Shown piece by piece: positions 1 to 47,140 of a stretch of DNA of 47,140 bases. The translations under genes were made by a program, and so were the position numbers. Under the pieces are notes generated by a model, which saw nothing but the letters and a program-made list of their open reading frames with translations, made no database searches and was not told the DNA's origin. The stretch is taken from the IMG/VR virus record IMGVR_UViG_3300043036_000090, positions 1-47,140 of that record; one strand, written 5' to 3'. The first letter of the stretch is position 1. The number at the start of each line of letters is the position of its first letter. This stretch comes from a virus (Duplodnaviria; Caudoviricetes).

Positions 1-272
1 TCTCCTAATTTAGAATAATCTAATTTACCATCCTTTAAGATAGCTGAACCTGCTTGCTTTAATAAGTCATTAGATTTTGATGTAATATTCTTTTGTCCAA
101 AAATATTGACATCCTTCTTTAATGCTTCAATGTTTTGAAAAGCACTTTCAGCTAAGTTATAGTCGCGCTGTTGTTGCGCTACAACTTGAGTAAATATACT
201 GCTTATTCCAGATTGTGCTTGCTGGAATGATTGCTTAATACTTTCCGCTGGATTATATATGTAATCTGCCAT
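1..272 (-). CDS. Partial gene (runs off the window), putative internal virion/ejection protein
   Basis: ATG at 272-270, MADYIYNPAESIKQSFQQAQSGISSIFTQVVAQQQRDYNL..., open to the window edge. It directly follows the Gly/Gln-rich gene. Confidence 0.6.
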   Translation of the reverse strand, partial: MADYIYNPAESIKQSFQQAQSGISSIFTQVVAQQQRDYNLAESAFQNIEALKKDVNIFGQKNITSKSNDLLKQAGSAILKDGKLDYSKLG

Positions 273-277
273 AGTTA

Positions 278-1285
278 TTATCGTCCAGTTAAGTTAACCA
301 AGTTAGAATAATTTGTTTGAGACTGAGGCGCTAACATCATAGGAGCTTGATAAGGAGCAGTATTTGCTGTAGGAAAGCCTGTTGTTATACTCTTACTAGG
401 GGTAAAAGCTCCGCTTTTTAATAATGTCTCATAATCTCCTTGTGCAGAACGTAAATTAGTTAGCTCTTGAGTAGGCTTCCCAGCCCCATATATCTTAGAT
501 AGCATATCCATCTGATTCTGCTGAGCATTCATCCCCATTATTCCGCTACCAATACCTTGAGCAATTCCTCCAATACCAGACCATATTGCTGAACGAGCTT
601 GTTGAACAGCAGCTGCCTTAGCTTGTTCTGCTCCAAATAAATTCTGCTCCAAAGCTATTGATTGCCCTAATTGCTCTCTGCCTAATCCTAATACTTGATT
701 GGCTCTTTGGCTTTGAGACTCAAACTCTAGTCCAGCTTGTTGTGCTTGTGCTGCGGCTGTTTGCCCTAATGATGACAAGTAGTTTTGCTGAGCTTGCTGT
801 TGCAACTGCTGACGCTGTTGACCAACTTGTAAGTCAATATTTTGCATCTGAGCTCCCTCTTGTTGCTGACCCATTAAAGCGGCAGTCAATAAATCAGAAC
901 CTGAGCCTGCACCTAATCTTGCGGCAGCTAGTGTATTAGCAGTTGTTTGACGAGCCTGCTCTCTCATAATGCCTTCGCCAGCAACCTGTCCTCCAGATGC
1001 CATACGCTTAGCCATTTCAGCCTCACCTTGAGCTTTTTGATATAAAGAGATGTCGCCTTGATAAGTAGGAAGACCTTTAGCTTGTGAAATTAAGTCACCA
1101 TAGCCGCTACTAAGAGCTGCTCTTTGCTGTGTACTAAAGCTTTTTTGTGCTGCCAATTGTTTCTTGGCTTCATTTTTTTGCCCTACAGCTCCAACAACAT
1201 TGGCTATGCCGCCTAGAACATTTAACCCCATCCCGACTCCCGCCGTTATTGGGTTTGCTCCTAATATTGAACCTAATCCTGCCAT
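278..1285 (-). CDS. Putative DNA ejection/pilot (internal virion) protein
   Basis: 335 aa with Gly/Ala-rich hydrophobic segments at both ends and a Gln/Ala-rich coiled-coil centre, located downstream of the tail genes. This is the typical architecture of podovirus ejection proteins. Confidence 0.6.
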   Translation of the reverse strand: MAGLGSILGANPITAGVGMGLNVLGGIANVVGAVGQKNEAKKQLAAQKSFSTQQRAALSSGYGDLISQAKGLPTYQGDISLYQKAQGEAEMAKRMASGGQVAGEGIMREQARQTTANTLAAARLGAGSGSDLLTAALMGQQQEGAQMQNIDLQVGQQRQQLQQQAQQNYLSSLGQTAAAQAQQAGLEFESQSQRANQVLGLGREQLGQSIALEQNLFGAEQAKAAAVQQARSAIWSGIGGIAQGIGSGIMGMNAQQNQMDMLSKIYGAGKPTQELTNLRSAQGDYETLLKSGAFTPSKSITTGFPTANTAPYQAPMMLAPQSQTNYSNLVNLTGR

Positions 1286-1302
1286 TTTATTAATGTTTAA
1301 AA

Positions 1303-1310
1303 CAAAGTTA
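1303..1310 (-). promoter_or_regulatory. Bacteroidota-type -7 promoter box (TAACTTTG)
   Basis: Matches TAnnTTTG in the intergenic gap 18 nt before the ATG. No clear -33 box. Confidence 0.5.
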
Positions 1311-1336
1311 ACGTTTTTTGTTTATATATTACTGTT

Positions 1337-4300
1337 TTAACTATGTCCAGATACGCTTCCTATTTCAACGTCAATTGTGTTGATACGCATATTTTGAGAC
1401 TTGTCCTTCATTGTTATTGTAAACTTATTTAAGTATCCCACCATATAGTTACCTTGAATTAAAGGGTAAGTTACATTAGGAGTGTTTGTATCACGCATAA
1501 TATGTGCGTATAATCTATTGTCTTCCAATAGGAAATTGCCTTCAAGAATCTGTGTTGCCTGCCCATTTTCATTGGTAATATTAATCTGTAACAAGTTGTC
1601 TTTAACATAATTCTTTTCTCCGTTAGAGTCTGCTGCCTTATTGTAGTCTGTAACATTCATTTCGTGAAGTATAGCCACGTTCAACGGATTGACAGGCAAG
1701 CCACTGTTTAATACCATAGAGATGCTACCATTGTTAGCCGAGCCAAAAAAGGTATTGTATCCTGATTGTAACGACTTAAATATTGTGCTGCCTGATAATA
1801 ACACCATCTTATCTCCATAGCTCTCTGCAAATGTAGGGACAAATGAATAGTCAGCAACCCATCTGTTTAAATTGTCAGACCAGCCAATTGAAGTTGACTC
1901 ACCTAGCATTCCTATAAATAGCATATTGTAGAATGGGTCATAACAGAATCTAGCGATGCCTGACTTACCTAAGAAATAACTCTTTACATAAACATCGCTA
2001 GGAATATCAATGCCTTTATCTGTGTATTTAACAACTTTCTTTGTAAAGTTATCCCACCACCAGATAGTACCCTTGTAGTTCATTACAGACAACTTGTTCT
2101 GCAATCCTAGCCCAGCACCCATATTACGGATAGTACCAATCATATTGGTTGTAAGCGCACGAATAGAAGCGTTATTGCCTTGTGTTAACTCCTGCTCTCC
2201 TAAGAATACGTAAGCCGTTTCTTTAGGGCATAATGCAAGTAGCATAGCTCCATTCCCCTGTAGTCTTGAAGCGCGCTGCAATGATGTAATCTCGCCATTC
2301 TCAATAGGCACCTCGCTGCTATCTAAAGCAAAGAATGAGTTAATGTTATTAACGCTTGTTCCTGCAATATAATTACCTGAGTAGCGAATAGCATTTGTTC
2401 TGCGAGGATACGAAACGTTAGATGCAATAACAGATGGCTTACCAGCAGAAGTGTTCCATTGTTGATTAGTAACTGCATTAGAAAAAGAACGTATTATAAA
2501 CTTCTGATTAGCAGTGGCTAATACAACATCTGGGCTATAAGTTGTATTTAATTTAGGCGTTATTCTGTTGCCTACCAAAGTCATTACACATCCATTACTA
2601 GAGCTTGCCGACTTTGATATATTTACTAATCCAGCAACTACCTGACCTTCCATTGAAAAGTCTAAGGTAATCTTTATTGAGAACTTATCTCCAGCTACAA
2701 TATCTTCCTTAATATCTGTATTAAGATTAATCGCTTTAAGGTAATTAATTTCTAATACAGATGCGCTTGCATTCTGCGTAAATGTCCTTTCGTCAATAGT
2801 AAACTTCTGAGTAAACGCTACAGTCTCTCCGTATTTATTTGCCTTATTGTCGTACGTCGTTTTAAATACCTGTCCAACAAGTCTGTACGTCATACTTCCG
2901 TATGAGGGAAAGTTCGGGTCTGTTGGCGTAACTAACGTAAAAGTATTTGTTGACTTTAAATTAAACTGAACGTTTAGCTTACTTAAACTAGGGGATTGAA
3001 TGCCAACGTCATAGAATCCTGCAACCACAAATGCATCGCTAGCTGTAGTTAGCGTAGCGCTATCTCCGTTAGTTCCTGATGGTATAGCAAAGGTTGGTTG
3101 TAACGTTACCGTGGATGCTGTTCCTGCGTTGTTTAAGGAACTCTGCATAGTTTCACTAGTGATTGAATTAATCACAGTAGATACGTTGTCAACAATAATA
3201 TTAGGAAGAGTCTTAGTTGAGTTGTATTTAAAAGGAGACGTCTGATAAACGGGTATTTCAAGTTTCTTGAATACCATATCTCCAATCAACTTATTGTTGT
3301 TTAGCGTACCTGTCCCTGTTAATACTTTTGTACCTAATCCTGATGAAATATCTATCAAGCTACCATACTCGTAGAACAATAATGACTCGTCTTCTTGTGC
3401 TTGCTTAGGAGAATATATCTCAAAAAACAAATCTTTAGGGATAGGAATAACTGGGTTAGTTAATGCGCCACCTGAGTAATCACAATAAAGCAAGTTGTTA
3501 TTTTGCTGAACAATACGCAAGTCAATTATTTCTCTAGCCGCTGTAGTCCCAATGTTAATTGAGATTCTATCTCCTTCTTGTAGTGTATAAGCTTGCCCTG
3601 CTAAGAACATTCCCATTAAGTCAACCACAAAATAAGTAACATCTTTTAAGTCATCTTTTGTAACTGATTGACTAATGCTAACTACTCTAGAAACAACTTT
3701 AGTCGTAGGATTCTCTTCTAACCTACTTAGCTCAAAGAAAATATTACTAGCAAATCCTTCATAGATATATGACTTGGAAATGTTTTTAGAATATACTAAT
3801 TGTATATACTTTGCCCAAGATGGTTTAGCATATCCAGCTCCCTCCGAAATAGTAATGTTTGGGATAATAGGATAGTCAAACTTGCCTGTGCTAAATTTCC
3901 TGACTGTCTTAGCCTCTACCCCGCGAGTCTTTAATGCAGCATCATAATAAGCTACACCAACTGCATACGTAGAATTGTTTGCAAATGGCTTTGTGTATCC
4001 AGAGCCATCGTAGGAGTCTTCAATGCTGTCAACCTCGATATCAGAGGCGCCAGCATTTAGGTATGTTTTATATGTACCGCCTGACATTGCTGTCTCAGTG
4101 GCTATCGCTACATTTATTTTGGTATTAGCCTCTGTTAAACTGTAATCATCCTGAATGTTTGCTAAGAACAATCTGTTTTTGGCAATCTCAATACTCTTTA
4201 CATTTTCTGGTATAGCATCAAATGGCTTGCCGACTGTAACTAAGTCTAAGCTTTCATTCATCTGTCCTGTGAATTCAACAACAGTTGTGCCAGAAACGTA

Positions 4301-5059
4301 ATCTGCTATCTTTTGCACATCAGCCTTTCTCCAGTTGCCATTGTTGCCTATTCGAACATAAAGTTCAAGGTCTGTTGCATACGTTGGCTTTGCTGAAAAG
4401 TCGTATTGAATTTCATATTTTGCTACACCTTTTTCTCCCTTAAACATCTGAGAGTAATTCCCTAATACAGAATACTCTTTTGACGCATATTGATATCTAG
4501 CGGCAAACTGAAAGTCGTTATTTTCTAATAATGCTAAAGGGGAAGAGCTTATAGTCTTCTTAATTTGAACAACATTGTTAGGGGTTTTTTTCTGAAGCTT
4601 TAAGTCTTCAATAGAAGCAAACGTTACACCTGTGCCACCTGTTAAGTCGTAAGACAAAACAGTCCCACCTTCAGCATAATTCCAGACAATAGTGTTTCCT
4701 ATGACTTTTAAGTCAGGAGCCATCTCGACATCAACTGCGTTGTGGGGATATGTTAATACTGCTGTTGCGGTAAACGCATCTCCGACAGGGGTAATCTTGT
4801 GTATAGTAGCCGTTGCGCCAGCATTATTGCAAAGTACATATATAATATTGTCTACGTTTTGAAATGTAACACGAGGTGTTCCTGCCAAGGTAATCCCTGT
4901 AGAAGCAAAAGATTCCATTAATCTAATTGCCCCAGCACCCCCTGTCTTACCCGAATCAAATACAATGTTAGATGCAGAAACGTAATCACCTTCAGGTAAA
5001 TTGTTTTGAGAAACATCTACGTTCAAACCTCCTGATGCTCTGAGAGTTACCTTCGCCAT
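1337..5059 (-). CDS. Tail stabilisation/muzzle (tail tubular B-like) protein
   Basis: 1240 aa, beta-rich. N-terminus GGLNVDVSQNNLPEGDYVSASN, plus YQYASKEYS and NRLFLANI motifs typical of P22 gp10/crAss muzzle-like proteins. It follows three ring-like genes. Confidence 0.65.
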   Translation of the reverse strand: MAKVTLRASGGLNVDVSQNNLPEGDYVSASNIVFDSGKTGGAGAIRLMESFASTGITLAGTPRVTFQNVDNIIYVLCNNAGATATIHKITPVGDAFTATAVLTYPHNAVDVEMAPDLKVIGNTIVWNYAEGGTVLSYDLTGGTGVTFASIEDLKLQKKTPNNVVQIKKTISSSPLALLENNDFQFAARYQYASKEYSVLGNYSQMFKGEKGVAKYEIQYDFSAKPTYATDLELYVRIGNNGNWRKADVQKIADYVSGTTVVEFTGQMNESLDLVTVGKPFDAIPENVKSIEIAKNRLFLANIQDDYSLTEANTKINVAIATETAMSGGTYKTYLNAGASDIEVDSIEDSYDGSGYTKPFANNSTYAVGVAYYDAALKTRGVEAKTVRKFSTGKFDYPIIPNITISEGAGYAKPSWAKYIQLVYSKNISKSYIYEGFASNIFFELSRLEENPTTKVVSRVVSISQSVTKDDLKDVTYFVVDLMGMFLAGQAYTLQEGDRISINIGTTAAREIIDLRIVQQNNNLLYCDYSGGALTNPVIPIPKDLFFEIYSPKQAQEDESLLFYEYGSLIDISSGLGTKVLTGTGTLNNNKLIGDMVFKKLEIPVYQTSPFKYNSTKTLPNIIVDNVSTVINSITSETMQSSLNNAGTASTVTLQPTFAIPSGTNGDSATLTTASDAFVVAGFYDVGIQSPSLSKLNVQFNLKSTNTFTLVTPTDPNFPSYGSMTYRLVGQVFKTTYDNKANKYGETVAFTQKFTIDERTFTQNASASVLEINYLKAINLNTDIKEDIVAGDKFSIKITLDFSMEGQVVAGLVNISKSASSSNGCVMTLVGNRITPKLNTTYSPDVVLATANQKFIIRSFSNAVTNQQWNTSAGKPSVIASNVSYPRRTNAIRYSGNYIAGTSVNNINSFFALDSSEVPIENGEITSLQRASRLQGNGAMLLALCPKETAYVFLGEQELTQGNNASIRALTTNMIGTIRNMGAGLGLQNKLSVMNYKGTIWWWDNFTKKVVKYTDKGIDIPSDVYVKSYFLGKSGIARFCYDPFYNMLFIGMLGESTSIGWSDNLNRWVADYSFVPTFAESYGDKMVLLSGSTIFKSLQSGYNTFFGSANNGSISMVLNSGLPVNPLNVAILHEMNVTDYNKAADSNGEKNYVKDNLLQINITNENGQATQILEGNFLLEDNRLYAHIMRDTNTPNVTYPLIQGNYMVGYLNKFTITMKDKSQNMRINTIDVEIGSVSGHS

Positions 5060-5091
5060 TTGTTAATTGTTAAAATTAGCCTTGTTAATTG

Positions 5092-5850
5092 TTAGTTCTT
5101 CAAGCTTCCAAAAATACCGTTTCTTATCGAACCTATAATAGTAGCGTAATCCATTGCATTCATACGAGCTCTAAATATTCTTCTAGCGTTTTCGTAGTCT
5201 TGCTTAGCTAATTGATATAAACCAATCTTAGCGCTTTCTGCCTTATATGCCATCATCTGTATGTACTTTGTAATTACATCTGTTGCATACGGCGTCACAA
5301 CGTTAGCTGAAGAGCGTGATACTGCTGAGGTCATATACGTTAAGGTAACCTTAGTAAGAATCATCCCATTGCTAAATACAATTTCTTGATTAGTCTCGTC
5401 AATATCAAACGTTAACTTAGGCATACGCTTACGTCCGTAGTAGCGTCCAACTAATTCACCGCGAGTATTCATATTATTGCTACCTGAAATTAAATTGTAG
5501 TTAATCTCAGCATCGTATTCAACGCTTATGCTAGACTCGTAAGGAATCTTGTCCCCCGCATCATTGTAGTTATACTTCTTGTTTAAATTAAGCTCTCTTT
5601 CCATTGGAAGAACACGCTCCCCGTGCTTAGCTGACACATCAATAAAGTCAACATAGTCCGCTGGTAATATAGCTCTTTGGTAATCTGTTACGTCAAGCTC
5701 AATAATCTTAATGTTACCTAGATTAAAGTCTAAAGACAATTCATCTAAGGCACGAAGTCCGTGGTGCAAGTATCTTGTGTAATAATGCAGCGGAAGCCCA
5801 TTGTCTAACAACGAGTCCCGAACAATTGTATTTAGTGACTTAGTCTTCAT
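5092..5850 (-). CDS. Putative tail ring/adaptor protein
   Basis: 252 aa, helical N-terminus followed by an LPADYVD motif. Position between lysis genes and muzzle as in crAss-like ring proteins. Confidence 0.5.
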   Translation of the reverse strand: MKTKSLNTIVRDSLLDNGLPLHYYTRYLHHGLRALDELSLDFNLGNIKIIELDVTDYQRAILPADYVDFIDVSAKHGERVLPMERELNLNKKYNYNDAGDKIPYESSISVEYDAEINYNLISGSNNMNTRGELVGRYYGRKRMPKLTFDIDETNQEIVFSNGMILTKVTLTYMTSAVSRSSANVVTPYATDVITKYIQMMAYKAESAKIGLYQLAKQDYENARRIFRARMNAMDYATIIGSIRNGIFGSLKN

Positions 5851-5853
5851 TTC

Positions 5854-6501
5854 TTATTGTTGTTTCGACTGCTGAGTCTGTAATTCCGCTTGAGCTATTT
5901 TACCTAATCCAAGTATTCCTAGTACGTCTTCTATAATAGCGTTTTCTACTTCTGGCGATATTAACAATAAGTCATTATCCCCTTGTGTAGAGAAGTCAGC
6001 TACAAGCAAGTTAACAAGTACAGAGGATATTGAGCCGTTCCCAACTGTTGTAATGTCCTTTGTAAAGTAAACTTTTTTGCCTTGCATATAATAGCCAATC
6101 TGCTGCTCTAAGGCAGACAGATTAGTTCCTTGAAATACAATTACATCTTGTGAAGGAATGGGAATATAAGGAGTCATTGCCGCATTAGATGCAGAAATAG
6201 TCCAGATGCCCATATCCATTGGAAGATTAATTGGGATAACAGGAAGTGTAATAAATGCTCTTGCATTTGCAGGTTGTGATGTTACAGCGCAAGTGTATTC
6301 TACAATATTGCACTTAGGAACATCTATCATTCCTGCCTTAAAAGATTCCGCTACCTGTAACTTGAGTACCTTATTGATACTTTGGTTTACAAGTAAAATT
6401 ATCTCACGCAGGTCTATTACATCTGACTCATTCCCTTTTTCAATAAAACGAGAGTATATTCTTTGAATCTGCTCACTTAGGATATTTTTTGTCGTTGCCA
6501 T
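5854..6501 (-). CDS. Putative tail ring/adaptor protein
   Basis: 215 aa, same cluster and similar helix/beta/helix layout. Confidence 0.5.
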   Translation of the reverse strand: MATTKNILSEQIQRIYSRFIEKGNESDVIDLREIILLVNQSINKVLKLQVAESFKAGMIDVPKCNIVEYTCAVTSQPANARAFITLPVIPINLPMDMGIWTISASNAAMTPYIPIPSQDVIVFQGTNLSALEQQIGYYMQGKKVYFTKDITTVGNGSISSVLVNLLVADFSTQGDNDLLLISPEVENAIIEDVLGILGLGKIAQAELQTQQSKQQ

Positions 6502-6503
6502 AA

Positions 6504-7190
6504 CTATCGCTCGTCATTTTTTTGGTTTACGTCACGGACAGCCTCAGTCTGTGCTGTAGCTGAATCATTTAAGCTTATGCCCAAATAGAGTAACGCTCTA
6601 GTTAATACATCAGAAAAGTATCTATCGTCAATATCTAAGTTTATTGACGTACCCGCATTATAGGAAATATTTCCGCTTGCTGTAATAGAGTATCCAAATG
6701 AACCCTTTACAGGCTTTCTCATATAAACTAACGTGTATGAATAAGTGGAGCCATCCGTAGGGACGGGAGCAAATTGCAATTTAGATACATTAGAGCTATC
6801 CACGTAAATAGTAGCGGCAGGGTCATTTAAGTCAGGCGGAATTATTTTGCTATTTTGAATCTCTAGAAATTCATCCCAACCAAGAATTGTTCCCTCTTGT
6901 AACACTCCATTATTTACTACATAAATAGATAACCCTTCGATGTAATCATCTGGAAGAGTTACTAATCCACTATTCCCTGCTGTTACAGAAAATGGCGTAC
7001 GCTTAACTAAAAGATGGTCGTACTCAAACTTTCCCGTCTTCTTATACTTAAAAACAGCAGCACTCATCCAGTCAGATACAGCACGATTAACTGCGCGGTC
7101 TATATCCTCTGGACTAATGAAGCCCATCCTATTTTTCTTTATCTGCATACGAATAAAGTCGTGTGCATCTTTTATTAGAATTGTTGCCAT
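6504..7190 (-). CDS. Putative tail ring/adaptor (tail tubular A-like) protein
   Basis: 228 aa with ISPEDIDRAVNRA, LPDDY and YMRKP motifs resembling head-tail adaptor rings. Confidence 0.55.
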   Translation of the reverse strand: MATILIKDAHDFIRMQIKKNRMGFISPEDIDRAVNRAVSDWMSAAVFKYKKTGKFEYDHLLVKRTPFSVTAGNSGLVTLPDDYIEGLSIYVVNNGVLQEGTILGWDEFLEIQNSKIIPPDLNDPAATIYVDSSNVSKLQFAPVPTDGSTYSYTLVYMRKPVKGSFGYSITASGNISYNAGTSINLDIDDRYFSDVLTRALLYLGISLNDSATAQTEAVRDVNQKNDER

Positions 7191-7212
7191 TATTGGAACA
7201 TTTAATTTGAAT

Positions 7213-7220
7213 CAAAGATA
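7213..7220 (-). promoter_or_regulatory. -7 promoter box TATCTTTG
   Basis: Consensus TAnnTTTG between a terminator and the ring-gene ATG. Confidence 0.55.
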
Positions 7221-7245
7221 GAAAAAATAATTAAGAATTGTACAT

Positions 7246-7281
7246 AAAAAGAAACCCCTAACCATTTCTAGCTAGGGGCTT
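7246..7281 (-). terminator. Intrinsic terminator after the lysis cluster
   Basis: Minus strand AAGCCCCTAGCTAGAAATGGTTAGGGGTTTCTTTTT: GC-rich stem followed by a U tract. Confidence 0.7.
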
Positions 7282-7296
7282 AACACAAACCTAAAA

Positions 7297-7485
7297 TTAA
7301 ATATTGTCTACTATTGAATCTATTTTAGCTATTACTTTAGCTTCTAATGAGAATGTTGACATCTCGCAATCTTTGATGACTTCAAGAATCTCCATTAATG
7401 AATTAAGCCTTGCGTTGTTTAGGTTAAACTCTTTTAACCGCTGCAACTCGTCTGTGCTATAAGCAATCTCTTGAGTTTTTTCCAT
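7297..7485 (-). CDS. Hypothetical protein (62 aa)
   Basis: ORF translationally coupled (TAATG) to the upstream small gene. Confidence 0.6.
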   Translation of the reverse strand: MEKTQEIAYSTDELQRLKEFNLNNARLNSLMEILEVIKDCEMSTFSLEAKVIAKIDSIVDNI

Positions 7486-7622
7486 TATTTTCCTTGCCTG
7501 TTGTAAGGCTTTTTATAGTTTTTGGAGTTCTTTGATGACGATGACTTTGTCTTAGCGTGAACGCCTTTATTATTCTTTTTTGCTTTTGGTTTAAAAGTCG
7601 CTGTTGCAATTGCTTTTGCCAT
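7485..7622 (-). CDS. Small basic protein (45 aa, not in ORF track)
   Basis: MAKAIATATFKPKAKRIIKGVHAKTKSSSSKNSKNYKKPYNRQGK. It exactly fills the gap, with stop/start overlaps on both sides. Confidence 0.7.
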   Translation of the reverse strand: MAKAIATATFKPKAKKNNKGVHAKTKSSSSKNSKNYKKPYNRQGK

Positions 7623-8089
7623 TACTTAGGAAAGATGAATTTGTAGTACAAATATATAAGAATAATCATAGTTTCAAAGAATAGCGCTACAATAATCCAA
7701 GTAGGAATTACATTTTTGACGACTAACTTTTCCCTTATTTCAACATTTTTTCCGACGAACGACTTATATCTTGCTTCATAGACTTGTTTCATTGAGTCTA
7801 AGGAAACAGTTGCTTGAATCTTACCTTTATAAGAGCGAATTATAACCGTGCCCTGCGGAGCAGATAGCTTGCTATAAAAAGTTGTCAGTAACCCTGCTGA
7901 GTCGCACGGATTATCTATCACAAGTGTATCCTGTATGTACTTAAACTTCTCAATTGTGCGTATATCTCTGATAGTATCGTGAACCGTTGTCGTTAAAGTT
8001 TGAGTAACAACTTGCTTTGTTCTACAAGAATTGAGAAATATGATAAACAAAGTCGACAGAATAACGAATAGATAGGTTAAATTTTTCAT
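7622..8089 (-). CDS. Unimolecular spanin candidate
   Basis: Lipoprotein signal ending in LNSC, beta-rich middle and C-terminal TM helix (WIIVALFFETMIILIYLYY). Immediately downstream of the lysozyme. Confidence 0.7.
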   Translation of the reverse strand: MKNLTYLFVILSTLFIIFLNSCRTKQVVTQTLTTTVHDTIRDIRTIEKFKYIQDTLVIDNPCDSAGLLTTFYSKLSAPQGTVIIRSYKGKIQATVSLDSMKQVYEARYKSFVGKNVEIREKLVVKNVIPTWIIVALFFETMIILIYLYYKFIFPK

Positions 8090-8090
8090 A

Positions 8091-8546
8091 TCAAGAGAAG
8101 TATAATTGAGATTCTGCTTTACGCCTATTCGTTAATCCCTTAACTGCTCTGCCTTCAACTTTATTCCAACGAAGGAACTGTGCCGCAATATTAGGGTCAT
8201 TAGGGTTGGCGTTTACAAACTTTAATAGCGTAGACTTTCTTAGCGCCTGACTTCCAATATTATATGCAAAGCAAACAAGTGAGTCAAATTGATTCTGTGA
8301 TATATCATCCCTCGTGTAACTATCTACCGCGTGTTCAAACTGCTTAACCACATTTAATAGCAATTCTGTTGCACGAGTTTCTGATACAGGAAAGTCTGTC
8401 GAACGAACTTTAGCTCCTGACTCGTAATACGTTGAGCCATAACCAATTGTCCATACACCTCCCAAATCCGCATACGGCTTGGGTTCAAAACCCTCGAACC
8501 TCTTAATTAACTCTAAGCCCTTCTGGCTAATCTTCGTAAACTTCAT
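8091..8546 (-). CDS. Endolysin, GH24 phage lysozyme
   Basis: LIKRFEG...YADLGGVWTIGYG catalytic E-D-T motif, plus QNQFDSLVCFAYNIG and GLTNRRKAE. Confidence 0.92.
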   Translation of the reverse strand: MKFTKISQKGLELIKRFEGFEPKPYADLGGVWTIGYGSTYYESGAKVRSTDFPVSETRATELLLNVVKQFEHAVDSYTRDDISQNQFDSLVCFAYNIGSQALRKSTLLKFVNANPNDPNIAAQFLRWNKVEGRAVKGLTNRRKAESQLYFS

Positions 8547-8787
8547 CTATATTATCTGGTTGGTTTTTATAACGTCTAGGTCTTTCTGCAAACTTTGAAA
8601 CAGTAGTTGCGGCAGCAGAGTATCCCATTATAGCCATAACAAGATTCTGGACTCCCATACTTTCTGGATTGTAAATAAATTCTGATAATATAACTAGAGA
8701 GCCTATTAGGAAAACAAGGCGACTGCTTGAATACTCTCCTTTGTGCGATATAAAGTCTTTAAGACTTCTTTCTTTTTGAGACTTCAT
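8527..8787 (-). CDS. Putative holin
   Basis: 86 aa with SSSRL followed by two hydrophobic segments and a charged C-terminus. Overlaps the lysozyme start. Confidence 0.6.
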   Translation of the reverse strand: MKSQKERSLKDFISHKGEYSSSRLVFLIGSLVILSEFIYNPESMGVQNLVMAIMGYSAAATTVSKFAERPRRYKNQPDNIDEVYED

Positions 8788-8950
8788 TACCTTTTAGGTA
8801 GTAATATCTTATGGCAAAAATACCTGATACCATTGCAACGCAACCTGCACCTATTTGAACATAAATTAATAAGCTAGTAAGAGATAATGCCCACATAAAA
8901 ATGCTTGTTATTACCGCTAAGACGCCATTTTCGGAACTTGTATCGTGCAT
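8759..8950 (-). CDS. Putative holin/antiholin
   Basis: 63 aa, long hydrophobic stretch(es) and a basic tail. First gene of the lysis cassette. Confidence 0.5.
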   Translation of the reverse strand: MHDTSSENGVLAVITSIFMWALSLTSLLIYVQIGAGCVAMVSGIFAIRYYYLKGNEVSKRKKS

Positions 8951-8968
8951 TGTATAAATATTACATAG

Positions 8969-8999
8969 TAAAGATAATGGATAAATAATTTATCACAAA
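8969..8999 (-). promoter_or_regulatory. Near-consensus promoter of the lysis cassette
   Basis: TTTG (8999-8996), 19-bp spacer, TATCTTTA (8976-8969, one mismatch). Confidence 0.45.
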
Positions 9000-9049
9000 A
9001 GCTTTTTATATGTAATATTCAGTCTTTGTCGGTTTCTCCAAATAATATA

Positions 9050-9092
9050 AGTGCAAAGGGCGATAAAACTTAATTCTACCGCCCCTAGCACT
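9050..9092 (-). terminator. Imperfect hairpin, possible terminator
   Basis: AGTGC..GGGCG / CGCCC..GCACT inverted repeat downstream of the 146-aa gene. Confidence 0.4.
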
Positions 9093-9110
9093 ATACCAAA
9101 GAGAATTAAA

Positions 9111-9551
9111 TTATTCTCCGTCATCTTCTTTAATCAACTTAAATACGATAGCATAATTCTCTTCGCTCTCGATAGACTCTAAGTCAGATACCGAAATTGG
9201 CTTATATTCCAATTCTTTCTTCTCATTAAGCAAAGTCATATACTCTCCTTGGAACTCAATGTAGCTAGGGTTAACCTGAGTGCGTTCTTCGTCTAAGAAA
9301 GTCTCGATAAATATTTTACCATCTTCCTCCTTGCCAAACTTCTTGATTAATTCTTCACGAAGTCCGTCAACAACTTTCTTTTCAGATTGACATTTGTCAG
9401 CAAGCTTTGTTAACCAATACTTCTTAGCAAGGTTAAGTTTGCTGCTCAACAAACCTGATACAATTTTCTCTCCTGTTTCTGGGTGAGTGAAGCCATTTAA
9501 TTCTGCTTCTAGCGTGATAATTTCGCCTAGTGTTAATGTTATTTTCTCCAT
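9111..9551 (-). CDS. Conserved phage hypothetical protein (possible tail chaperone)
   Basis: 146 aa, acidic and helical. Preceded by TATATTTG (9582-9575) and an AACCAAACA leader. Confidence 0.55.
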   Translation of the reverse strand: MEKITLTLGEIITLEAELNGFTHPETGEKIVSGLLSSKLNLAKKYWLTKLADKCQSEKKVVDGLREELIKKFGKEEDGKIFIETFLDEERTQVNPSYIEFQGEYMTLLNEKKELEYKPISVSDLESIESEENYAIVFKLIKEDDGE

Positions 9552-9601
9552 TGGATGTTTGGTTAATGTTTATGCAAATATATGAAAATAATTAATATGT
9601 T

Positions 9602-11020
9602 TTACCAAGGTACTTGAAATTGCCCATTTTCGTTTAACCTAACCGCATTCTTGGTAAAATAGTTTGCAGTATCAGAGGTGTTTCTTATTGCACCAAATGC
9701 CCCTCCAAGTATTATCCTAGGAGAAAATAAAGTCTTTTCAGCATCTACTGTTCTTAGTATTCGCCCTTCTGGAACTGATGGAATGAATTGATTAATATAA
9801 GGGAATGACGTATCTCGTGTACCATTGCTAGATACAGGGTTATGCCTTTGGATGCTATATTGCCAATCTCCCACAACCAAAACTTTTCCATCTACTTGAA
9901 ATTTAATATCATATACAGTACCATAGATAAGTGGGTCAGGCACTTGTATTCTAATTCTTGAATCAGCTTCTAAAACAACAAAACCTTTATAATCATATCT
10001 AACACCAGTCGTGTTCTCAACTTCGCTAAACGCGCCACCTACCCATAAATAATTCTGGAAGTCTCTTCTTATTACTTTTCTGCTTTGATTGTCTAGAGGA
10101 AAGAATCTAGGAATAGCCACATTGGCATATTCCATTGATGAAGTTAACTTAAGCATCCCATATTTTTGAACAAAGATAGTATCCTCTTCAGCTGGGTCAA
10201 AGTAAGCTATCTGCCCAAATGAGCCAACAACATAAATGCTTCCATCAGAATTTGTTACAGTATCCGTTGGAAGTCCGCTTACAAAAGTCATTTTACCTAA
10301 TGTTGATTGAGCAAAAGAACCATCATTGTTAATTCTTAATACAAATCCAACGTTGGTTGAAATTCCCTTGTTTTTATAAGTATAGAAATTTCCCGTTACG
10401 CATACATTAAAAATGCTTGGAGTAATATATCCAGATAATTTAATCGACTCAACCTGCCCATTAATTCCATCTCCTGATTGAAAATTAGAATTAACAGTCA
10501 TATCTCTATTAGTAATAATAAAATTATTTGCGGTTATTGTAACGCCTTTAATTGTATATGTAGAAAATGAGCCGCCAATCCATAATGTGTTGTCGGGCAT
10601 TAATGTGACGCATTTGACTGCCCCATTAAAACCGTCCCCATAATTCATTTTTAATTTATCTACATATCCATTAGCGTCCAGCAATACAATTCTGTTGTAA
10701 GAATAATTGTCGTATGTAGTAAATTCTCCAACAAACATCATTGACCCATCGGAATGGTAGATGCAATCGTTTACTGGATTATTAAACTTTAAAGAATGAA
10801 GAGGCATAATATCTCGCTTAGTAATGAGCTGATTATTAGCGCGCAAAGATATGCCGCCGCCTGTATAAATATTCCACCTAGCTAGTGCTGTGTCTTTTCT
10901 TACTCCTCTGTCAAATCTTGTGTTAGATTGCCCTGCTTTTAAAGGTAATCGAGAAACATTATCTGCTCCATCGGTATCTGTAAATATTTCATTCTCAGCA
11001 ATGTTGTCCCAATTAGCCAT
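9602..11020 (-). CDS. Beta-propeller (delta-60/DUF5122-like repeat) protein, putative adhesin/receptor-binding protein
   Basis: Repeats such as DGSMMFVGEFTTY, DNTLWIGGSFSTY, DGKVLVVGDW and GFNGAV, plus RLNENG-type turns. Confidence 0.65.
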   Translation of the reverse strand: MANWDNIAENEIFTDTDGADNVSRLPLKAGQSNTRFDRGVRKDTALARWNIYTGGGISLRANNQLITKRDIMPLHSLKFNNPVNDCIYHSDGSMMFVGEFTTYDNYSYNRIVLLDANGYVDKLKMNYGDGFNGAVKCVTLMPDNTLWIGGSFSTYTIKGVTITANNFIITNRDMTVNSNFQSGDGINGQVESIKLSGYITPSIFNVCVTGNFYTYKNKGISTNVGFVLRINNDGSFAQSTLGKMTFVSGLPTDTVTNSDGSIYVVGSFGQIAYFDPAEEDTIFVQKYGMLKLTSSMEYANVAIPRFFPLDNQSRKVIRRDFQNYLWVGGAFSEVENTTGVRYDYKGFVVLEADSRIRIQVPDPLIYGTVYDIKFQVDGKVLVVGDWQYSIQRHNPVSSNGTRDTSFPYINQFIPSVPEGRILRTVDAEKTLFSPRIILGGAFGAIRNTSDTANYFTKNAVRLNENGQFQVPW

Positions 11021-11021
11021 A

Positions 11022-13175
11022 TTACATTCCTAATTTAGCTTTTAACAATCTAACCTCTTCCTCTAATTGAGCAATCTTAATAGTGTGAATATTGGTATAA
11101 TTTAGGCTTAGATATTCTCCTTCTGCGTTAACAAAGTCAGGGCATATATCTTGAACTTGCTGAGCAGAATATCCATAATGTATAGCATTCTTACTATCTG
11201 ACTTTAATGTATATTTAATAACATTAAGCGAAGATAAGTCAACTATTAAATTGACGGATAATACATTCTTTAAGCGAATATCTGACGATTCAAAGAACCC
11301 ACCAGACGCTCCTACTGAACCTTCAATTCTTAGGCGATAACCTTCTAGGGAAGCTCCGTTTGTCCCTATTCCAACACCAATTCCAGTTGCAGTATATGGA
11401 TATGAGCTAGACCCGCTCCAAAAGTTAGAACCCCCTCCGCCACTTCCTGTAATATTAACTCCGTTTACAAATAATGAACCGCTAATAGAAACTGTTCCAG
11501 ACATTCCAATTGTGCTACCATCGTCAGTAATATTAGAATTTGTCAAAGAAGTTCCACCGCTCCATTTTGCAATATAGTTAGTTGTTCCTCCGCCTGATAA
11601 GCCACCAGAGCCTCCCCCAATTGCAACTCCATTTACAAAAAATCCAGCTCCAGAGCCAACAACGTTTACCCCTCCACCTATAGTTAAGTAGTTAGTTCCA
11701 CTAGATGGTGGAGCTGTATTAATACCTATTCTGCCAAAGTTTTCTCTAATGTTAGAATCAATAATGTTGGTAGCTGTGTTATACAATGGAATATTGTAAG
11801 CAGTGCCTCCACCTGTAATAGTTCCAGTTCCTCCACCTCCGCCAATAGTAACTCCGTTTACCTGAAAACTTCCTGTAATGTTCACATTGCCGTTTACCTG
11901 AAGCCTGCCTCCTCCTGATACTCCTGAGCTTGTGCCTACGAGTAAGTTAAGCGAGCTATTAAGCCTCATTGCTTCGCCTGTGCCGATAAACCAAGCATAG
12001 GTAGACGAAGAGAAGCCCATAGGAATAGTACCTGTGATACCAGTACCATTATGAGCAATATATGATGGAGCGTCATCTGCCCCTAAGATGCTTCCTAAGA
12101 AGAAACCAAATCTTCTGCTAGTATTAAGCTCAATATCTATTCCGTAAAATGGACTAGATGTTTTAATTCCAATTTGAGAACCAGTATCGTATATCTGACT
12201 ATTTCCAATAGAAGTTGCCCCCGTAAACTTAGTCATATAATTTGTCGTACCAGAACCTGTAATGCCGCTAACTCCTACCTCGTCTGTAAACGTAGTTGTA
12301 ATGGTTGACAAGTCTTTCTTTGTAATCGTAATTGTCTTGGTTGTTGTACCCGTTACAGTTACCGAGCTAATATCATTGTCATCGGTGTACTTTTTGCTCG
12401 TAATATGAGTTGTAGTAGTAGGCAACAAAGGCACATTAGCATTTAAACTAAACGTCCAAGTATTCTCCGCAGTAACTCCTGTAGAGAATCCCATTACGGG
12501 AGCATTTAATTTGAACGTAGTGTTGTTCCAGAATAACTTAGCGTTGTTCTGTGTTAGCTGAGTCTGCGAGCTAAAGATAATTGAGCCTTCTGTAAATGCC
12601 GCGTAAGCGTCTACTAATCCAGTATCATCTACATATAGCGGACGCTTGTAGATGATGGCAGGAGTGGGCGTTATTGCAGTTTTAGAGATATTCAAATACG
12701 GCACTACAATAGTTTGCAGAACAGCGTCTCCTAAGAATATATCCCCGTACAGCGAAGACGTAGAGTCTCCAATTGTAAAGGCAAAGTTTCTTCCGTTTAG
12801 TTTGTATCCAAAGTTTGACTTTAGGTTACTAACATTAATGCTATTTTGATTGACATCAAATGCAAATTGAGGAGACTTTGTATTTAAACCTATTCTTCTA
12901 TTACTTTCGTATAGAATAGAATTGTCAAAGTTGTCTCGTGTAGAATTTACTTTCACCAAGTAATTCTCATCAGCATCTATCGTTAACTTAACCGTCTCTG
13001 TGGTGGCGTTTGTAATAATATTCGTTGTCGCAGCACGAGATGCTGGAACGGACATTACAGCAGCCGCTTGTGTAACAGTAGTTTGCGAAGTAGTAAAAGC
13101 ATCAGCGGGTATTGTAACAACGTTTCCGCTATTATCAATACCCATTAAGCCCACTACATTAGATGGTAATGCCAT
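11022..13175 (-). CDS. Tail fibre with C-terminal intramolecular chaperone (Peptidase S74-like)
   Basis: Gly/Thr-rich GTTNYIAKW repeats. SDIRLKN cleavage motif followed by YGYSAQQV and a terminal coiled coil. Confidence 0.8.
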   Translation of the reverse strand: MALPSNVVGLMGIDNSGNVVTIPADAFTTSQTTVTQAAAVMSVPASRAATTNIITNATTETVKLTIDADENYLVKVNSTRDNFDNSILYESNRRIGLNTKSPQFAFDVNQNSINVSNLKSNFGYKLNGRNFAFTIGDSTSSLYGDIFLGDAVLQTIVVPYLNISKTAITPTPAIIYKRPLYVDDTGLVDAYAAFTEGSIIFSSQTQLTQNNAKLFWNNTTFKLNAPVMGFSTGVTAENTWTFSLNANVPLLPTTTTHITSKKYTDDNDISSVTVTGTTTKTITITKKDLSTITTTFTDEVGVSGITGSGTTNYMTKFTGATSIGNSQIYDTGSQIGIKTSSPFYGIDIELNTSRRFGFFLGSILGADDAPSYIAHNGTGITGTIPMGFSSSTYAWFIGTGEAMRLNSSLNLLVGTSSGVSGGGRLQVNGNVNITGSFQVNGVTIGGGGGTGTITGGGTAYNIPLYNTATNIIDSNIRENFGRIGINTAPPSSGTNYLTIGGGVNVVGSGAGFFVNGVAIGGGSGGLSGGGTTNYIAKWSGGTSLTNSNITDDGSTIGMSGTVSISGSLFVNGVNITGSGGGGSNFWSGSSSYPYTATGIGVGIGTNGASLEGYRLRIEGSVGASGGFFESSDIRLKNVLSVNLIVDLSSLNVIKYTLKSDSKNAIHYGYSAQQVQDICPDFVNAEGEYLSLNYTNIHTIKIAQLEEEVRLLKAKLGM

Positions 13176-13219
13176 TATAATTCTTTATTGTGCAAGTAAA
13201 GTTACGCAGTATTTTCCTA

Positions 13220-13606
13220 TTAAGGAAGCTCTTCTGGCGCAGGTACTGATGCAGGAAATGCCTCTGGCATAAAAGGAGGGATAGGAGCCCACGGGAGTGG
13301 CAAATTTACTATCGGCGGGTTACGCTGATTATCAATTTGTGCTACCAAGTTATCGTCTACGCCAACAGTTGACGGAGACTCAGATACCCAGTCGATAACC
13401 ATCTGCTCAGTAACTTCTTCGTAAGGAGTGAATGATGCAGGATGAGGCGCAACAACAGATACTGTTCCGTACCAACGTGCGTTAAAGTTGTCGTCTGAAA
13501 CAGCAAGTTTCTCGCAATGAATAACGCTGATAACGTTTGTTAAATTGTCGAGCGAGGGAATTGTGTCCAAAGCTAAGATGTTCCAATGTGATGTAATTGA
13601 TGTCAT
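13220..13606 (-). CDS. Tail-fibre-associated hypothetical protein
   Basis: 128 aa with FTPYEEVTEQMVIDWV...LPLPW motif, of a kind commonly found beside fibre genes. Confidence 0.5.
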   Translation of the reverse strand: MTSITSHWNILALDTIPSLDNLTNVISVIHCEKLAVSDDNFNARWYGTVSVVAPHPASFTPYEEVTEQMVIDWVSESPSTVGVDDNLVAQIDNQRNPPIVNLPLPWAPIPPFMPEAFPASVPAPEELP

Positions 13607-13608
13607 AT

Positions 13609-14643
13609 TTATTTTTGTTTTAAAATTTCTATTTCTGCTTTTAATTCTTGTATGGCTTTGACTAGGACGGGAACTAAGTCTGTAGAAGACATTCCTAAAA
13701 TGTCTTCATATGCATAGTTTACAATCTCTGGCATTTGTTCTTGCACGTCTTGAGCAATAAAACCAATTCTATCTGCATTGTCATTGTCATCTGTTAAATA
13801 ATTAAACCTAATGGGGGATATTGACAATATTTCACTTAATCCGTAATTTAAATTTTCAATATTCTTTTTGACTCTTCTATCACTCCACGCAGCCCAAGAA
13901 GTACCTCCATTGGCAACATATACTCCGCCTCCGCCTCCAGTTGAACCGATTATAGCAAATGAAGAAGTTCCAGACTTAGGGCCAACTGCCCAATCAACTC
14001 CTCCTGCATAACATAAAGTTAATCTAGCATCTTGAGTGTTCTCTGTACCCATAGCAACATTACCATTTGCTGTAATCTGTATTGCTACGGTATTAGCTTG
14101 GCTAGATAAATTTGCAAAGTTTCCTGAATCTCCTCCTGATTTATTGTAAGTTGACACGCCAATAGTAGCCGAACCTCCAGCATTTGCTCTAAAGAAAGCA
14201 GCAGATGCAGTTGTATTATTTGCAGTAGTAATAGCTTCAAATGTAGAATTATTATTATTATTCTGTAACGTACCTACTCTAATCCTCTGGCTACCTCCTG
14301 CCGTTGATGCTTCTAATAAATAAGTTGGAGAAGTTGATGCTCCAATACCTACGTTGCCAGCTGCAGTAATTACAGCTCTTAAAGTATTTGAAGTACCAAA
14401 CCTAAGCATATAGTCGGAGTCTTCCTGAATATAAGATTTAACTGTAGTACCATCATACCATCTAACCCCTGCGAAGAATCCTCCAGTTGCATTTCTTGCT
14501 AATGAAAGATATGGCTGTTGTTGAACTGCCCCATCTCCAATCATTAAGTTAGTTAGCGGACTCTGCGTCCCCACCCCAACTCGTCCTGATGAATCGACAT
14601 AGACTCCATTAACTAAATTTCCTAATTGAGTATTCTTTGACAT
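13609..14643 (-). CDS. Short tail fibre with S74-like chaperone
   Basis: GNVGIG repeats, SDRRVKKN, IGFIAQDV, LVKAIQEL. Confidence 0.8.
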   Translation of the reverse strand: MSKNTQLGNLVNGVYVDSSGRVGVGTQSPLTNLMIGDGAVQQQPYLSLARNATGGFFAGVRWYDGTTVKSYIQEDSDYMLRFGTSNTLRAVITAAGNVGIGASTSPTYLLEASTAGGSQRIRVGTLQNNNNNSTFEAITTANNTTASAAFFRANAGGSATIGVSTYNKSGGDSGNFANLSSQANTVAIQITANGNVAMGTENTQDARLTLCYAGGVDWAVGPKSGTSSFAIIGSTGGGGGVYVANGGTSWAAWSDRRVKKNIENLNYGLSEILSISPIRFNYLTDDNDNADRIGFIAQDVQEQMPEIVNYAYEDILGMSSTDLVPVLVKAIQELKAEIEILKQK

Positions 14644-14644
14644 A

Positions 14645-15661
14645 TTACTTTGCTTTTAATAATTCTATTTCTTGTTTAGCGGATGTTAAGTCGGCAGAGA
14701 GTTCTTGGATGGCCTTAACCATTACAGGAACAATTTTAGAATAATCTACACCTTGCATTTGTTCTCCGTCTTTTACTCCGTTTACTGCATAAGGCAAAAC
14801 TTCTTGTAATTCGTGAGCAAGCACACCATCCATTCTGCTATCTGATGCTTTCCATTTGTAGTCATAAACTTTAATAGCAGAAACTTTCTCTAATCCATTA
14901 ATTGGTTTTAAGTCTTCTTTTAAACGATAATCTGAAGTAGTGTTATATGATGTCGTTGTTCCACTACCTGTAATAGAGCCTATAGAACCATTATTATTCT
15001 TAAATTCAATAAACGCCCAGTATCCTGTACCAAAAACATTAAAAATTCCTGCACCAAAGTTATTTATTGAAACTCCTACAGCTCCATAAGTTGATGTTCC
15101 GAATAAAACTTTACTATCCGAAGTAATCCGCATACGTTCGGCACCATTATGATACATAACTAAAGCATTTTCGTTACTTAATGCTGTTATTGCTGAATAC
15201 AAACCTCCATTAATGTAGAACCTAAGTTGACTATTAAATCCAGTAGCTGCATCAAGTGTTAGGATTGAGTAGTCAACACCTTTTATGTGTAATAATGAAG
15301 CAGGCGAAGTCGTTCCAATTCCTACGTTGCCATTAGGAAAACTAATAGTATTAGTACCTGCTATATTAGCAATTAAAGCCGTTCCCGCAGCAGAATACAA
15401 TGAATAATCAAAAGCACTACCAGTAATTCCCCTCATTGTCAATCCGACTACCGAATGTTTTGTAATTGTTCCAGCAGTTGCTTGAGGAGTATCATTTGTG
15501 TTAAAAAATAATCCAGCATTAGTAACACTACTCGAAAACTTCCCCGCCCCCGTGACATCCAAAGCTACGGTTGGGCTGCCATTATTTATGCCTAACCTAT
15601 TATTAACCGTATCAGCGGTGAGGACATTGGTTAAACTATATTGATTCGATATTTTTGTCAT
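14645..15661 (-). CDS. Short tail fibre with S74-like chaperone
   Basis: GNVGIGTTSP, ERMRIT, SDYRLKED, VDYSKIVPVMVKAIQEL. Confidence 0.82.
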   Translation of the reverse strand: MTKISNQYSLTNVLTADTVNNRLGINNGSPTVALDVTGAGKFSSSVTNAGLFFNTNDTPQATAGTITKHSVVGLTMRGITGSAFDYSLYSAAGTALIANIAGTNTISFPNGNVGIGTTSPASLLHIKGVDYSILTLDAATGFNSQLRFYINGGLYSAITALSNENALVMYHNGAERMRITSDSKVLFGTSTYGAVGVSINNFGAGIFNVFGTGYWAFIEFKNNNGSIGSITGSGTTTSYNTTSDYRLKEDLKPINGLEKVSAIKVYDYKWKASDSRMDGVLAHELQEVLPYAVNGVKDGEQMQGVDYSKIVPVMVKAIQELSADLTSAKQEIELLKAK

Positions 15662-15682
15662 AATATTATGTATTACTTATTT

Positions 15683-18600
15683 TTAATTTCCTCCAGTTCT
15701 AGTTAGCCAAAATTGAGCTCCAAGTGTTCCAGCTCCAACATTTTGATATACTTGGATGCTGTTTCCGCTTACTTGAATATTTCCTGAACCTTGTACAGCA
15801 GTACCTCCAATAACCAAAGCTCCACCTCCTCCATTATATGCTTTGTTAAAAGAACATACACCTGAAGCGTGAGTACCTGTAGTATGAAAATAAAACATTC
15901 CAGACATAATATCAGAAGCGTTAAATGTGTAAACTGTAGTCCAACTAGCTTGCGGTAATGCAAAACTTCCGTAATTACTAGTTATAGCTCCATTGACCTG
16001 TAAAGTACTGCTAGGCGAACTTGTTCCAATCCCAACATTCCCCCCACTCGTAATCCGCATTTTTTCTGATGGATTTGCTGCACCTGTGCTTGTAGCAAAT
16101 GATAAATAAGTGTTTCCACCTCCTGTGTGAGAGCCAGTAATAGAAGCATAGTGATTATTATCACCACCAATTAATAATACAGAAGTTCCACCTGCTGAAC
16201 CAGGAGTACCGTTTCTTAATGCCAACCTTACATTAGCAATAGTTCCTCCAAAGCCATCACTTGGCGAACTAGTTCCAATACCTACGTTGCCTGCGGAGGT
16301 AATCCTCATGCGTTCATTGCCTAATGTTTGAAATACAATGTCATTGCTAGTAGCTCCAATATAAGCTGAATACGTTGAGTTGCTTGCGTTTAATGACATT
16401 CCACAAGTTGTATTTGATGAAATTAAAACTACTTGTTCTAAATTGCCACCTGACACGACTAAACTTCTATTAGGCGAACTCGTTCCAATTCCTACGTTGC
16501 CAGCAGCAGTAATACGCATACGTTCGTTTAACGTAGCAGCATTACCACCAGTACCGCTTACTGCTGTGTAAAATACGTGGTTTCCTGTCCCATCAATAGA
16601 ATACTGCCCTGCTGTTCCTGTATTTAAATATGTCCAAGAACCTGCAGCGTTAAAATATGCATTCTGAGTTAAGAATAATGATGCATTAGTAGAATATGTA
16701 ATTAAAGAGCCATTTACTAAGTTTAATCCTTTAAAATTATTAAACCAAGTAGGAGGTGTTGCATTTATACCAACATTATTAGCATCTGCATAAATTATAC
16801 TATTCCCAACCGTACCACTAGCAGTAAACTTAGATACATAGTTTGCCGTACCGCTCCCTGACACACCATTAATTGATGAGTTGTATCGAATGGCTTGAAC
16901 TTGGTTGCCAACTACTGACGCATCTGTTAAGACAAACGTTGTTCCGTTAGTTGCTGTAAACTCAGCCGATGTTAACTTAGAACCGTTGACATACACATCT
17001 AACAAGCCAACTACATATCCACCACTTACCGTAAAGGTAGTCTGTGCCGCAGTTGCTGTGTAATCAATTACATCTCTTGAAGTAGGTAACGCTGCAATTG
17101 TGCTTGTATAATTTAATACCGTTACAGCATCGTTTAATAAAGCTCCTGTGCCAAGCACCACCGTCGTACCATTCGTTGCCGTATAGTCCGTTGGAAGTAA
17201 TCTTGCTCCGTTAATAAATACGTCAACCAAGCCTACTACGTATCCACCTGTTATGGTGAAGGTAGTTTGCCCAGCAGTAGCCGTAAAGTTTTGTTCTGCT
17301 CTAGCGGAGGCAGAAGGAGTAATTGTATAAGTTCTGTCCGCCGACAAGTCATACGTTGTACCGTTAATCGTAATCGTACGCGTTGTCGGAACACCACCCA
17401 ATCCAGCAAGAGTATATGTTGGAATGTTAAGTGTGTTAGAAGCTAATGTCGCAGAACCGCTTGAGCCTGTAGTGGTTAAAGTTGTGATTCTGTTTGTATA
17501 AGCAGTATCCCAGTTTGTGGCAGAACTTGTTGTTGGGATAACATATCCAGAAGTCAAGCTAAACACACCCGTTGTATTAGTGTATGTTAAGCCAGTTGCT
17601 GTTGAGGATAATGCTGTTAACGCAATGTAGTTATTAGGGTTAGTTGCATTATATGGCGTGTAGCCTAATACCGTTGTTAACTGAGCGTTCTTCCAAAGGC
17701 TAGTCGCGCTATCGTAGTAAACTAAGTCTTTATCAGCCTTAGAGGTAAGCAATACGTTATGAAGCTCTTCAAATTCAAAGCCATTCTGTACGTTAACAAA
17801 TATCTCTCCGTTGTTAGATTGAACTCTTGTTACAACACCGATAAACACCAAGTGTGCAGGAGCGACAGGCTTGTTGGCTAAGCCAAATATCAAGTTGCCC
17901 CCCGTACCTAACCATACTGGGTCTCCAGCAGTTGCAGTAGAAGTATCAAGTCCAGCGACAAGTCCCTCTGTAACAACCTTTACGATGTCGTTTGTAACTC
18001 CGCCAGTTTCTGTTAAACCAAGTACCTTTGAAGACGTAGCCTCCGAAGCATTAGATGCCGCAGAAACAATCATATTTGTACCGTCAGCACTTGAAACATA
18101 AACTGCCTTGCCCTTAGCAATCGTAGCCCCTAATTTAACATCGTGCTTAACTTGAGTTGCATAATTATCAATCCATTGTGTATTGTAATCAGTAGCATCA
18201 ATCTTAGATAATATCTGCCCAGCAGTTCCTCCAGCAGCTAATGTGCCAGAAACTGTCCAGCTTCTATTTGCTGTTAAGTCAAATGTTGTGCCGTTAATTG
18301 TTAACGTGCGAGCATTCGTTACAGGAGTATATCCTAGTGCAGTAGTTACATCTGAAGACGATAGGGTAATTGCCCCTGTTCTTGTATTGAAGCTAGTTAC
18401 TCCAGCAGCAACTGTTCCCCAACTTAATGTAGAACCATCTGTTGTTAAGTATTTCCCTCCGTTAGAAGTCTGCGAAGGGAAAGCCGCTACAAAAGTATAA
18501 GCGTCATCCCAGTTGCCCTGCTTAACAGTCGTAGGGATAGCATATCCAGTTGTCAAACTAAATACACCTGTTGTGTTAGTATATGTTAACCCAGTAGCTG

Positions 18601-21184
18601 TAGAAGATAAAGCCGTTAAGGCAATATAATTGCTAGGGTTAGTTGCGTTATAAGGAGTGAATCCTAAAGCAGTTGTTACATCTCCAGATGATAATGTAAC
18701 AGCTCCTGTTCTAGTGTTAAAGCTAGTAACTCCACCTTGATATTCAGGAATATTTAAAACACCCGTAGTCGAATTGTAAGTCGCCGCACCACTTGTTCCT
18801 GTAGTAGTTAATGATATAGCAGCTCTTGCTAAAGCGTCTGTGTACTGAGTCAACGAAGTGCTAATAACTCCAGTTGTAGAATTGTAAGATATATTACCAG
18901 TAGCACTAATAGCGGCTCTAGCTAGTGCGTCTGTATATTGTGTAATCGTATTAGTAATTACACCAGTAGTGTTGTTATAGCTAATTCCTGTTCCCGCAGA
19001 TAATGATGTTAGAGCAATATAATTGCTAGGGTTAGTTGCGTTATACGGAGTGAATGTTAACGCAGTCGTTACATCAGAAGAAGTTAAAGTGATAGCACCT
19101 GTTCTTGTGTTAAAGCTAGTAACTCCGCCCTGATACTGAGGAATATTTAATGTGTTGCCAATAAACGTTGCAGCACCACTTGTTCCCGTAGTGGTTAATG
19201 TAATATCATCCTGCTTCGCGTCTAACGCTGACTGTAAGTCCGTTTGATTAGCAAGCGTTCCTGTAATGCCTCCCCAGATAGTCCCAACCGTAGGAGAAAC
19301 TTCAATGTAAGCAGAACCGCTCCAACGGTATATCTTATTGGTATCTAATGTAACGTAAATCTTACCCGTAGTTCCTGTCGCAGGAAGTGATGCTAAGTCA
19401 GCATATTCTAACACGTCATCCACGTAAGAAGGAAGCTGCGTAGAAGGAACTAATCCAGCGCCGTCTAGGCTTGCATATCCGTTCGCTATGCCCTTATTAG
19501 CTGCGTTCTCAGGAGTGTACCCCAGCGCAGTAGTTACATCGCCTGACGTAAGCGTTATTGCGCCCGTGCGGGTATTGAAACTTGTAACTCCACCTTGATA
19601 AGCAGGTATGTTTAAAACACCTGTAGTAGAGTCGTATGTAGCAGCACCAGATGTACCAGTAGTTGTTAAACTAATAGCCTGTCTAGCGCGTAAATTCGTA
19701 AAGTATAAGTTAGTGCCTTCCGCTAGGTTAGTTGTACTCTTAGCAGCAAGCGCTGTGTCGAATCTGCCTTGTGTGTAGTATAAGTTTGTTCCCTCCGTAA
19801 CAACCGTTGTATTTAGCGTTGCAACAGTACCATCCCCACGCATATACTGAAGCGTAGTTCCCGTAGCTGTAATTGCAATTGTACCACTTGTTGTAACGGG
19901 TGAATTGCTAACCGTAAACGCGGCAGGCATACTAACGCCAACACTAGTAACCGTACCAGTCTGCGCTCCAGCAGCAATTCCATCTAACTTAGTTTTATCA
20001 GCAGCACTCATTGCTCCAGCAGAACTTGTCGTTGCGCTAGATAAAGAAATAACCTGCGTAGATAAACTTAATCCGTTAGCAGTTCCAATAGTAACAGGAT
20101 TGTGAAAGCGAGAATCATTACCCTGTGCAATAGTACCACTAGTTGTTCCGTAAGCAGGAGACGTCGTAACTGTATTATTCGTAACTGCCGTTACAATACC
20201 ATTGCTACCTAAAATATTCAACGTAGAGTTTAATGGCACTAAGTCAGTATTCGTTCCATCAGAGATGTTAAACGACTTAGTCTCTAACGCAAATGCTGCT
20301 AAAGGAGCAGATGTGTAAGTATGTGTATTGTAAGGACGTAAGATGTCTAGCAACTGAGCTAAGATAGGCTCTGAACCATCTAACGTTGCAGACTCAAATC
20401 TTGCAATTAAGTGTGAGTACAACGCCATTACTAAATCATACTCTTCATTAAGAATATCAAACTGAGTATCGTTCGTTGTCTCGTACGCCTCAATTGCAGC
20501 GTGGTAGGTATTAATAAATCCAATTAACTGATACTGTGTAGGAGCCCTTTGTACATCAATAACCTGCTGTAACAAGTCAATATACAATACGCTCGCCCAA
20601 GTATCTGTTGAATGAGCATATGCCACAGAGACATCTGCTCTAGCAGTATATATTCCCTCGTAATAGTTTCCTGAAAATACTGGGGTAATTAAGTTACCCG
20701 TGCCCGTAACAGTAGTTCCCGACTGTGGCGTATTGCTAGGCATAACCGTAGTAAAAGTACGCGTCAACGTACCTGTAAAGCTGCCAATAGTTAAGTAAGA
20801 AGTGTTATCAAAGAACTTAACCTCTGGGAGCAACACATCCGACCCATCAACAATATTCTTCGTAGGCTTAACCCAATTAAAATTATTTGTTCTTGAAAGA
20901 TTATATCCGTTCAAAGATGTATCTAACGCAACAAAGTCAATCTTATAGTTACCTATGATTACAGCACCTGTACTATCTGTAACAAGTGTGATGTCAACAA
21001 AGCCTCCCGCAGCAGAAATATCAGGACTCGAAAAGTCTGTTTTGATTCGAGTAGAACCATCTGGAAAAGTTACCGAGAAGTTACCTTTTGCTAAAGTAAA
21101 CCCAGTTGAAGTATCTGTAAGGCGTAAAACTCGTGACTGAGTTTTCTCATTTATCCTGAATTGAGCGCTAAAGTTAACTGCCAT
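15683..21184 (-). CDS. Long tail fibre (~1833 aa)
   Basis: Thr/Gly-rich modular repeats and three C-terminal (E)RMRITxxGNVGIGTSSP units. Start moved to ATG 21184 because the TTG at 21211 lies inside a -7 promoter box. Confidence 0.8.
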   Translation of the reverse strand: MAVNFSAQFRINEKTQSRVLRLTDTSTGFTLAKGNFSVTFPDGSTRIKTDFSSPDISAAGGFVDITLVTDSTGAVIIGNYKIDFVALDTSLNGYNLSRTNNFNWVKPTKNIVDGSDVLLPEVKFFDNTSYLTIGSFTGTLTRTFTTVMPSNTPQSGTTVTGTGNLITPVFSGNYYEGIYTARADVSVAYAHSTDTWASVLYIDLLQQVIDVQRAPTQYQLIGFINTYHAAIEAYETTNDTQFDILNEEYDLVMALYSHLIARFESATLDGSEPILAQLLDILRPYNTHTYTSAPLAAFALETKSFNISDGTNTDLVPLNSTLNILGSNGIVTAVTNNTVTTSPAYGTTSGTIAQGNDSRFHNPVTIGTANGLSLSTQVISLSSATTSSAGAMSAADKTKLDGIAAGAQTGTVTSVGVSMPAAFTVSNSPVTTSGTIAITATGTTLQYMRGDGTVATLNTTVVTEGTNLYYTQGRFDTALAAKSTTNLAEGTNLYFTNLRARQAISLTTTGTSGAATYDSTTGVLNIPAYQGGVTSFNTRTGAITLTSGDVTTALGYTPENAANKGIANGYASLDGAGLVPSTQLPSYVDDVLEYADLASLPATGTTGKIYVTLDTNKIYRWSGSAYIEVSPTVGTIWGGITGTLANQTDLQSALDAKQDDITLTTTGTSGAATFIGNTLNIPQYQGGVTSFNTRTGAITLTSSDVTTALTFTPYNATNPSNYIALTSLSAGTGISYNNTTGVITNTITQYTDALARAAISATGNISYNSTTGVISTSLTQYTDALARAAISLTTTGTSGAATYNSTTGVLNIPEYQGGVTSFNTRTGAVTLSSGDVTTALGFTPYNATNPSNYIALTALSSTATGLTYTNTTGVFSLTTGYAIPTTVKQGNWDDAYTFVAAFPSQTSNGGKYLTTDGSTLSWGTVAAGVTSFNTRTGAITLSSSDVTTALGYTPVTNARTLTINGTTFDLTANRSWTVSGTLAAGGTAGQILSKIDATDYNTQWIDNYATQVKHDVKLGATIAKGKAVYVSSADGTNMIVSAASNASEATSSKVLGLTETGGVTNDIVKVVTEGLVAGLDTSTATAGDPVWLGTGGNLIFGLANKPVAPAHLVFIGVVTRVQSNNGEIFVNVQNGFEFEELHNVLLTSKADKDLVYYDSATSLWKNAQLTTVLGYTPYNATNPNNYIALTALSSTATGLTYTNTTGVFSLTSGYVIPTTSSATNWDTAYTNRITTLTTTGSSGSATLASNTLNIPTYTLAGLGGVPTTRTITINGTTYDLSADRTYTITPSASARAEQNFTATAGQTTFTITGGYVVGLVDVFINGARLLPTDYTATNGTTVVLGTGALLNDAVTVLNYTSTIAALPTSRDVIDYTATAAQTTFTVSGGYVVGLLDVYVNGSKLTSAEFTATNGTTFVLTDASVVGNQVQAIRYNSSINGVSGSGTANYVSKFTASGTVGNSIIYADANNVGINATPPTWFNNFKGLNLVNGSLITYSTNASLFLTQNAYFNAAGSWTYLNTGTAGQYSIDGTGNHVFYTAVSGTGGNAATLNERMRITAAGNVGIGTSSPNRSLVVSGGNLEQVVLISSNTTCGMSLNASNSTYSAYIGATSNDIVFQTLGNERMRITSAGNVGIGTSSPSDGFGGTIANVRLALRNGTPGSAGGTSVLLIGGDNNHYASITGSHTGGGNTYLSFATSTGAANPSEKMRITSGGNVGIGTSSPSSTLQVNGAITSNYGSFALPQASWTTVYTFNASDIMSGMFYFHTTGTHASGVCSFNKAYNGGGGALVIGGTAVQGSGNIQVSGNSIQVYQNVGAGTLGAQFWLTRTGGN
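18330..19680 (-). repeat. Internal repeats of the long fibre
   Basis: The unit LTTTGTSGAAT..LNIP.YQGGVTSFNTRTGA.TL.S.DVTTAL.(Y/F)TP occurs three times in full plus partial copies, with diverged synonymous sites. Confidence 0.85.
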
Positions 21185-21208
21185 TTTAAAGCGAGAATAG
21201 TTTTGCCT

Positions 21209-21216
21209 CAAAGATA
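21209..21216 (-). promoter_or_regulatory. -7 promoter box TATCTTTG for the fibre operon
   Basis: Consensus box just downstream of the terminator. Confidence 0.55.
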
Positions 21217-21230
21217 ACTATTTTTCTGAT

Positions 21231-21265
21231 AAAAAAAGAAAGGAGCCACAATATGTGACTCCCTC
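21231..21265 (-). terminator. Intrinsic terminator
   Basis: GGAGTCACA-TAT-TGTGGCTCC stem-loop followed by TTTCTTTTTTT. Confidence 0.8.
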
Positions 21266-21304
21266 TAAACAACCGAAACCAAACAATCTATCCTGTTGTC
21301 GGAT

Positions 21305-22120
21305 TTACCCCAAACGGGTCTTGATGGCGTTTAGCTCATCTGGATTGTTTTCTTCTAGGTAATCGGCTAGTTCCTTGACATAATTCTTATTAGGGGACTT
21401 TTTGTACTTGTAAATCTCCTTATGAGTTTCTGCCCACTCAAATACTTGTGAGTTTAAATTGTTTAAAATAATACCCTTCTTAATTGCCTCTTTTAATAAA
21501 GACTCAATCTCGACAGTAGCGCGTTCGGCAACTTCTAAGAACTCAGAAGGATTGTCCTCCGCGTAGTCTTCTAACAAGTTACGAACTTCTTCCATACTTT
21601 CTGCATCAATACCTAAAGCCATTGCAACTTCCTTAGCCTTTTTCTCTTCCATTTCAATCGCTAAATTAACCGCCTTAACGATTAACTTACGAACAGAACG
21701 CTCTTGGATTGCTTCCTTCTTAGTATCTACGCGGTGAAAATGAACTTCAGCCTCTCCGTTTTTATTCGGATTGCTATCATTGTAATTACACAACTCTAAA
21801 AATTGATAAATTTTCTGATGAACAGCATTCTTTCCATCAAGAAATAAGTATCCAAAGTTAGATGCGGTAAATACAATGTTTAAAAATACTGCATTCCCAT
21901 CATTGTCAGTACGCTCAATAGCGGCAATAGTAACAAAGTCTTTCTTTCCTTTGTCATAAATAACGTCTGTAGAAGGGATTTGCAATGCGGATGGCATCAA
22001 GAACTTCCCATAATTATCTGGGTCAGGACGCACATTATTAACTCGGTAGGTAGCTCGTTCGTTTTGAGCTAGCTTTCTCTCCATATCTGGAGACAGCTGA
22101 TTGTATTCAGATGCTTTCAT
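21305..22120 (-). CDS. Conserved hypothetical protein downstream of the capsid gene
   Basis: 271-aa ORF with an AACCAAACA leader. Function not recognised. Confidence 0.6.
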   Translation of the reverse strand: MKASEYNQLSPDMERKLAQNERATYRVNNVRPDPDNYGKFLMPSALQIPSTDVIYDKGKKDFVTIAAIERTDNDGNAVFLNIVFTASNFGYLFLDGKNAVHQKIYQFLELCNYNDSNPNKNGEAEVHFHRVDTKKEAIQERSVRKLIVKAVNLAIEMEEKKAKEVAMALGIDAESMEEVRNLLEDYAEDNPSEFLEVAERATVEIESLLKEAIKKGIILNNLNSQVFEWAETHKEIYKYKKSPNKNYVKELADYLEENNPDELNAIKTRLG

Positions 22121-22126
22121 TTCTTT

Positions 22127-22903
22127 TTATTGTTTGGTTTTATAATTAACTCCGTCAAAAGTAGCACCTTTTTTTAAATTATCCAATTGCCACATAGGTT
22201 GCAAATTTAAATAATGATTAGAAGCCATTATTTCTTCTTCCGTGCTTGCCATAGCTAGTGGTTTAATATGGTCTATATGCCATCCATTTATCCCATAATT
22301 ATCCCAAGTCATTCCTTCTGTGAATTGTTTTTCTATATGAAGTTTTAGTTCTTCATAAGAACAACCTATTATTTCTTGTGTCCGCTTGCATTTACCGTCA
22401 AACATATACCTAGACACCATTTTTCTGGTATTCTTTGTTAAACGGAATAATGGGTCAGTTGCACGACGATTTTTTTCATAAATAGCCTTTTTTGCATTTA
22501 TTTTAGGTCTATTATTTTTTGCATATTGAGACTTCTTGGTTAATAAAGAATCTTTATTTTCTTCAACGTATTTTTTATATTTCTCAGATAACCTTTCAGC
22601 ATTTTCTTGACCCCATTGCTTTTTATAATCAGCTATTTTTTGCTTATTTTCTTCTCTATACTTTTTATCATATTCAGATTTTGTTTCTTTTGTTTTTTCT
22701 GCATAAGATTTTGCCCTAGCTAAGTTTTCTTCCCTTTTTTTATAATAAGACAACCTAGCTCCCTCTCTTCGTTTTTCTAAATTATTTAATCTGTCAGCTT
22801 TTTGCTTCTTGTTTGTACATTCTTTACACGAGCCCATATTTGGTTTATGATATTGCTCGATTATTAATTCTTGATTGCAGGTTTTACAAATTTTTGTTCT
22901 CAT
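22127..22903 (-). CDS. Free-standing HNH-type endonuclease (homing endonuclease-like)
   Basis: N-terminal CxxC..CxxC, Lys-rich helical repeats, and C-terminal MTWDNYG..WHIDHIKPL..NHYLNLQPMW..DNLKKG. Visibly more AT-rich than its neighbours. Confidence 0.8.
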   Translation of the reverse strand: MRTKICKTCNQELIIEQYHKPNMGSCKECTNKKQKADRLNNLEKRREGARLSYYKKREENLARAKSYAEKTKETKSEYDKKYREENKQKIADYKKQWGQENAERLSEKYKKYVEENKDSLLTKKSQYAKNNRPKINAKKAIYEKNRRATDPLFRLTKNTRKMVSRYMFDGKCKRTQEIIGCSYEELKLHIEKQFTEGMTWDNYGINGWHIDHIKPLAMASTEEEIMASNHYLNLQPMWQLDNLKKGATFDGVNYKTKQ

Positions 22904-22923
22904 TTTTTTATTGTTTGGTTACG

Positions 22924-22954
22924 CAAATGTAATGAACATTTTGCAATAAACAAT
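22924..22954 (-). promoter_or_regulatory. Bacteroidota-type promoter
   Basis: ATTG (22954-22951), 19-bp spacer, TACATTTG (22931-22924). Confidence 0.65.
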
Positions 22955-22962
22955 ATATTCAT

Positions 22963-22992
22963 AAAAAAAGAGGAGAATTTCTTCTCCCCTCT
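22963..22992 (-). terminator. Terminator after the major capsid gene
   Basis: GGGGAGAA-GAAA-TTCTCCTC followed by T7. Confidence 0.8.
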
Positions 22993-23017
22993 CTTTAAAA
23001 ATTGCACTATTCTATGA

Positions 23018-24349
23018 TTAAATAGAAAATTTAACGAAGTGCTCGTTCCCCACGGTCTCAAGACCCTCGATACTCGTGTACACGATATCAAGTGTATCAG
23101 TATCAGAAGTTGGAGTTGGAGCTAAGCCACCAAGCATTTTCTCACGGAAGCGAGAATTTAAGCCTTCTGGCATCTCTAGGTAACGAACCATCATACGGTC
23201 TACTTGACCACCACCTTGCTCAACCTTAATCTTTCCAGCAGGAACTAAGTACGCCTCTTTTGTGAAAGTAGTTGTACCACCTACTGAAGTGATTTGTGGG
23301 TGAGATAAAGCGTTAAGACGCTTCTTGTGGAAAGTACGTCCAAATGCAGCTAAAGATTGAACACCTAAAGCAATAGCAACGTCTTTCTTACCACCGTAAG
23401 AAGCATAGTTTACTGCACCATTAATGAATTGAGTAGCACCAGTGATTTGAGAATCAAAAGCGTTATCAAAGTCAGCACCAGCCCATAATTGGTATTCTGA
23501 AGGGCAACGGTTAGCATCCATCAAACGAGATAATGCAGCGATATCAGACAATAACAAAGTACCACCAGTTGCAACTGAAGATGAAATACCACCAGCATTA
23601 ACGATAGTGTCACGCAAACCGCGAGTTGTATTGATAGCGTTACCAGAAGCATCAGTTAATCCAGCTGACTCACGTCCAAATAATACTGAATAAAGGATGT
23701 CCATACGGTGCTTCAAATACGCATCGTGCTGCTGCTTCAAGAAGTAGTAAGGCTTACCTTTGAATTCAACTTCGATTTTAGAACCGTAAGCGATATCAGT
23801 GATAGAAGTCTTAGTCTTGAAGATTTGCAATTTGTTAGAACGCTTAATCAAATCAGACTTACGCATTTGGTTAGAACCAGTTCCTTCCGCATATGCGTTA
23901 GACATAAATGACAACTTAGAACCTGTTGTAGCAGCAGGGATAGCATCAGCAGAGTTAACTGGCTTAACAGTGATAACGAAGTCAGTAGCTGAAGAAACAG
24001 CAGATACATAACCTACAACACCGTTAGCGAACAAGATTAACTCGCCAACTACAGGCTTAACAGAAGTAGAACCAACACAAGTAATGTCTACAGAAGCTCC
24101 AGCAGCTCCAGCAGAAGTGCCAGGAGTTTTAACTGTAGCAGTAGCATACAAGAAGTTGTTCTGTACTGTAAAATACTCAGTTTGAGCAGTAGCCTTAGCC
24201 TTACCTGTCCAATCTAAGATGTCCAACATAGACGCTTCCTCATCATAGATGTCAAGAACGTCCTTTAAAATTTCACGTTGCTCTAACGTGTTTGTAAATG
24301 ATACCGTCGATAAAAACGTACGGTCAATATTACCTGCTCCAATAGCCAT
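23018..24349 (-). CDS. Major capsid protein
   Basis: 443 aa, in the order portal-scaffold-this gene-terminator. AYAEGT, SNKLQIFK, LFGR and TTRGL motifs typical of HK97-fold capsid proteins, with strongly biased codons. Confidence 0.8.
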   Translation of the reverse strand: MAIGAGNIDRTFLSTVSFTNTLEQREILKDVLDIYDEEASMLDILDWTGKAKATAQTEYFTVQNNFLYATATVKTPGTSAGAAGASVDITCVGSTSVKPVVGELILFANGVVGYVSAVSSATDFVITVKPVNSADAIPAATTGSKLSFMSNAYAEGTGSNQMRKSDLIKRSNKLQIFKTKTSITDIAYGSKIEVEFKGKPYYFLKQQHDAYLKHRMDILYSVLFGRESAGLTDASGNAINTTRGLRDTIVNAGGISSSVATGGTLLLSDIAALSRLMDANRCPSEYQLWAGADFDNAFDSQITGATQFINGAVNYASYGGKKDVAIALGVQSLAAFGRTFHKKRLNALSHPQITSVGGTTTFTKEAYLVPAGKIKVEQGGGQVDRMMVRYLEMPEGLNSRFREKMLGGLAPTPTSDTDTLDIVYTSIEGLETVGNEHFVKFSI

Positions 24350-24376
24350 TGTAATAATAATTTAATTGTGAATAAC

Positions 24377-25456
24377 TTATTTTCTAACAGTCATTCCTTT
24401 TAAGAAATCTACAGGGTTATCAAATGGATTACTATAATCGTTATTTTCAATAACCTCTTTTGAGTTCGTTGGTGGAGTGACATTTTTTAATTCTGACTCC
24501 ATCGCTTTACGACCCAAAGACTTTCCGTGCTTAATGAGTTCACTTATAAATTGAGTTGGGTTCTCTGCGAACGCAACTACCTTAGTCCATTTATCCCAAT
24601 CCACATTTCCATCTTTAGCAAAAGTCGATAGAAATTTACTTGAATCTATGGCGTAATCAACAATTTTACTAGTATCAGCCACTTGGTAATTAATTCCTTC
24701 ACCGTTAGCCTCCAACTTAATTAAGCTGTCTTTAACCACATTACTAACTCCTGATTGCACAGCAGCTCTAGCTTGCGCTTGTTGAGCTTCTATTTCTTCT
24801 GGAGAAACTTGTTGTACTTGTTCCTGATTTGCAGGCTGAATTGACTGGATGAACTTTTGTTGTTCTTCCTTGAGGTTTTTTCTAAGCTTATTAGCATCTC
24901 GCATTAACAAAGCTTTACCTACCTCTGCGTCATCTTCATCATACGCGTCAAGATTGTATTTTTCAAGTTCTTTTTCAAAAAGTTTTGTGCGCGCTCTTTC
25001 ACTTAAATCATTATTCTGCTTATCAAACTCAGCTTTAACTAAGTCTAAGTCAGACACAGAATCATAATCTACAGTAGCCGCTTCCAAATAAGGTTGTAGT
25101 GTACCATACGTCTCGTAGTATTCTACAGCTTTCTTAATGAAATCGTCCTTGAATTTATATTCAGATGGCTCAGTAGGCGCTTCTTGGTTTGTGTCTTCTA
25201 GTGTTCCCGCCTCTGGGGTAACGTTAGATTCTTCATCTCCAGCTTCTACTGAACCTTCTGTAATACTTTCATAATTTACCTGAGCCTCCTCGTTCGGAGT
25301 CCCATCTTCAATAGAATCATCATTTCCTTCAGTTTCACTGCTAGCATCTTCGCTAGTAACTTGTTCTGAAGCTGGGGTAATGTCCCTAACTGTTGATTCT
25401 TGCGTTCCCTCATTATTGGGCAATAATTCGTCCAAATTAATTACGTTCTCTTCCAT
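24377..25456 (-). CDS. Putative scaffolding protein
   Basis: Very acidic disordered N-terminus followed by coiled coil. Lies between portal and capsid genes. Confidence 0.65.
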   Translation of the reverse strand: MEENVINLDELLPNNEGTQESTVRDITPASEQVTSEDASSETEGNDDSIEDGTPNEEAQVNYESITEGSVEAGDEESNVTPEAGTLEDTNQEAPTEPSEYKFKDDFIKKAVEYYETYGTLQPYLEAATVDYDSVSDLDLVKAEFDKQNNDLSERARTKLFEKELEKYNLDAYDEDDAEVGKALLMRDANKLRKNLKEEQQKFIQSIQPANQEQVQQVSPEEIEAQQAQARAAVQSGVSNVVKDSLIKLEANGEGINYQVADTSKIVDYAIDSSKFLSTFAKDGNVDWDKWTKVVAFAENPTQFISELIKHGKSLGRKAMESELKNVTPPTNSKEVIENNDYSNPFDNPVDFLKGMTVRK

Positions 25457-25476
25457 TTATTGTTTGGTTTTCGGTA

Positions 25477-25484
25477 CAAATGTA
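25477..25484 (-). promoter_or_regulatory. -7 promoter box TACATTTG for scaffold/capsid
   Basis: Consensus box in the 32-bp intergenic gap. Confidence 0.55.
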
Positions 25485-25488
25485 TAAA

Positions 25489-27786
25489 TTACTTCTCGGT
25501 ATTTCCTAAATCTTTTTCACCCTTTTTTATTTGGGCGATGTATTCACGGCTATTTGCCTCAATCTTACTCATATTAATTTTACCCTCAACCTTCATCGCT
25601 TCAATCTGAGCTAGTTGCTGCATCTTAGCTAATTCAACCTGCAATTCAAGCTCTTTTTCTTTCTGAATAACAGCCATCTTAGCTTGCATTTCAACTTGTA
25701 GAGTTTGTTGCTTAGCAGCCTCCGCAGCCTGAGCAGATTGCATTTGAATCTGTCCATTCATCTGCTGTTGCTCCATTGCGCGTTTTTGTGCGTCGTCTTG
25801 GTTTTTACGTATTTTATTACCCAATAAAACTTCTGCATACTTTAGGTTTTCAATATTTTCTATCATCATAGCATCAGCTAATGTGATTTGATTTGATTGA
25901 ATAGCCTGCTCAATACGTCTTGACAATTTTTCTTTTTCAAATTCTGTTGGCTTTTGACGAACCATCAAACCACATTCGTGAGACGAAACATTTGGGTCTA
26001 ATTTAAAGAACTGAACTGATTCACTTCCAAGTGCTCTTATGTATCCAGAGATAGAACCATTTAGCGCTGAGTCTTGAATTCTTAGTGTTAGGTCTGTGCA
26101 TAATCTTTCTAGCAAATCCCTCTCAGCTCTTTTAATAAAGTCAAGTGAGTTGTTAGTAGACTCTGAAGCATACTTAGCCACTCCATTTAAGGTACGTGGG
26201 TCAGGGGTAGAACCGTCTGTAATTTCATTAAATCCTAAAATATCCCTAAGCAATTCAATATTCTGCTTAATGATATTGAAATACTGAACAGCCTCGTTTC
26301 CAATTCCGTTTTCAAGTTCTTCAATCGGCTTGTAATTACTTGCTTGCCCTTCATCATTAAGTCTTCTGTAAACAAGGGTACCAGTTTGATTATATAAATC
26401 TAATATCTCTGAAGGCTTGAGTGCTCTACCTGCTTTTCCTAATGGCACTCCTTCTAACGAGCCAATCTCAATCATTATGCCACGAGGCTTAGCGCGTAAC
26501 ATAACATTTTGTAGCTTGTAGTATGCTAATTGAATCTGGTCTGCAATACTTTTCATTTGGTCTCCTAACGAGTAGGTAGACATTTGATACATATTTGGAG
26601 CAGAAATATGATACATAAGAGTCGTGTCAGTCAAGTTAGACTTTGCACGTTTCATATTTGTTGCAAGCTCGCAGTCAAAGAAAAATTCAGAACCAACAAC
26701 CCACTTACCCTTGTACACTACTTTGTAGTCTGTCTTTGAGTATGTTTTATCTTTACGTGAGTTCTTAATTTTATTTGCGCGTCCAACAACTTTGTTTCCT
26801 TTTGAGTTAACTCGCTCCTCAAGAATAATACTGTTGTACGAATAAAATTCTAAGTCTAGTACCTTGATTCTAAATCCGTCATAGATTCCGTCGTAGTTAC
26901 TGTTAAGGTCGCGTAGTGTAGAAGTGTTGTTGTATTTATTAGAATATTTTTCTGCAATTATCTGATACTGTTCTTCAGTAAACTTATTTCCAGCCATCTG
27001 CTTGAGGTCAGAAATAGTCATCTCAATTACCTCTCCAATATACTGAACGTCCTTAAAGTTAGGGTCAGTCGTGTAGCTCATAATTAAATTCATCGGATTT
27101 ACGCGACGAATCTTAATGTTGTTATGCGCATCAAAATATTCTTTGTAACCTCCAATGCCCCAATCGTGAAGGTCTTCTATTACCTTTAAACGCTCACTTT
27201 CGAACCTATTTAGATTCATTACTAATTGCAATGCTTGCTCCATTTCAATTGCTAATCGATGCTTGTATGAATAGTTCATATACATATCAAGCTCTTGCAT
27301 ATCTTCAACAGGAGCTTCAGGAGCAGGAATTAATTCTGGGTCTAAGCCTTGGCTTTCAAATTCTTTTTTAAGAATAAGTTTTGCAGCGTTATCTGCATAA
27401 AAAGATTTCTTATCGTCTTGAGCTACTGGGTCAATAGCGTCTACTGAAATGTTGTAATCAGTCTTGAATAAAGTAGCAAGTGCTATACGACGGAACTTAG
27501 GGATAATTGGTAAGATGTCCCAGTTGATATTAATCCAAGACTGGTCTTCATTAGCAACGTCACGCGGTTGTAACAATTTTTTGTACCTGCTAACAGATTG
27601 CTTGCCGTACATATACAGCTTAATCTCGTGGTACTTATCTCGCCCATTGTACATCTGGTTAGGATAGTAAGCAGAGAAATCCATCCAAGCTGCTTTCAAA
27701 TATTGTGCTATCCATTTCTCATCCTTCAGTGACGCATCAATTGTGTGCGAAGGAAAATTGTTAATCGTGTTTGCGTTTTCTGCCAT
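25489..27786 (-). CDS. Portal protein
   Basis: 765 aa directly after TerL. INWDILPIIPKF and LGFNEITDGSTP motifs plus a Gln-rich C-terminal barrel helix, as in podoviral/crAss-like portals. Confidence 0.8.
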   Translation of the reverse strand: MAENANTINNFPSHTIDASLKDEKWIAQYLKAAWMDFSAYYPNQMYNGRDKYHEIKLYMYGKQSVSRYKKLLQPRDVANEDQSWININWDILPIIPKFRRIALATLFKTDYNISVDAIDPVAQDDKKSFYADNAAKLILKKEFESQGLDPELIPAPEAPVEDMQELDMYMNYSYKHRLAIEMEQALQLVMNLNRFESERLKVIEDLHDWGIGGYKEYFDAHNNIKIRRVNPMNLIMSYTTDPNFKDVQYIGEVIEMTISDLKQMAGNKFTEEQYQIIAEKYSNKYNNTSTLRDLNSNYDGIYDGFRIKVLDLEFYSYNSIILEERVNSKGNKVVGRANKIKNSRKDKTYSKTDYKVVYKGKWVVGSEFFFDCELATNMKRAKSNLTDTTLMYHISAPNMYQMSTYSLGDQMKSIADQIQLAYYKLQNVMLRAKPRGIMIEIGSLEGVPLGKAGRALKPSEILDLYNQTGTLVYRRLNDEGQASNYKPIEELENGIGNEAVQYFNIIKQNIELLRDILGFNEITDGSTPDPRTLNGVAKYASESTNNSLDFIKRAERDLLERLCTDLTLRIQDSALNGSISGYIRALGSESVQFFKLDPNVSSHECGLMVRQKPTEFEKEKLSRRIEQAIQSNQITLADAMMIENIENLKYAEVLLGNKIRKNQDDAQKRAMEQQQMNGQIQMQSAQAAEAAKQQTLQVEMQAKMAVIQKEKELELQVELAKMQQLAQIEAMKVEGKINMSKIEANSREYIAQIKKGEKDLGNTEK

Positions 27787-27790
27787 AATC

Positions 27791-29791
27791 TTACAGGAAT
27801 ATCTCCCTTACGTCGTATAACTTTTTTGTTACTTCTTGTTTTTGAGCAAATCGAGAACCATTGGCTAACATTAATGTGTAGCCACTCGCCATTGTCGCAT
27901 CAAATTTAGTGGTTTTATTTATATCAAACTTCAACCAATCCAATAAAAGATTTTTGAATCTTACTTTTGACACATTTTCCTCCACATAAGTCTCGATTAA
28001 TTCAGCTATTTGTTGGTGTGTTTTTACTGTGGCAGATACACCAAACTTAGCTCCGTTCTTAAACAAGAACCTCTCATAACCTCTGTGCTCAAAGTATTTA
28101 ATTAAGCCAACCTTGTTATCCTCGGGAAGTATTGTGCAACCAAAGAAGTGACACAACTTAATCATATCCTCGTAAAATATTTCTGCTTTATCTGGTCGGT
28201 TAAGGTATTCGACAACAAACGTCTCACTTAGTTCGTGGATAGCGTCAAATGTTTTGTAAACGTATGCCGCACCATCAGACCGTTCTTTCGATGTTGTGAT
28301 GTTATGGTCGAACGGGTCACATCCAATAACAAACTTATTAGCTTCTATTGGGGCTTTCTTTGTTCCAAACTCCCTTACTTGATTGTAATAGTTTGAGTCA
28401 GTTGGATTTACACTAGCGTGTACCAAGAACTTTCCGTTAGAAGTTTTCTTGAAGACAACTTTACTGTCGCGCACACTACCTTCCCACATAAATTCGCCGC
28501 GAATATACAATTCTTTTTCGTCCATCCAAGAGATTGACTCTACTTGGCGGTTTAACTTCATCGCATCAAATAGACAAGATTCTGCTTCCGAAAAGAATGC
28601 CTCCTCAATTGTGAATGGATTCTTACGGATGTATGAAGCTAGCGCACGTGGGTCGTTTTCAAGTCCATTGCGAGAATTTATAAAATACTCTTTTCCTTTT
28701 ACCTCATCTGGAAAACCATATCTGTCGTAGTACAAGGTCTTGTAGGCAGGCATAAAGTATTGATATAATCCTGACTGAGTTCTTCCATTGGCATCCCTTT
28801 CGTTAATGTCAGACGCATTCCATAACTTTTGAAAAGCTTGACCACCATCCTCCATCTCCTCGACAGTAGTTGTGTAGAGTGCCTTACCAATAATACGTTC
28901 TTCTTCAAACAAGCAGAACTGAACGACTTGATGCCTATCGTAAACGTCTACACCCTTTGTCTTTCCTGCCTCATCTCCTAAATACCTGTGTAGCTTAGTT
29001 CCGTCATACGCAAATTTGTCGGCAGATTTAAACGTGATACCAGATTCTAACTCAATCTTTTTGTCAAAAAGTTCATCATCCTTGCCGCGCTTGTTTGTCT
29101 TAAAAAATCTAAGTTCCCCTTTGGGGGTCATACCCTTTTCAGTATCATAAATCGGAACAAAAAAATCGGGTAGGTACTTGAACGGCATTACAATTCCCTT
29201 TGCAAATACGTTGTCCTTAGCGTCCTCAAATGTCTTTGATTGAATGCCAGCGTTTTTATTTTTACTTCTAGAGGTGAGTTCAAACAAAAATGCACCTGCT
29301 CTCATAGTCTTACCCTGACGACGCTTAGTTACCTCTATCATTCCTAGAGCGCGTGGGTCTTGAACTACATATTCCAAAAAGTAAAAAAAGTCAACATCCG
29401 TCATACGGAAGTGAGGATATCCGACGTCTATTTTCCAATGTACCAGATAAAAATAATGTAGCCCAGTAACGTAAGTAGGCACACCATTGTTGTAAAACCA
29501 GTAACCGTTAAGTCGCCTATCCCACTCCTGATTGCGGTAGGCTTGTAGCTCTGGGTTGTAGTATTCCGAGTTTGTTTTTTGTGTAGCAATTTCTTTTTTT
29601 CGCTTAACGTCATAATCTGTAGGAGGCAGGGGTCTTTCCCAATATTGGTTTTCTTTACGAGCTGAACGCTTGACAATATCACGCTTCTCCCACTCGTTGG
29701 TAATTACGTTGTAAACAACTCCCGATGGCGGAATGTTAACAACTATCCCGTTTATTTCTTTTGTCGAGGAGTTCTTGTGAGTTCTATACAT
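27791..29791 (-). CDS. terL: Terminase large subunit
   Basis: Walker A KRRQGKT, Walker B YLGDEAGK, coupling motif TTT and nuclease motif IGCDPFD. Confidence 0.9.
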   Translation of the reverse strand: MYRTHKNSSTKEINGIVVNIPPSGVVYNVITNEWEKRDIVKRSARKENQYWERPLPPTDYDVKRKKEIATQKTNSEYYNPELQAYRNQEWDRRLNGYWFYNNGVPTYVTGLHYFYLVHWKIDVGYPHFRMTDVDFFYFLEYVVQDPRALGMIEVTKRRQGKTMRAGAFLFELTSRSKNKNAGIQSKTFEDAKDNVFAKGIVMPFKYLPDFFVPIYDTEKGMTPKGELRFFKTNKRGKDDELFDKKIELESGITFKSADKFAYDGTKLHRYLGDEAGKTKGVDVYDRHQVVQFCLFEEERIIGKALYTTTVEEMEDGGQAFQKLWNASDINERDANGRTQSGLYQYFMPAYKTLYYDRYGFPDEVKGKEYFINSRNGLENDPRALASYIRKNPFTIEEAFFSEAESCLFDAMKLNRQVESISWMDEKELYIRGEFMWEGSVRDSKVVFKKTSNGKFLVHASVNPTDSNYYNQVREFGTKKAPIEANKFVIGCDPFDHNITTSKERSDGAAYVYKTFDAIHELSETFVVEYLNRPDKAEIFYEDMIKLCHFFGCTILPEDNKVGLIKYFEHRGYERFLFKNGAKFGVSATVKTHQQIAELIETYVEENVSKVRFKNLLLDWLKFDINKTTKFDATMASGYTLMLANGSRFAQKQEVTKKLYDVREIFL

Positions 29792-30344
29792 TAGCTATCG
29801 ATTCAGGCGTGTAGTTAATAATCTTATCCTTCTTCAGCTGATTATCGCCAAACAATTTCTCTTCGTACGCTTCAATTCTTTTGATGATTGCGTCACACTC
29901 TCCCATCAGCTTTGACTTAATCTCAAGTGCCTGCAATTTATCCTTGTCATTCTTGAAATTTACGATAGGAGTTAAAAGTTCTTGCTGGTATTGCCATAGA
30001 ACCTCCTCGTTGGCTGCGAGAATAGCCCATATTTTCGACGATTGATGCTTCAGGTATACATTGATATACCCTAGTAATTTATCGTCGCTTAAATCAAAGA
30101 TATGAGTGTTGTCACCTTTTAGTCCAGCCATCTCTGCGCACTCCTCTTTTCTCTCAACAATGTCAGGAATCTTTAATCTCATTGGAGACTTGATGTCGTA
30201 GAGTAGTGCAACGTATTCGATTAGCGGAATATCGTCCTTGCTAACCTTTCCGAAGATTTGATTTACAACGGGGTCTTTCTCTAAATTCTTTTGTCCAACA
30301 GGAATTATAATCCTACTGAATTCTTCATCTGTAAATGATGCCAT
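29784..30344 (-). CDS. Putative terminase small subunit
   Basis: 186-aa helical protein whose end overlaps the terL start. Call is positional. Confidence 0.5.
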   Translation of the reverse strand: MASFTDEEFSRIIIPVGQKNLEKDPVVNQIFGKVSKDDIPLIEYVALLYDIKSPMRLKIPDIVERKEECAEMAGLKGDNTHIFDLSDDKLLGYINVYLKHQSSKIWAILAANEEVLWQYQQELLTPIVNFKNDKDKLQALEIKSKLMGECDAIIKRIEAYEEKLFGDNQLKKDKIINYTPESIANV

Positions 30345-30449
30345 AGTTATTATTTTTTGGGCGGCGCGGCGGCGGAACCTAACCTGTTTGGCTTTCGCGT
30401 TAGTAGGTCTTTTAGGGTTGATAAAAACATATCAGTTTGCTGGCGCGTC

Positions 30450-30551
30450 AGTGCCTTTATTATTTTACTTTCCTTTCCTTTCCTTTCCTTGCATTCTGAT
30501 TGGCATAGCAAATGCAATGCAAATGCATATGCAAATGCATACCAAAAGTGC
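30450..30551. repeat. Intergenic iteron array plus (TTTCC)n tract resembling the origin in the initiator gene
   Basis: GCAAATGC at 30508, 30519 and 30531. CTTTCCTTTCCTTGCAT (30478-30494) is the exact reverse complement of 38249-38265. Confidence 0.8.
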
Positions 30552-30552
30552 G

Positions 30553-31194
30553 TTATTTTACTCCTAAGAGGTATTGCTGTTTTACCGTGTAGTAGTCCTT
30601 GCCTTCAATTTTGTTAGTAAAGTTTGAATTTTTTGCAAGAATTACTGTTTGACCTACCTTTGCAAGCACTGGATATTCCTCGCCAACTGGCTTACCAATG
30701 TAACGCAAAATAGCGTAGTCAACAGATGGCTTTTTAGTGATAGATGTTATCAATCCTGAGTCACTCATTACCGCTTCAATCTTCCTGCCACCAACTTCAA
30801 ACGTGTCAAAGTTCTGGTCAACCGTTTGCTCGCAGAGAGTCCAACCTCCAACAGGTAATATGTTACCGTTCCTGACGCTACAAAAAACCCAATAATAAGG
30901 TACTTTATAATAGTTGCCGTAGATACAGTTCGCTTCATCGCTAGTTACTAAATAATGAAAGTATATGATGTCTCCCACCTCAACCTTGTCGTTAATCGTC
31001 TTTCCCTCCTCATCCCACGTTCTTCCGTCTGGTAAGGCAATCACTCTACCGTATATTCTAGCGTGGTGTGTGGGGTTAAATTCAGGGTCTATATGGAGCG
31101 TCATTTCACCAAAGGTAACGGTGTCCTCTAACGACTTTCCAACCTCAACAATGACCGTGTTTGGCGGCGCTTGTTTGATGTCATATTTGAGCAT
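30553..31194 (-). CDS. Tandem GroES-like co-chaperonin
   Basis: Two Cpn10-like units: P..TVIVE..GRVIALP..VEVGDIIYF and PVGGWTL..SGLI..KVGQTVI..KIEGKDYYTVKQQYLLGV. Confidence 0.6.
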   Translation of the reverse strand: MLKYDIKQAPPNTVIVEVGKSLEDTVTFGEMTLHIDPEFNPTHHARIYGRVIALPDGRTWDEEGKTINDKVEVGDIIYFHYLVTSDEANCIYGNYYKVPYYWVFCSVRNGNILPVGGWTLCEQTVDQNFDTFEVGGRKIEAVMSDSGLITSITKKPSVDYAILRYIGKPVGEEYPVLAKVGQTVILAKNSNFTNKIEGKDYYTVKQQYLLGVK

Positions 31195-31221
31195 TGTTAT
31201 ATATTGTTTGGTTTATATGTC

Positions 31222-31253
31222 CAAAGGTAGTGATTAGTGTTGAATGTTGCAAT
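31222..31253 (-). promoter_or_regulatory. Leftward (late-arm) promoter
   Basis: ATTG (31253-31250), 20-bp spacer, TACCTTTG (31229-31222). Confidence 0.65.
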
Positions 31254-31891
31254 TTTTTATGTAGTGCGTAGTTGTGTTCGGAAGGTTATATATAGTATAC
31301 AACGGGTCAGCAATCAAAGAATGAATCGAAAATCCTAGATGGGGTGGGTCTACTTTCCCAAACCAAATTCCAAAAATTACCCTGTCAATCAGTAATATAT
31401 TACCGACAATTTCCAAACACCCTACCTCCCTACTAGATTGATAGACAACTACTTACCTCATTAGTCCATCAGTTCACTAGGAAAGAAAACATACCCTACA
31501 AGGCAGGATAAAAAATATCTTTTGTAGGTGTACGTGAGGAGATGTCTGCTAGGGGAATTACCCGCCGAACATACCGCCCCCCAAAATGACCCCCCAACAT
31601 CTAAACATATCAATATGATTTTTCCAAGTGTGAAATTGTACAAAACAAAGCGTTCGATTTAAGCCACCATATCTTTGATTTAAGACACTTTGCCCCCTCA
31701 AATGTCCATTCTATCCACCCTAGTAAAGATAATTCATTAGACGCAAAATCGGGGTCTAAAAATGCTCCTATTTAACCGCGCGTACGCGTAATTCAGTATA
31801 TACGCGAGAAGACCTATTGCATTCTTCTTGATAATGTGCAATTTCCTCAAAATCTGTTGTACTATTCTCATATTTTAATCATTTTAAAGGA

Positions 31892-31920
31892 TTTCGTCTA
31901 CACATTTGCCCTATATGTCG
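31892..31920 (+). promoter_or_regulatory. Putative operator/activator site, copy 1
   Basis: TTTCGTCTACACA-N9-TATGTCG, repeated with identical spacing at 35018-35046. Confidence 0.5.
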
Positions 31921-31969
31921 GCACATTCTACCATTTCGTCTCATCGCCTTGTATTATCTAATCTGACCT

Positions 31970-32000
31970 ATTGCACTCTAAAGAAATCCCATTACCTTTG
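31970..32000 (+). promoter_or_regulatory. Rightward early promoter
   Basis: ATTG (31970-31973), 19-bp spacer, TACCTTTG (31993-32000). Predicted transcription start near 32005. Confidence 0.7.
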
Positions 32001-32004
32001 TCTT

Positions 32005-32323
32005 GTTGTCAGGGAAAAATGAGATACTTGATGACTAGGGTTAAAGAATCCTACAATGTTAAGGTCTACCCGAAAGGGTCTTAGCGACAGGTCTAACCCA
32101 CCTTTGGAAACGACAAAAGACACCACGTTATTACGGAAGTAGGCGGTTGGCTCGATTGGGATAGTAATATCCAATGGCATTGGTTTGAAGTTCTAGAAGA
32201 AAGGGTTGCTAAATAAACCCATCGCTGAGTAAACGGCGTCACAAAATCCCCACCCGTGCAAGGGTTATGCACAAGCGTACGATTGGAAAGGTTAACGGCG
32301 GTTCGATTCCGCTACCAATCGCT
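32005..32323 (+). ncRNA. Highly structured leader/ncRNA ending in a tRNA-like T-arm/acceptor domain
   Basis: Back-to-back stems at 32005-32035, 32036-32053, 32057-32086 (GAAA loop), 32131-32142 (GGAA), 32155-32175 (GTAA), 32203-32220, 32223-32238 and 32252-32265. These are followed by CGATTGG..GGCGG-TTCGATT-CCGCT-A-CCAATCG. Confidence 0.65.
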
Positions 32324-32325
32324 AC

Positions 32326-32347
32326 CCTTTTGGTGTAGGTCAACCAA
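32326..32347 (+). promoter_or_regulatory. Early-gene leader hairpin/pseudoknot, copy 1
   Basis: CCT-T-TTGGT-GT-AGG-TCA-ACCAA, 12 nt before ATG 32360. Confidence 0.75.
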
Positions 32348-32359
32348 CTTGAAAAAATT

Positions 32360-32902
32360 ATGTTACAATCAGCAAAAAACCTAGTAAAATTTGTAGAAAA
32401 AGTAAAGCCAAACGAAGACGCAATCATCTCAATGGGCATCAGAAATGATGGCGAAATTGATGCATTCTTCTACCTTCACAAGGGTAATGGTCGTGAGATA
32501 TTTGCTAAGCTAATACATTGCGCAACATTGCAGTTAGTACAGCGCGACACCGACAAGTACATTGACCTAGAGGGTATGTATGAGGGGTATAAGCTACGGG
32601 TTACGTTCTTAAATGAGCGTGACCAAGTTTGGGTTGACCCGAAAGAGGGATATCCTGAGGCGGTAAAGAATTGCGAATATTGGAACTATTTAACTGCTGA
32701 AGAGTGGAAGTCGTTTATGAAGGAGTTCTACTCAATTAACAAGTACGTAGGTCAAGAGGGTACGGGGGCATTCCAAAAGTACCTAAAGGAAAAAGCAGAC
32801 AAAGGTTTCCGCTCAATAATTATGGGAGCATTTATATTTGCCAACACATCTGAAGAGAATGTGTGGTATGAAATATGTGACCGCACTCAACCAATCGTTT
32901 AA
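32360..32902 (+). CDS. Early hypothetical protein (180 aa)
   Basis: First ORF of the rightward arm. Confidence 0.7.
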   Translation: MLQSAKNLVKFVEKVKPNEDAIISMGIRNDGEIDAFFYLHKGNGREIFAKLIHCATLQLVQRDTDKYIDLEGMYEGYKLRVTFLNERDQVWVDPKEGYPEAVKNCEYWNYLTAEEWKSFMKEFYSINKYVGQEGTGAFQKYLKEKADKGFRSIIMGAFIFANTSEENVWYEICDRTQPIV

Positions 32903-32926
32903 CAATTTATCACTAACAACAATTAA

Positions 32927-32950
32927 CCTTGCGGTGTATAGGCAACCGCA
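32927..32950 (+). promoter_or_regulatory. Leader element, copy 2
   Basis: CCT-TGCGGT-GTAT-AGG-CA-ACCGCA, 8 nt before ATG 32959. Confidence 0.8.
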
Positions 32951-32958
32951 TAACTTTT

Positions 32959-33141
32959 ATGAAAACTTTTATCTATTCATTAATCATTTCATTTGTTGTA
33001 TTGTACGTAGGCATTGCATTCGTATCATTCGATATCAACTTCCTAGCAGTAGCGGGAACGGCGGGTCGTTTTGCATTGCTATTCTTCACGCTAATCTTTG
33101 CGGTGCTAGGCACAATATGCATCGAGGAGACTAGAGACTAG
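32959..33141 (+). CDS. Small two-TM membrane protein (60 aa)
   Basis: MKTFIYSLIISFVVLYVGIAF...FALLFFTLIFAVLGTICI. Start re-assigned to the ATG after the leader element. Confidence 0.7.
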   Translation: MKTFIYSLIISFVVLYVGIAFVSFDINFLAVAGTAGRFALLFFTLIFAVLGTICIEETRD

Positions 33142-33190
33142 TGTAACTGACGAGGCTTGATGAGCCGAAACGCCTACGGGCGTCTTACAC
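33141..33190 (+). ncRNA. Hammerhead ribozyme, type I
   Basis: Stem I GTGTAA/TTACAC, core CTGACGA, stem II GGCT/AGCC, GAAA, stem III CGCC-TACG-GGCG. Cleavage triplet GTC with the predicted cut after C33184. Confidence 0.93.
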
Positions 33191-33198
33191 AAACTTAT

Positions 33199-33220
33199 CC
33201 TTTCGGTGTAGGTAACCGAA
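33199..33220 (+). promoter_or_regulatory. Leader element, copy 3
   Basis: CCT-TTCGGT-GT-AGG-TA-ACCGAA, 10 nt before ATG 33231. Confidence 0.78.
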
Positions 33221-33230
33221 ACCAAACATT

Positions 33231-34163
33231 ATGTCAGTATCAAGAAATGCAACACGTCAAATCAATTCATTGTTGAACGCTCAAGGCAACGAGTCAATGT
33301 TCGCACAACGCACCAAGAGTGTAGATGACCTATTAGCTAAGTCATCCCAAGACAACGTATTCGTGACCAACGAAGTTATTCAAATGCAAGAGTTAGTCGG
33401 TATGCCGACACGCAAGGGACTAGAGCAGGGGATTGTATCCAACGGCAAGCTAGTTAATGTGGTATCCAAGTCATACGGACACCTGCCTAACGAGGTATTC
33501 TTTTTAGAGGCTGAGCGCAAGTTGATTGACGCGGACATCTATTACAAGTCACGCTCAATCAATCGTGATGACCGCTCCTTTGCAGTTGATTATGTGCTAG
33601 CAGATGACCGCTACAAAATTGAGGTTAAGGGAGACAAGGATATCCTATTCCCAATGCTACGCTTCACTAACTCGTACGACGGGTCAAACAAGACTAGCGG
33701 TTCATTTGGAATGTATCGCAAGGTATGTGACAATGGCTTATGCATTGCACAAACGCAGATTGGATTCAGCGTAAAACATACGGGTTCAATCGCTGAGATT
33801 GTCTTACCTAAGTTAGACGAATTGGTAGCCAACTTTATGGACAACGAGTTCTTTTCGCTCAAGAAGAAGTTTGACCTACTAGCTGAGGCGCGTGTGTTAA
33901 ATGTAGAGAAGTACGTGCAAGACATCAACAAGAAGTTGAGCCTAATCAAGTACGAGTCATCAGACAAGAATCCTGCACCTAGCTTGAACGCTCGCTTTAT
34001 CCTAGATGTAGTGAACCGCGAGACTAAGCAGTTGAACGTTCGCCCTAACAAGTGGATTGTGTACAACGCTTTCAACGAGTTACTGCACAACAAATTGCAG
34101 AAGACTTTTGACCAACAAAAGACTATCGATGAGCGTTTGTTTGACCTTATCCTTGCATCTTAA
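33231..34163 (+). CDS. DUF932/DUF945-like phage/plasmid protein
   Basis: VVSKSYGHLPN, LRFTNSYDGS, RKVCDNGL, KHTG and WIVYNAFNE motifs. Confidence 0.75.
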   Translation: MSVSRNATRQINSLLNAQGNESMFAQRTKSVDDLLAKSSQDNVFVTNEVIQMQELVGMPTRKGLEQGIVSNGKLVNVVSKSYGHLPNEVFFLEAERKLIDADIYYKSRSINRDDRSFAVDYVLADDRYKIEVKGDKDILFPMLRFTNSYDGSNKTSGSFGMYRKVCDNGLCIAQTQIGFSVKHTGSIAEIVLPKLDELVANFMDNEFFSLKKKFDLLAEARVLNVEKYVQDINKKLSLIKYESSDKNPAPSLNARFILDVVNRETKQLNVRPNKWIVYNAFNELLHNKLQKTFDQQKTIDERLFDLILAS

Positions 34164-34184
34164 TTTTCCACTAGCAACAATTAA

Positions 34185-34208
34185 CCTTGCGGTGTATAGG
34201 CAACCGCA
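34185..34208 (+). promoter_or_regulatory. Leader element, copy 4
   Basis: Identical to copy 2. 34169-34210 matches 32911-32952 at 41/42 nt. Lies 11 nt before ATG 34220. Confidence 0.8.
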
Positions 34209-34219
34209 TATTATCTAAT

Positions 34220-34495
34220 ATGAAAACACAATTCGAACAAGCGGTTGAGCAAGCTAGATTAGGTAATCTACGTACGCCAAAAGTTTTTGCGGGAAATGGT
34301 AACGTTGATTATTTCTCATATCAATTAGCGGTACACAAATTCAACCTAAGCATTATGGCTTCGGGTATGACTTGTAATGGAATCAAGTTTACGGATATCA
34401 AAAATTACTACGGACTCAAGGGTCGTTCGGCAAAGGCTTGCCTACCACAATTCCTAGAGGTATTTGAATCTTACAAGCAATCACTAAACAACTAA
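34220..34495 (+). CDS. Early hypothetical protein (91 aa)
   Basis: MKTQFEQAVEQARL..., start re-assigned to the ATG after the leader element. Confidence 0.7.
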   Translation: MKTQFEQAVEQARLGNLRTPKVFAGNGNVDYFSYQLAVHKFNLSIMASGMTCNGIKFTDIKNYYGLKGRSAKACLPQFLEVFESYKQSLNN

Positions 34496-34502
34496 AAATA
34501 AA

Positions 34503-34526
34503 CCTTGCGGTGCATAGGTCAACCGC
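34503..34526 (+). promoter_or_regulatory. Leader element, copy 5
   Basis: CCT-T-GCGGT-GCAT-AGG-TCA-ACCGC, 8 nt before ATG 34535. Confidence 0.8.
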
Positions 34527-34534
34527 TAACTATT

Positions 34535-34750
34535 ATGCAAAATAAAAAACCATTGACCGCAAAAAAGTTACTAGAATTTTTATTAGAAACTGAGAAGCAA
34601 TTTGATTTGAGCAATGTGCATATCTATTATAGATACGATAGGGATTCAGAAGAGGAGGTAGTTTATGAGGTAGAAGAAGACCTATACGATGAAGATGATA
34701 ACGCGACGCTCACATCTATTATGTTCTATACAAATAGCGAAGAGATTTAA
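34535..34750 (+). CDS. Small acidic early protein (71 aa)
   Basis: MQNKKPLTAKKLLEFL...DSEEEVVYEVEEDLYDEDD. Confidence 0.7.
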   Translation: MQNKKPLTAKKLLEFLLETEKQFDLSNVHIYYRYDRDSEEEVVYEVEEDLYDEDDNATLTSIMFYTNSEEI

Positions 34751-34758
34751 AACTAAAA

Positions 34759-34781
34759 CCTTGCGGTGGTGGTCAACCGCA
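34759..34781 (+). promoter_or_regulatory. Leader element, copy 6
   Basis: CCT-TGCGGT-GGT-GG-TCA-ACCGCA, 7 nt before ATG 34789. Confidence 0.78.
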
Positions 34782-34788
34782 TAAGAAA

Positions 34789-35067
34789 ATGCCTAGATGG
34801 AATGATGAATCCCTAAGAGTTTACAAGGAGAACTCGCAAATAGTTATCCTAGCAAGAAAGTATTCGGAAAAGCATTGGTATAAGTGCGATGCCAACGAAG
34901 AGCATACCAAGATATATAATCTATGCAAGTACGCCATATTCAACGACCAACTTACAATCAAGCAAGCGGGTTGGCTGAAGGCATACCTTCGCCGAAACAA
35001 CGTTGACGAATCTGAACTTTCGTCTACACAAATAGCACTTATGTCGACTAATTCGGCACAACAATAA
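34789..35067 (+). CDS. Early hypothetical protein (92 aa)
   Basis: ORF following a leader element. Confidence 0.65.
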   Translation: MPRWNDESLRVYKENSQIVILARKYSEKHWYKCDANEEHTKIYNLCKYAIFNDQLTIKQAGWLKAYLRRNNVDESELSSTQIALMSTNSAQQ

Positions 35068-35084
35068 TATCCGTCCTAAATTTG
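35018..35084 (+). promoter_or_regulatory. Operator-like repeat copy 2 plus -7 box TAAATTTG
   Basis: TTTCGTCTACACA-N9-TATGTCG (35018-35046) and TAAATTTG at 35077-35084. The -33 element is weak (TTCG). Confidence 0.5.
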
Positions 35085-35109
35085 GGCATCAACTAAAACA
35101 AACAACATT

Positions 35110-35307
35110 ATGGAATCTAAATATGATTACGACTTTTTTTTATTTAGTCAATTGGTTTACGCTCAAGGAGATAAGCTAAGTGAATTAGAGTACGACTATG
35201 CATTTGAAGAAATTGTCATTTTATACAAGGACTTTTTAGCATCAAAATTTAACGTATCAACCAAAGGGTTATACGAATGTATTGTCGACTATCTTAATCA
35301 AATGTAA
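35110..35307 (+). CDS. Small acidic hypothetical protein (65 aa)
   Basis: ORF with A/C-rich leader. Confidence 0.65.
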   Translation: MESKYDYDFFLFSQLVYAQGDKLSELEYDYAFEEIVILYKDFLASKFNVSTKGLYECIVDYLNQM

Positions 35308-35317
35308 TAATCTAAAA

Positions 35318-35341
35318 CCTCACGATGTATGGGACAATCGT
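35318..35341 (+). promoter_or_regulatory. Leader element, copy 7
   Basis: CCT-C-ACGAT-GTAT-GGG-ACA-ATCGT with compensatory stem changes, 12 nt before ATG 35354. Confidence 0.75.
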
Positions 35342-35353
35342 AGATTATCTAAT

Positions 35354-35590
35354 ATGATAAATGAATTATTAATTAACACTCACTACGCAAACTTGCAAGA
35401 CGAGTTAGATGTGTGGTATGGCAGTCAGCCATTTAGTAAATTAGAAAAGATACACGACCTAAACAAAAACGATTTGTTTGGTCGGACGGATTCTGAGTTA
35501 GAAGAGATTCTATCAGAACTAGAAGATGAGTGGGTTGAGTGGTCAACCGACACCAAGGTAATGTGGTACAATCAAATTATGGGATACTAA
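35354..35590 (+). CDS. Small acidic hypothetical protein (78 aa)
   Basis: MINELLINTHY..., start re-assigned. Confidence 0.65.
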   Translation: MINELLINTHYANLQDELDVWYGSQPFSKLEKIHDLNKNDLFGRTDSELEEILSELEDEWVEWSTDTKVMWYNQIMGY

Positions 35591-35603
35591 ACTAAATAAA
35601 CCG

Positions 35604-35756
35604 ATGCCAAAACAACAAGCAATCGTTGAAGCAATCAGCGAGAATCTAGAAGAGTTAAGAACTCATTTAGATTATAGAAAGTATACGGCGGAAGATTTTT
35701 CCGAAGAAGAAAACTTGATAAATAATATTGAAATCCTTTTAATGCAATTGCAATGA
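35604..35756 (+). CDS. Small acidic protein (50 aa, not in ORF track)
   Basis: MPKQQAIVEAISENLEELRTHLDYRKYTAEDFSEEENLINNIEILLMQLQ, with an A-rich leader. Confidence 0.55.
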   Translation: MPKQQAIVEAISENLEELRTHLDYRKYTAEDFSEEENLINNIEILLMQLQ

Positions 35757-35814
35757 GCGAAGAAGATATTGCGCACCTTATGTGGGTGCTGAACAACAAC
35801 CGATAATCTAAGAA

Positions 35815-35837
35815 CCTCACGATGTATAGGCAATCGT
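35815..35837 (+). promoter_or_regulatory. Leader element, copy 8
   Basis: CCT-C-ACGAT-GTAT-AGG-CA-ATCGT, 10 nt before ATG 35848. Confidence 0.78.
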
Positions 35838-35847
35838 TAACCAAGCA

Positions 35848-36048
35848 ATGAAACATTTTTTATCAGGCGAGCAATTCGCAACACTGAAAAACAATAATTG
35901 GGACGTCAAGCCCGATGGTATGTATGTTCATCTATACCGAGATGAATATAACGAAGACCTATGGGAGCTAATCTGCTACCAAGCAGAAGTAGATGCCGAC
36001 ATAGATAAGTTAACACTCCTTGTATTTGGAACAATGACAAACCTTTAA
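35848..36048 (+). CDS. Hypothetical protein (66 aa)
   Basis: ORF following a leader element. Confidence 0.65.
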   Translation: MKHFLSGEQFATLKNNNWDVKPDGMYVHLYRDEYNEDLWELICYQAEVDADIDKLTLLVFGTMTNL

Positions 36049-36063
36049 ATTATAAACCAAACA

Positions 36064-36282
36064 ATGAACCAACGAGAAAAAATACTAAACACAATCGAGG
36101 ATTGTAGATTAGATAATGTGACGGCTACCGAGATGGGAGCATACGCAAGGATGTATACCGACGACTTAGTTGATGTACTGATTGCCGATTTGTATCTGAT
36201 GCGCGAGCAGTACGATGATTTGCTAGAGAAGGCAAACGTGGACTCCCAAAAACTATTAGACTACCTAGAGAAGATAAAGTAA
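36064..36282 (+). CDS. Hypothetical protein (72 aa)
   Basis: AAACCAAACA leader directly before the ATG. Confidence 0.65.
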   Translation: MNQREKILNTIEDCRLDNVTATEMGAYARMYTDDLVDVLIADLYLMREQYDDLLEKANVDSQKLLDYLEKIK

Positions 36283-36545
36283 TGACAAAGTTCAACGTAG
36301 TAATCAACCCTTTCTCGCAGAAGATTTTAGTAAGCGCAAGGGTAAACAAGATGTCGTGTGACGAGGTATTAGATTGGAACGGCGAATCAGATTCGTGGTA
36401 CACTTTCGAGATGAATGGTAATCAATTTATGATTCATCTACTATATGAGGACGAGTTATTTGTAGCAGTCTACGACGATAATGGCGATACGATTTCATCT
36501 CCGCACCCTACTATATTTAAGATAATCTACAAGGATGAATTCTAA
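36282..36545 (+). CDS. Hypothetical protein (87 aa)
   Basis: TAATG coupling to the upstream gene. Confidence 0.65.
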   Translation: MTKFNVVINPFSQKILVSARVNKMSCDEVLDWNGESDSWYTFEMNGNQFMIHLLYEDELFVAVYDDNGDTISSPHPTIFKIIYKDEF

Positions 36546-36627
36546 CAAAACAACCTATGGCGAATTAATTGAGGCATTACTATGCGTAGCATTTGTAGCC
36601 TTAGCCTATTACTTAATCATATTCTAA
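36535..36627 (+). CDS. Single-TM microprotein (30 aa, not in ORF track)
   Basis: MNSNKTTYGELIEALLCVAFVALAYYLIIF. It fills the gap and abuts the next ATG. Confidence 0.5.
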   Translation: MNSNKTTYGELIEALLCVAFVALAYYLIIF

Positions 36628-36807
36628 ATGAAAACCGAAACCTTACAACTAATCACAGGAATTATTCTCGTAGCGGGATTTATATTCCTACAAGTCTCTA
36701 ACAACGAAGCATTAAAGGAGGACGCATTGTGGCTAATTACTATGGCACTACCAACATTCCTTTACGCGTCTCATATTGTCGGAACTAAATGCAATAGAAA
36801 TGAATAG
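36628..36807 (+). CDS. Small two-TM protein (59 aa, not in ORF track)
   Basis: MKTETLQLITGIILVAGFIFLQV...ALWLITMALPTFLYASHIV. Confidence 0.6.
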   Translation: MKTETLQLITGIILVAGFIFLQVSNNEALKEDALWLITMALPTFLYASHIVGTKCNRNE

Positions 36808-37024
36808 CAAAACCACAAAGGCTATGAAGGTATTTGTGCTTTCCACTATCAGCTTTCTTGCAATCATAATTTTTAACATAATACGCCATAAAGAATCTAA
36901 GGAAGAAAGCTACCGAGCAAACAAGGTGTTTAGCGTGGTTGTGTCTGAAGATAGGTGGGATGAATCAACAATGCCAAAGGGCAGAAGAAGTCCTAAAGGT
37001 GTATTATATAATCCAGAAAAGTAA
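36800..37024 (+). CDS. Membrane-anchored hypothetical protein
   Basis: TM segment VFVLSTISFLAIIIFNII. ATG 36800 preferred over TTG 36776. Confidence 0.6.
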   Translation: MNSKTTKAMKVFVLSTISFLAIIIFNIIRHKESKEESYRANKVFSVVVSEDRWDESTMPKGRRSPKGVLYNPEK

Positions 37025-37269
37025 TGGGAATTCAATGCAATCCAAATACTAAGAACAACATCGATTGTAGATGGTGCGGTGTTGAGCAAAAGATTGGGCA
37101 TATCATTTATACCCATAGATTAAAAAATAGTAACAAGTTTTCTTATCCGTGCTACGCTTGCGATAGGAGAAACATTTGCCAAGTCAGCGCATTGGGATTT
37201 TATTCCCTATATCCTGCAGATAGGGCAAGGTATAATAGAAACGTAATTAATAAAACAAATAGAAAATAA
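37024..37269 (+). CDS. Small zinc-finger protein
   Basis: CRWC...CYAC, basic overall. Confidence 0.55.
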   Translation: MGIQCNPNTKNNIDCRWCGVEQKIGHIIYTHRLKNSNKFSYPCYACDRRNICQVSALGFYSLYPADRARYNRNVINKTNRK

Positions 37270-37282
37270 ATAAACAATTATT

Positions 37283-37585
37283 ATGAGAGAATTAATGAAC
37301 ATTTACTTGACACGTTTTGGCGAAGAGAAAGAAATCTTTGCACCTAATACTAAGTGGGCTAACGTTGAACAATATGACAAGCAGACTAAGTACATCGTTG
37401 AGTATAAGTTATTTATGCACGACGAACTTATTGTTGGAAAGTATATTGGATGTACGGATGGTGCAAAGTCGCTATTGTTTACCGACCTAAGCCGACCACG
37501 CGAACACAAAGAGTTTGATAATACTAGACACGTTGTCTTGGCTATCCCGACTCAAAATATTAGCAGTATTGTTATTGCTAAATAA
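37283..37585 (+). CDS. Hypothetical protein (100 aa)
   Basis: ORF with A-rich leader. Confidence 0.65.
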   Translation: MRELMNIYLTRFGEEKEIFAPNTKWANVEQYDKQTKYIVEYKLFMHDELIVGKYIGCTDGAKSLLFTDLSRPREHKEFDNTRHVVLAIPTQNISSIVIAK

Positions 37586-37634
37586 ATAAATTGGTATAAC
37601 TTTGTTTGACTCCGCTGTAATTTTATGGCGGGGT
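37574..37634 (+). promoter_or_regulatory. Promoter of the replication operon plus 5' hairpin
   Basis: ATTG (37574-37577), 19-bp spacer, TAACTTTG (37597-37604). An 11-bp stem ACTCCGCTGTA/TATGGCGGGGT (37609-37634) sits at the predicted transcript 5' end. Confidence 0.65.
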
Positions 37635-37655
37635 TAAACACAACCAAGCAATCAG

Positions 37656-37850
37656 ATGACACTAGAAGAAAAGGCATACATCGCTATTCTGCGAGTAAGA
37701 AAAGTCCATACCGAAATTGAATTGATTGACTACCAAAGGGTTATGAAACTATATGACCCAGAGATACCCACGTTTGATATAATCCTCAAGAAGGTTATTC
37801 AACTAACAAACAGAATTTCCAAGATAGATAATCTAATAAGAGAGGTATGA
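37656..37850 (+). CDS. Hypothetical protein (64 aa)
   Basis: ATGA overlap with the initiator gene. Confidence 0.6.
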   Translation: MTLEEKAYIAILRVRKVHTEIELIDYQRVMKLYDPEIPTFDIILKKVIQLTNRISKIDNLIREV

Positions 37851-38560
37851 AGAAGGATGCATATTATTTCCCGCATTTTAGTAATGCGAGGCACGATAGA
37901 AAATTAAAGCGAGTAATTAAAGACTTAGGTATCGAAGGCTACGGCATCTACTTTATGGTGCTTGAGGTACTTAGAGACCAACAAGATTTTAAGTATCCTT
38001 TGGATGACTTGGACTTGCTTGCGGATGAGTTTGGTACGAGTGAATCCAAGCTAAAGGTTGTGGTAAGTAACTACGATTTGTTTCAGATAGACATAGACAA
38101 TAATTTCTTTTCTATGAGACAAAAGTTCTATATGCAACCCTACTTGGAGAAAACTCAGAGAGCAAAAGATGCCGCTCAATTACGTTGGAACAAGGTTAAG
38201 GATGCAAATGCATTACCAAATGCAGATGCAAATGCAGATGCAAATGCTATGCAAGGAAAGGAAAGTAAAGTAAAAGAAATTAAAGTAAAAGAGATTAAGG
38301 TGCTAAGCGCACGGGATTTGATATTTGAAAAATGGTTTAAGTATAAGCGAGAGAAGAAACAATCCTACACTACCACAGGTATTGAAACGCTGACTAAGAC
38401 TTGGGCTAGCTATTCAGACGAGCAACTTGAGCAGATTATTGATACATCGATATCTAATAACTATTCTGGATTGTTTGCACCTAGAGGACAAACTCCTGCT
38501 AAGACATCAAGTGAGCCGACTGCACCACGTACAACGATAACGATTCCCGACAATTACTAA
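37847..38560 (+). CDS. Replication initiator (DUF4373/Lin1244-like N-terminal domain)
   Basis: YYFPHFSNARHDRKL...EGYGIYFMVLEVL N-terminal domain, central repeat linker and SISNNYSGLF C-terminal domain. Directly upstream of dnaB. Confidence 0.75.
   Translation: MKKDAYYFPHFSNARHDRKLKRVIKDLGIEGYGIYFMVLEVLRDQQDFKYPLDDLDLLADEFGTSESKLKVVVSNYDLFQIDIDNNFFSMRQKFYMQPYLEKTQRAKDAAQLRWNKVKDANALPNADANADANAMQGKESKVKEIKVKEIKVLSARDLIFEKWFKYKREKKQSYTTTGIETLTKTWASYSDEQLEQIIDTSISNNYSGLFAPRGQTPAKTSSEPTAPRTTITIPDNY
38201..38300 (+). repeat. Putative replication origin (iterons plus purine/A-rich tract) inside the initiator gene
   Basis: (G/C)CAAATGC at 38204, 38216, 38228 and 38240 (12-bp period), followed by AAGGAAAGGAAAGTAAAGTAAAAGAAATTAAAG. 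Layout resembles lambda ori. Confidence 0.75.
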
Positions 38561-38568
38561 AACAAAAT

Positions 38569-39993
38569 ATGAAACTAGAATTATTTGACACACTGCTAGA
38601 GGCTGACCTCGCCAGCTATTTAATAGAGCATCCGCACTACACATCGGACGCTAAGAAAATTATTACTACTGAGGTGTTCGCTGACCCATTGAACAAGGCT
38701 GTTTTTTCTGCGTGTGTTGAACTATCTGATACGCAGAATACATTCACGCGTTCAGACATATTTAGACTCGTTAAATCAAAGAAAATACAAGGCATCAATG
38801 ACACGGCTATCCTAACATTAAGACCCAATCGTGTTATTGAATTGACTGAGTTATGCTTGGAGTTAAAAGAATTGTACGCTAAGCGGATATTATTTAATAT
38901 ATCATCTAATATCAACGCAATGTTAATAGATGGTGCTGATGTGAATACGATTCGTGCAACGATTGACGCCGAGACAGATAGTTTATCTACGGGCATTGAT
39001 GCAAACAAGGAAGTCGTCGGAATTGCTGAGGTATTTGATAATACAATAACATTGCTTGAAGAAAATGCGGGCAAGGCTAAGTTTTCGGGAGTTGATACGG
39101 GAAGCAGGCAACTTAACTATTCGGTTGGCGGTTGGCAGGCGGGTATGATTGTCATTGCGGCTAGACCATCTGCGGGTAAGACCATTGTCGGACTTGACTT
39201 TGCTAAGAAGGCGGGTATGGCGGGCAAGAATGTTTTACTATTGTCACTTGAGATGCCAAAGGAATCGCTAATGAATCGTTTCATTTCATCTGAAGCATCA
39301 GAGTTTACCTACGCTGACCTTGGCGCATATCGTTTGTCGAAAGAAGATATTGATAAGATTAAGGATTCGGATGCGGTTAACTTAAAGAAGTTGCCAATCT
39401 ATTTTTATGACTCAGATAATCGCGACATAAACTACCTATCATCTATTGTGATATCGGAATGTCGTAAACATAAGATTGACATTGTCATAATAGATTATCT
39501 ACAATTGATTCGAGACAATCAGATTAAAGACCAAAGTGATTTCGCACAGGTTTCTAGCGTATCAACTAAGGTTCAACGTCTTACACGTAAGCTAAACATT
39601 CCTATCATTTGCCTATCACAATTAAGCAGAACGGTTGAATCTAGGAATGATAAGCGACCACAACTTTCGGACATTCGTTCGTCGGGAAACATCGAGCAGG
39701 ACGCATCAATTGTTATCGGCTTGTATCGTCCACATTATTATGCCTTGACTGAGGCTCGCGCCAATGGTACGCCAGAACCTACTGAGATAGATACGACATT
39801 AGAGTTTGTTATCCTCAAGAATCGTAATGGTATGACGGGCTCAATCGTTAGGCATTGTGATGTATTAACTAACCGCGTGGCAGATACTGCTGAGGAATTA
39901 TTTAGATTCACACAACCACAAGTTATCTATCAAGACTCACAGATTAATAACATACCAAATAATTTTGACAACACAAACGTAGCCCCTTTTTAA
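38569..39993 (+). CDS. dnaB: Replicative DNA helicase, DnaB family
   Basis: AARPSAGKT, LSLEM, IIDYLQL, LSQLSR, RPQLSDIRSSGNIEQDA and KNRNG motifs. Confidence 0.95.
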   Translation: MKLELFDTLLEADLASYLIEHPHYTSDAKKIITTEVFADPLNKAVFSACVELSDTQNTFTRSDIFRLVKSKKIQGINDTAILTLRPNRVIELTELCLELKELYAKRILFNISSNINAMLIDGADVNTIRATIDAETDSLSTGIDANKEVVGIAEVFDNTITLLEENAGKAKFSGVDTGSRQLNYSVGGWQAGMIVIAARPSAGKTIVGLDFAKKAGMAGKNVLLLSLEMPKESLMNRFISSEASEFTYADLGAYRLSKEDIDKIKDSDAVNLKKLPIYFYDSDNRDINYLSSIVISECRKHKIDIVIIDYLQLIRDNQIKDQSDFAQVSSVSTKVQRLTRKLNIPIICLSQLSRTVESRNDKRPQLSDIRSSGNIEQDASIVIGLYRPHYYALTEARANGTPEPTEIDTTLEFVILKNRNGMTGSIVRHCDVLTNRVADTAEELFRFTQPQVIYQDSQINNIPNNFDNTNVAPF

Positions 39994-39994
39994 T

Positions 39995-40390
39995 ATGGAA
40001 TGGATAGAAATTAAAAGTAAAAAAGATGTTTTGCCTATTATTGAAGAATACAGAGAGTACAGGCAAGGTATTAAAGAAGAATTGGAAGAGTTAAAAGATG
40101 ACGACTCTAATCACGCAATGTATAGACGGCTTCATCTTGGAACTAGGAATTTTGAAAGGAATAAAGTATCAGGATTTTTTAATAGTAAAAAAATTGATGC
40201 TTTACTAAACAAAGGATTCAATCTGAAATACAATGGTATAATGTTAGTAATTGATACTAAAAATTATAATTGGGGAGAGTTTAATTATTATCCAAAGTCC
40301 AATAAAATGTATGCTAAAAAGTGGAAAAAATGGTATGATTATTCTTGGTATTGGATAGAAAAGAAACTAATAAATAACGATATGGTATGA
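39995..40390 (+). CDS. AT-rich hypothetical protein (131 aa)
   Basis: Lys/Trp/Tyr-rich C-terminus, coupled to both neighbours. Confidence 0.6.
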   Translation: MEWIEIKSKKDVLPIIEEYREYRQGIKEELEELKDDDSNHAMYRRLHLGTRNFERNKVSGFFNSKKIDALLNKGFNLKYNGIMLVIDTKNYNWGEFNYYPKSNKMYAKKWKKWYDYSWYWIEKKLINNDMV

Positions 40391-41163
40391 ATATCTACAA
40401 AGAACTATCAAAGTTCAACCACATAAAATATCACGATGAACCGCATAAGTATTTCATCGGCGAGCAAGATTTGATATCTGGTACGGCGTTTATCGGATTG
40501 TTTAAGGAGAAGTTTGATTCGCCTAAGATGGCGGAGAAGACAGCTAAGAAGAAAGGTATCCCCGTTGATGAGGTACTTGCTGAGTGGGATTTCAAGGGAG
40601 ATTTCTCTCGTACAAAGGGAACACTACTTCACAACTTTGCTGAGAACTATTGGATGAACAAGGTGTTCCCCGTAGACTTAAAGAGTTACGATGATAAGTT
40701 TGGCGAGACACTAATGACTGAAAGGTATCGTGAATGTCAGCGAATGTTTCTTGAGTTCTACAATGACGCAAATAAGAGCCTCTGCCCTATCGCGTTGGAG
40801 TTGGTAGTTGGAGATAAAGAACTAGGGATAGGAGGGATGGTAGATGGATTGTTCTGGAATCAAAAGATGGGAGAACTACAGATATGGGATTACAAAACTA
40901 ACAAGGAGATTGCCACCTATAGCAAGTATAGAAAGAAAATGCTTGCGCCAATTAATTTCTTGCAGGAATGTGAAATGACAACATACAGCATACAACTTAA
41001 CCTTTACAAGTACATCATACAAAAGAATACGAATCTTAAAATAGGCAAGTGTTATCTAGTACATATCCACGAAGAGCAGGATAAGTATAACGTAATAGAG
41101 TGTCTAGAATATCAGGACATAGTAGAATTATTAATCAGACATTATAAACAACTAAACAAATGA
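40387..41163 (+). CDS. PD-(D/E)XK exonuclease (RecB/Cas4-like superfamily)
   Basis: GTLLHNFAE, GMVDGL, IWDYKT and YSIQLNLY motifs. Confidence 0.82.
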   Translation: MNIYKELSKFNHIKYHDEPHKYFIGEQDLISGTAFIGLFKEKFDSPKMAEKTAKKKGIPVDEVLAEWDFKGDFSRTKGTLLHNFAENYWMNKVFPVDLKSYDDKFGETLMTERYRECQRMFLEFYNDANKSLCPIALELVVGDKELGIGGMVDGLFWNQKMGELQIWDYKTNKEIATYSKYRKKMLAPINFLQECEMTTYSIQLNLYKYIIQKNTNLKIGKCYLVHIHEEQDKYNVIECLEYQDIVELLIRHYKQLNK

Positions 41164-41438
41164 CAGACATTTTAGAAGACCTTATCCAAGAAACAGAAAT
41201 CACTTTGCGCGACGCCTTTCGTCGTGGATTTGAGCAGGGTGGCAAGACCAACAATGCTATATTAGATAATAGGAAAGATATGCTTAGAAAGTTTGTGTCC
41301 TTCAAGACTAAATTTATTGAATTTGAAAATGAGGGAGGACATTTTTATGCACTCAGAACACACAATGTCGAGAGCGCAATTACACTAGACCAATTAATAA
41401 AAACATTCTTACTTACTTACGAAAATGGAGAAGATTAA
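41160..41438 (+). CDS. Hypothetical protein (92 aa)
   Basis: Coupled ORF. Confidence 0.6.
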   Translation: MTDILEDLIQETEITLRDAFRRGFEQGGKTNNAILDNRKDMLRKFVSFKTKFIEFENEGGHFYALRTHNVESAITLDQLIKTFLLTYENGED

Positions 41439-41685
41439 ACAATCATTCATCGCACGGGTAAAGACATTCTTGAAGAAGTCAGAGTTGCCTTACACGCGGA
41501 TTCCTGACACAGAGAATCTATTAGTTATGCGCTCAGTTGGTAGCCACCATTACCTACTGATTCAGTTCTATGATATGCCTCAAAATTGGTTTGAGGATAG
41601 AAAGTATTTTGACATTAAGGTAGTCAAAGGAAAAGAATTAATGCAGGTTACAAGAGCAATAGAACGATATTTAAAAGGAGAATAA
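41425..41685 (+). CDS. Hypothetical protein (86 aa)
   Basis: Coupled ORF. Confidence 0.6.
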   Translation: MEKIKQSFIARVKTFLKKSELPYTRIPDTENLLVMRSVGSHHYLLIQFYDMPQNWFEDRKYFDIKVVKGKELMQVTRAIERYLKGE

Positions 41686-41686
41686 T

Positions 41687-41914
41687 ATGGAAACTAAACA
41701 AACAGCAGTTCAATTGCTACAAGATAAGTTACTTGAACTCAAAATAGAAATAGATTCTAAAACTCACGAAGAAGTCTTTTTTCTTTTTGAACAAGCCAAG
41801 CAAATGGAAAAAGAGCAGATAGAAAAAGCATTTCAACATTCTATAGTAGCTATGATAGTTGGAAAAATTTTAAGCCCTGAAGAATATTACAACGAAACTT
41901 ATAAAAAAAAATAA
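41687..41914 (+). CDS. Hypothetical protein, KQTAV..EQAK.MEKEQI..EYYNETY type
   Basis: 75 aa, distantly similar to 43124-43387. Confidence 0.65.
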   Translation: METKQTAVQLLQDKLLELKIEIDSKTHEEVFFLFEQAKQMEKEQIEKAFQHSIVAMIVGKILSPEEYYNETYKKK

Positions 41915-41923
41915 CCAATCAAT

Positions 41924-42550
41924 ATGCCATATTTAAACCATAACATACCAACAATCACTTGCCTAATTAAGAACGAGTTTTTGTTTAACAACACCAAAGG
42001 ACACGGAGAATTCACGCTATGTGACGTACACTCTGTAGCATCTATTGAGAAGCGTGTTCCTTTGTTTGAAGCATTCCTTGAGAATGGAGTCAATTGGACA
42101 CGTCGTCCTATTCACGCATTCTGTTGGAAGAAAGACGCAGAGGACTTACCGCTAACAGAGTACATATATTGGGACTGCTTTAGTTCGTATGTTGATGTTC
42201 AGGTGCGAGCTCGGATGTCTGGACTTCGCGCTGACTTGATATCCATCACAGGAGTTAAGAGGCAGGGTACCTATATGTTTACATTAGATTGGGCATTCGA
42301 GAACAGAGGTATGTTAGACACAAACTTTTCTGAGACTCCCGAGCATAAGTGCGGACACGTCTTTAAGATGGACAACGGCAACTTCTTTATCTATCCTAAT
42401 AACAGAATCATTTGGATGGATAATGCTTGGACTTATAATCGCATAGATAAAAATCCTAGCTATAAGATTGATATGACTGTTTATTCCATAGAGAATAAGA
42501 CTAACTACGAGACTGATTATAATTATTTTACAGAATTTAATAAGAAATAA
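41924..42550 (+). CDS. Conserved phage hypothetical protein (208 aa)
   Basis: YLNHNIP, WDCFS, YMFTLDW, EHKCGH and YPNNRI motifs of a widespread aquatic-phage family. Function unknown. Confidence 0.7.
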   Translation: MPYLNHNIPTITCLIKNEFLFNNTKGHGEFTLCDVHSVASIEKRVPLFEAFLENGVNWTRRPIHAFCWKKDAEDLPLTEYIYWDCFSSYVDVQVRARMSGLRADLISITGVKRQGTYMFTLDWAFENRGMLDTNFSETPEHKCGHVFKMDNGNFFIYPNNRIIWMDNAWTYNRIDKNPSYKIDMTVYSIENKTNYETDYNYFTEFNKK

Positions 42551-42551
42551 G

Positions 42552-42956
42552 ATGAGAGTAGCAATAGACAGAGTATTTAACTTTAACGATAGAGTCTACC
42601 ACTATAAGTATGGCTGGGGGACAATAAGAGATATTCATAATGGAATCAATGATAGAATTTTAATTGAATTCGAGGAGCAACCTAATCTTATTAGAGAGCT
42701 ATATTCTGAGAAAAATTTATTATCCTTTACAGAATACGCGCTACAAGGCTTCTCCCAAGAGCGCCCCGAAGAATTACCTAAGAAGGGAGATATTGTTTGG
42801 GGCAGAAATGAGTTTCCAAGTGAATGGCACATTGGGCATTTCTTTGAGAAGCGAGGGGATAATTATTTAATATCATCACATCCTAAGCCAACAGGATGGA
42901 ACAATATAGTAATCGAGATAACAACTAAAAATCCATACGACAATGGGAATACTTAA
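42552..42956 (+). CDS. Hypothetical protein (134 aa)
   Basis: DRVYHYKYGWGTI (SH3/Tudor-like start) and LLSFTEY.LQGFSQERP. Confidence 0.65.
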   Translation: MRVAIDRVFNFNDRVYHYKYGWGTIRDIHNGINDRILIEFEEQPNLIRELYSEKNLLSFTEYALQGFSQERPEELPKKGDIVWGRNEFPSEWHIGHFFEKRGDNYLISSHPKPTGWNNIVIEITTKNPYDNGNT

Positions 42957-43143
42957 AAAACTTATTCGCAAGCAGAAAGCTAATCAATATACCCAAGAAG
43001 AAAGGTGGAGTGAATTTTTGCTTAATTGTAGTGGCTTACTATCTGAAAGGCAGACTATAGAAAGAGAAAAGAGTATAGAAGAATTAATTAAAACAGTAGA
43101 TGAACTTAAAAAATGGGCAGATAATGGCAAACAAACCAAATAG
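42943..43143 (+). CDS. Hypothetical protein (66 aa)
   Basis: Overlapping ORF in the operon. Confidence 0.55.
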   Translation: MGILKKLIRKQKANQYTQEERWSEFLLNCSGLLSERQTIEREKSIEELIKTVDELKKWADNGKQTK

Positions 43144-43387
43144 GAAAACAGCATTGCATCGAGCAATACTTGAACTCAAGAAGAGGCAATCGCTTTACGA
43201 AGACATTGATGACGTGTCTGCCTCAGTAGTTGAGGCGTGCATATATGATATTGAATACTATCTTTATGCCGAACAGAAACAGATTGCTAAAGCATACAAA
43301 GATGGGTTGGAGGATATGCGAGTAAGACATCACTTTAGACCCAATCATTATTTTGAAAATAACTTTAAAGGATATGATAATGAATAA
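43124..43387 (+). CDS. Hypothetical protein
   Basis: MANKPNRKTAL..EQKQIAKAYKDG..YFENNF. ATG 43124 preferred. Confidence 0.6.
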   Translation: MANKPNRKTALHRAILELKKRQSLYEDIDDVSASVVEACIYDIEYYLYAEQKQIAKAYKDGLEDMRVRHHFRPNHYFENNFKGYDNE

Positions 43388-43763
43388 AGAATTTGTAACA
43401 TACGGACAAGCCGCAGAATTAAAGAAACTATTGTACGGCGAGCATTATGGAGATGATTATTTCGCTTGGTATTCTAGCAATAAAGACTTCCATTATAGGA
43501 ATATGAATTCGCCTGTTTACCCAAACAATCAGTCCTTTATTGCACCACTTAAACAACAGGTGTTTGCTTGGTTTAGAGATAAGTATAACCTAAGCGCTTA
43601 TATAACCAATAGGTTGCATTGTGTGCACGAAATAGAATCGTGGAAATGTGTTATAGATGATATGTTTTATCCATTAATGACTTATGATACCTACGAAGAA
43701 GCAGAGAATGCTACAATAGATAAATTAATTGAACTAGCTAAAGAGAAAAACAATGAAAACTAA
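43380..43763 (+). CDS. Hypothetical protein (EFVTY.QA.ELK...APLKQQVF.WFR type)
   Basis: ATG 43380 preferred over TTG 43353. Confidence 0.65.
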   Translation: MNKEFVTYGQAAELKKLLYGEHYGDDYFAWYSSNKDFHYRNMNSPVYPNNQSFIAPLKQQVFAWFRDKYNLSAYITNRLHCVHEIESWKCVIDDMFYPLMTYDTYEEAENATIDKLIELAKEKNNEN

Positions 43764-43914
43764 ACTAATCGCCCTTGCAATCATCTTATCCTCGTGTAGC
43801 GCACCTGAGATACCAGAGCCAGCAAAGACTCCTGATTATGTAAAGAGTTACACCATTCAGGTACAGCCTAATGGTATCACAAATTATCCAAAGTATATAC
43901 CATTTTTAAAATGA
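43753..43914 (+). CDS. Small lipoprotein (53 aa, not in ORF track)
   Basis: MKTKLIALAIILSS-CSAPEIPEPAK..., with lipobox LSSC. Confidence 0.65.
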   Translation: MKTKLIALAIILSSCSAPEIPEPAKTPDYVKSYTIQVQPNGITNYPKYIPFLK

Positions 43915-44090
43915 CACCAAAAGAATACACCCAAAAACTTGTTGACCAGATTATGTTCAACACATCACTTACTCACTTAGATGAGGTAAAAGAAGTGGCA
44001 AAGATTGTAGTGGATGAGATTAAACTAAATAGCATTGATGATTCATCCAAGTACCTTAACCAAGTTATCCAAGAAATAGAAAAGTTATGA
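43911..44090 (+). CDS. MTPKE-family small protein (59 aa, not in ORF track)
   Basis: MTPKEYTQKL...AKIVVDEI...QVIQEIEKL, with ATGA overlaps at both ends. Confidence 0.7.
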   Translation: MTPKEYTQKLVDQIMFNTSLTHLDEVKEVAKIVVDEIKLNSIDDSSKYLNQVIQEIEKL

Positions 44091-44284
44091 CACCTAAAGA
44101 AAAGGCAAAAGAATTGTATACGACATATATCGACTATACATTTGGAGATTTTAATTGTAAGCAATGTGCATTAATTGCAGTAGATGAAATACTCGAAGAT
44201 AATGTAGATGATATGAGCGAAGAACTCTTTGATATAAGAATAGAATATTGGCAAGAAGTTAAACAAGAAATAGAAAAGTTATGA
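44087..44284 (+). CDS. MTPKE-family small protein (65 aa)
   Basis: MTPKEKAKEL...ALIAVDEI...YWQEVKQEIEKL. Confidence 0.7.
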   Translation: MTPKEKAKELYTTYIDYTFGDFNCKQCALIAVDEILEDNVDDMSEELFDIRIEYWQEVKQEIEKL

Positions 44285-44526
44285 GCGACACGCGATACAA
44301 AGACTTCGAGCTATTTGACTTAGAAAAAAGAATATACGACTTGAATCTACCATTTGGAACTAATAACGATGTTATAGCGAAATTTGTTTGCGATGAGATT
44401 AAGCGTGAGCTATACTATAATAAGGACAGGATGGATAGTTATAGATTCTGGGATGAGATGAAAACTCATATAATACAGGAAGAAATTAAACTACAAGAAA
44501 GATTAGACAAACTAAAAGAAAAATGA
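44281..44526 (+). CDS. Hypothetical protein, possible diverged MTPKE-family member
   Basis: AKFVCDEI...FWDEMK. Confidence 0.6.
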   Translation: MSDTRYKDFELFDLEKRIYDLNLPFGTNNDVIAKFVCDEIKRELYYNKDRMDSYRFWDEMKTHIIQEEIKLQERLDKLKEK

Positions 44527-44822
44527 AAAAGAAAATATCACTTAAATACTACCGCAACGCGTCATCATCTGAGATAGCGGAGATTGACTACAATGAATTG
44601 CGCGCACTTCATTACACAAAGTCAAGTAACTTTGTAAGATTACTCGGTTCAAACGAGGATAGAATTGAGGCATACCTTATGCGCAAAGGATGGATAAAAA
44701 TTAACATTACCACGTTCAACAAATTAAAGGATGGATTCGAACAAGAACGAACAATATTACAAGATGGCGATTGCTTGGGGAGAAAACTATCTAAAGGAAA
44801 ACCTGTCCCCGAGAAAGTTTAA
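44523..44822 (+). CDS. Hypothetical protein (99 aa)
   Basis: Coupled ORF whose 3' end overlaps the next ORF by about 90 nt. Confidence 0.55.
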   Translation: MKKKISLKYYRNASSSEIAEIDYNELRALHYTKSSNFVRLLGSNEDRIEAYLMRKGWIKINITTFNKLKDGFEQERTILQDGDCLGRKLSKGKPVPEKV

Positions 44823-44994
44823 TTATAAGCAAGGCGTTGAAATAACCGATGACTTGAAGTTCGTATCAGTTAACATCGAAAGAATTAAGCATAGCAAGGG
44901 GGCAGAGTTACACGCCTCTTATGCTAGGCTTAGAGAGTTTAAACAATTCTACGAAAAGATTAAAGAAAAAGGTTTGCTTAATAAAATAGTTTAA
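44731..44994 (+). CDS. Hypothetical protein (87 aa)
   Basis: ORF ending at the promoter. Confidence 0.6.
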   Translation: MDSNKNEQYYKMAIAWGENYLKENLSPRKFNYKQGVEITDDLKFVSVNIERIKHSKGAELHASYARLREFKQFYEKIKEKGLLNKIV

Positions 44995-45003
44995 TTATCT
45001 TTG
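44973..45003 (+). promoter_or_regulatory. Full-consensus Bacteroidota promoter
   Basis: TTTG (44973-44976), 19-bp spacer, TATCTTTG (44996-45003). Confidence 0.8.
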
Positions 45004-45011
45004 ATATAGTA

Positions 45012-45076
45012 ATCGAGTTGGTGTAATTGGTAACACGCCCAGAAGGGTAATGCTCGTTCGAATCGGGCACTTGATT
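45012..45076 (+). ncRNA. tRNA-like RNA with truncated anticodon arm
   Basis: Acceptor ATCGAGT/ACTTGAT, TG, D arm GTGT-AATTGGTA-ACAC, G, mini arm CCC-AGAA-GGG, TAAT, T arm GCTCG-TTCGAAT-CGGGC. No encoded CCA. Confidence 0.8.
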
Positions 45077-45121
45077 GAATTTATAGCCGATAGGGTATAT
45101 TAACATTTAAACAAACGAACA

Positions 45122-45316
45122 ATGAAAAAATTTATCACGATTACAACAAGAAAAGATGGAGCTATCGTAAGAAGCTGGATTGACTCTGAAAAGATTGTAC
45201 AGCTATCTCAAAATTCAGTAACTCAAGCAGGAGAAAATGAAGGAATCTGCGTGTTTGCTGACGGAACAACTATTCCAGTAATAGCTTTTGACGAAACTAT
45301 TAGTTCTTTATCTTAA
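45122..45316 (+). CDS. Hypothetical protein (64 aa)
   Basis: Beta-rich small ORF after the tRNA-like element. Confidence 0.65.
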   Translation: MKKFITITTRKDGAIVRSWIDSEKIVQLSQNSVTQAGENEGICVFADGTTIPVIAFDETISSLS

Positions 45317-45327
45317 ACAACCAAACA

Positions 45328-45540
45328 ATGAAAGCAAGAGTAGGCGAAGTTAAATTAGTAGATAACAAAGGCAAGAAAAAAGGTGCTAAAGATTCCTATT
45401 ACGGAGTTATCTTGAAGCACAACGGACAATACAATTCATTATTGTTCACAGAACTTGAGTTGAAGGTGGCGTTTCAACGTGCCGCTTCTAATCAAGAGGA
45501 TGTATTAGATAGAAACTATATCTCGTTATTATTGGATTAA
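45328..45540 (+). CDS. Hypothetical protein (70 aa)
   Basis: AACCAAACA leader. Confidence 0.65.
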   Translation: MKARVGEVKLVDNKGKKKGAKDSYYGVILKHNGQYNSLLFTELELKVAFQRAASNQEDVLDRNYISLLLD

Positions 45541-45541
45541 T

Positions 45542-45733
45542 ATGCCAGACATAGCATTATGCCAAAACAAGGATTGCCCATCGTCTAATCGGTGTCATCG
45601 CTTCCTTGTAATACCAAATGAATTTTCGCAGGTGTACGTAGAATTCACCCCATCAGTGGGAGAAGAACGTTGTATATATTATATAAACTATGACAAAACT
45701 AGAACTGATACTAGAACAATTTCCCGACAATAA
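45542..45733 (+). CDS. Small Cys-rich protein
   Basis: MPDIALC..DCP...CHRF...C motif. Confidence 0.65.
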   Translation: MPDIALCQNKDCPSSNRCHRFLVIPNEFSQVYVEFTPSVGEERCIYYINYDKTRTDTRTISRQ

Positions 45734-45950
45734 TTTTGTTAAACTAGATGGTTTAGACGAAGCAATTATTGGAGTCTATGCTGATACGGAAACTCCTAGG
45801 TTGGTTTATTCTATTGGCGAAATTACAGAATGCTTTGTTAAACAAGGTATGACACCAGATGAAGCTATTGACTTCTACGAATACAATACAGCCCGTTCAA
45901 TACCTTACGTAAAGGATGCGCCTATATTAATTTACACTGATTTTTTCTAA
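45690..45950 (+). CDS. Conserved phage hypothetical protein (86 aa)
   Basis: DGLDEAIIG..RLVYS..MT.DEAIDFYEYN motif. Confidence 0.65.
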   Translation: MTKLELILEQFPDNNFVKLDGLDEAIIGVYADTETPRLVYSIGEITECFVKQGMTPDEAIDFYEYNTARSIPYVKDAPILIYTDFF

Positions 45951-46390
45951 TGAAAGGCGATAGACTAGATTGTCCTTATTGCAAGTATCCGTATGGAGAG
46001 GAAGAGATGGAGGCAATGATATGGAAGAGCTTTAAGTGCGAGAAATGTTTAAAGAAAATAAAGGTTAGACCTAAGAACGGGTACATTCATTTGGTTAAAC
46101 GAGAATGCAGGATGGCTTACTATTACAAAATGCTCGAACAAGAGAAAGATTTCAAGTATATGTATAGTGTAATCAAGCCGAGTATCTTTAGTGCTATTAA
46201 ATCATATGATAGGAAAGTTGAGAAAGAGTTTTTCTCTTCAGGTAGAGTACCTTGGGTAATGGAAGCAAGAAAGAATTTCATACAAGAATGTGACGTCGTC
46301 TCAATCCCACACCCCAGAATAGTAGCTTTCTTTGAAGCCAATGGTGGCAAATTAGATAGTAGGACAATTAAACAATATTTAAGAAACTAA
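45950..46390 (+). CDS. Zn-ribbon protein, possible DNA-binding C-terminus
   Basis: CPYC..CEKC N-terminus and a helical C-terminus. Confidence 0.55.
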   Translation: MKGDRLDCPYCKYPYGEEEMEAMIWKSFKCEKCLKKIKVRPKNGYIHLVKRECRMAYYYKMLEQEKDFKYMYSVIKPSIFSAIKSYDRKVEKEFFSSGRVPWVMEARKNFIQECDVVSIPHPRIVAFFEANGGKLDSRTIKQYLRN

Positions 46391-46394
46391 AACA

Positions 46395-46748
46395 ATGAAA
46401 AGATTATTAACAGACGCTGAGTTGCGAGATATGATTCGCTATTATGCTCACTGCCAATCACTTAGAGACTTTATTGACGAGAAGGTTGTTCCTTCTAACT
46501 TTCATTATCATAAGATAAAGCAATACACAAATATGCTTGTCAATGAACTTGAAAAGCAGGTAGATGTCTTGATGAAAGTTGAGAATGGCGAGAGCCAAGG
46601 TACTGTTTTGGAGCAGTTTATTAACGCTTCATTGATGGCAGATAATCTATTTGATATTGCTTTAAAGCTAGAGACAATAGATAGAGATAAGAAAATTGAA
46701 TGTGCAACAAGAATGTCAGATATACTAGCAGAATATGGAATCGAATAA
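46395..46748 (+). CDS. Hypothetical protein (117 aa)
   Basis: ORF in the operon. Confidence 0.6.
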   Translation: MKRLLTDAELRDMIRYYAHCQSLRDFIDEKVVPSNFHYHKIKQYTNMLVNELEKQVDVLMKVENGESQGTVLEQFINASLMADNLFDIALKLETIDRDKKIECATRMSDILAEYGIE

Positions 46749-47082
46749 GGAGACAACAACATTTACCGACAGCGTAGTGTTTGAGATTATCAAAGAGTTT
46801 GGCGAGCGCGCTGAGAAAGGATACGAAAAGTATGGAACAGATATGGACAGAACAGACCTATCAGTTGCGGATTGGTGCCAGCATTTACGTGAGGAGTTGA
46901 TGGATGGATTAGTTTATCTAACCCGATTAAAAAAGGATATTTCTTTCTTAGAAGAAGAATTAACAGCATTACGAAATCAACATACTGGCACGAAAATTGT
47001 ATATACTATTACACCGAAACCAAACGAAGTTTATACCGACGAAGAGCCAATCGTCAAGAAGAAATATAATTGGCATAGATAA
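46735..47082 (+). CDS. Conserved phage protein, possibly all-alpha NTP pyrophosphatase-like
   Basis: RAEKGYEKYG..DWCQHLREELMDGLVY carries an EE..D acidic motif. The function is a guess. Confidence 0.5.
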   Translation: MESNKETTTFTDSVVFEIIKEFGERAEKGYEKYGTDMDRTDLSVADWCQHLREELMDGLVYLTRLKKDISFLEEELTALRNQHTGTKIVYTITPKPNEVYTDEEPIVKKKYNWHR

Positions 47083-47106
47083 TTTTTTGTTTTAGTTGAA
47101 ACCTAG

Positions 47107-47140
47107 AAAGGTAGTCTGTTTTACGGGCTATCTTTTTTTT
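47107..47140 (+). terminator. Intrinsic terminator
   Basis: AAAGGTAGTCTG-TTTTA-CGGGCTATCTTT followed by a T run. Confidence 0.8.

Follow-up and report, generated by a model that had tools for sequence, protein, structure and literature searches.

Why phages place self-cleaving ribozymes between their small genes is a question that has been standing since 2011. In that year, Perreault et al. described hammerheads flanking prophage genes and proposed that they process long transcripts (PMC3088659), and the account given in a 2019 review still has the purpose of phage hammerheads as undefined (PMC6765202). The window analyzed here, a whole stretch of 47,140 nucleotides, belongs to an uncultured phage whose signals read as being of the Bacteroidota type. 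Its early region holds a hammerhead, a leader RNA with a tRNA-like end, and a short element repeated in front of start codons. The first-pass annotation had proposed that host tRNA-processing nucleases and self-cleavage cut one early transcript into units, each beginning at a pseudoknot right before the ATG. Comparison with related loci points to another arrangement, likely one of interchangeable cutters and an independent start-codon element rather than gene-by-gene dicing at pseudoknots.

Layout of the early region

The features of the early region are listed in Table 1. As had been claimed, a promoter is present upstream of the leader of about 320 nt. By sequence reading, it consists of TTG (31971-31973), 19 nt, and TACCTTTG (31993-32000), which we take to be a match to the Bacteroidota -33/-7 consensus; it was absent from the sigma-70 scan output. 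From these boxes, transcription would start near 32006. A box resembling this promoter was found at the same place upstream of the leader in most of the element-bearing relatives. A single early transcript had also been assumed. Since three relatives (L001, L002, and L091) have a box similar to the second one of -7 type at 35077-35084, the stretch may give more than one transcript. The ORF at 35110 has no start-codon element.

Table 1. Coordinates of the RNA features, promoter boxes, and genes in the early region of the window
Feature	Position	Strand	Remarks
Bacteroidota-type promoter	31971..32000	+	-33 TTG, 19-nt spacer, -7 TACCTTTG
Non-coding leader RNA body, about 275 nt	32006..32280	+	Homologues and two-sided changes
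Two hairpins, leader 3' domain	32203-32220 and 32223-32238	+	Alignment of 8 sequences
Small H-type pseudoknot, leader 3' end	32249..32272	+	3-bp and 5-bp stems
tRNA-like domain	32281..32324	+	Acceptor-like stem and T-arm (12 positions); predicted RNase P substrate
Element 1	32326..32347	+	12 nt upstream of ATG 32360
First early ORF, 180 aa	32360..32902	+	No Pfam or PHROG family; homologues in relatives
Element 2	32927..32949	+	9 nt upstream of ATG 32959; no cutter 5'
Hydrophobic ORF, 60 aa	32959..33141	+	TAG stop overlaps first base of hammerhead stem I
Type I hammerhead	33141..33190	+	Core and stems; predicted cut after C33184
Element 3	33199..33219	+	14 nt past hammerhead cut; 11 nt upstream of ATG 33231
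DUF932 protein, 310 aa	33231..34163	+	54.5% identical to Flavobacterium phage 1H/6H-group proteins
Element 4	34185..34207	+	12 nt upstream of ATG 34220
Element 5	34503..34526	+	8 nt upstream of ATG 34535
Element 6	34759..34780	+	8 nt upstream of ATG 34789
Candidate internal -7 promoter box	35077..35084	+	Upstream of ORF 35110; -33 box not evident
Element 7	35318..35341	+	Second stem allele; 12 nt upstream of ATG 35354
Element 8	35815..35837	+	Second stem allele; 10 nt upstream of ATG 35848

When Rfam was searched with the complete window at E up to 1, and with 31900-36000 and 34150-34250 at E up to 10, nothing but hammerhead matches below the threshold and chance hits came up. A blastn search of 31900-33300 against 50,697 GenBank phages gave four matches, all by chance. 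Among the 37 pattern hits in the genome collection, about half were apparent chance matches in GC-rich coding sequence, and these were left out. The gene order of the region is shuffled among relatives.

The leader RNA

The whole non-coding leader ends in a tRNA-like acceptor/T-arm domain. Its body has homologues in relatives, the three closest being L075, L078, and L096, and comparison with the homologues revealed two-sided changes in 14 of 48 predicted pairs. The folding energy was no better than that of shuffles, with z values of -0.97 for the whole leader and -1.27 for its 3' part. Support for the earlier description of the leader as structured therefore comes from the covariation among homologues, because the folding energy alone did not exceed the shuffles. 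In the alignment of eight sequences, the hairpin at 32223-32238 was 100% paired, with two-sided changes in 4 of 5 pairs, and that at 32203-32220 was 70% paired. Both stems of the leader pseudoknot were also 100% paired in eight sequences, with two-sided changes in 1 of 3 pairs of the 3-bp stem and 3 of 5 pairs of the 5-bp stem. The topology of this pseudoknot is identical to that proposed for the start-codon element, and its end lies 1 nt upstream of the paired -1 base of the tRNA-like domain in six homologues and 7 nt upstream in the window.

No shared ORF or conserved leader peptide was found in the leader homologues, and neither the window leader nor the mosaic leaders of the relatives matched an Rfam family. 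An antisense role was rejected, the longest minus-strand match of the leader within the window being 11 nt. The leader bodies are about 190-480 nt long, mosaic, and structured, and they occupy the first-transcribed slot. A 9-mer, which the window leader does not carry, was present in 16 of 24 leaders. In host-phylum genomes, the 9-mer lay in rRNA operons at 6 of 10 examined sites, 5 of them in the 16S-23S spacer, the position of boxA.

The tRNA-like domain and the host nucleases

The tRNA-like domain has no anticodon arm. Its acceptor stem, stacked on the T-stem over 12 positions, comprises six Watson-Crick pairs and one mismatch (A-A at 7/66), and the T-loop consensus is present on a paired T-stem at 32298-32312. 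The domain was the best hit in the window of mini-tRNA model R1 (17.6 bits, E of 0.05); the model had been built without it, and the match covers the T-arm only. Among 37 parsed tRNA-like hits, position 74 was C in 32 and a full CCA was present in 9; in the window, G32321 corresponds to position 73 and is followed by CTA. The tRNA-like units had two-sided changes in 10 of 13 pairs, a level reached by 0 of 500 shuffles, and T-arm covariation was present in the homologues of the domain. According to a pairing-aware parse, acceptor pair types vary across 10 leaders. Because the acceptor pair 3:70, T-A in the window, is variable among leaders, there is no fixed aminoacylation identity. ARAGORN found no tRNA in the window and Rfam gave no tRNA match; a tRNA or tmRNA gene was rejected on these results, together with the variable 3:70 pair and the lack of a shared ORF. 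Furthermore, the tRNA-like domain is used without a leader, because stand-alone mini-tRNAs lacking a leader body recur upstream of many genes; in one related phage, eight tRNA-like units stand ahead of successive small genes.

With the last base of the tRNA-like stem at G32321 and the first base of element 1 at 32326, the reported adjacency within 5 nt is correct. On geometric grounds, cutting by RNase P at 32280/32281 is more likely than a processed end at 32322-32325, as RNase Z would leave it, so that the predicted cut likely falls near 32281 rather than at the proposed 32322. Model substrates made of acceptor and T-arm are described as being cleaved by RNase P, which gauges a length of 12 bp and base-pairs with the RCCA at the 3' end (PMC11143913). 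Of 81 Bacteroidota-phylum genomes, only 36 had RNase Z above the family cut-off and 0 had full-length RNase J above the cut-off.

The start-codon element

Eight elements of 21-24 nt, all on the + strand, lie within 3.5 kb, each 8-12 nt upstream of an ATG. A loose element descriptor gave 12 raw hits in the window, corresponding to 10 sites, compared with a mean of 4.1 and a maximum of 10 in 30 shuffles. The 49-nt repeats enclosing elements 2 and 4 are 94% identical. The 5-bp stem of the element covaries: in 136 of 158 contexts, which were collected without demanding pairing of the four stem positions, all four positions were Watson-Crick. At least 11 paired stem alleles occurred among 20 allele pairs, and the loop length was variable among relatives. 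Pairing was counted by script, because the 3' strand was wrongly placed when 24 elements were aligned with MAFFT. The crossing CC/GG stem of 2-3 bp was invariant, with CCT/AGG in 194 of 197 contexts and no compensatory form, and its inner pair was T-A in 57 of 63 and T-T in 5 of 63. Since the CC/GG stem never varies while the 5-bp stem covaries, an H-type pseudoknot is plausible rather than demonstrated. What stands of the repeated pseudoknot before the ATG is therefore the series of eight elements with a covarying 5-bp stem, the crossing stem being without covariation.

The distance from element to ATG was 6-14 nt in 161 of 174 contexts without an SD-like word, and its spread (IQR 8-11) was narrower than that from the stop codon to the element (IQR 8-20). 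Only 1 of 33 other window genes had an SD-like word. An SD-like word lay downstream of the element in 17 contexts, no ORF start lay within 45 nt in 27 of 218, and the element was directly upstream of a tRNA-like sequence at two Streptomyces loci. These contexts do not fit a pure initiation role.

The element is also present in unrelated phages. A host-chromosome origin was rejected, as only 3 of 301 phylum genomes matched and one of these was the centre genome. No Rfam family matched the element. Neither the element nor the mini-tRNA was described in the literature covered by our search, mainly open-access, and a prior listing outside Rfam is possible. In F. johnsoniae, initiation is reported to be generally reduced by structure close to the start codon (PMC7797042), and the element could dampen rather than aid initiation. 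It is a short, widespread phage motif situated where structure should hinder Bacteroidota initiation. Should it aid initiation, it would represent a new kind of SD-independent signal, and it could serve as a small tool with which expression in Bacteroidota is tuned.

Hammerhead and pistol ribozymes

The hammerhead core CUGAnGA...GAAA...UH is intact (33147-33153, 33167-33170, and 33183-33184). Stem I (33141-33146/33185-33190) has 6 bp and an open end, and stem II (33154-33166) and stem III are hairpins closed by loops; the sequences of these two stems differ among relatives with pairing kept. The match to Rfam RF03152 was 20.7 bits, below the gathering score of 56.3; the assignment as a hammerhead is based on core and stems rather than on a curated model. 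Stem I formed in the shorter local fold; in the longer one its probability was about 0.15, because pairing is possible between the core and the beginning of the ORF that follows. The predicted cut site after 33184, 14 nt upstream of element 3 (33199), has the geometry described earlier, and the intact core makes self-cleavage there likely. Moreover, two pistol ribozymes were found in a Prevotella-bin contig (Prevotella prophage), each just upstream of an element.

Coupling of the modules in relatives

Leader, tRNA-like domain, and element were jointly present in 24 of 42 loci and jointly absent in 18. This all-or-none pattern needs at least three changes on the tree and suggests more coupling than independent modules would. 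All 11 clade hammerheads were upstream of an element, at 10-16 nt, but these hammerhead and element copies are near-duplicates and do not represent 11 events. Internal mini-tRNAs were upstream of an element in 7 of 11 cases, at 14-19 nt. However, no recognizable cutter was found upstream of 6 of the 8 elements in the window and 69 of the 91 in relatives. Among unselected phage hammerheads, found regardless of the downstream sequence, only 2 of 139 preceded an element. Of 24 leaders, only 13 had an element no more than 40 nt past the tRNA-like end, 11 being without; none of the 3 closest homologues of the window leader had one. Thus, the proposed adjacency of cutter and element is kept in relatives for the hammerheads and in part for mini-tRNAs and leaders. 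The idea of one system agrees with the joint presence and absence but not with the cutter-less elements and the element-less hammerheads, and the elements occur in part independently in related genomes. A transcript cut into units that each begin at a pseudoknot is not supported, given the many elements lacking an upstream cutter.

The cutters were also exchanged in front of the same genes. Homologues of one gene had hammerhead and element upstream in L078 and L081, mini-tRNA and element in L076, L098, and L118, leader end and element in L104, and the leader end alone in L096. DUF932-type starts were preceded by hammerhead and element in the window and L083, or by a mini-tRNA in L071, L072, L096, and L104. 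Sister phages express homologous early genes without any of these RNA modules.

Proposed mechanism and alternative explanations

We place somewhat more belief than doubt in a model of three separable RNA modules, namely two interchangeable cutters and a repeated 22-nt element, a stem and probably a small pseudoknot, that likely helps to set initiation. Host RNA polymerase would start near 32006, as judged from the promoter boxes. RNase P would then measure the 12 acceptor and T-arm positions and cut at the 5' side near 32281. This would release a leader RNA of about 275 nt with its own pseudoknot at the 3' end, and the tRNA-like fold would stay on the message and cap its 5' end with paired bases. 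In hosts having RNase Z, a second cut after 32321 is possible. The hammerhead would self-cleave during transcription and yield a DUF932 message with a 5'-OH located 14 nt upstream of element 3, so that two cuts would give three message pieces, not eight. The element lies at the position that a Shine-Dalgarno helix would occupy in other bacteria; in an SD-blind host, its position and stem make the loading of ribosomes onto its own gene, which starts 8-12 nt downstream, the most likely point of action, with or without a cut upstream. The modules would be copied and shuffled together with small genes, which would explain their clustering. Several observations weigh against this model: the imperfect tRNA-like domain of the window, with its mismatch, CTA in place of CCA, and a model match confined to the T-arm; the low probability of hammerhead stem I in the longer fold; the lowering of initiation by structure in F. 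johnsoniae; the element contexts at odds with pure initiation; the sister phages that lack the modules; the invariant CC/GG stem; and the all-or-none presence across loci. A bolder version, tentative and in our estimate unlikely, is that the element binds the 30S subunit where the SD helix would otherwise be, or binds bS1, and so positions the start codon, that it forms a cassette with the cutters, and that the mosaic leaders freed by RNase P are a new class of phage small RNAs. If true, phages of SD-blind Bacteroidota would possess a portable, structure-based ribosome-recruiting signal, and cutters plus element would be a plug-and-play unit through which early genes are expressed once they have been acquired.

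Decay can enter a message at upstream cuts, as in RNase E scanning, and the element may mainly be a nuclease barrier that shields cistrons from such decay, with little effect on initiation. It lies on the 3' product, 10-19 nt past a hammerhead, pistol, or mini-tRNA, the leader RNA also ends in a pseudoknot of its topology, and in SD-type contexts it is upstream of the SD and twice upstream of a tRNA-like sequence. Nevertheless, a mere barrier has no need to sit 8-11 nt from the ATG, 137 of 139 hammerheads are without an element, and a block to a 5'-3' exonuclease is not needed because RNase J was over the cut-off in none of the 81 phylum genomes; we regard the barrier as possible but doubtful. 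The integrated system of the first-pass annotation, with the pseudoknot active only on freed 5' ends and other nucleases acting before the six cutter-less elements, is quite improbable. The all-or-none loci and the clade hammerheads agree with it, and A/U-rich gaps ahead of plain elements could be endonuclease sites. However, it must accommodate the cutter-less elements, the leaders and unselected hammerheads without an element, and the near-duplicate nature of the clade copies.

The leader RNA itself may be the goal, as a trans-acting small RNA, a tRNA decoy against host defence, or an antitermination loader, with segmentation as a by-product. The size, mosaic structure, and first-transcribed slot of the leader bodies and the rRNA-operon 9-mer would suit such a role, which we consider rather unlikely: the window leader lacks the 9-mer and has no antisense match above 11 nt to the window, stand-alone mini-tRNAs recur before many genes, and the 3:70 pair is variable. 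Finally, the repeats may be DNA-level sites, either operators or PeSL-like recombination cassettes, with the RNA pairing incidental. The near-identical 49-nt repeats and the shuffled gene order are consistent with this, and PeSL recombination is described as shuffling genes in RB49/phi1 (PMC2839356). The many paired stem alleles, the variable loop length, the single orientation, the fixed distance to the ATG, and the lack of a promoter or T-run inside the element make DNA-level sites very improbable.

Comparison with known systems

Several known RNAs resemble one part of this region. DUF805 (RF03081) and DUF805b (RF02914) were rejected, neither matching any of the eight elements in the window at E up to 10; true RF02914 hits were found in two host bins as a positive control. 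In three RF02914 hits, as in the element, a GTAGG word and a short pairing of the form xCC/GGx are present, but the element is the smaller of the two and its distance to the ATG is about 10 nt instead of about 20 nt. Flavo-1 (RF01705) gave 0 covariance-model matches at E up to 10. The bacterial Y RNA YrlA, described as having a Ro60 gene within about 2 kb (PMC4201824), was rejected, since the neighbouring ORFs are not Ro60 and no Rfam hit was obtained. The SAS of Cluster K mycobacteriophages is likewise a short oriented repeat just 5' of the ATG of non-structural genes, for which that report proposes an initiation role while leaving the function undefined (PMC3203893). That report places the SD core inside the SAS and takes the repeats on its flanks not to pair as RNA; here, AGGAG is absent from all eight elements, which covary as a stem in an SD-less lineage, and identity with SAS was rejected. 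The T4-type PeSL cassettes also shuffle as repeated regulatory cassettes among small early genes, but are described as holding a promoter and a terminator stem-loop (PMC2839356). The element holds neither and was rejected as a PeSL: no + strand terminator was called at any of the eight elements, and a -7 box was upstream in 4 of 218 contexts.

The tRNA-like domain can be compared with the t-elements of plant mitochondria (Forner et al. 2007, PMC1920247) and with mascRNA/menRNA (PMC4919922). In these accounts, RNase P and RNase Z are guided by a non-coding tRNA-like fold with a consensus T-arm when they form the ends of an mRNA or lncRNA, and a long RNA ends just upstream of the tRNA-like unit, as the leader would here. 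In contrast to these accounts, the units here are 44 nt long, lack an anticodon arm, and are repeated upstream of genes, in phage DNA with a bacterial host and with ends predicted from sequence only. In phages P1 and P7, RNase P frees the non-coding C4 antisense RNA from an early transcript (cited in PMC4919922); here, no antisense target and no Rfam c4 match were found, and the RNA body that would be freed is not the same from one relative to another. With a tRNA mimic at their ends, the variable leaders can be regarded as candidate small RNAs of phages.

There is also a likeness to the prophage hammerhead clusters, which lie between variable small phage genes and for which the cutting of long transcripts into operon- or gene-length mRNAs was proposed, the same idea as here (PMC3088659). 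Segmentation of phage messages by hammerheads was thus already proposed in 2011. Relative to that description, the slot here can instead hold a tRNA-like minihelix or a pistol ribozyme, and in the clade a conserved start-codon element follows the cut. That hammerhead, mini-tRNA, and pistol replace one another in nature ahead of the same element and gene suggests selection on the cut, not on the cutter, and the swapped cutters are naturally matched constructs for testing.

Genome setting and promoters

The promoter, the tRNA-like end, the hammerhead and the eight start-codon elements were all found where the first-pass annotation had placed them. The window is a linear virus record of 47 kb (layout in the table). 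Its DUF932 protein is 54.5% identical to Flavobacterium psychrophilum phage proteins and an SD-like word precedes 1/33 other window genes; the host is thus probably a member of Bacteroidota. The GroES-like-domain protein (213 aa; 30553-31194, - strand) is conserved and lies upstream of the terminase genes.

Coordinates of the features in the window
Feature	Position	Strand	Description
Structural genes, terminase, GroES-like gene	up to 31194	-	
Small early genes, replication initiator, DnaB		+	
Promoter	TTG at 31971; TACCTTTG at 31993-32000		
Small pseudoknot in leader 3' domain	32249-32272		both stems vary in concert
tRNA-like domain	32281-32324		T-stem of five pairs with consensus T-loop; acceptor stem of six pairs and one mismatch
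Hammerhead	predicted cut after C33184		core intact, 6-bp stem I

We take the sequence at 31971-32000 to be a Bacteroidota-type promoter, downstream of which transcription would start. A possible internal promoter at 35077 would add another transcript start. A second consensus promoter of this type (37575-37604) precedes the replication genes. The 12 nt at its start are identical to a leader hairpin's loop region (32206-32217), possibly by chance. A repeated short word (TTCGTC plus 2-5 nt; 31893, 31935, 35019) precedes the main and the possible internal promoter, as well as promoters in sister phages that lack the RNA modules, and is a candidate operator.

Distribution of the RNA modules among relatives

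Relatives were found via the flanking GroES-like gene (alignment A2), so the RNA parts were not a selection criterion. Fifty-one loci (L numbers) were returned; 41 and the window were examined, and the other 10, which matched distantly or came with little sequence upstream, were dropped. In 24/42 loci the leader ends in a tRNA-like domain and at least one element is present, the tRNA-like domains of L091 and L104 being read separately from the main tabulation. The other 18 had no element and no hammerhead, and a tRNA-like model search of 17 of them gave no match; there are near-duplicates among the 42 loci, and six of the negatives are shorter than 2 kb. Several of the 18 have homologous early genes whose starts are plain and A-rich. 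On the tree of 41 rows the presence/absence label requires 5 changes, at least 3 of them by well-supported branches. The module set thus comes and goes as a unit, although exchange of the entire early region by recombination would leave an identical pattern.

The start-codon element

Each of the eight elements lies 8-12 nt before an ATG. Pattern scans detected the element in many unrelated viral contigs and Bacteroidales bins, and in only 3/301 sampled phylum genomes. When contexts were collected with a descriptor that ignores whether four positions of the 5-bp stem pair, all four were Watson-Crick paired in 136/158, and 11/20 stem allele pairs were paired, compared to at most 9 in 5000 permutations; the crossing CC/GG stem was invariant. 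Among 218 contexts, 174 had an ORF start without an SD-like word (161 of these at 6-14 nt), 17 had an SD-like word, at 11-43 nt in total, and in 27 no start followed within 45 nt. Interquartile ranges, taken over 19 less redundant loci, were 8-11 nt from element to ATG and 8-20 nt from upstream stop to element. Element-bearing starts carried A at -3 in 52/91 cases and at -6 in 67/91. The element may function in initiation.

Ribosomes of F. johnsoniae ignore SD and prefer low structure and A at -3, -6, -12 and -13 (excerpts of PMC7797042). Given this preference, an element stem ending at -8 to -12 has to be accommodated, melted or inhibitory. In L142 and L157, 2501-2524 (two Streptomyces genomes), the element stands 2-3 nt before a tRNA-like sequence, not an ATG; L133/L151 carry tandem copies, in one or two cases with no start codon.

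Leader RNA

The leader had been called structured. Its folding in the window was no better than that of shuffled sequences, but covariation in homologues backs the fold. Leader bodies in relatives measure about 190-480 nt and fall into several families with only patches in common; in the window's family (with L075, L078 and L096), 14/48 predicted pairs showed two-sided changes. The 3' domain was 93% paired across eight sequences, with 9/22 pairs changed on both sides; slid controls gave 35-53%, and 0/500 shuffles were as high, a figure that is not a probability because the sequences are related. In six homologues its pseudoknot stops 1 nt short of the tRNA-like domain's paired -1 base. The leader RNA that a cut would free may itself have a function.

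A 9-mer present in 16/24 leaders (e.g. L071, L083, L076) and absent from the window's leader was located within rRNA operons at 6/10 fetched sites in host-phylum genomes, which suggests that such phages may use rRNA-type antitermination. The 9-mer matches host 16S-23S rRNA spacers, often after a conserved 12-nt word, at presumably the boxA position. A 16-bp palindrome resembling a chromosomal parS site follows the tRNA-like domains by 10-30 nt in L070, L071, L072, L091 and L092; it occurs twice in L071 and L072 and is absent from the window. The leader of L004 (228-830) is longer, at about 580 nt, and contains two parS-like palindromes as well as two T-arm domains.

tRNA-like domains and ribozymes

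Neither Rfam nor ARAGORN reported anything above threshold in the window. In its tRNA-like domain G32321 occupies position 73, followed by CTA; position 74 was C in 32/37 parsed matches, one of the 37 probably being spurious. Besides leader ends, relatives carry stand-alone 44-nt mini-tRNAs, whose alignment (22 units) showed two-sided changes in 10/13 pairs. In one phage, L385 (G006; 2085-5790, - strand), eight tRNA-like units precede successive small genes, mostly with a short hairpin next in place of the element.

RNase P cleaves acceptor plus T-arm substrates, with 12 bp measured from the T-loop and pairing with RCCA (excerpts of PMC11143913). RNase Z exceeded the family cut-off in 36/81 phylum genomes and RNase J in 0/81, a sample of unestablished genome completeness. 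From these substrate rules and the RNase Z count, the main cut is predicted at 32280/32281, by RNase P, with 32322 secondary.

The same element and gene are preceded by a hammerhead in some relatives and by a mini-tRNA in others, the two replacing each other. In a Prevotella-bin contig, two pistol ribozymes each precede an element.

One system or separable modules

The first-pass annotation had the early transcript cut into units each starting at a pseudoknot, with three kinds of structured RNA as one system. Of the window's eight elements, just 1 and 3 have a cutter (tRNA-like domain or hammerhead) upstream, so three transcript pieces are predicted, both cuts and the enzyme being putative. 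Coupling of cutting and elements is favoured by the block presence of leader, tRNA-like domain and element across loci, by the hammerheads of the clade, all 11 of which lie 10-16 nt ahead of an element, and by 7/11 internal mini-tRNAs within 19 nt of one (two more precede a variant element after an insert). However, 69/91 elements lack a cutter; of 139 phage hammerheads whose cut site could be assigned, taken from 133 of an estimated 520 loci, only 2 precede an element, both from the window's clade, and most run directly into a start region. Moreover, an element follows the leader end within 40 nt in 13/24 leader loci and in 0/3 closest homologues. Full integration is therefore improbable: the arrangement is real and more general than first seen, but looser than one system.

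We lean, somewhat beyond even chances, towards separable modules in which the element has an initiation role. That the element is instead a barrier is possible but doubtful, and a purpose centred on the leader, compatible with the other readings, is marginally less probable still. A DNA-level role of the repeats seems very improbable.

Comparison with known systems

The main interest lies in an uncatalogued start-codon element, natural cutter swaps and mosaic leaders. Our literature search found no account of the element; the supplement of PMC5737381, outside that search, may bear on novelty. Flavo-1, DUF805 and DUF805b were ruled out as its identity, although DUF805b has a similar layout. The element also differs from SAS (PMC3203893), PeSL (PMC2839356) and STAXI (PMC2864571). 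Clustered hammerheads have been proposed to process phage transcripts, with cleavage shown for other loci (excerpts of PMC3088659), and the purpose of phage hammerheads has been called undefined (excerpts of PMC6765202). For the tRNA-like cut, t-elements (PMC1920247) and mascRNA (PMC4919922) provide the model.

Follow-up and report, generated by a model that had tools for sequence, protein, structure and literature searches.

The window analyzed here, a 47,140-nucleotide stretch of a virus record, has two arms: the genes for portal, terminase and tail lie on the minus strand, and the plus strand carries small early genes. A segment lying between these two divergent gene arms had been described, in an original prediction made from the sequence alone, as a densely structured RNA at the start of the early transcript. 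The locus raises the question of whether such a leader RNA exists and, if so, what kind of RNA it is and what it might do at the head of an early operon.

A predicted promoter and a noncoding leader between two gene arms

The terminase of the window is approximately 32% identical to Flavobacterium phage terminases, and a terminase search returned 117 matching records, mostly from Flavobacterium or Cellulophaga phages, suggesting that the host is probably a Bacteroidota bacterium. The minus-strand arm opens with a 213-aa protein containing a C-terminal GroES (Cpn10) domain (30553-31194), which is kept in all 26 related loci. On the plus strand, a predicted Bacteroidota sigma-A promoter precedes the leader, with a TTG 19 nt upstream of a TAnnTTTG box (Table 1). 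Since this box is described at -12 to -5 in Flavobacterium promoters (PMC9723704), the first transcribed nucleotide is predicted to be 32005, in agreement with the start of the RNA in the original prediction. The TAnnTTTG motif is weak alone, with about 60 copies within the window, and an exact copy stands upstream of 13 of the 22 leaders examined. Ahead of the promoter lie short repeats (31880-31945, plus strand) that are found again in relatives, whether or not these have a leader, and that could be operator or origin sites.

The claim that the segment lacks a credible plus-strand open reading frame was borne out, as none of 60 aa or more is present in the region. The longest plus-strand frame lacks an ATG start, and in the closest relative, L094, a stop codon breaks it; a 62-aa minus-strand frame (31992-32180) is not intact in L094 either.

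Table 1. Features of the leader and of the adjoining early operon
Feature	Position	Strand	Remarks
Predicted Bacteroidota sigma-A promoter	31970..32000	+	TTG 31971-31973; TAnnTTTG box 31993-32000; predicted +1 at 32005
Structured noncoding RNA body	32005..32280	+	276 nt; 45% GC versus 38% for the genome; covariation
5' hairpins P1 (32005-32035) and P2 (32036-32053)	32005..32053	+	Predicted only; homologue-free
P3/P4 helix with GAAA cap (32072-32075)	32058..32085	+	Two-sided changes versus L094: four in P3, one in P4
P5 hairpin with CCC-containing loop	32089..32103	+	Invariant versus L094
P7 hairpin with GGAA cap (GAAA in L094)	32126..32145	+	Two one-sided changes, no breaks
P8 hairpin with GTAA cap	32155..32175	+	One two-sided and one one-sided change versus L094
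Short hairpins H1 and H2	32191..32220	+	Class B equivalent of H2: one two-sided change
H3, 5-bp hairpin with 6-nt A-rich loop	32223..32238	+	100% of cells paired; 4/5 pairs with two-sided changes
H-type pseudoknot, stem 1 32249-32251/32262-32264, stem 2 32256-32260/32268-32272	32249..32272	+	Covariation
tRNA-like element	32281..32324	+	Acceptor stem, 9-nt connector, T-arm, G73 then CTA
First copy of the repeated small pseudoknot	32326..32347	+	8-12 nt ahead of an early start codon
First early ORF, 180 aa	32360..32902	+	Without a match in PHROG or Pfam
Type I hammerhead ribozyme core	33141..33190	+	Sub-threshold Rfam match in the window

Most helices of the body are conserved from 32058 onward

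Folding of the region was no better than that of dinucleotide shuffles, with z-scores of -0.21 on the plus and -1.37 on the minus strand, and in a sliding-window analysis the strongest plus-strand z-score was only -2.4. The original prediction had itself named such an outcome as grounds for its rejection, and the support for the RNA is comparative instead. For eight of the 22 leaders, folding z-scores were -2.5 (L005 and L008), -1.5 (L091), -1.1 (L094), -0.4 (the window) and -0.7 to +0.3 (three leaders of class B, defined below); z-scores of fragments, for which the windows were picked afterwards, were excluded as evidence. The three GNRA loops lie where they had been reported (32072, 32135 and 32164), and three GNRA-capped stems of at least 4 bp compare with 0.23 expected from mononucleotide shuffles (p=0.001). 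At least eight stems had been proposed, and at least 10 helices can be drawn.

We compared the body with that of L094, with which it shares 85% identity over body positions 62-269. This relative was retrieved via a pattern spanning the pseudoknot end only, and its upstream part is therefore an independent comparison. Among 48 modelled pairs, 12 are changed in L094, all 12 still pair and nine are changed on both sides, compared with null means of 11.0 broken and 0.54 two-sided pairs; because some helix registers derive from a consensus fold of the same two sequences, this test is inflated and its null generous. In the three GNRA stems of the original prediction, five of 16 pairs are changed, none is broken, and all three loops still conform to GNRA. 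One-sided changes from U-G to C-G and from A-U to G-U favor the plus strand. The expectation that pairing would be conserved in relatives holds for the majority of helices after this 5' part.

The evidence differs between helices. The P3/P4 helix is retained in L005 and L008 as well, where the stem of P5, judged by eye, differs in its letters and retains its pairing. The loop of P5 could have an alternative partner at 32203-32208, which would displace H2, a hairpin occupying the slot of a boxA-like motif in other leader classes. P7 and P8 are found only in the window and in L094, so that their support comes from this single relative. The first 50 to 55 nt of the RNA (P1 and P2) have no homologue, align to no relative and are replaced even in L094. 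Comparison thus shows structural conservation of the pseudoknot, of the tRNA-like element and of the majority of helices starting at or after 32058.

A covarying hairpin and pseudoknot form the 3' module

The H3 hairpin and the pseudoknot that follows it were analyzed in an alignment of 12 sequences, nine of them distinct, for which seven relatives had been collected via protein and not via an RNA pattern. Pairing was found in 96.6% of cells, and two-sided changes at nine of the 13 pairs; the covariation score was reached by none of 500 shuffles, and slid controls paired at 29-45%. MAFFT placed L001 one column out of register, which was left in and accounts for the four unpaired cells, the pairs themselves being intact. 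Several rows among the leaders are near-copies of one another (L004/L011/L093/L095, L005/L008 and L010/L026).

The original prediction had also contained a pseudoknot, of which stem 2 is real, occurring as six distinct sequences, all Watson-Crick, but stem 1 had been drawn in a shifted register. As 32252-32255/32262-32265, stem 1 shows no two-sided change, 83% of cells paired and five broken cells, whereas the conserved register given in Table 1 pairs in 96% of cells with one two-sided change. The likeness that had been claimed to the repeated leader element, the small pseudoknot recurring downstream, was likewise partly correct. Stem 1 measures 3 bp and stem 2 measures 5 bp in the two pseudoknots alike, and the last loop, of 2-3 nt, ends in A in each. 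The first two loops differ, with 3-4 and 1 nt here compared with 1 and 2-4 nt in most copies of the repeated element.

A model of H3 and the pseudoknot scored the held-out copy in L030 at 50 bits, compared with at most 14 bits for chance pattern matches, and found one copy per record in seven of 24 records. The pseudoknot descriptor gave no off-target match in the 545,552 bases scanned. The pseudoknot ends exactly 2 nt upstream of the predicted RNase P cut in nine of the 10 class A and B leaders and 8 nt upstream of it in the window. In three of 13 carriers (L001, L013 and L030) it lies 75-210 nt inside the leader, and it is therefore not solely an end cap.

A tRNA-like element marks the likely 3' boundary of the leader

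Immediately after the body, and starting 2 nt past the end of the RNA as originally delimited, lies a tRNA-like element that the original prediction had not mentioned. Its acceptor stem (32281-32287/32314-32320) has six of seven pairs, with an A-A mismatch at pair 7, and its T-arm (32297-32313) has a 5-bp stem and a canonical T-loop. The window element ends in CTA, not CCA, and was not called by ARAGORN. Structurally, it matches a signal of the t-element or mascRNA type, in which the acceptor stem stacks on such a T-arm, and RNase P and RNase Z sites are predicted before 32281 and after 32321, respectively. Extensive truncation of tRNA is described as tolerated by bacterial RNase P (PMC4919922).

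An acceptor-plus-T-arm element follows all 22 leaders examined, with acceptor sequences that vary. The acceptor has seven of seven pairs in 13 leaders, six in eight and five in one, as found by a script that required G at position 1 and at least five pairs, with the register in L030 uncertain. All 22 carry C-N-A as the three bases following position 73. An internal copy of the acceptor 5' strand in the window (32153-32159, plus strand) could compete with the local acceptor stem by pairing with 32315-32321 and is not conserved in L094. The connector of the elements in L020, L091 and L094 forms a 3-bp stem with a 7-nt loop and a central TCA triplet (as an anticodon, it would read UGA), and L004 and L010 have the same connector core letters; this TCA connector may be a suppressor-tRNA remnant.

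Small pseudoknots and a hammerhead punctuate the early operon

Downstream of the leader, copies of a small H-type pseudoknot (32326, 32927, 33199, 34185, 34503 and 35815, plus strand) precede early start codons by 8-12 nt. At least six are present, compared with 0.1 expected from shuffles, and relatives carry compensatory stem-2 variants. These counts are lower bounds, as the pattern misses the copy at 32326. The start-codon pseudoknot is a candidate translation-start or 5'-protection element. It occurs in 14 of the 15 leader-bearing loci and in none of the 11 leaderless loci. The first early ORF has 13 homologues besides itself, the named ones of which are called hypothetical. The hammerhead would cut after C33184, 14 nt ahead of a start-codon pseudoknot; it has homologues above the Rfam gathering score in L032, L093 and L095, and matches occur in five of 24 related records. 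A scan for intrinsic terminators in the 15-kb early arm found three on the plus strand, all weak, the first at 36666.

The leader is accessory and is exchanged between phages

We retrieved 26 related loci through the adjacent GroES-like gene, five of which match the RNA region by nhmmer. A leader is present in 15 of these loci and absent in 11. In the leaderless relatives L108, L109 and L111, an ORF begins directly after the promoter. L007, in which an apparent minihelix proved to be a distant false positive, is counted as leaderless, while the tree statistics still label it as a leader. Leaders are mosaics of shared modules, 202-495 nt in length. Class A (the window, L094, L091, L005 and L008) measures 246-281 nt, and class B (L004, L011, L093, L095 and L020) about 400-420 nt, with only the 3' domain in common with class A.

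On the tree of the GroES-like protein, the presence of a leader is patchy, and near-identical neighbors differ, L015 and L016 in presence and L005 and L006 in class. This accessory, exchanged distribution would be in keeping with a host-interaction locus.

The pseudoknot pattern gave six viral matches (five true, one chance), 12 metagenome matches (four true, eight chance) and four genome matches (all chance), and four metagenome contigs were added in this way. A second pseudoknot pattern gave three matches, two already known and one by chance, and an upstream-repeat pattern gave 20, among them one new leader (L110). A longer motif taken from other leader classes had eight viral matches, all inside this phage group. 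In blastn searches, the RNA had no match among cultured phages, and the leader of one relative had none among plasmids.

The RNA appears distinct from known structured RNAs

An Rfam scan gave no match to the RNA at the gathering score, and none of the nine matches at E<=10 in 31700-33300 overlaps 32005-32324. No RNase P or group I/II hallmarks had been seen originally, and accordingly Rfam 15 models for these gave no match within 32005-32324; no SRP RNA, 6S RNA, known riboswitch or ribozyme match overlaps the same interval. RNase P RNA fragments, pistol, twister and HDV-like ribozymes, a preQ1 riboswitch and group I/II introns were dropped as candidates for want of an Rfam match. The RNA is also not tmRNA, as had been stated from its termini. 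The two acceptor strands are found together in the last 40 nt at the 3' end, ARAGORN was negative, the single candidate plus frame for a tag is broken by a stop in L094, and an Rfam match in one relative is limited to an 18-nt piece of T-arm. Because a leader is missing from 11 of the 26 related loci, a packaging RNA was rejected. No paper describing the element emerged from the literature search. A catalogue of 8,495 IMG/VR candidates has been published by Fremin et al. in 2023 (PMC10690425); the contig numbers of the relatives were not found in those of its tables that were searched, and part of the RNA could be listed in its alignment and coordinate archives. Covariation and the absence of an Rfam match both back the prediction of a structured plus-strand RNA. 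This phage noncoding RNA is real and is conserved among relatives, and apparently no description of it exists.

Several known systems resemble the locus in part. MALAT1 and MENbeta owe their 3' ends to RNase P cleavage at a neighboring tRNA-like structure, which RNase Z cuts as well (PMC4919922). The arrangement here, a noncoding RNA with an adjoining tRNA-like structure at its 3' end, is similar to MALAT1/mascRNA and MENbeta/menRNA, but those RNAs are mammalian and nuclear and their processing has been demonstrated, whereas here it is predicted, for a 276-nt phage leader with an operon downstream; we claim no homology. Plant mitochondrial t-elements are noncanonical tRNA-like elements that mark the 5' and 3' ends of mRNAs for RNase Z and RNase P (PMC1920247). 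The element of the leader would likewise be a noncanonical processing mark, but one set in a phage early operon, beside hammerheads and after a conserved structured RNA. GOLLD and ROOL, which are phage-encoded structured RNAs described as of unknown function, are often near tRNA genes, measure about 660 to more than 800 nt and form cages, and GOLLD has a conserved 3' region and a variable 5' region (bioRxiv 10.1101/2024.12.08.627333). The leader is also a structured phage RNA, and conserved at its 3' end and variable at its 5' end as GOLLD is, but with 276 nt compared with the more than 600 nt required, and with no covariance-model match in Rfam, it does not belong to either family; ten related loci likewise gave no GOLLD or ROOL match at E<=0.5. 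The T4 RNAs rnaC and rnaD are linked to the T4 tRNA cluster. They are stable phage noncoding RNAs of about 138 and 118 nt, classed as late RNAs and described as of unknown function (PMC9697503, PMC12685909), and, compared by description only, they are alike in kind.

Leaders with antitermination activity are a further point of comparison. HK022 put consists of two hairpins right behind the promoter. Like put, lambda nut and the boxA leaders of rrn operons, the RNA described here is a structured RNA opening an operon, in this case an early one; in relatives, a short hairpin with an A-rich loop comes after a boxA-like motif. As differences, conservation is lowest in the promoter-proximal part here, a boxA-like motif is missing from the window, and a search for an N-like protein identified none. 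A put-like antiterminator had been suggested originally, and finds little direct support, because the promoter-proximal 50 nt are the least conserved and no plus-strand intrinsic terminator was found before 36666; no conserved hairpin pair of the put kind stands directly after the promoter, this part being replaced even in L094.

Release of the leader as a stable RNA is the favored reading

We hypothesize that the RNA at 32005-32280 is cut free by host RNase P and binds a host protein at an early stage of infection, serving as a stable decoy or scaffold. To this reading we assign a probability of about 0.45. Host sigma-A polymerase would very likely start transcription at 32005. RNase P would then probably cleave before G32281, with RNase Z or exonucleases trimming after G32321. 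Given these predicted sites and the precedents above, the predicted products are an RNA of about 276 nt, a mini-tRNA of about 44 nt and a first mRNA opening with a small start-codon pseudoknot; an RNA cut on the 3' side only would measure about 320 nt. The 3' pseudoknot would block 3'-to-5' decay, allowing the RNA to accumulate, and, in the least supported step, the released RNA might titrate a host RNA-binding or defense protein. The fixed spacing of pseudoknot and cut, the size of the body and the selection upon it, its position as the first part transcribed and its accessory, exchanged distribution all fit a decoy. The folding z-score of -0.21 counts against it, as do three features of the window itself, namely, a pseudoknot that ends 8 nt before the cut, the A-A mismatch in the acceptor stem and the CTA end.

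The boxA-like motif in other leader classes points to a role in cis, which also counts against a decoy. The leader could be a cis antitermination element whose nascent RNA loads host Nus factors (boxA type, as in rRNA operons) or binds polymerase (put type), so that an early arm of at least 15 kb is read through Rho-dependent sites while the tRNA-like element merely trims a spent leader. Outside classes A and B, 11 of the 12 leaders carry a boxA-like 9-mer, a putative Bacteroidota boxA, whereas none of the 10 leaders inside does. The H3-pseudoknot module occurs in all 10 leaders of these classes and in three of the 12 others, so that 21 of the 22 leaders have the module or the motif; where both occur, the module lies 46-63 nt after the motif, and H2 aligns with the slot of the motif. 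Binding of NusB-uS10 to boxA is described as driving antitermination in rrn operons and lambda (PMC10931766), which provides a precedent. However, the window has no boxA-like motif, the 9-mer is a putative boxA for which the literature search found no confirming paper, and classes A and B may represent just one or two independent origins, so that the complementary distribution is weak evidence. The few weak intrinsic terminators in the arm and the 11 leaderless loci also argue against antitermination. We regard antitermination as the main rival of the decoy reading, though clearly less probable than it, and the boxA/Nus variant as a serious rival for the leader family; decoy and antitermination models are not mutually exclusive.

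An explanation that we judge less probable still is that the leader is passive, shielding an untranslated 5' end from Rho and nucleases and presenting the tRNA-like element, with no task once released. The co-occurrence of leader, tRNA-like elements and start-codon pseudoknots (14 of 15 compared with 0 of 11 loci) and the interchangeable content of leaders between phages are consistent with this; yet a spacer would not need 200-500 nt, three retained GNRA loops or long invariant single-stranded stretches, the leaderless L108, L109 and L111 have their ORF straight after the promoter, and the co-occurrence may merely reflect swapping of the whole early region. It is very improbable that the pseudoknot forms a second tRNA mimic after the cut, taking the role of an acceptor arm in the manner of plant-virus tRNA-like structures, its AC end being extended to ACCA. 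Its 3-bp and 5-bp stems agree with the pseudoknot portion of the 4/3/5 arrangement described for valine-accepting structures (PMC7749636), and nine of 10 class A and B RNAs would end in the pseudoknot plus AC. Valine-accepting structures also have an anticodon arm and a T-arm that stacks on the 3' pseudoknot, with 12 bp separating T-loop and CCA. Here, neither a T-loop nor an anticodon arm adjoins the pseudoknot, as H3 has a 6-nt A-rich loop and lies 10 nt away, and the pseudoknot is followed by 8 nt in the window and is internal in three relatives. Chance hairpins in a GC-richer intergenic stretch would agree with the folding z-score and the lack of an Rfam match, but covariation, the score of the held-out copy and the clean descriptor scan refute this explanation for 32058-32324, leaving it a negligible probability; P1 and P2 lie outside that refutation.

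A broader form of the decoy reading joins several parts and is, taken jointly, doubtful. According to it, the early program of these phages would be built on RNA components. The leader would be a modular, exchangeable first noncoding RNA that a tRNA mimic releases and a pseudoknot caps, and so the counterpart in phages to MALAT1/mascRNA; it would neutralize a host defense or transcription factor ahead of any phage protein, while minihelices and hammerheads would cut the operon into mRNAs, each with a 5' pseudoknot replacing the missing Shine-Dalgarno sequence. If release as a decoy is correct, the leader would add a family of phage noncoding RNAs for which both the ends and the biogenesis route are predicted, and whose size allows direct testing. 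Hammerheads and tRNA mimics would share one setting, the cutting of a phage early operon, and the start-codon pseudoknot would be a candidate structured translation-start element for a phylum described as lacking Shine-Dalgarno pairing (PMC9723704). If antitermination is correct instead, a Bacteroidota phage would have an RNA-based antiterminator, and the leaders would supply boxA-plus and boxA-minus forms of it as a natural series.

Additional structured elements in the window and its relatives

The 3' half of the leader in L003, L010, L026 and L110 contains a different module with two apparently crossing helices and, judged by eye, compensatory changes in the stems; it has no Rfam match in L104 or L113. 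On the minus strand of L020 (95-2665), at least five tRNA-like elements are present in 2.6 kb together with no start-codon pseudoknots, and a different small hairpin follows some of them. In the window, a second degenerate tRNA, which ARAGORN does not call, comprises an acceptor, a D-arm, a stub of an anticodon arm and a T-arm (45008-45080, plus strand) and begins at the predicted +1 of another TAnnTTTG box (44996).

What the first reader, a model, noticed from the sequence alone, without database searches (positions are those of the whole stretch)
32326..35837. Eight covarying ~23-nt hairpin/pseudoknot elements, each 7-12 nt upstream of an early-gene start codon
Seen: copies at 32326, 32927, 33199, 34185, 34503, 34759, 35318 and 35815, consensus CCT-Y-[stem]-G(1-3 nt)-AGG-(T)CA-[stem']. 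The stem changes compensatorily (TTGGT/ACCAA, TGCGGT/ACCGCA, TTCGGT/ACCGAA, ACGAT/ATCGT), so base pairing rather than sequence is conserved. The invariant upstream CC(T) can pair with the loop (A)GG (GGG with a U-G pair in copy 7, ACC/GGT in copy 6). This gives a compact H-type pseudoknot with 0-1, 2-4 and 2-3 nt loops. All copies have the same orientation and a narrow distance to the ATG, and I saw them only in the early cluster. Established: Bacteroidota mostly initiate translation without Shine-Dalgarno pairing. Inference: a phage-specific translational enhancer or operator (ribosome- or protein-binding), or a 5'-end protector, co-regulating early genes. Alternatives are ssDNA hairpin promoters (as for N4 vRNAP) or recombination sites for gene swapping. 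I do not recognise it as a named RNA family.
Basis: partly seen in the sequence, partly recalled or inferred. Interest (0 to 1): 0.92.

Follow-up and report, generated by a model that had tools for sequence, protein, structure and literature searches.

The report
Tiny phage pseudoknot before start codons
Many unrelated bacterial viruses place the same 23-letter RNA motif, predicted to fold as a compact pseudoknot and absent from Rfam, just ahead of gene start codons, where it likely helps host ribosomes start translation in Bacteroidota, bacteria that ignore the usual Shine-Dalgarno signal.

Summary
All eight copies are real (8 against 0.06 in shuffles) and end 8-12 nt before an AUG. Hundreds more occur in unrelated phages, prophages, a crAss-like phage and microviruses, but hardly in host chromosomes. 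The 5-bp stem covaries on the sense strand. The 3-bp CCU/AGG stem never varies, but the single loop base covaries with one stem pair as a major-groove triple would, which supports the pseudoknot. Without a Shine-Dalgarno the element hugs the AUG (96 of 103 family contexts at 6-14 nt); with one it moves upstream of it. Hammerhead ribozymes and tRNA-like elements often sit just 5' of it. It is not early-gene-specific, and a phage-polymerase promoter is unlikely. Best reading: a host-read translation-initiation element (0.45). Main rival: a barrier to mRNA decay (0.25), since about a quarter of copies have no near AUG and some precede tRNAs. No Rfam family fits; COG2908 shares its 5' half only. 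The scan noted this kind of element before on other phage DNA. Function is untested.

The parts
31993..32000 (+). Bacteroidota-type -7 promoter box heading the small-gene cluster (consensus recalled; start site inferred)
32252..32272 (+). Related pseudoknot-like motif inside the ~350-nt non-coding leader; its 5-bp stem differs but still pairs in relatives; not start-linked
32280..32322 (+). tRNA-like element (7-bp acceptor-like stem plus T-arm), covarying in relatives; predicted processing site 4 nt before copy 1
32326..32347 (+). Element copy 1, 12 nt before ORF 32360-32902 (180 aa)
32927..32949 (+). Element copy 2, 9 nt before ORF 32959-33141 (60 aa)
33141..33190 (+). Type I hammerhead ribozyme with an intact core; predicted cleavage after 33184, 14 nt before copy 3
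33199..33219 (+). Element copy 3, 11 nt before the DUF932 gene 33231-34163
34185..34207 (+). Element copy 4, 12 nt before ORF 34220-34495
34503..34526 (+). Element copy 5, 8 nt before ORF 34535-34750
34759..34780 (+). Element copy 6, 8 nt before ORF 34789-35067
35318..35341 (+). Element copy 7 (C loop base with A-U stem pair; U-G wobble in S1), 12 nt before ORF 35354-35590
35815..35837 (+). Element copy 8, 10 nt before ORF 35848-36048

Best explanation
The repeat is a portable 21-25-nt mRNA element, predicted to fold as a compact H-type pseudoknot, that phages place just 5' of the ribosome-binding region, where it likely acts as a docking signal for the host 30S subunit (probably bS1 or the platform) and so would raise initiation on individually translated genes. 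Shown: copies, spread, stem covariation, sense-strand bias, loop-base/stem-pair covariation, spacing. Inferred: the fold (S1 CCU/AGG 3 bp, L1 1 nt, S2 5 bp, L2 2-4 nt, L3 2-3 nt ending in A), a host reader, and the direction of the effect. In Bacteroidota the stem ends 6-14 nt before the AUG, about where a Shine-Dalgarno duplex would lie; in SD-using phages it moves upstream of the SD. Upstream ribozymes and tRNA-like elements would cut the long transcript into units that begin with a short AU-rich tail, the pseudoknot and the gene. Short shared repeats also make the genes easy to swap, probably as a by-product.
For: Spacing: 96 of 103 family contexts have the ATG at 6-14 nt; among the 75 that follow an upstream gene the ATG distance has sd 1.7 nt against sd 12 nt to the stop; the spacing holds after hammerheads (7) and tRNA-like elements (8); the genes fall in 50 protein clusters. 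No SD-like triplet in 90 of 90 family spacers; A at -3 in 62 and at -6 in 61, the Bacteroidia determinants named in PMC13000457 (passages). Wider sample: 116 of 181 paired hits have an ATG at 5-15 nt against 10 of 79 unpaired hits; SD-like words in 0 of 113 near and 9 of 23 far spacers. All 8 distinct hammerheads found are followed by an element (7 at 10-16 nt, one variant at about 25 nt), so it can work with no upstream cistron. Microviruses carry it, which points to a host reader. Loop and S1 bases are invariant while S2 changes, as expected of a recognised shape. Pseudoknots are high-affinity bS1 targets (PMC10931766, passage).
Against: No expression or binding data. Of 239 elements, 36 have no start within 35 nt, 18 have a distant ATG without SD (two of these have a second ATG at 8 nt) and 4 precede tRNA genes; two Streptomyces loci also have it 3 nt before tRNA-Asp. 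42 of 75 copies lie 7-10 nt after the upstream stop, so it may simply fill the gap between two ribosome footprints. Reduced secondary structure is a determinant of initiation in F. johnsoniae (PMC13000457). Host chromosomes hardly use it (1 weak hit in 150 further Bacteroidota genomes). S1 shows no compensatory change.
Confidence: 0.45

Rival explanations
1. mRNA-decay barrier: the pseudoknot is a coaxial obstacle that slows RNase E/G scanning from upstream cuts (and 3' exonucleases from downstream cuts), insulating each cistron or tRNA; it is pushed as close to the start as ribosomes tolerate.
For: H-type pseudoknots impede RNase E scanning (PMC9943677, passages). RNase E/G is over cut-off in 40 of 41 Bacteroidota genomes. 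Explains copies before tRNAs, copies with no AUG and a copy between convergent genes (L037). AU-rich, G-poor 5' flank.
Against: In that paper protection grows with the number of coaxial pairs, the 8-bp pseudoknot was the shortest tested, and composition mattered little; this element stays at 8-9 bp with invariant bases. RNase J is over cut-off in 0 of 81 Bacteroidota genomes. A barrier 10-16 nt after a hammerhead cut (5'-OH, recalled as a poor RNase E activator) seems redundant.
Confidence: 0.25
2. Ribosome-traffic insulator or coupling device: the knot sits just beyond the terminating ribosome and stops run-on or sets re-initiation at the next gene.
For: 42 of 75 family copies lie 7-10 nt after a stop and only 5 closer; compact pseudoknots of this build resist ribosomes (PMC10321173, passages).
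Against: 21 of 96 family copies follow a hammerhead, a tRNA-like element or no gene within 150 nt; the cr50_1 copy heads a divergent unit. Stop and next ATG are in frame in 1 of 7 window cases, so not readthrough.
Confidence: 0.1
3. Translational operator bound by a phage or host RNA-binding protein that represses or times these genes.
For: Invariant loop bases and closeness to the AUG; pseudoknot operators are known (rpsO, alpha operon; PMC10931766, passages).
Against: Shared by phages as unlike as 6-kb microviruses, a crAss-like phage and this podovirus, and by genes of unrelated function. I did not search systematically for a shared protein.
Confidence: 0.08
4. DNA hairpin promoter for a virion RNA polymerase (N4-like).
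For: Repeats confined to a small-gene cluster; relatives encode 2,400-3,200-aa virion-type proteins.
Against: Wobbles favour the sense strand: G-U 19 against A-C 0 and 38 against 4, though many G-U cases are one stem family. Three giant proteins tested match polyvalent-protein domains or nothing, with no RNA-polymerase hit (PDB search on one only). Microviruses are too small to encode one. Ribozymes upstream imply transcription begins earlier.
Confidence: 0.04
5. Recombination sites only.
For: Element-led genes are patchy and reordered among relatives, while two neighbouring genes without the element occur in most of 27 stretches compared.
Against: Stem covariation erodes sequence identity; single copies occur; fixed spacing and triple-type covariation need an RNA function.
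Confidence: 0.03

Closest known systems
COG2908 RNA (Rfam RF02939)
   Same: Model positions 11-23 are identical to the 5' half of copy 3; the model's only three E<=10 hits in this genome are copies 1, 2 and 4.
   Different: 45-nt three-way junction with an outer stem and a second hairpin; its consensus has no 3' partner strand for S2. Best score 15 bits against a gathering score of 58.7 in 50 records. Possibly a relative or a rearranged form; not membership.
Small plant-virus H-type pseudoknots (tobamovirus UPD-PK2, RF01083; luteoviral frameshift pseudoknots; coremin)
   Same: Similar size. UPD-PK2 is a 21-position model (its 3-bp/5-bp layout is recalled) from a domain that stimulates translation (PMC5382211, passage). 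In luteoviral knots the L1 base enters the S2 major groove at a G-C pair (PMC10321173, passage).
   Different: Eukaryotic viruses, 3' UTR or coding positions; no sequence-level match (13 bits, misaligned); here L2 is 2-4 nt and the site is 5' of bacterial start codons.
bS1-binding and r-protein operator pseudoknots (SELEX ligands of Ringquist 1995; rpsO; alpha operon; T4 gene 32)
   Same: Pseudoknot in a 5' leader read by the ribosome or a ribosomal protein (PMC10931766, passages; T4 gene 32 recalled).
   Different: Those are single-locus regulators or artificial ligands; this one is portable, multi-copy and shared by unrelated phages. The SELEX consensus could not be read, so it was not compared.
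Phage start-associated repeats (mycobacteriophage SAS/ESAS; T4-type PeSL cassettes)
   Same: Repeats ahead of small, variable early genes and linked to gene shuffling (recalled, and named in earlier scan notes; papers not read).
   Different: As recalled, SAS is an extended SD-like sequence and PeSL contains a promoter; here spacers lack SD, stems covary, and no promoter box recurs before the copies.
DUF805 / DUF805b RNAs (RF03081, RF02914)
   Same: Short cis-regulatory candidate motifs; lead taken from an earlier scan note.
   Different: Neither model hits any copy at E<=10.

Membership tests
COG2908 RNA (RF02939) | Score at or above gathering threshold 58.7 bits | tested here: not met
   8-12 bits in the window; at most 15 bits in 50 records
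COG2908 RNA (RF02939) | Outer stem and second hairpin forming a three-way junction | tested here: not met
   Copies align only to model positions 6-25 or fewer; consensus seen
COG2908 RNA (RF02939) | Conserved inner sequence, positions 11-23 | tested here: met
   13 of 13 identical in copy 3
DUF805 / DUF805b | Covariance-model match | tested here: not met
   No hit on any copy
H-type pseudoknot | Stem S2 supported by compensatory change | tested here: met
   4 of 5 pairs change on both sides in 67 rows; 64 of 74 hits with free stem positions have at least 3 of 4 pairs
H-type pseudoknot | Stem S1 supported by compensatory change | tested here: inconclusive
   CC/GG invariant in 67 of 67 rows, selected for by the search; with S1 left free CCU accompanies AGG in 32 of 34 and other loops in 1 of 65, and no start-linked compensatory form appears
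H-type pseudoknot | L1 base interacts with the S2 major groove | tested here: met
   Covariation only: U or G with G-C 117, C with A-U 40, A or C with C-G 20, C with G-C 4, of 181; third-ranked column pair
H-type pseudoknot | Fold shown by probing or structure | not testable with these tools
   Needs DMS/SHAPE, NMR or crystallography
Type I hammerhead ribozyme (33141-33190) | Conserved core plus stems I-III | tested here: met
   Rfam scores below gathering (18-21 bits); cleavage not tested
N4-type virion-RNAP hairpin promoter | Phage-encoded RNA polymerase and template-strand hairpin | tested here: not met
   No polymerase match in three giant proteins; wobbles on the sense strand
bS1 SELEX pseudoknot | Consensus loop sequences and nanomolar bS1 binding | not testable with these tools
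   Original paper not read; two searches gave no consensus
RNase J roadblock (xrRNA-like) | Host encodes RNase J | tested here: not met
   0 of 81 Bacteroidota genomes over cut-off

The most novel reading that the evidence does not exclude
A natural, portable structured initiation signal for bacterial ribosomes: a 23-nt pseudoknot whose invariant CCU/AGG helix has the same letters as the anti-SD/SD core and which docks at the 30S platform or bS1 in place of the SD duplex, letting diverse phages out-translate host mRNAs on SD-blind Bacteroidota ribosomes.
Probability: 0.3. Interest if true: 0.9.

Novelty: new variant of a known kind. Interest (0 to 1): 0.72.

Why it matters
How Bacteroidota ribosomes choose start codons without Shine-Dalgarno pairing is an active question, and how their phages compete for those ribosomes is largely unknown. 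A 23-nt element shared by podoviruses, a crAss-like phage, microviruses and prophages, yet nearly absent from host genes, makes this directly testable with small reporter fusions. It comes with a built-in three-base rescue test. If it enhances initiation or stabilises mRNA it would also be a compact expression part for Bacteroides and Flavobacterium, and a marker for true start codons of small phage genes.

Tried and rejected
Rfam: whole window and sub-regions gave nothing at gathering level; GOLLD does not match the leader. Literature: searches found no description of this motif; exact-sequence words hit two unrelated papers. The supplement of PMC5737381 could not be read, and the largest supplementary files of PMC10690425 (3 files) and PMC8040213 (2 files) were not searched; an unnamed candidate there could remove novelty. 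Sequencing runs: no RNA holder was listed. Sigma-70 promoter and terminator scans were at background for promoters and listed no + strand terminator at any copy. Readthrough rejected. Elemovirus elemoE, a cultured phage with a 33% identical terminase, has no copy. Most of the 94 GTDB pattern hits lie inside ORFs of GC-rich genomes and were treated as chance. One search did not cover the longest loop class, so one search was added. A Fisher test restricted to newly seen stem types and to the C/U, A/G classes was not significant (p 0.18); the support comes from the full table. Hits are not phylogenetically independent and R-scape was not available. A recalled resemblance of the commonest stem to 16S helix 45 was not tested; stem covariation argues against pairing with rRNA. 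PMC7097825 was not held.
Full report
Context. The window is a 74%-complete virus record. Its terminase is about 32% identical to Elemovirus and 25-28% to Cellulophaga and Tenacibaculum phages, and complete relatives in IMG/VR are 62-66 kb. A Bacteroidota host is inferred from this. The elements lie in a cluster of small genes, mostly without family matches except DUF932, that follows a Bacteroidota-type -7 box at 31993 (consensus recalled) and leads into replication genes. 'Early' is an inference from this layout.

Observation. All eight copies are present, on one strand, 8-12 nt before an ATG, against a shuffle mean of 0.06. The layout is CCU, one loop base, a 5-bp stem strand, G plus 1-3 nt, AGG, 2-3 nt ending in A, and the stem partner. 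A type I hammerhead with an intact core ends 14 nt before copy 3. A tRNA-like element with covarying acceptor-like stem ends 4 nt before copy 1.

The 5-bp stem is real. With four stem positions left free in the search pattern, 64 of 74 distinct viral hits had at least three of four Watson-Crick pairs and 30 had all four, in nine stem sequences. On 67 aligned copies four of five pairs change on both sides. Single-mismatch stems are G-U rather than A-C on the sense strand, 19 to 0 and 38 to 4. Many G-U cases belong to one stem family (3 and 8 distinct types), so this is supportive, not decisive.

The pseudoknot. CCU and AGG never change together to another pair. With S1 free, CCU accompanied AGG in 32 of 34 hits and other loop triplets in 1 of 65; in the shorter-loop class 13 of 20 hits with CC were start-linked against 2 of 93 without. 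So S1 has no covariation support. Other evidence does point to the fold. The single L1 base covaries with the fourth S2 pair almost as strongly as the pair itself. In the later scans, where L1 was free, G-C went with U (108), G (9) or C (4), A-U with C (40 of 40), and C-G with A (15) or C (5). Keto bases go with G-C and amino bases with A-U or C-G, which is the donor/acceptor pattern of a base bridging the major groove (my inference). Small luteoviral pseudoknots insert L1 in just this way (PMC10321173, passage). Over all distinct stem types the C/U by A/G table gives p = 3e-4, but over new types alone p = 0.18, and lineages are not independent.

Spread. The element occurs in 4-13 copies in each of five relatives, always in one cluster, and in unrelated phages. 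Named cases are crAssphage cr50_1, ahead of gp040, and microvirus MK496766.1, between the capsid gene and the next ORF, with a similar microvirus prophage in a Bacteroidales genome. Of 94 GTDB hits to one exact variant, most lie inside ORFs of GC-rich genomes; the intergenic, start-linked ones are mostly in phage-like regions of Bacteroidales records. A covariance model found one weak hit in 150 further genomes of that phylum and none in 150 further genomes of the Streptomyces phylum, with only 48 candidates scored per genome. It is therefore a mobile-element device.

Position. In the family, 96 of 103 contexts have the ATG at 6-14 nt; of the other seven, one is a clear copy without a near start and six look like descriptor noise. 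The distance to the upstream stop is far more variable (sd 12 against 1.7 nt), although 42 of 75 fall at 7-10 nt. Spacers have no SD-like triplet (0 of 90) and carry A at -3 and -6 in about two thirds (this set was selected for a near ATG). All 8 distinct hammerheads found are followed by an element. In the wider set of 239, 156 have an ATG at 4-15 nt without SD, 17 have an SD-like word in the spacer (16 of them with the ATG at 14-32 nt), 8 have an alternative or short start, 18 a distant ATG, 4 a tRNA and 36 nothing within 35 nt. Two Streptomyces loci place it 3 nt before tRNA-Asp.

Mechanism. The tight upper limit on spacing, the shift upstream of an SD, the persistence after ribozymes and the invariant bases fit a shape read at initiation by the host 30S subunit or bS1. 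Bacteroidia ribosomes sequester the anti-SD and depend on bS1 and upstream adenines (PMC13000457, abstract and passages), and pseudoknots are known bS1 targets (PMC10931766, passages). I give this 0.45. The exceptions fit a decay barrier better: pseudoknots impede RNase E scanning, though in proportion to length (PMC9943677, passages), and RNase E/G is present in 40 of 41 Bacteroidota genomes while RNase J is in 0 of 81. I give that 0.25; both could hold. Readthrough, a phage-polymerase promoter and a pure recombination site are disfavoured. CCU is part of the anti-SD core CCUCC (PMC10783764, abstract in listing), which motivates the boldest reading, an SD-duplex mimic; nothing here tests it.

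Known families. No Rfam family reaches its threshold. COG2908 RNA shares 13 nt with copy 3 and its model prefers these copies, but it scores at most 15 of 58.7 bits and has a different structure. DUF805 and DUF805b do not match. Ten literature searches found no description. Large supplements of three motif-discovery papers were unreadable or only partly searched. Papers seen: passages of PMC10931766, PMC7038950, PMC5737381, PMC10085705, PMC13000457, PMC9943677, PMC10321173, PMC5009743, PMC5382211; partial supplements of PMC10690425 and PMC8040213; listings only for the rest. SAS/ESAS, PeSL, N4 promoters and T4 gene 32 are recalled. Earlier scan notes describe the same kind of element on other phage DNA; they are not evidence.

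Verdict. A real, widespread, uncatalogued phage RNA element, very probably a compact pseudoknot, most likely acting at translation initiation. Function untested. Interest 0.72.

Noticed in passing
window 33141-33190; L004, L005, L009, L018, L053, L061: Type I hammerhead ribozymes, below Rfam thresholds, recur in this phage family, each just 5' of an element.
   Followed up: yes
window 32280-32322; L001, L002, L003, L051, L054, L059, L066, L069, L071: A recurring tRNA-like mini element (acceptor-like stem, often a UUGG loop, T-arm) precedes elements or sits directly before AUGs; covarying, no Rfam match; possibly an RNase P/Z processing signal.
   Followed up: partly
window 32005-32325: About 320 nt of non-coding leader; its 3' 130-140 nt are 74-83% conserved in two relatives and include a second pseudoknot-like motif; not GOLLD.
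   Followed up: partly
L144:2490-2525: In a Tychonema genome the element lies in a region without ORFs between what look like CRISPR repeats, i.e. in a spacer, suggesting a cyanobacterial mobile element carries it.
   Followed up: no
L163:2501-2528; L212:301-328; L663, L690, L740, L784: Element 3-26 nt upstream of tRNA genes.
   Followed up: partly
L148:2501-2707; L191:2501-2627: Two or three tandem elements in one leader; only the last is next to an AUG.
   Followed up: no
L437:9655-19230 (-); L445:3766-12780 (-): Relatives encode 3,000-aa polyvalent proteins (ART-PolyVal, LPD38 domains) in the part of the genome missing from the window.
   Followed up: partly
L268:290-400 (cr50_1): A conserved, hairpin-rich non-coding stretch lies directly upstream of the cr50_1 element and recurs in L234; not identified.
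   Followed up: no
window 30455-30545 (-) and 38190-38295 (+): The replication-initiator gene and a small ORF at the head of the late cluster share similar repeat tracts in inverted orientation, possibly origin iterons.
   Followed up: no
window 31222-31229 (-) and 31993-32000 (+): The same -7 box octamer heads both divergent gene clusters.
   Followed up: no
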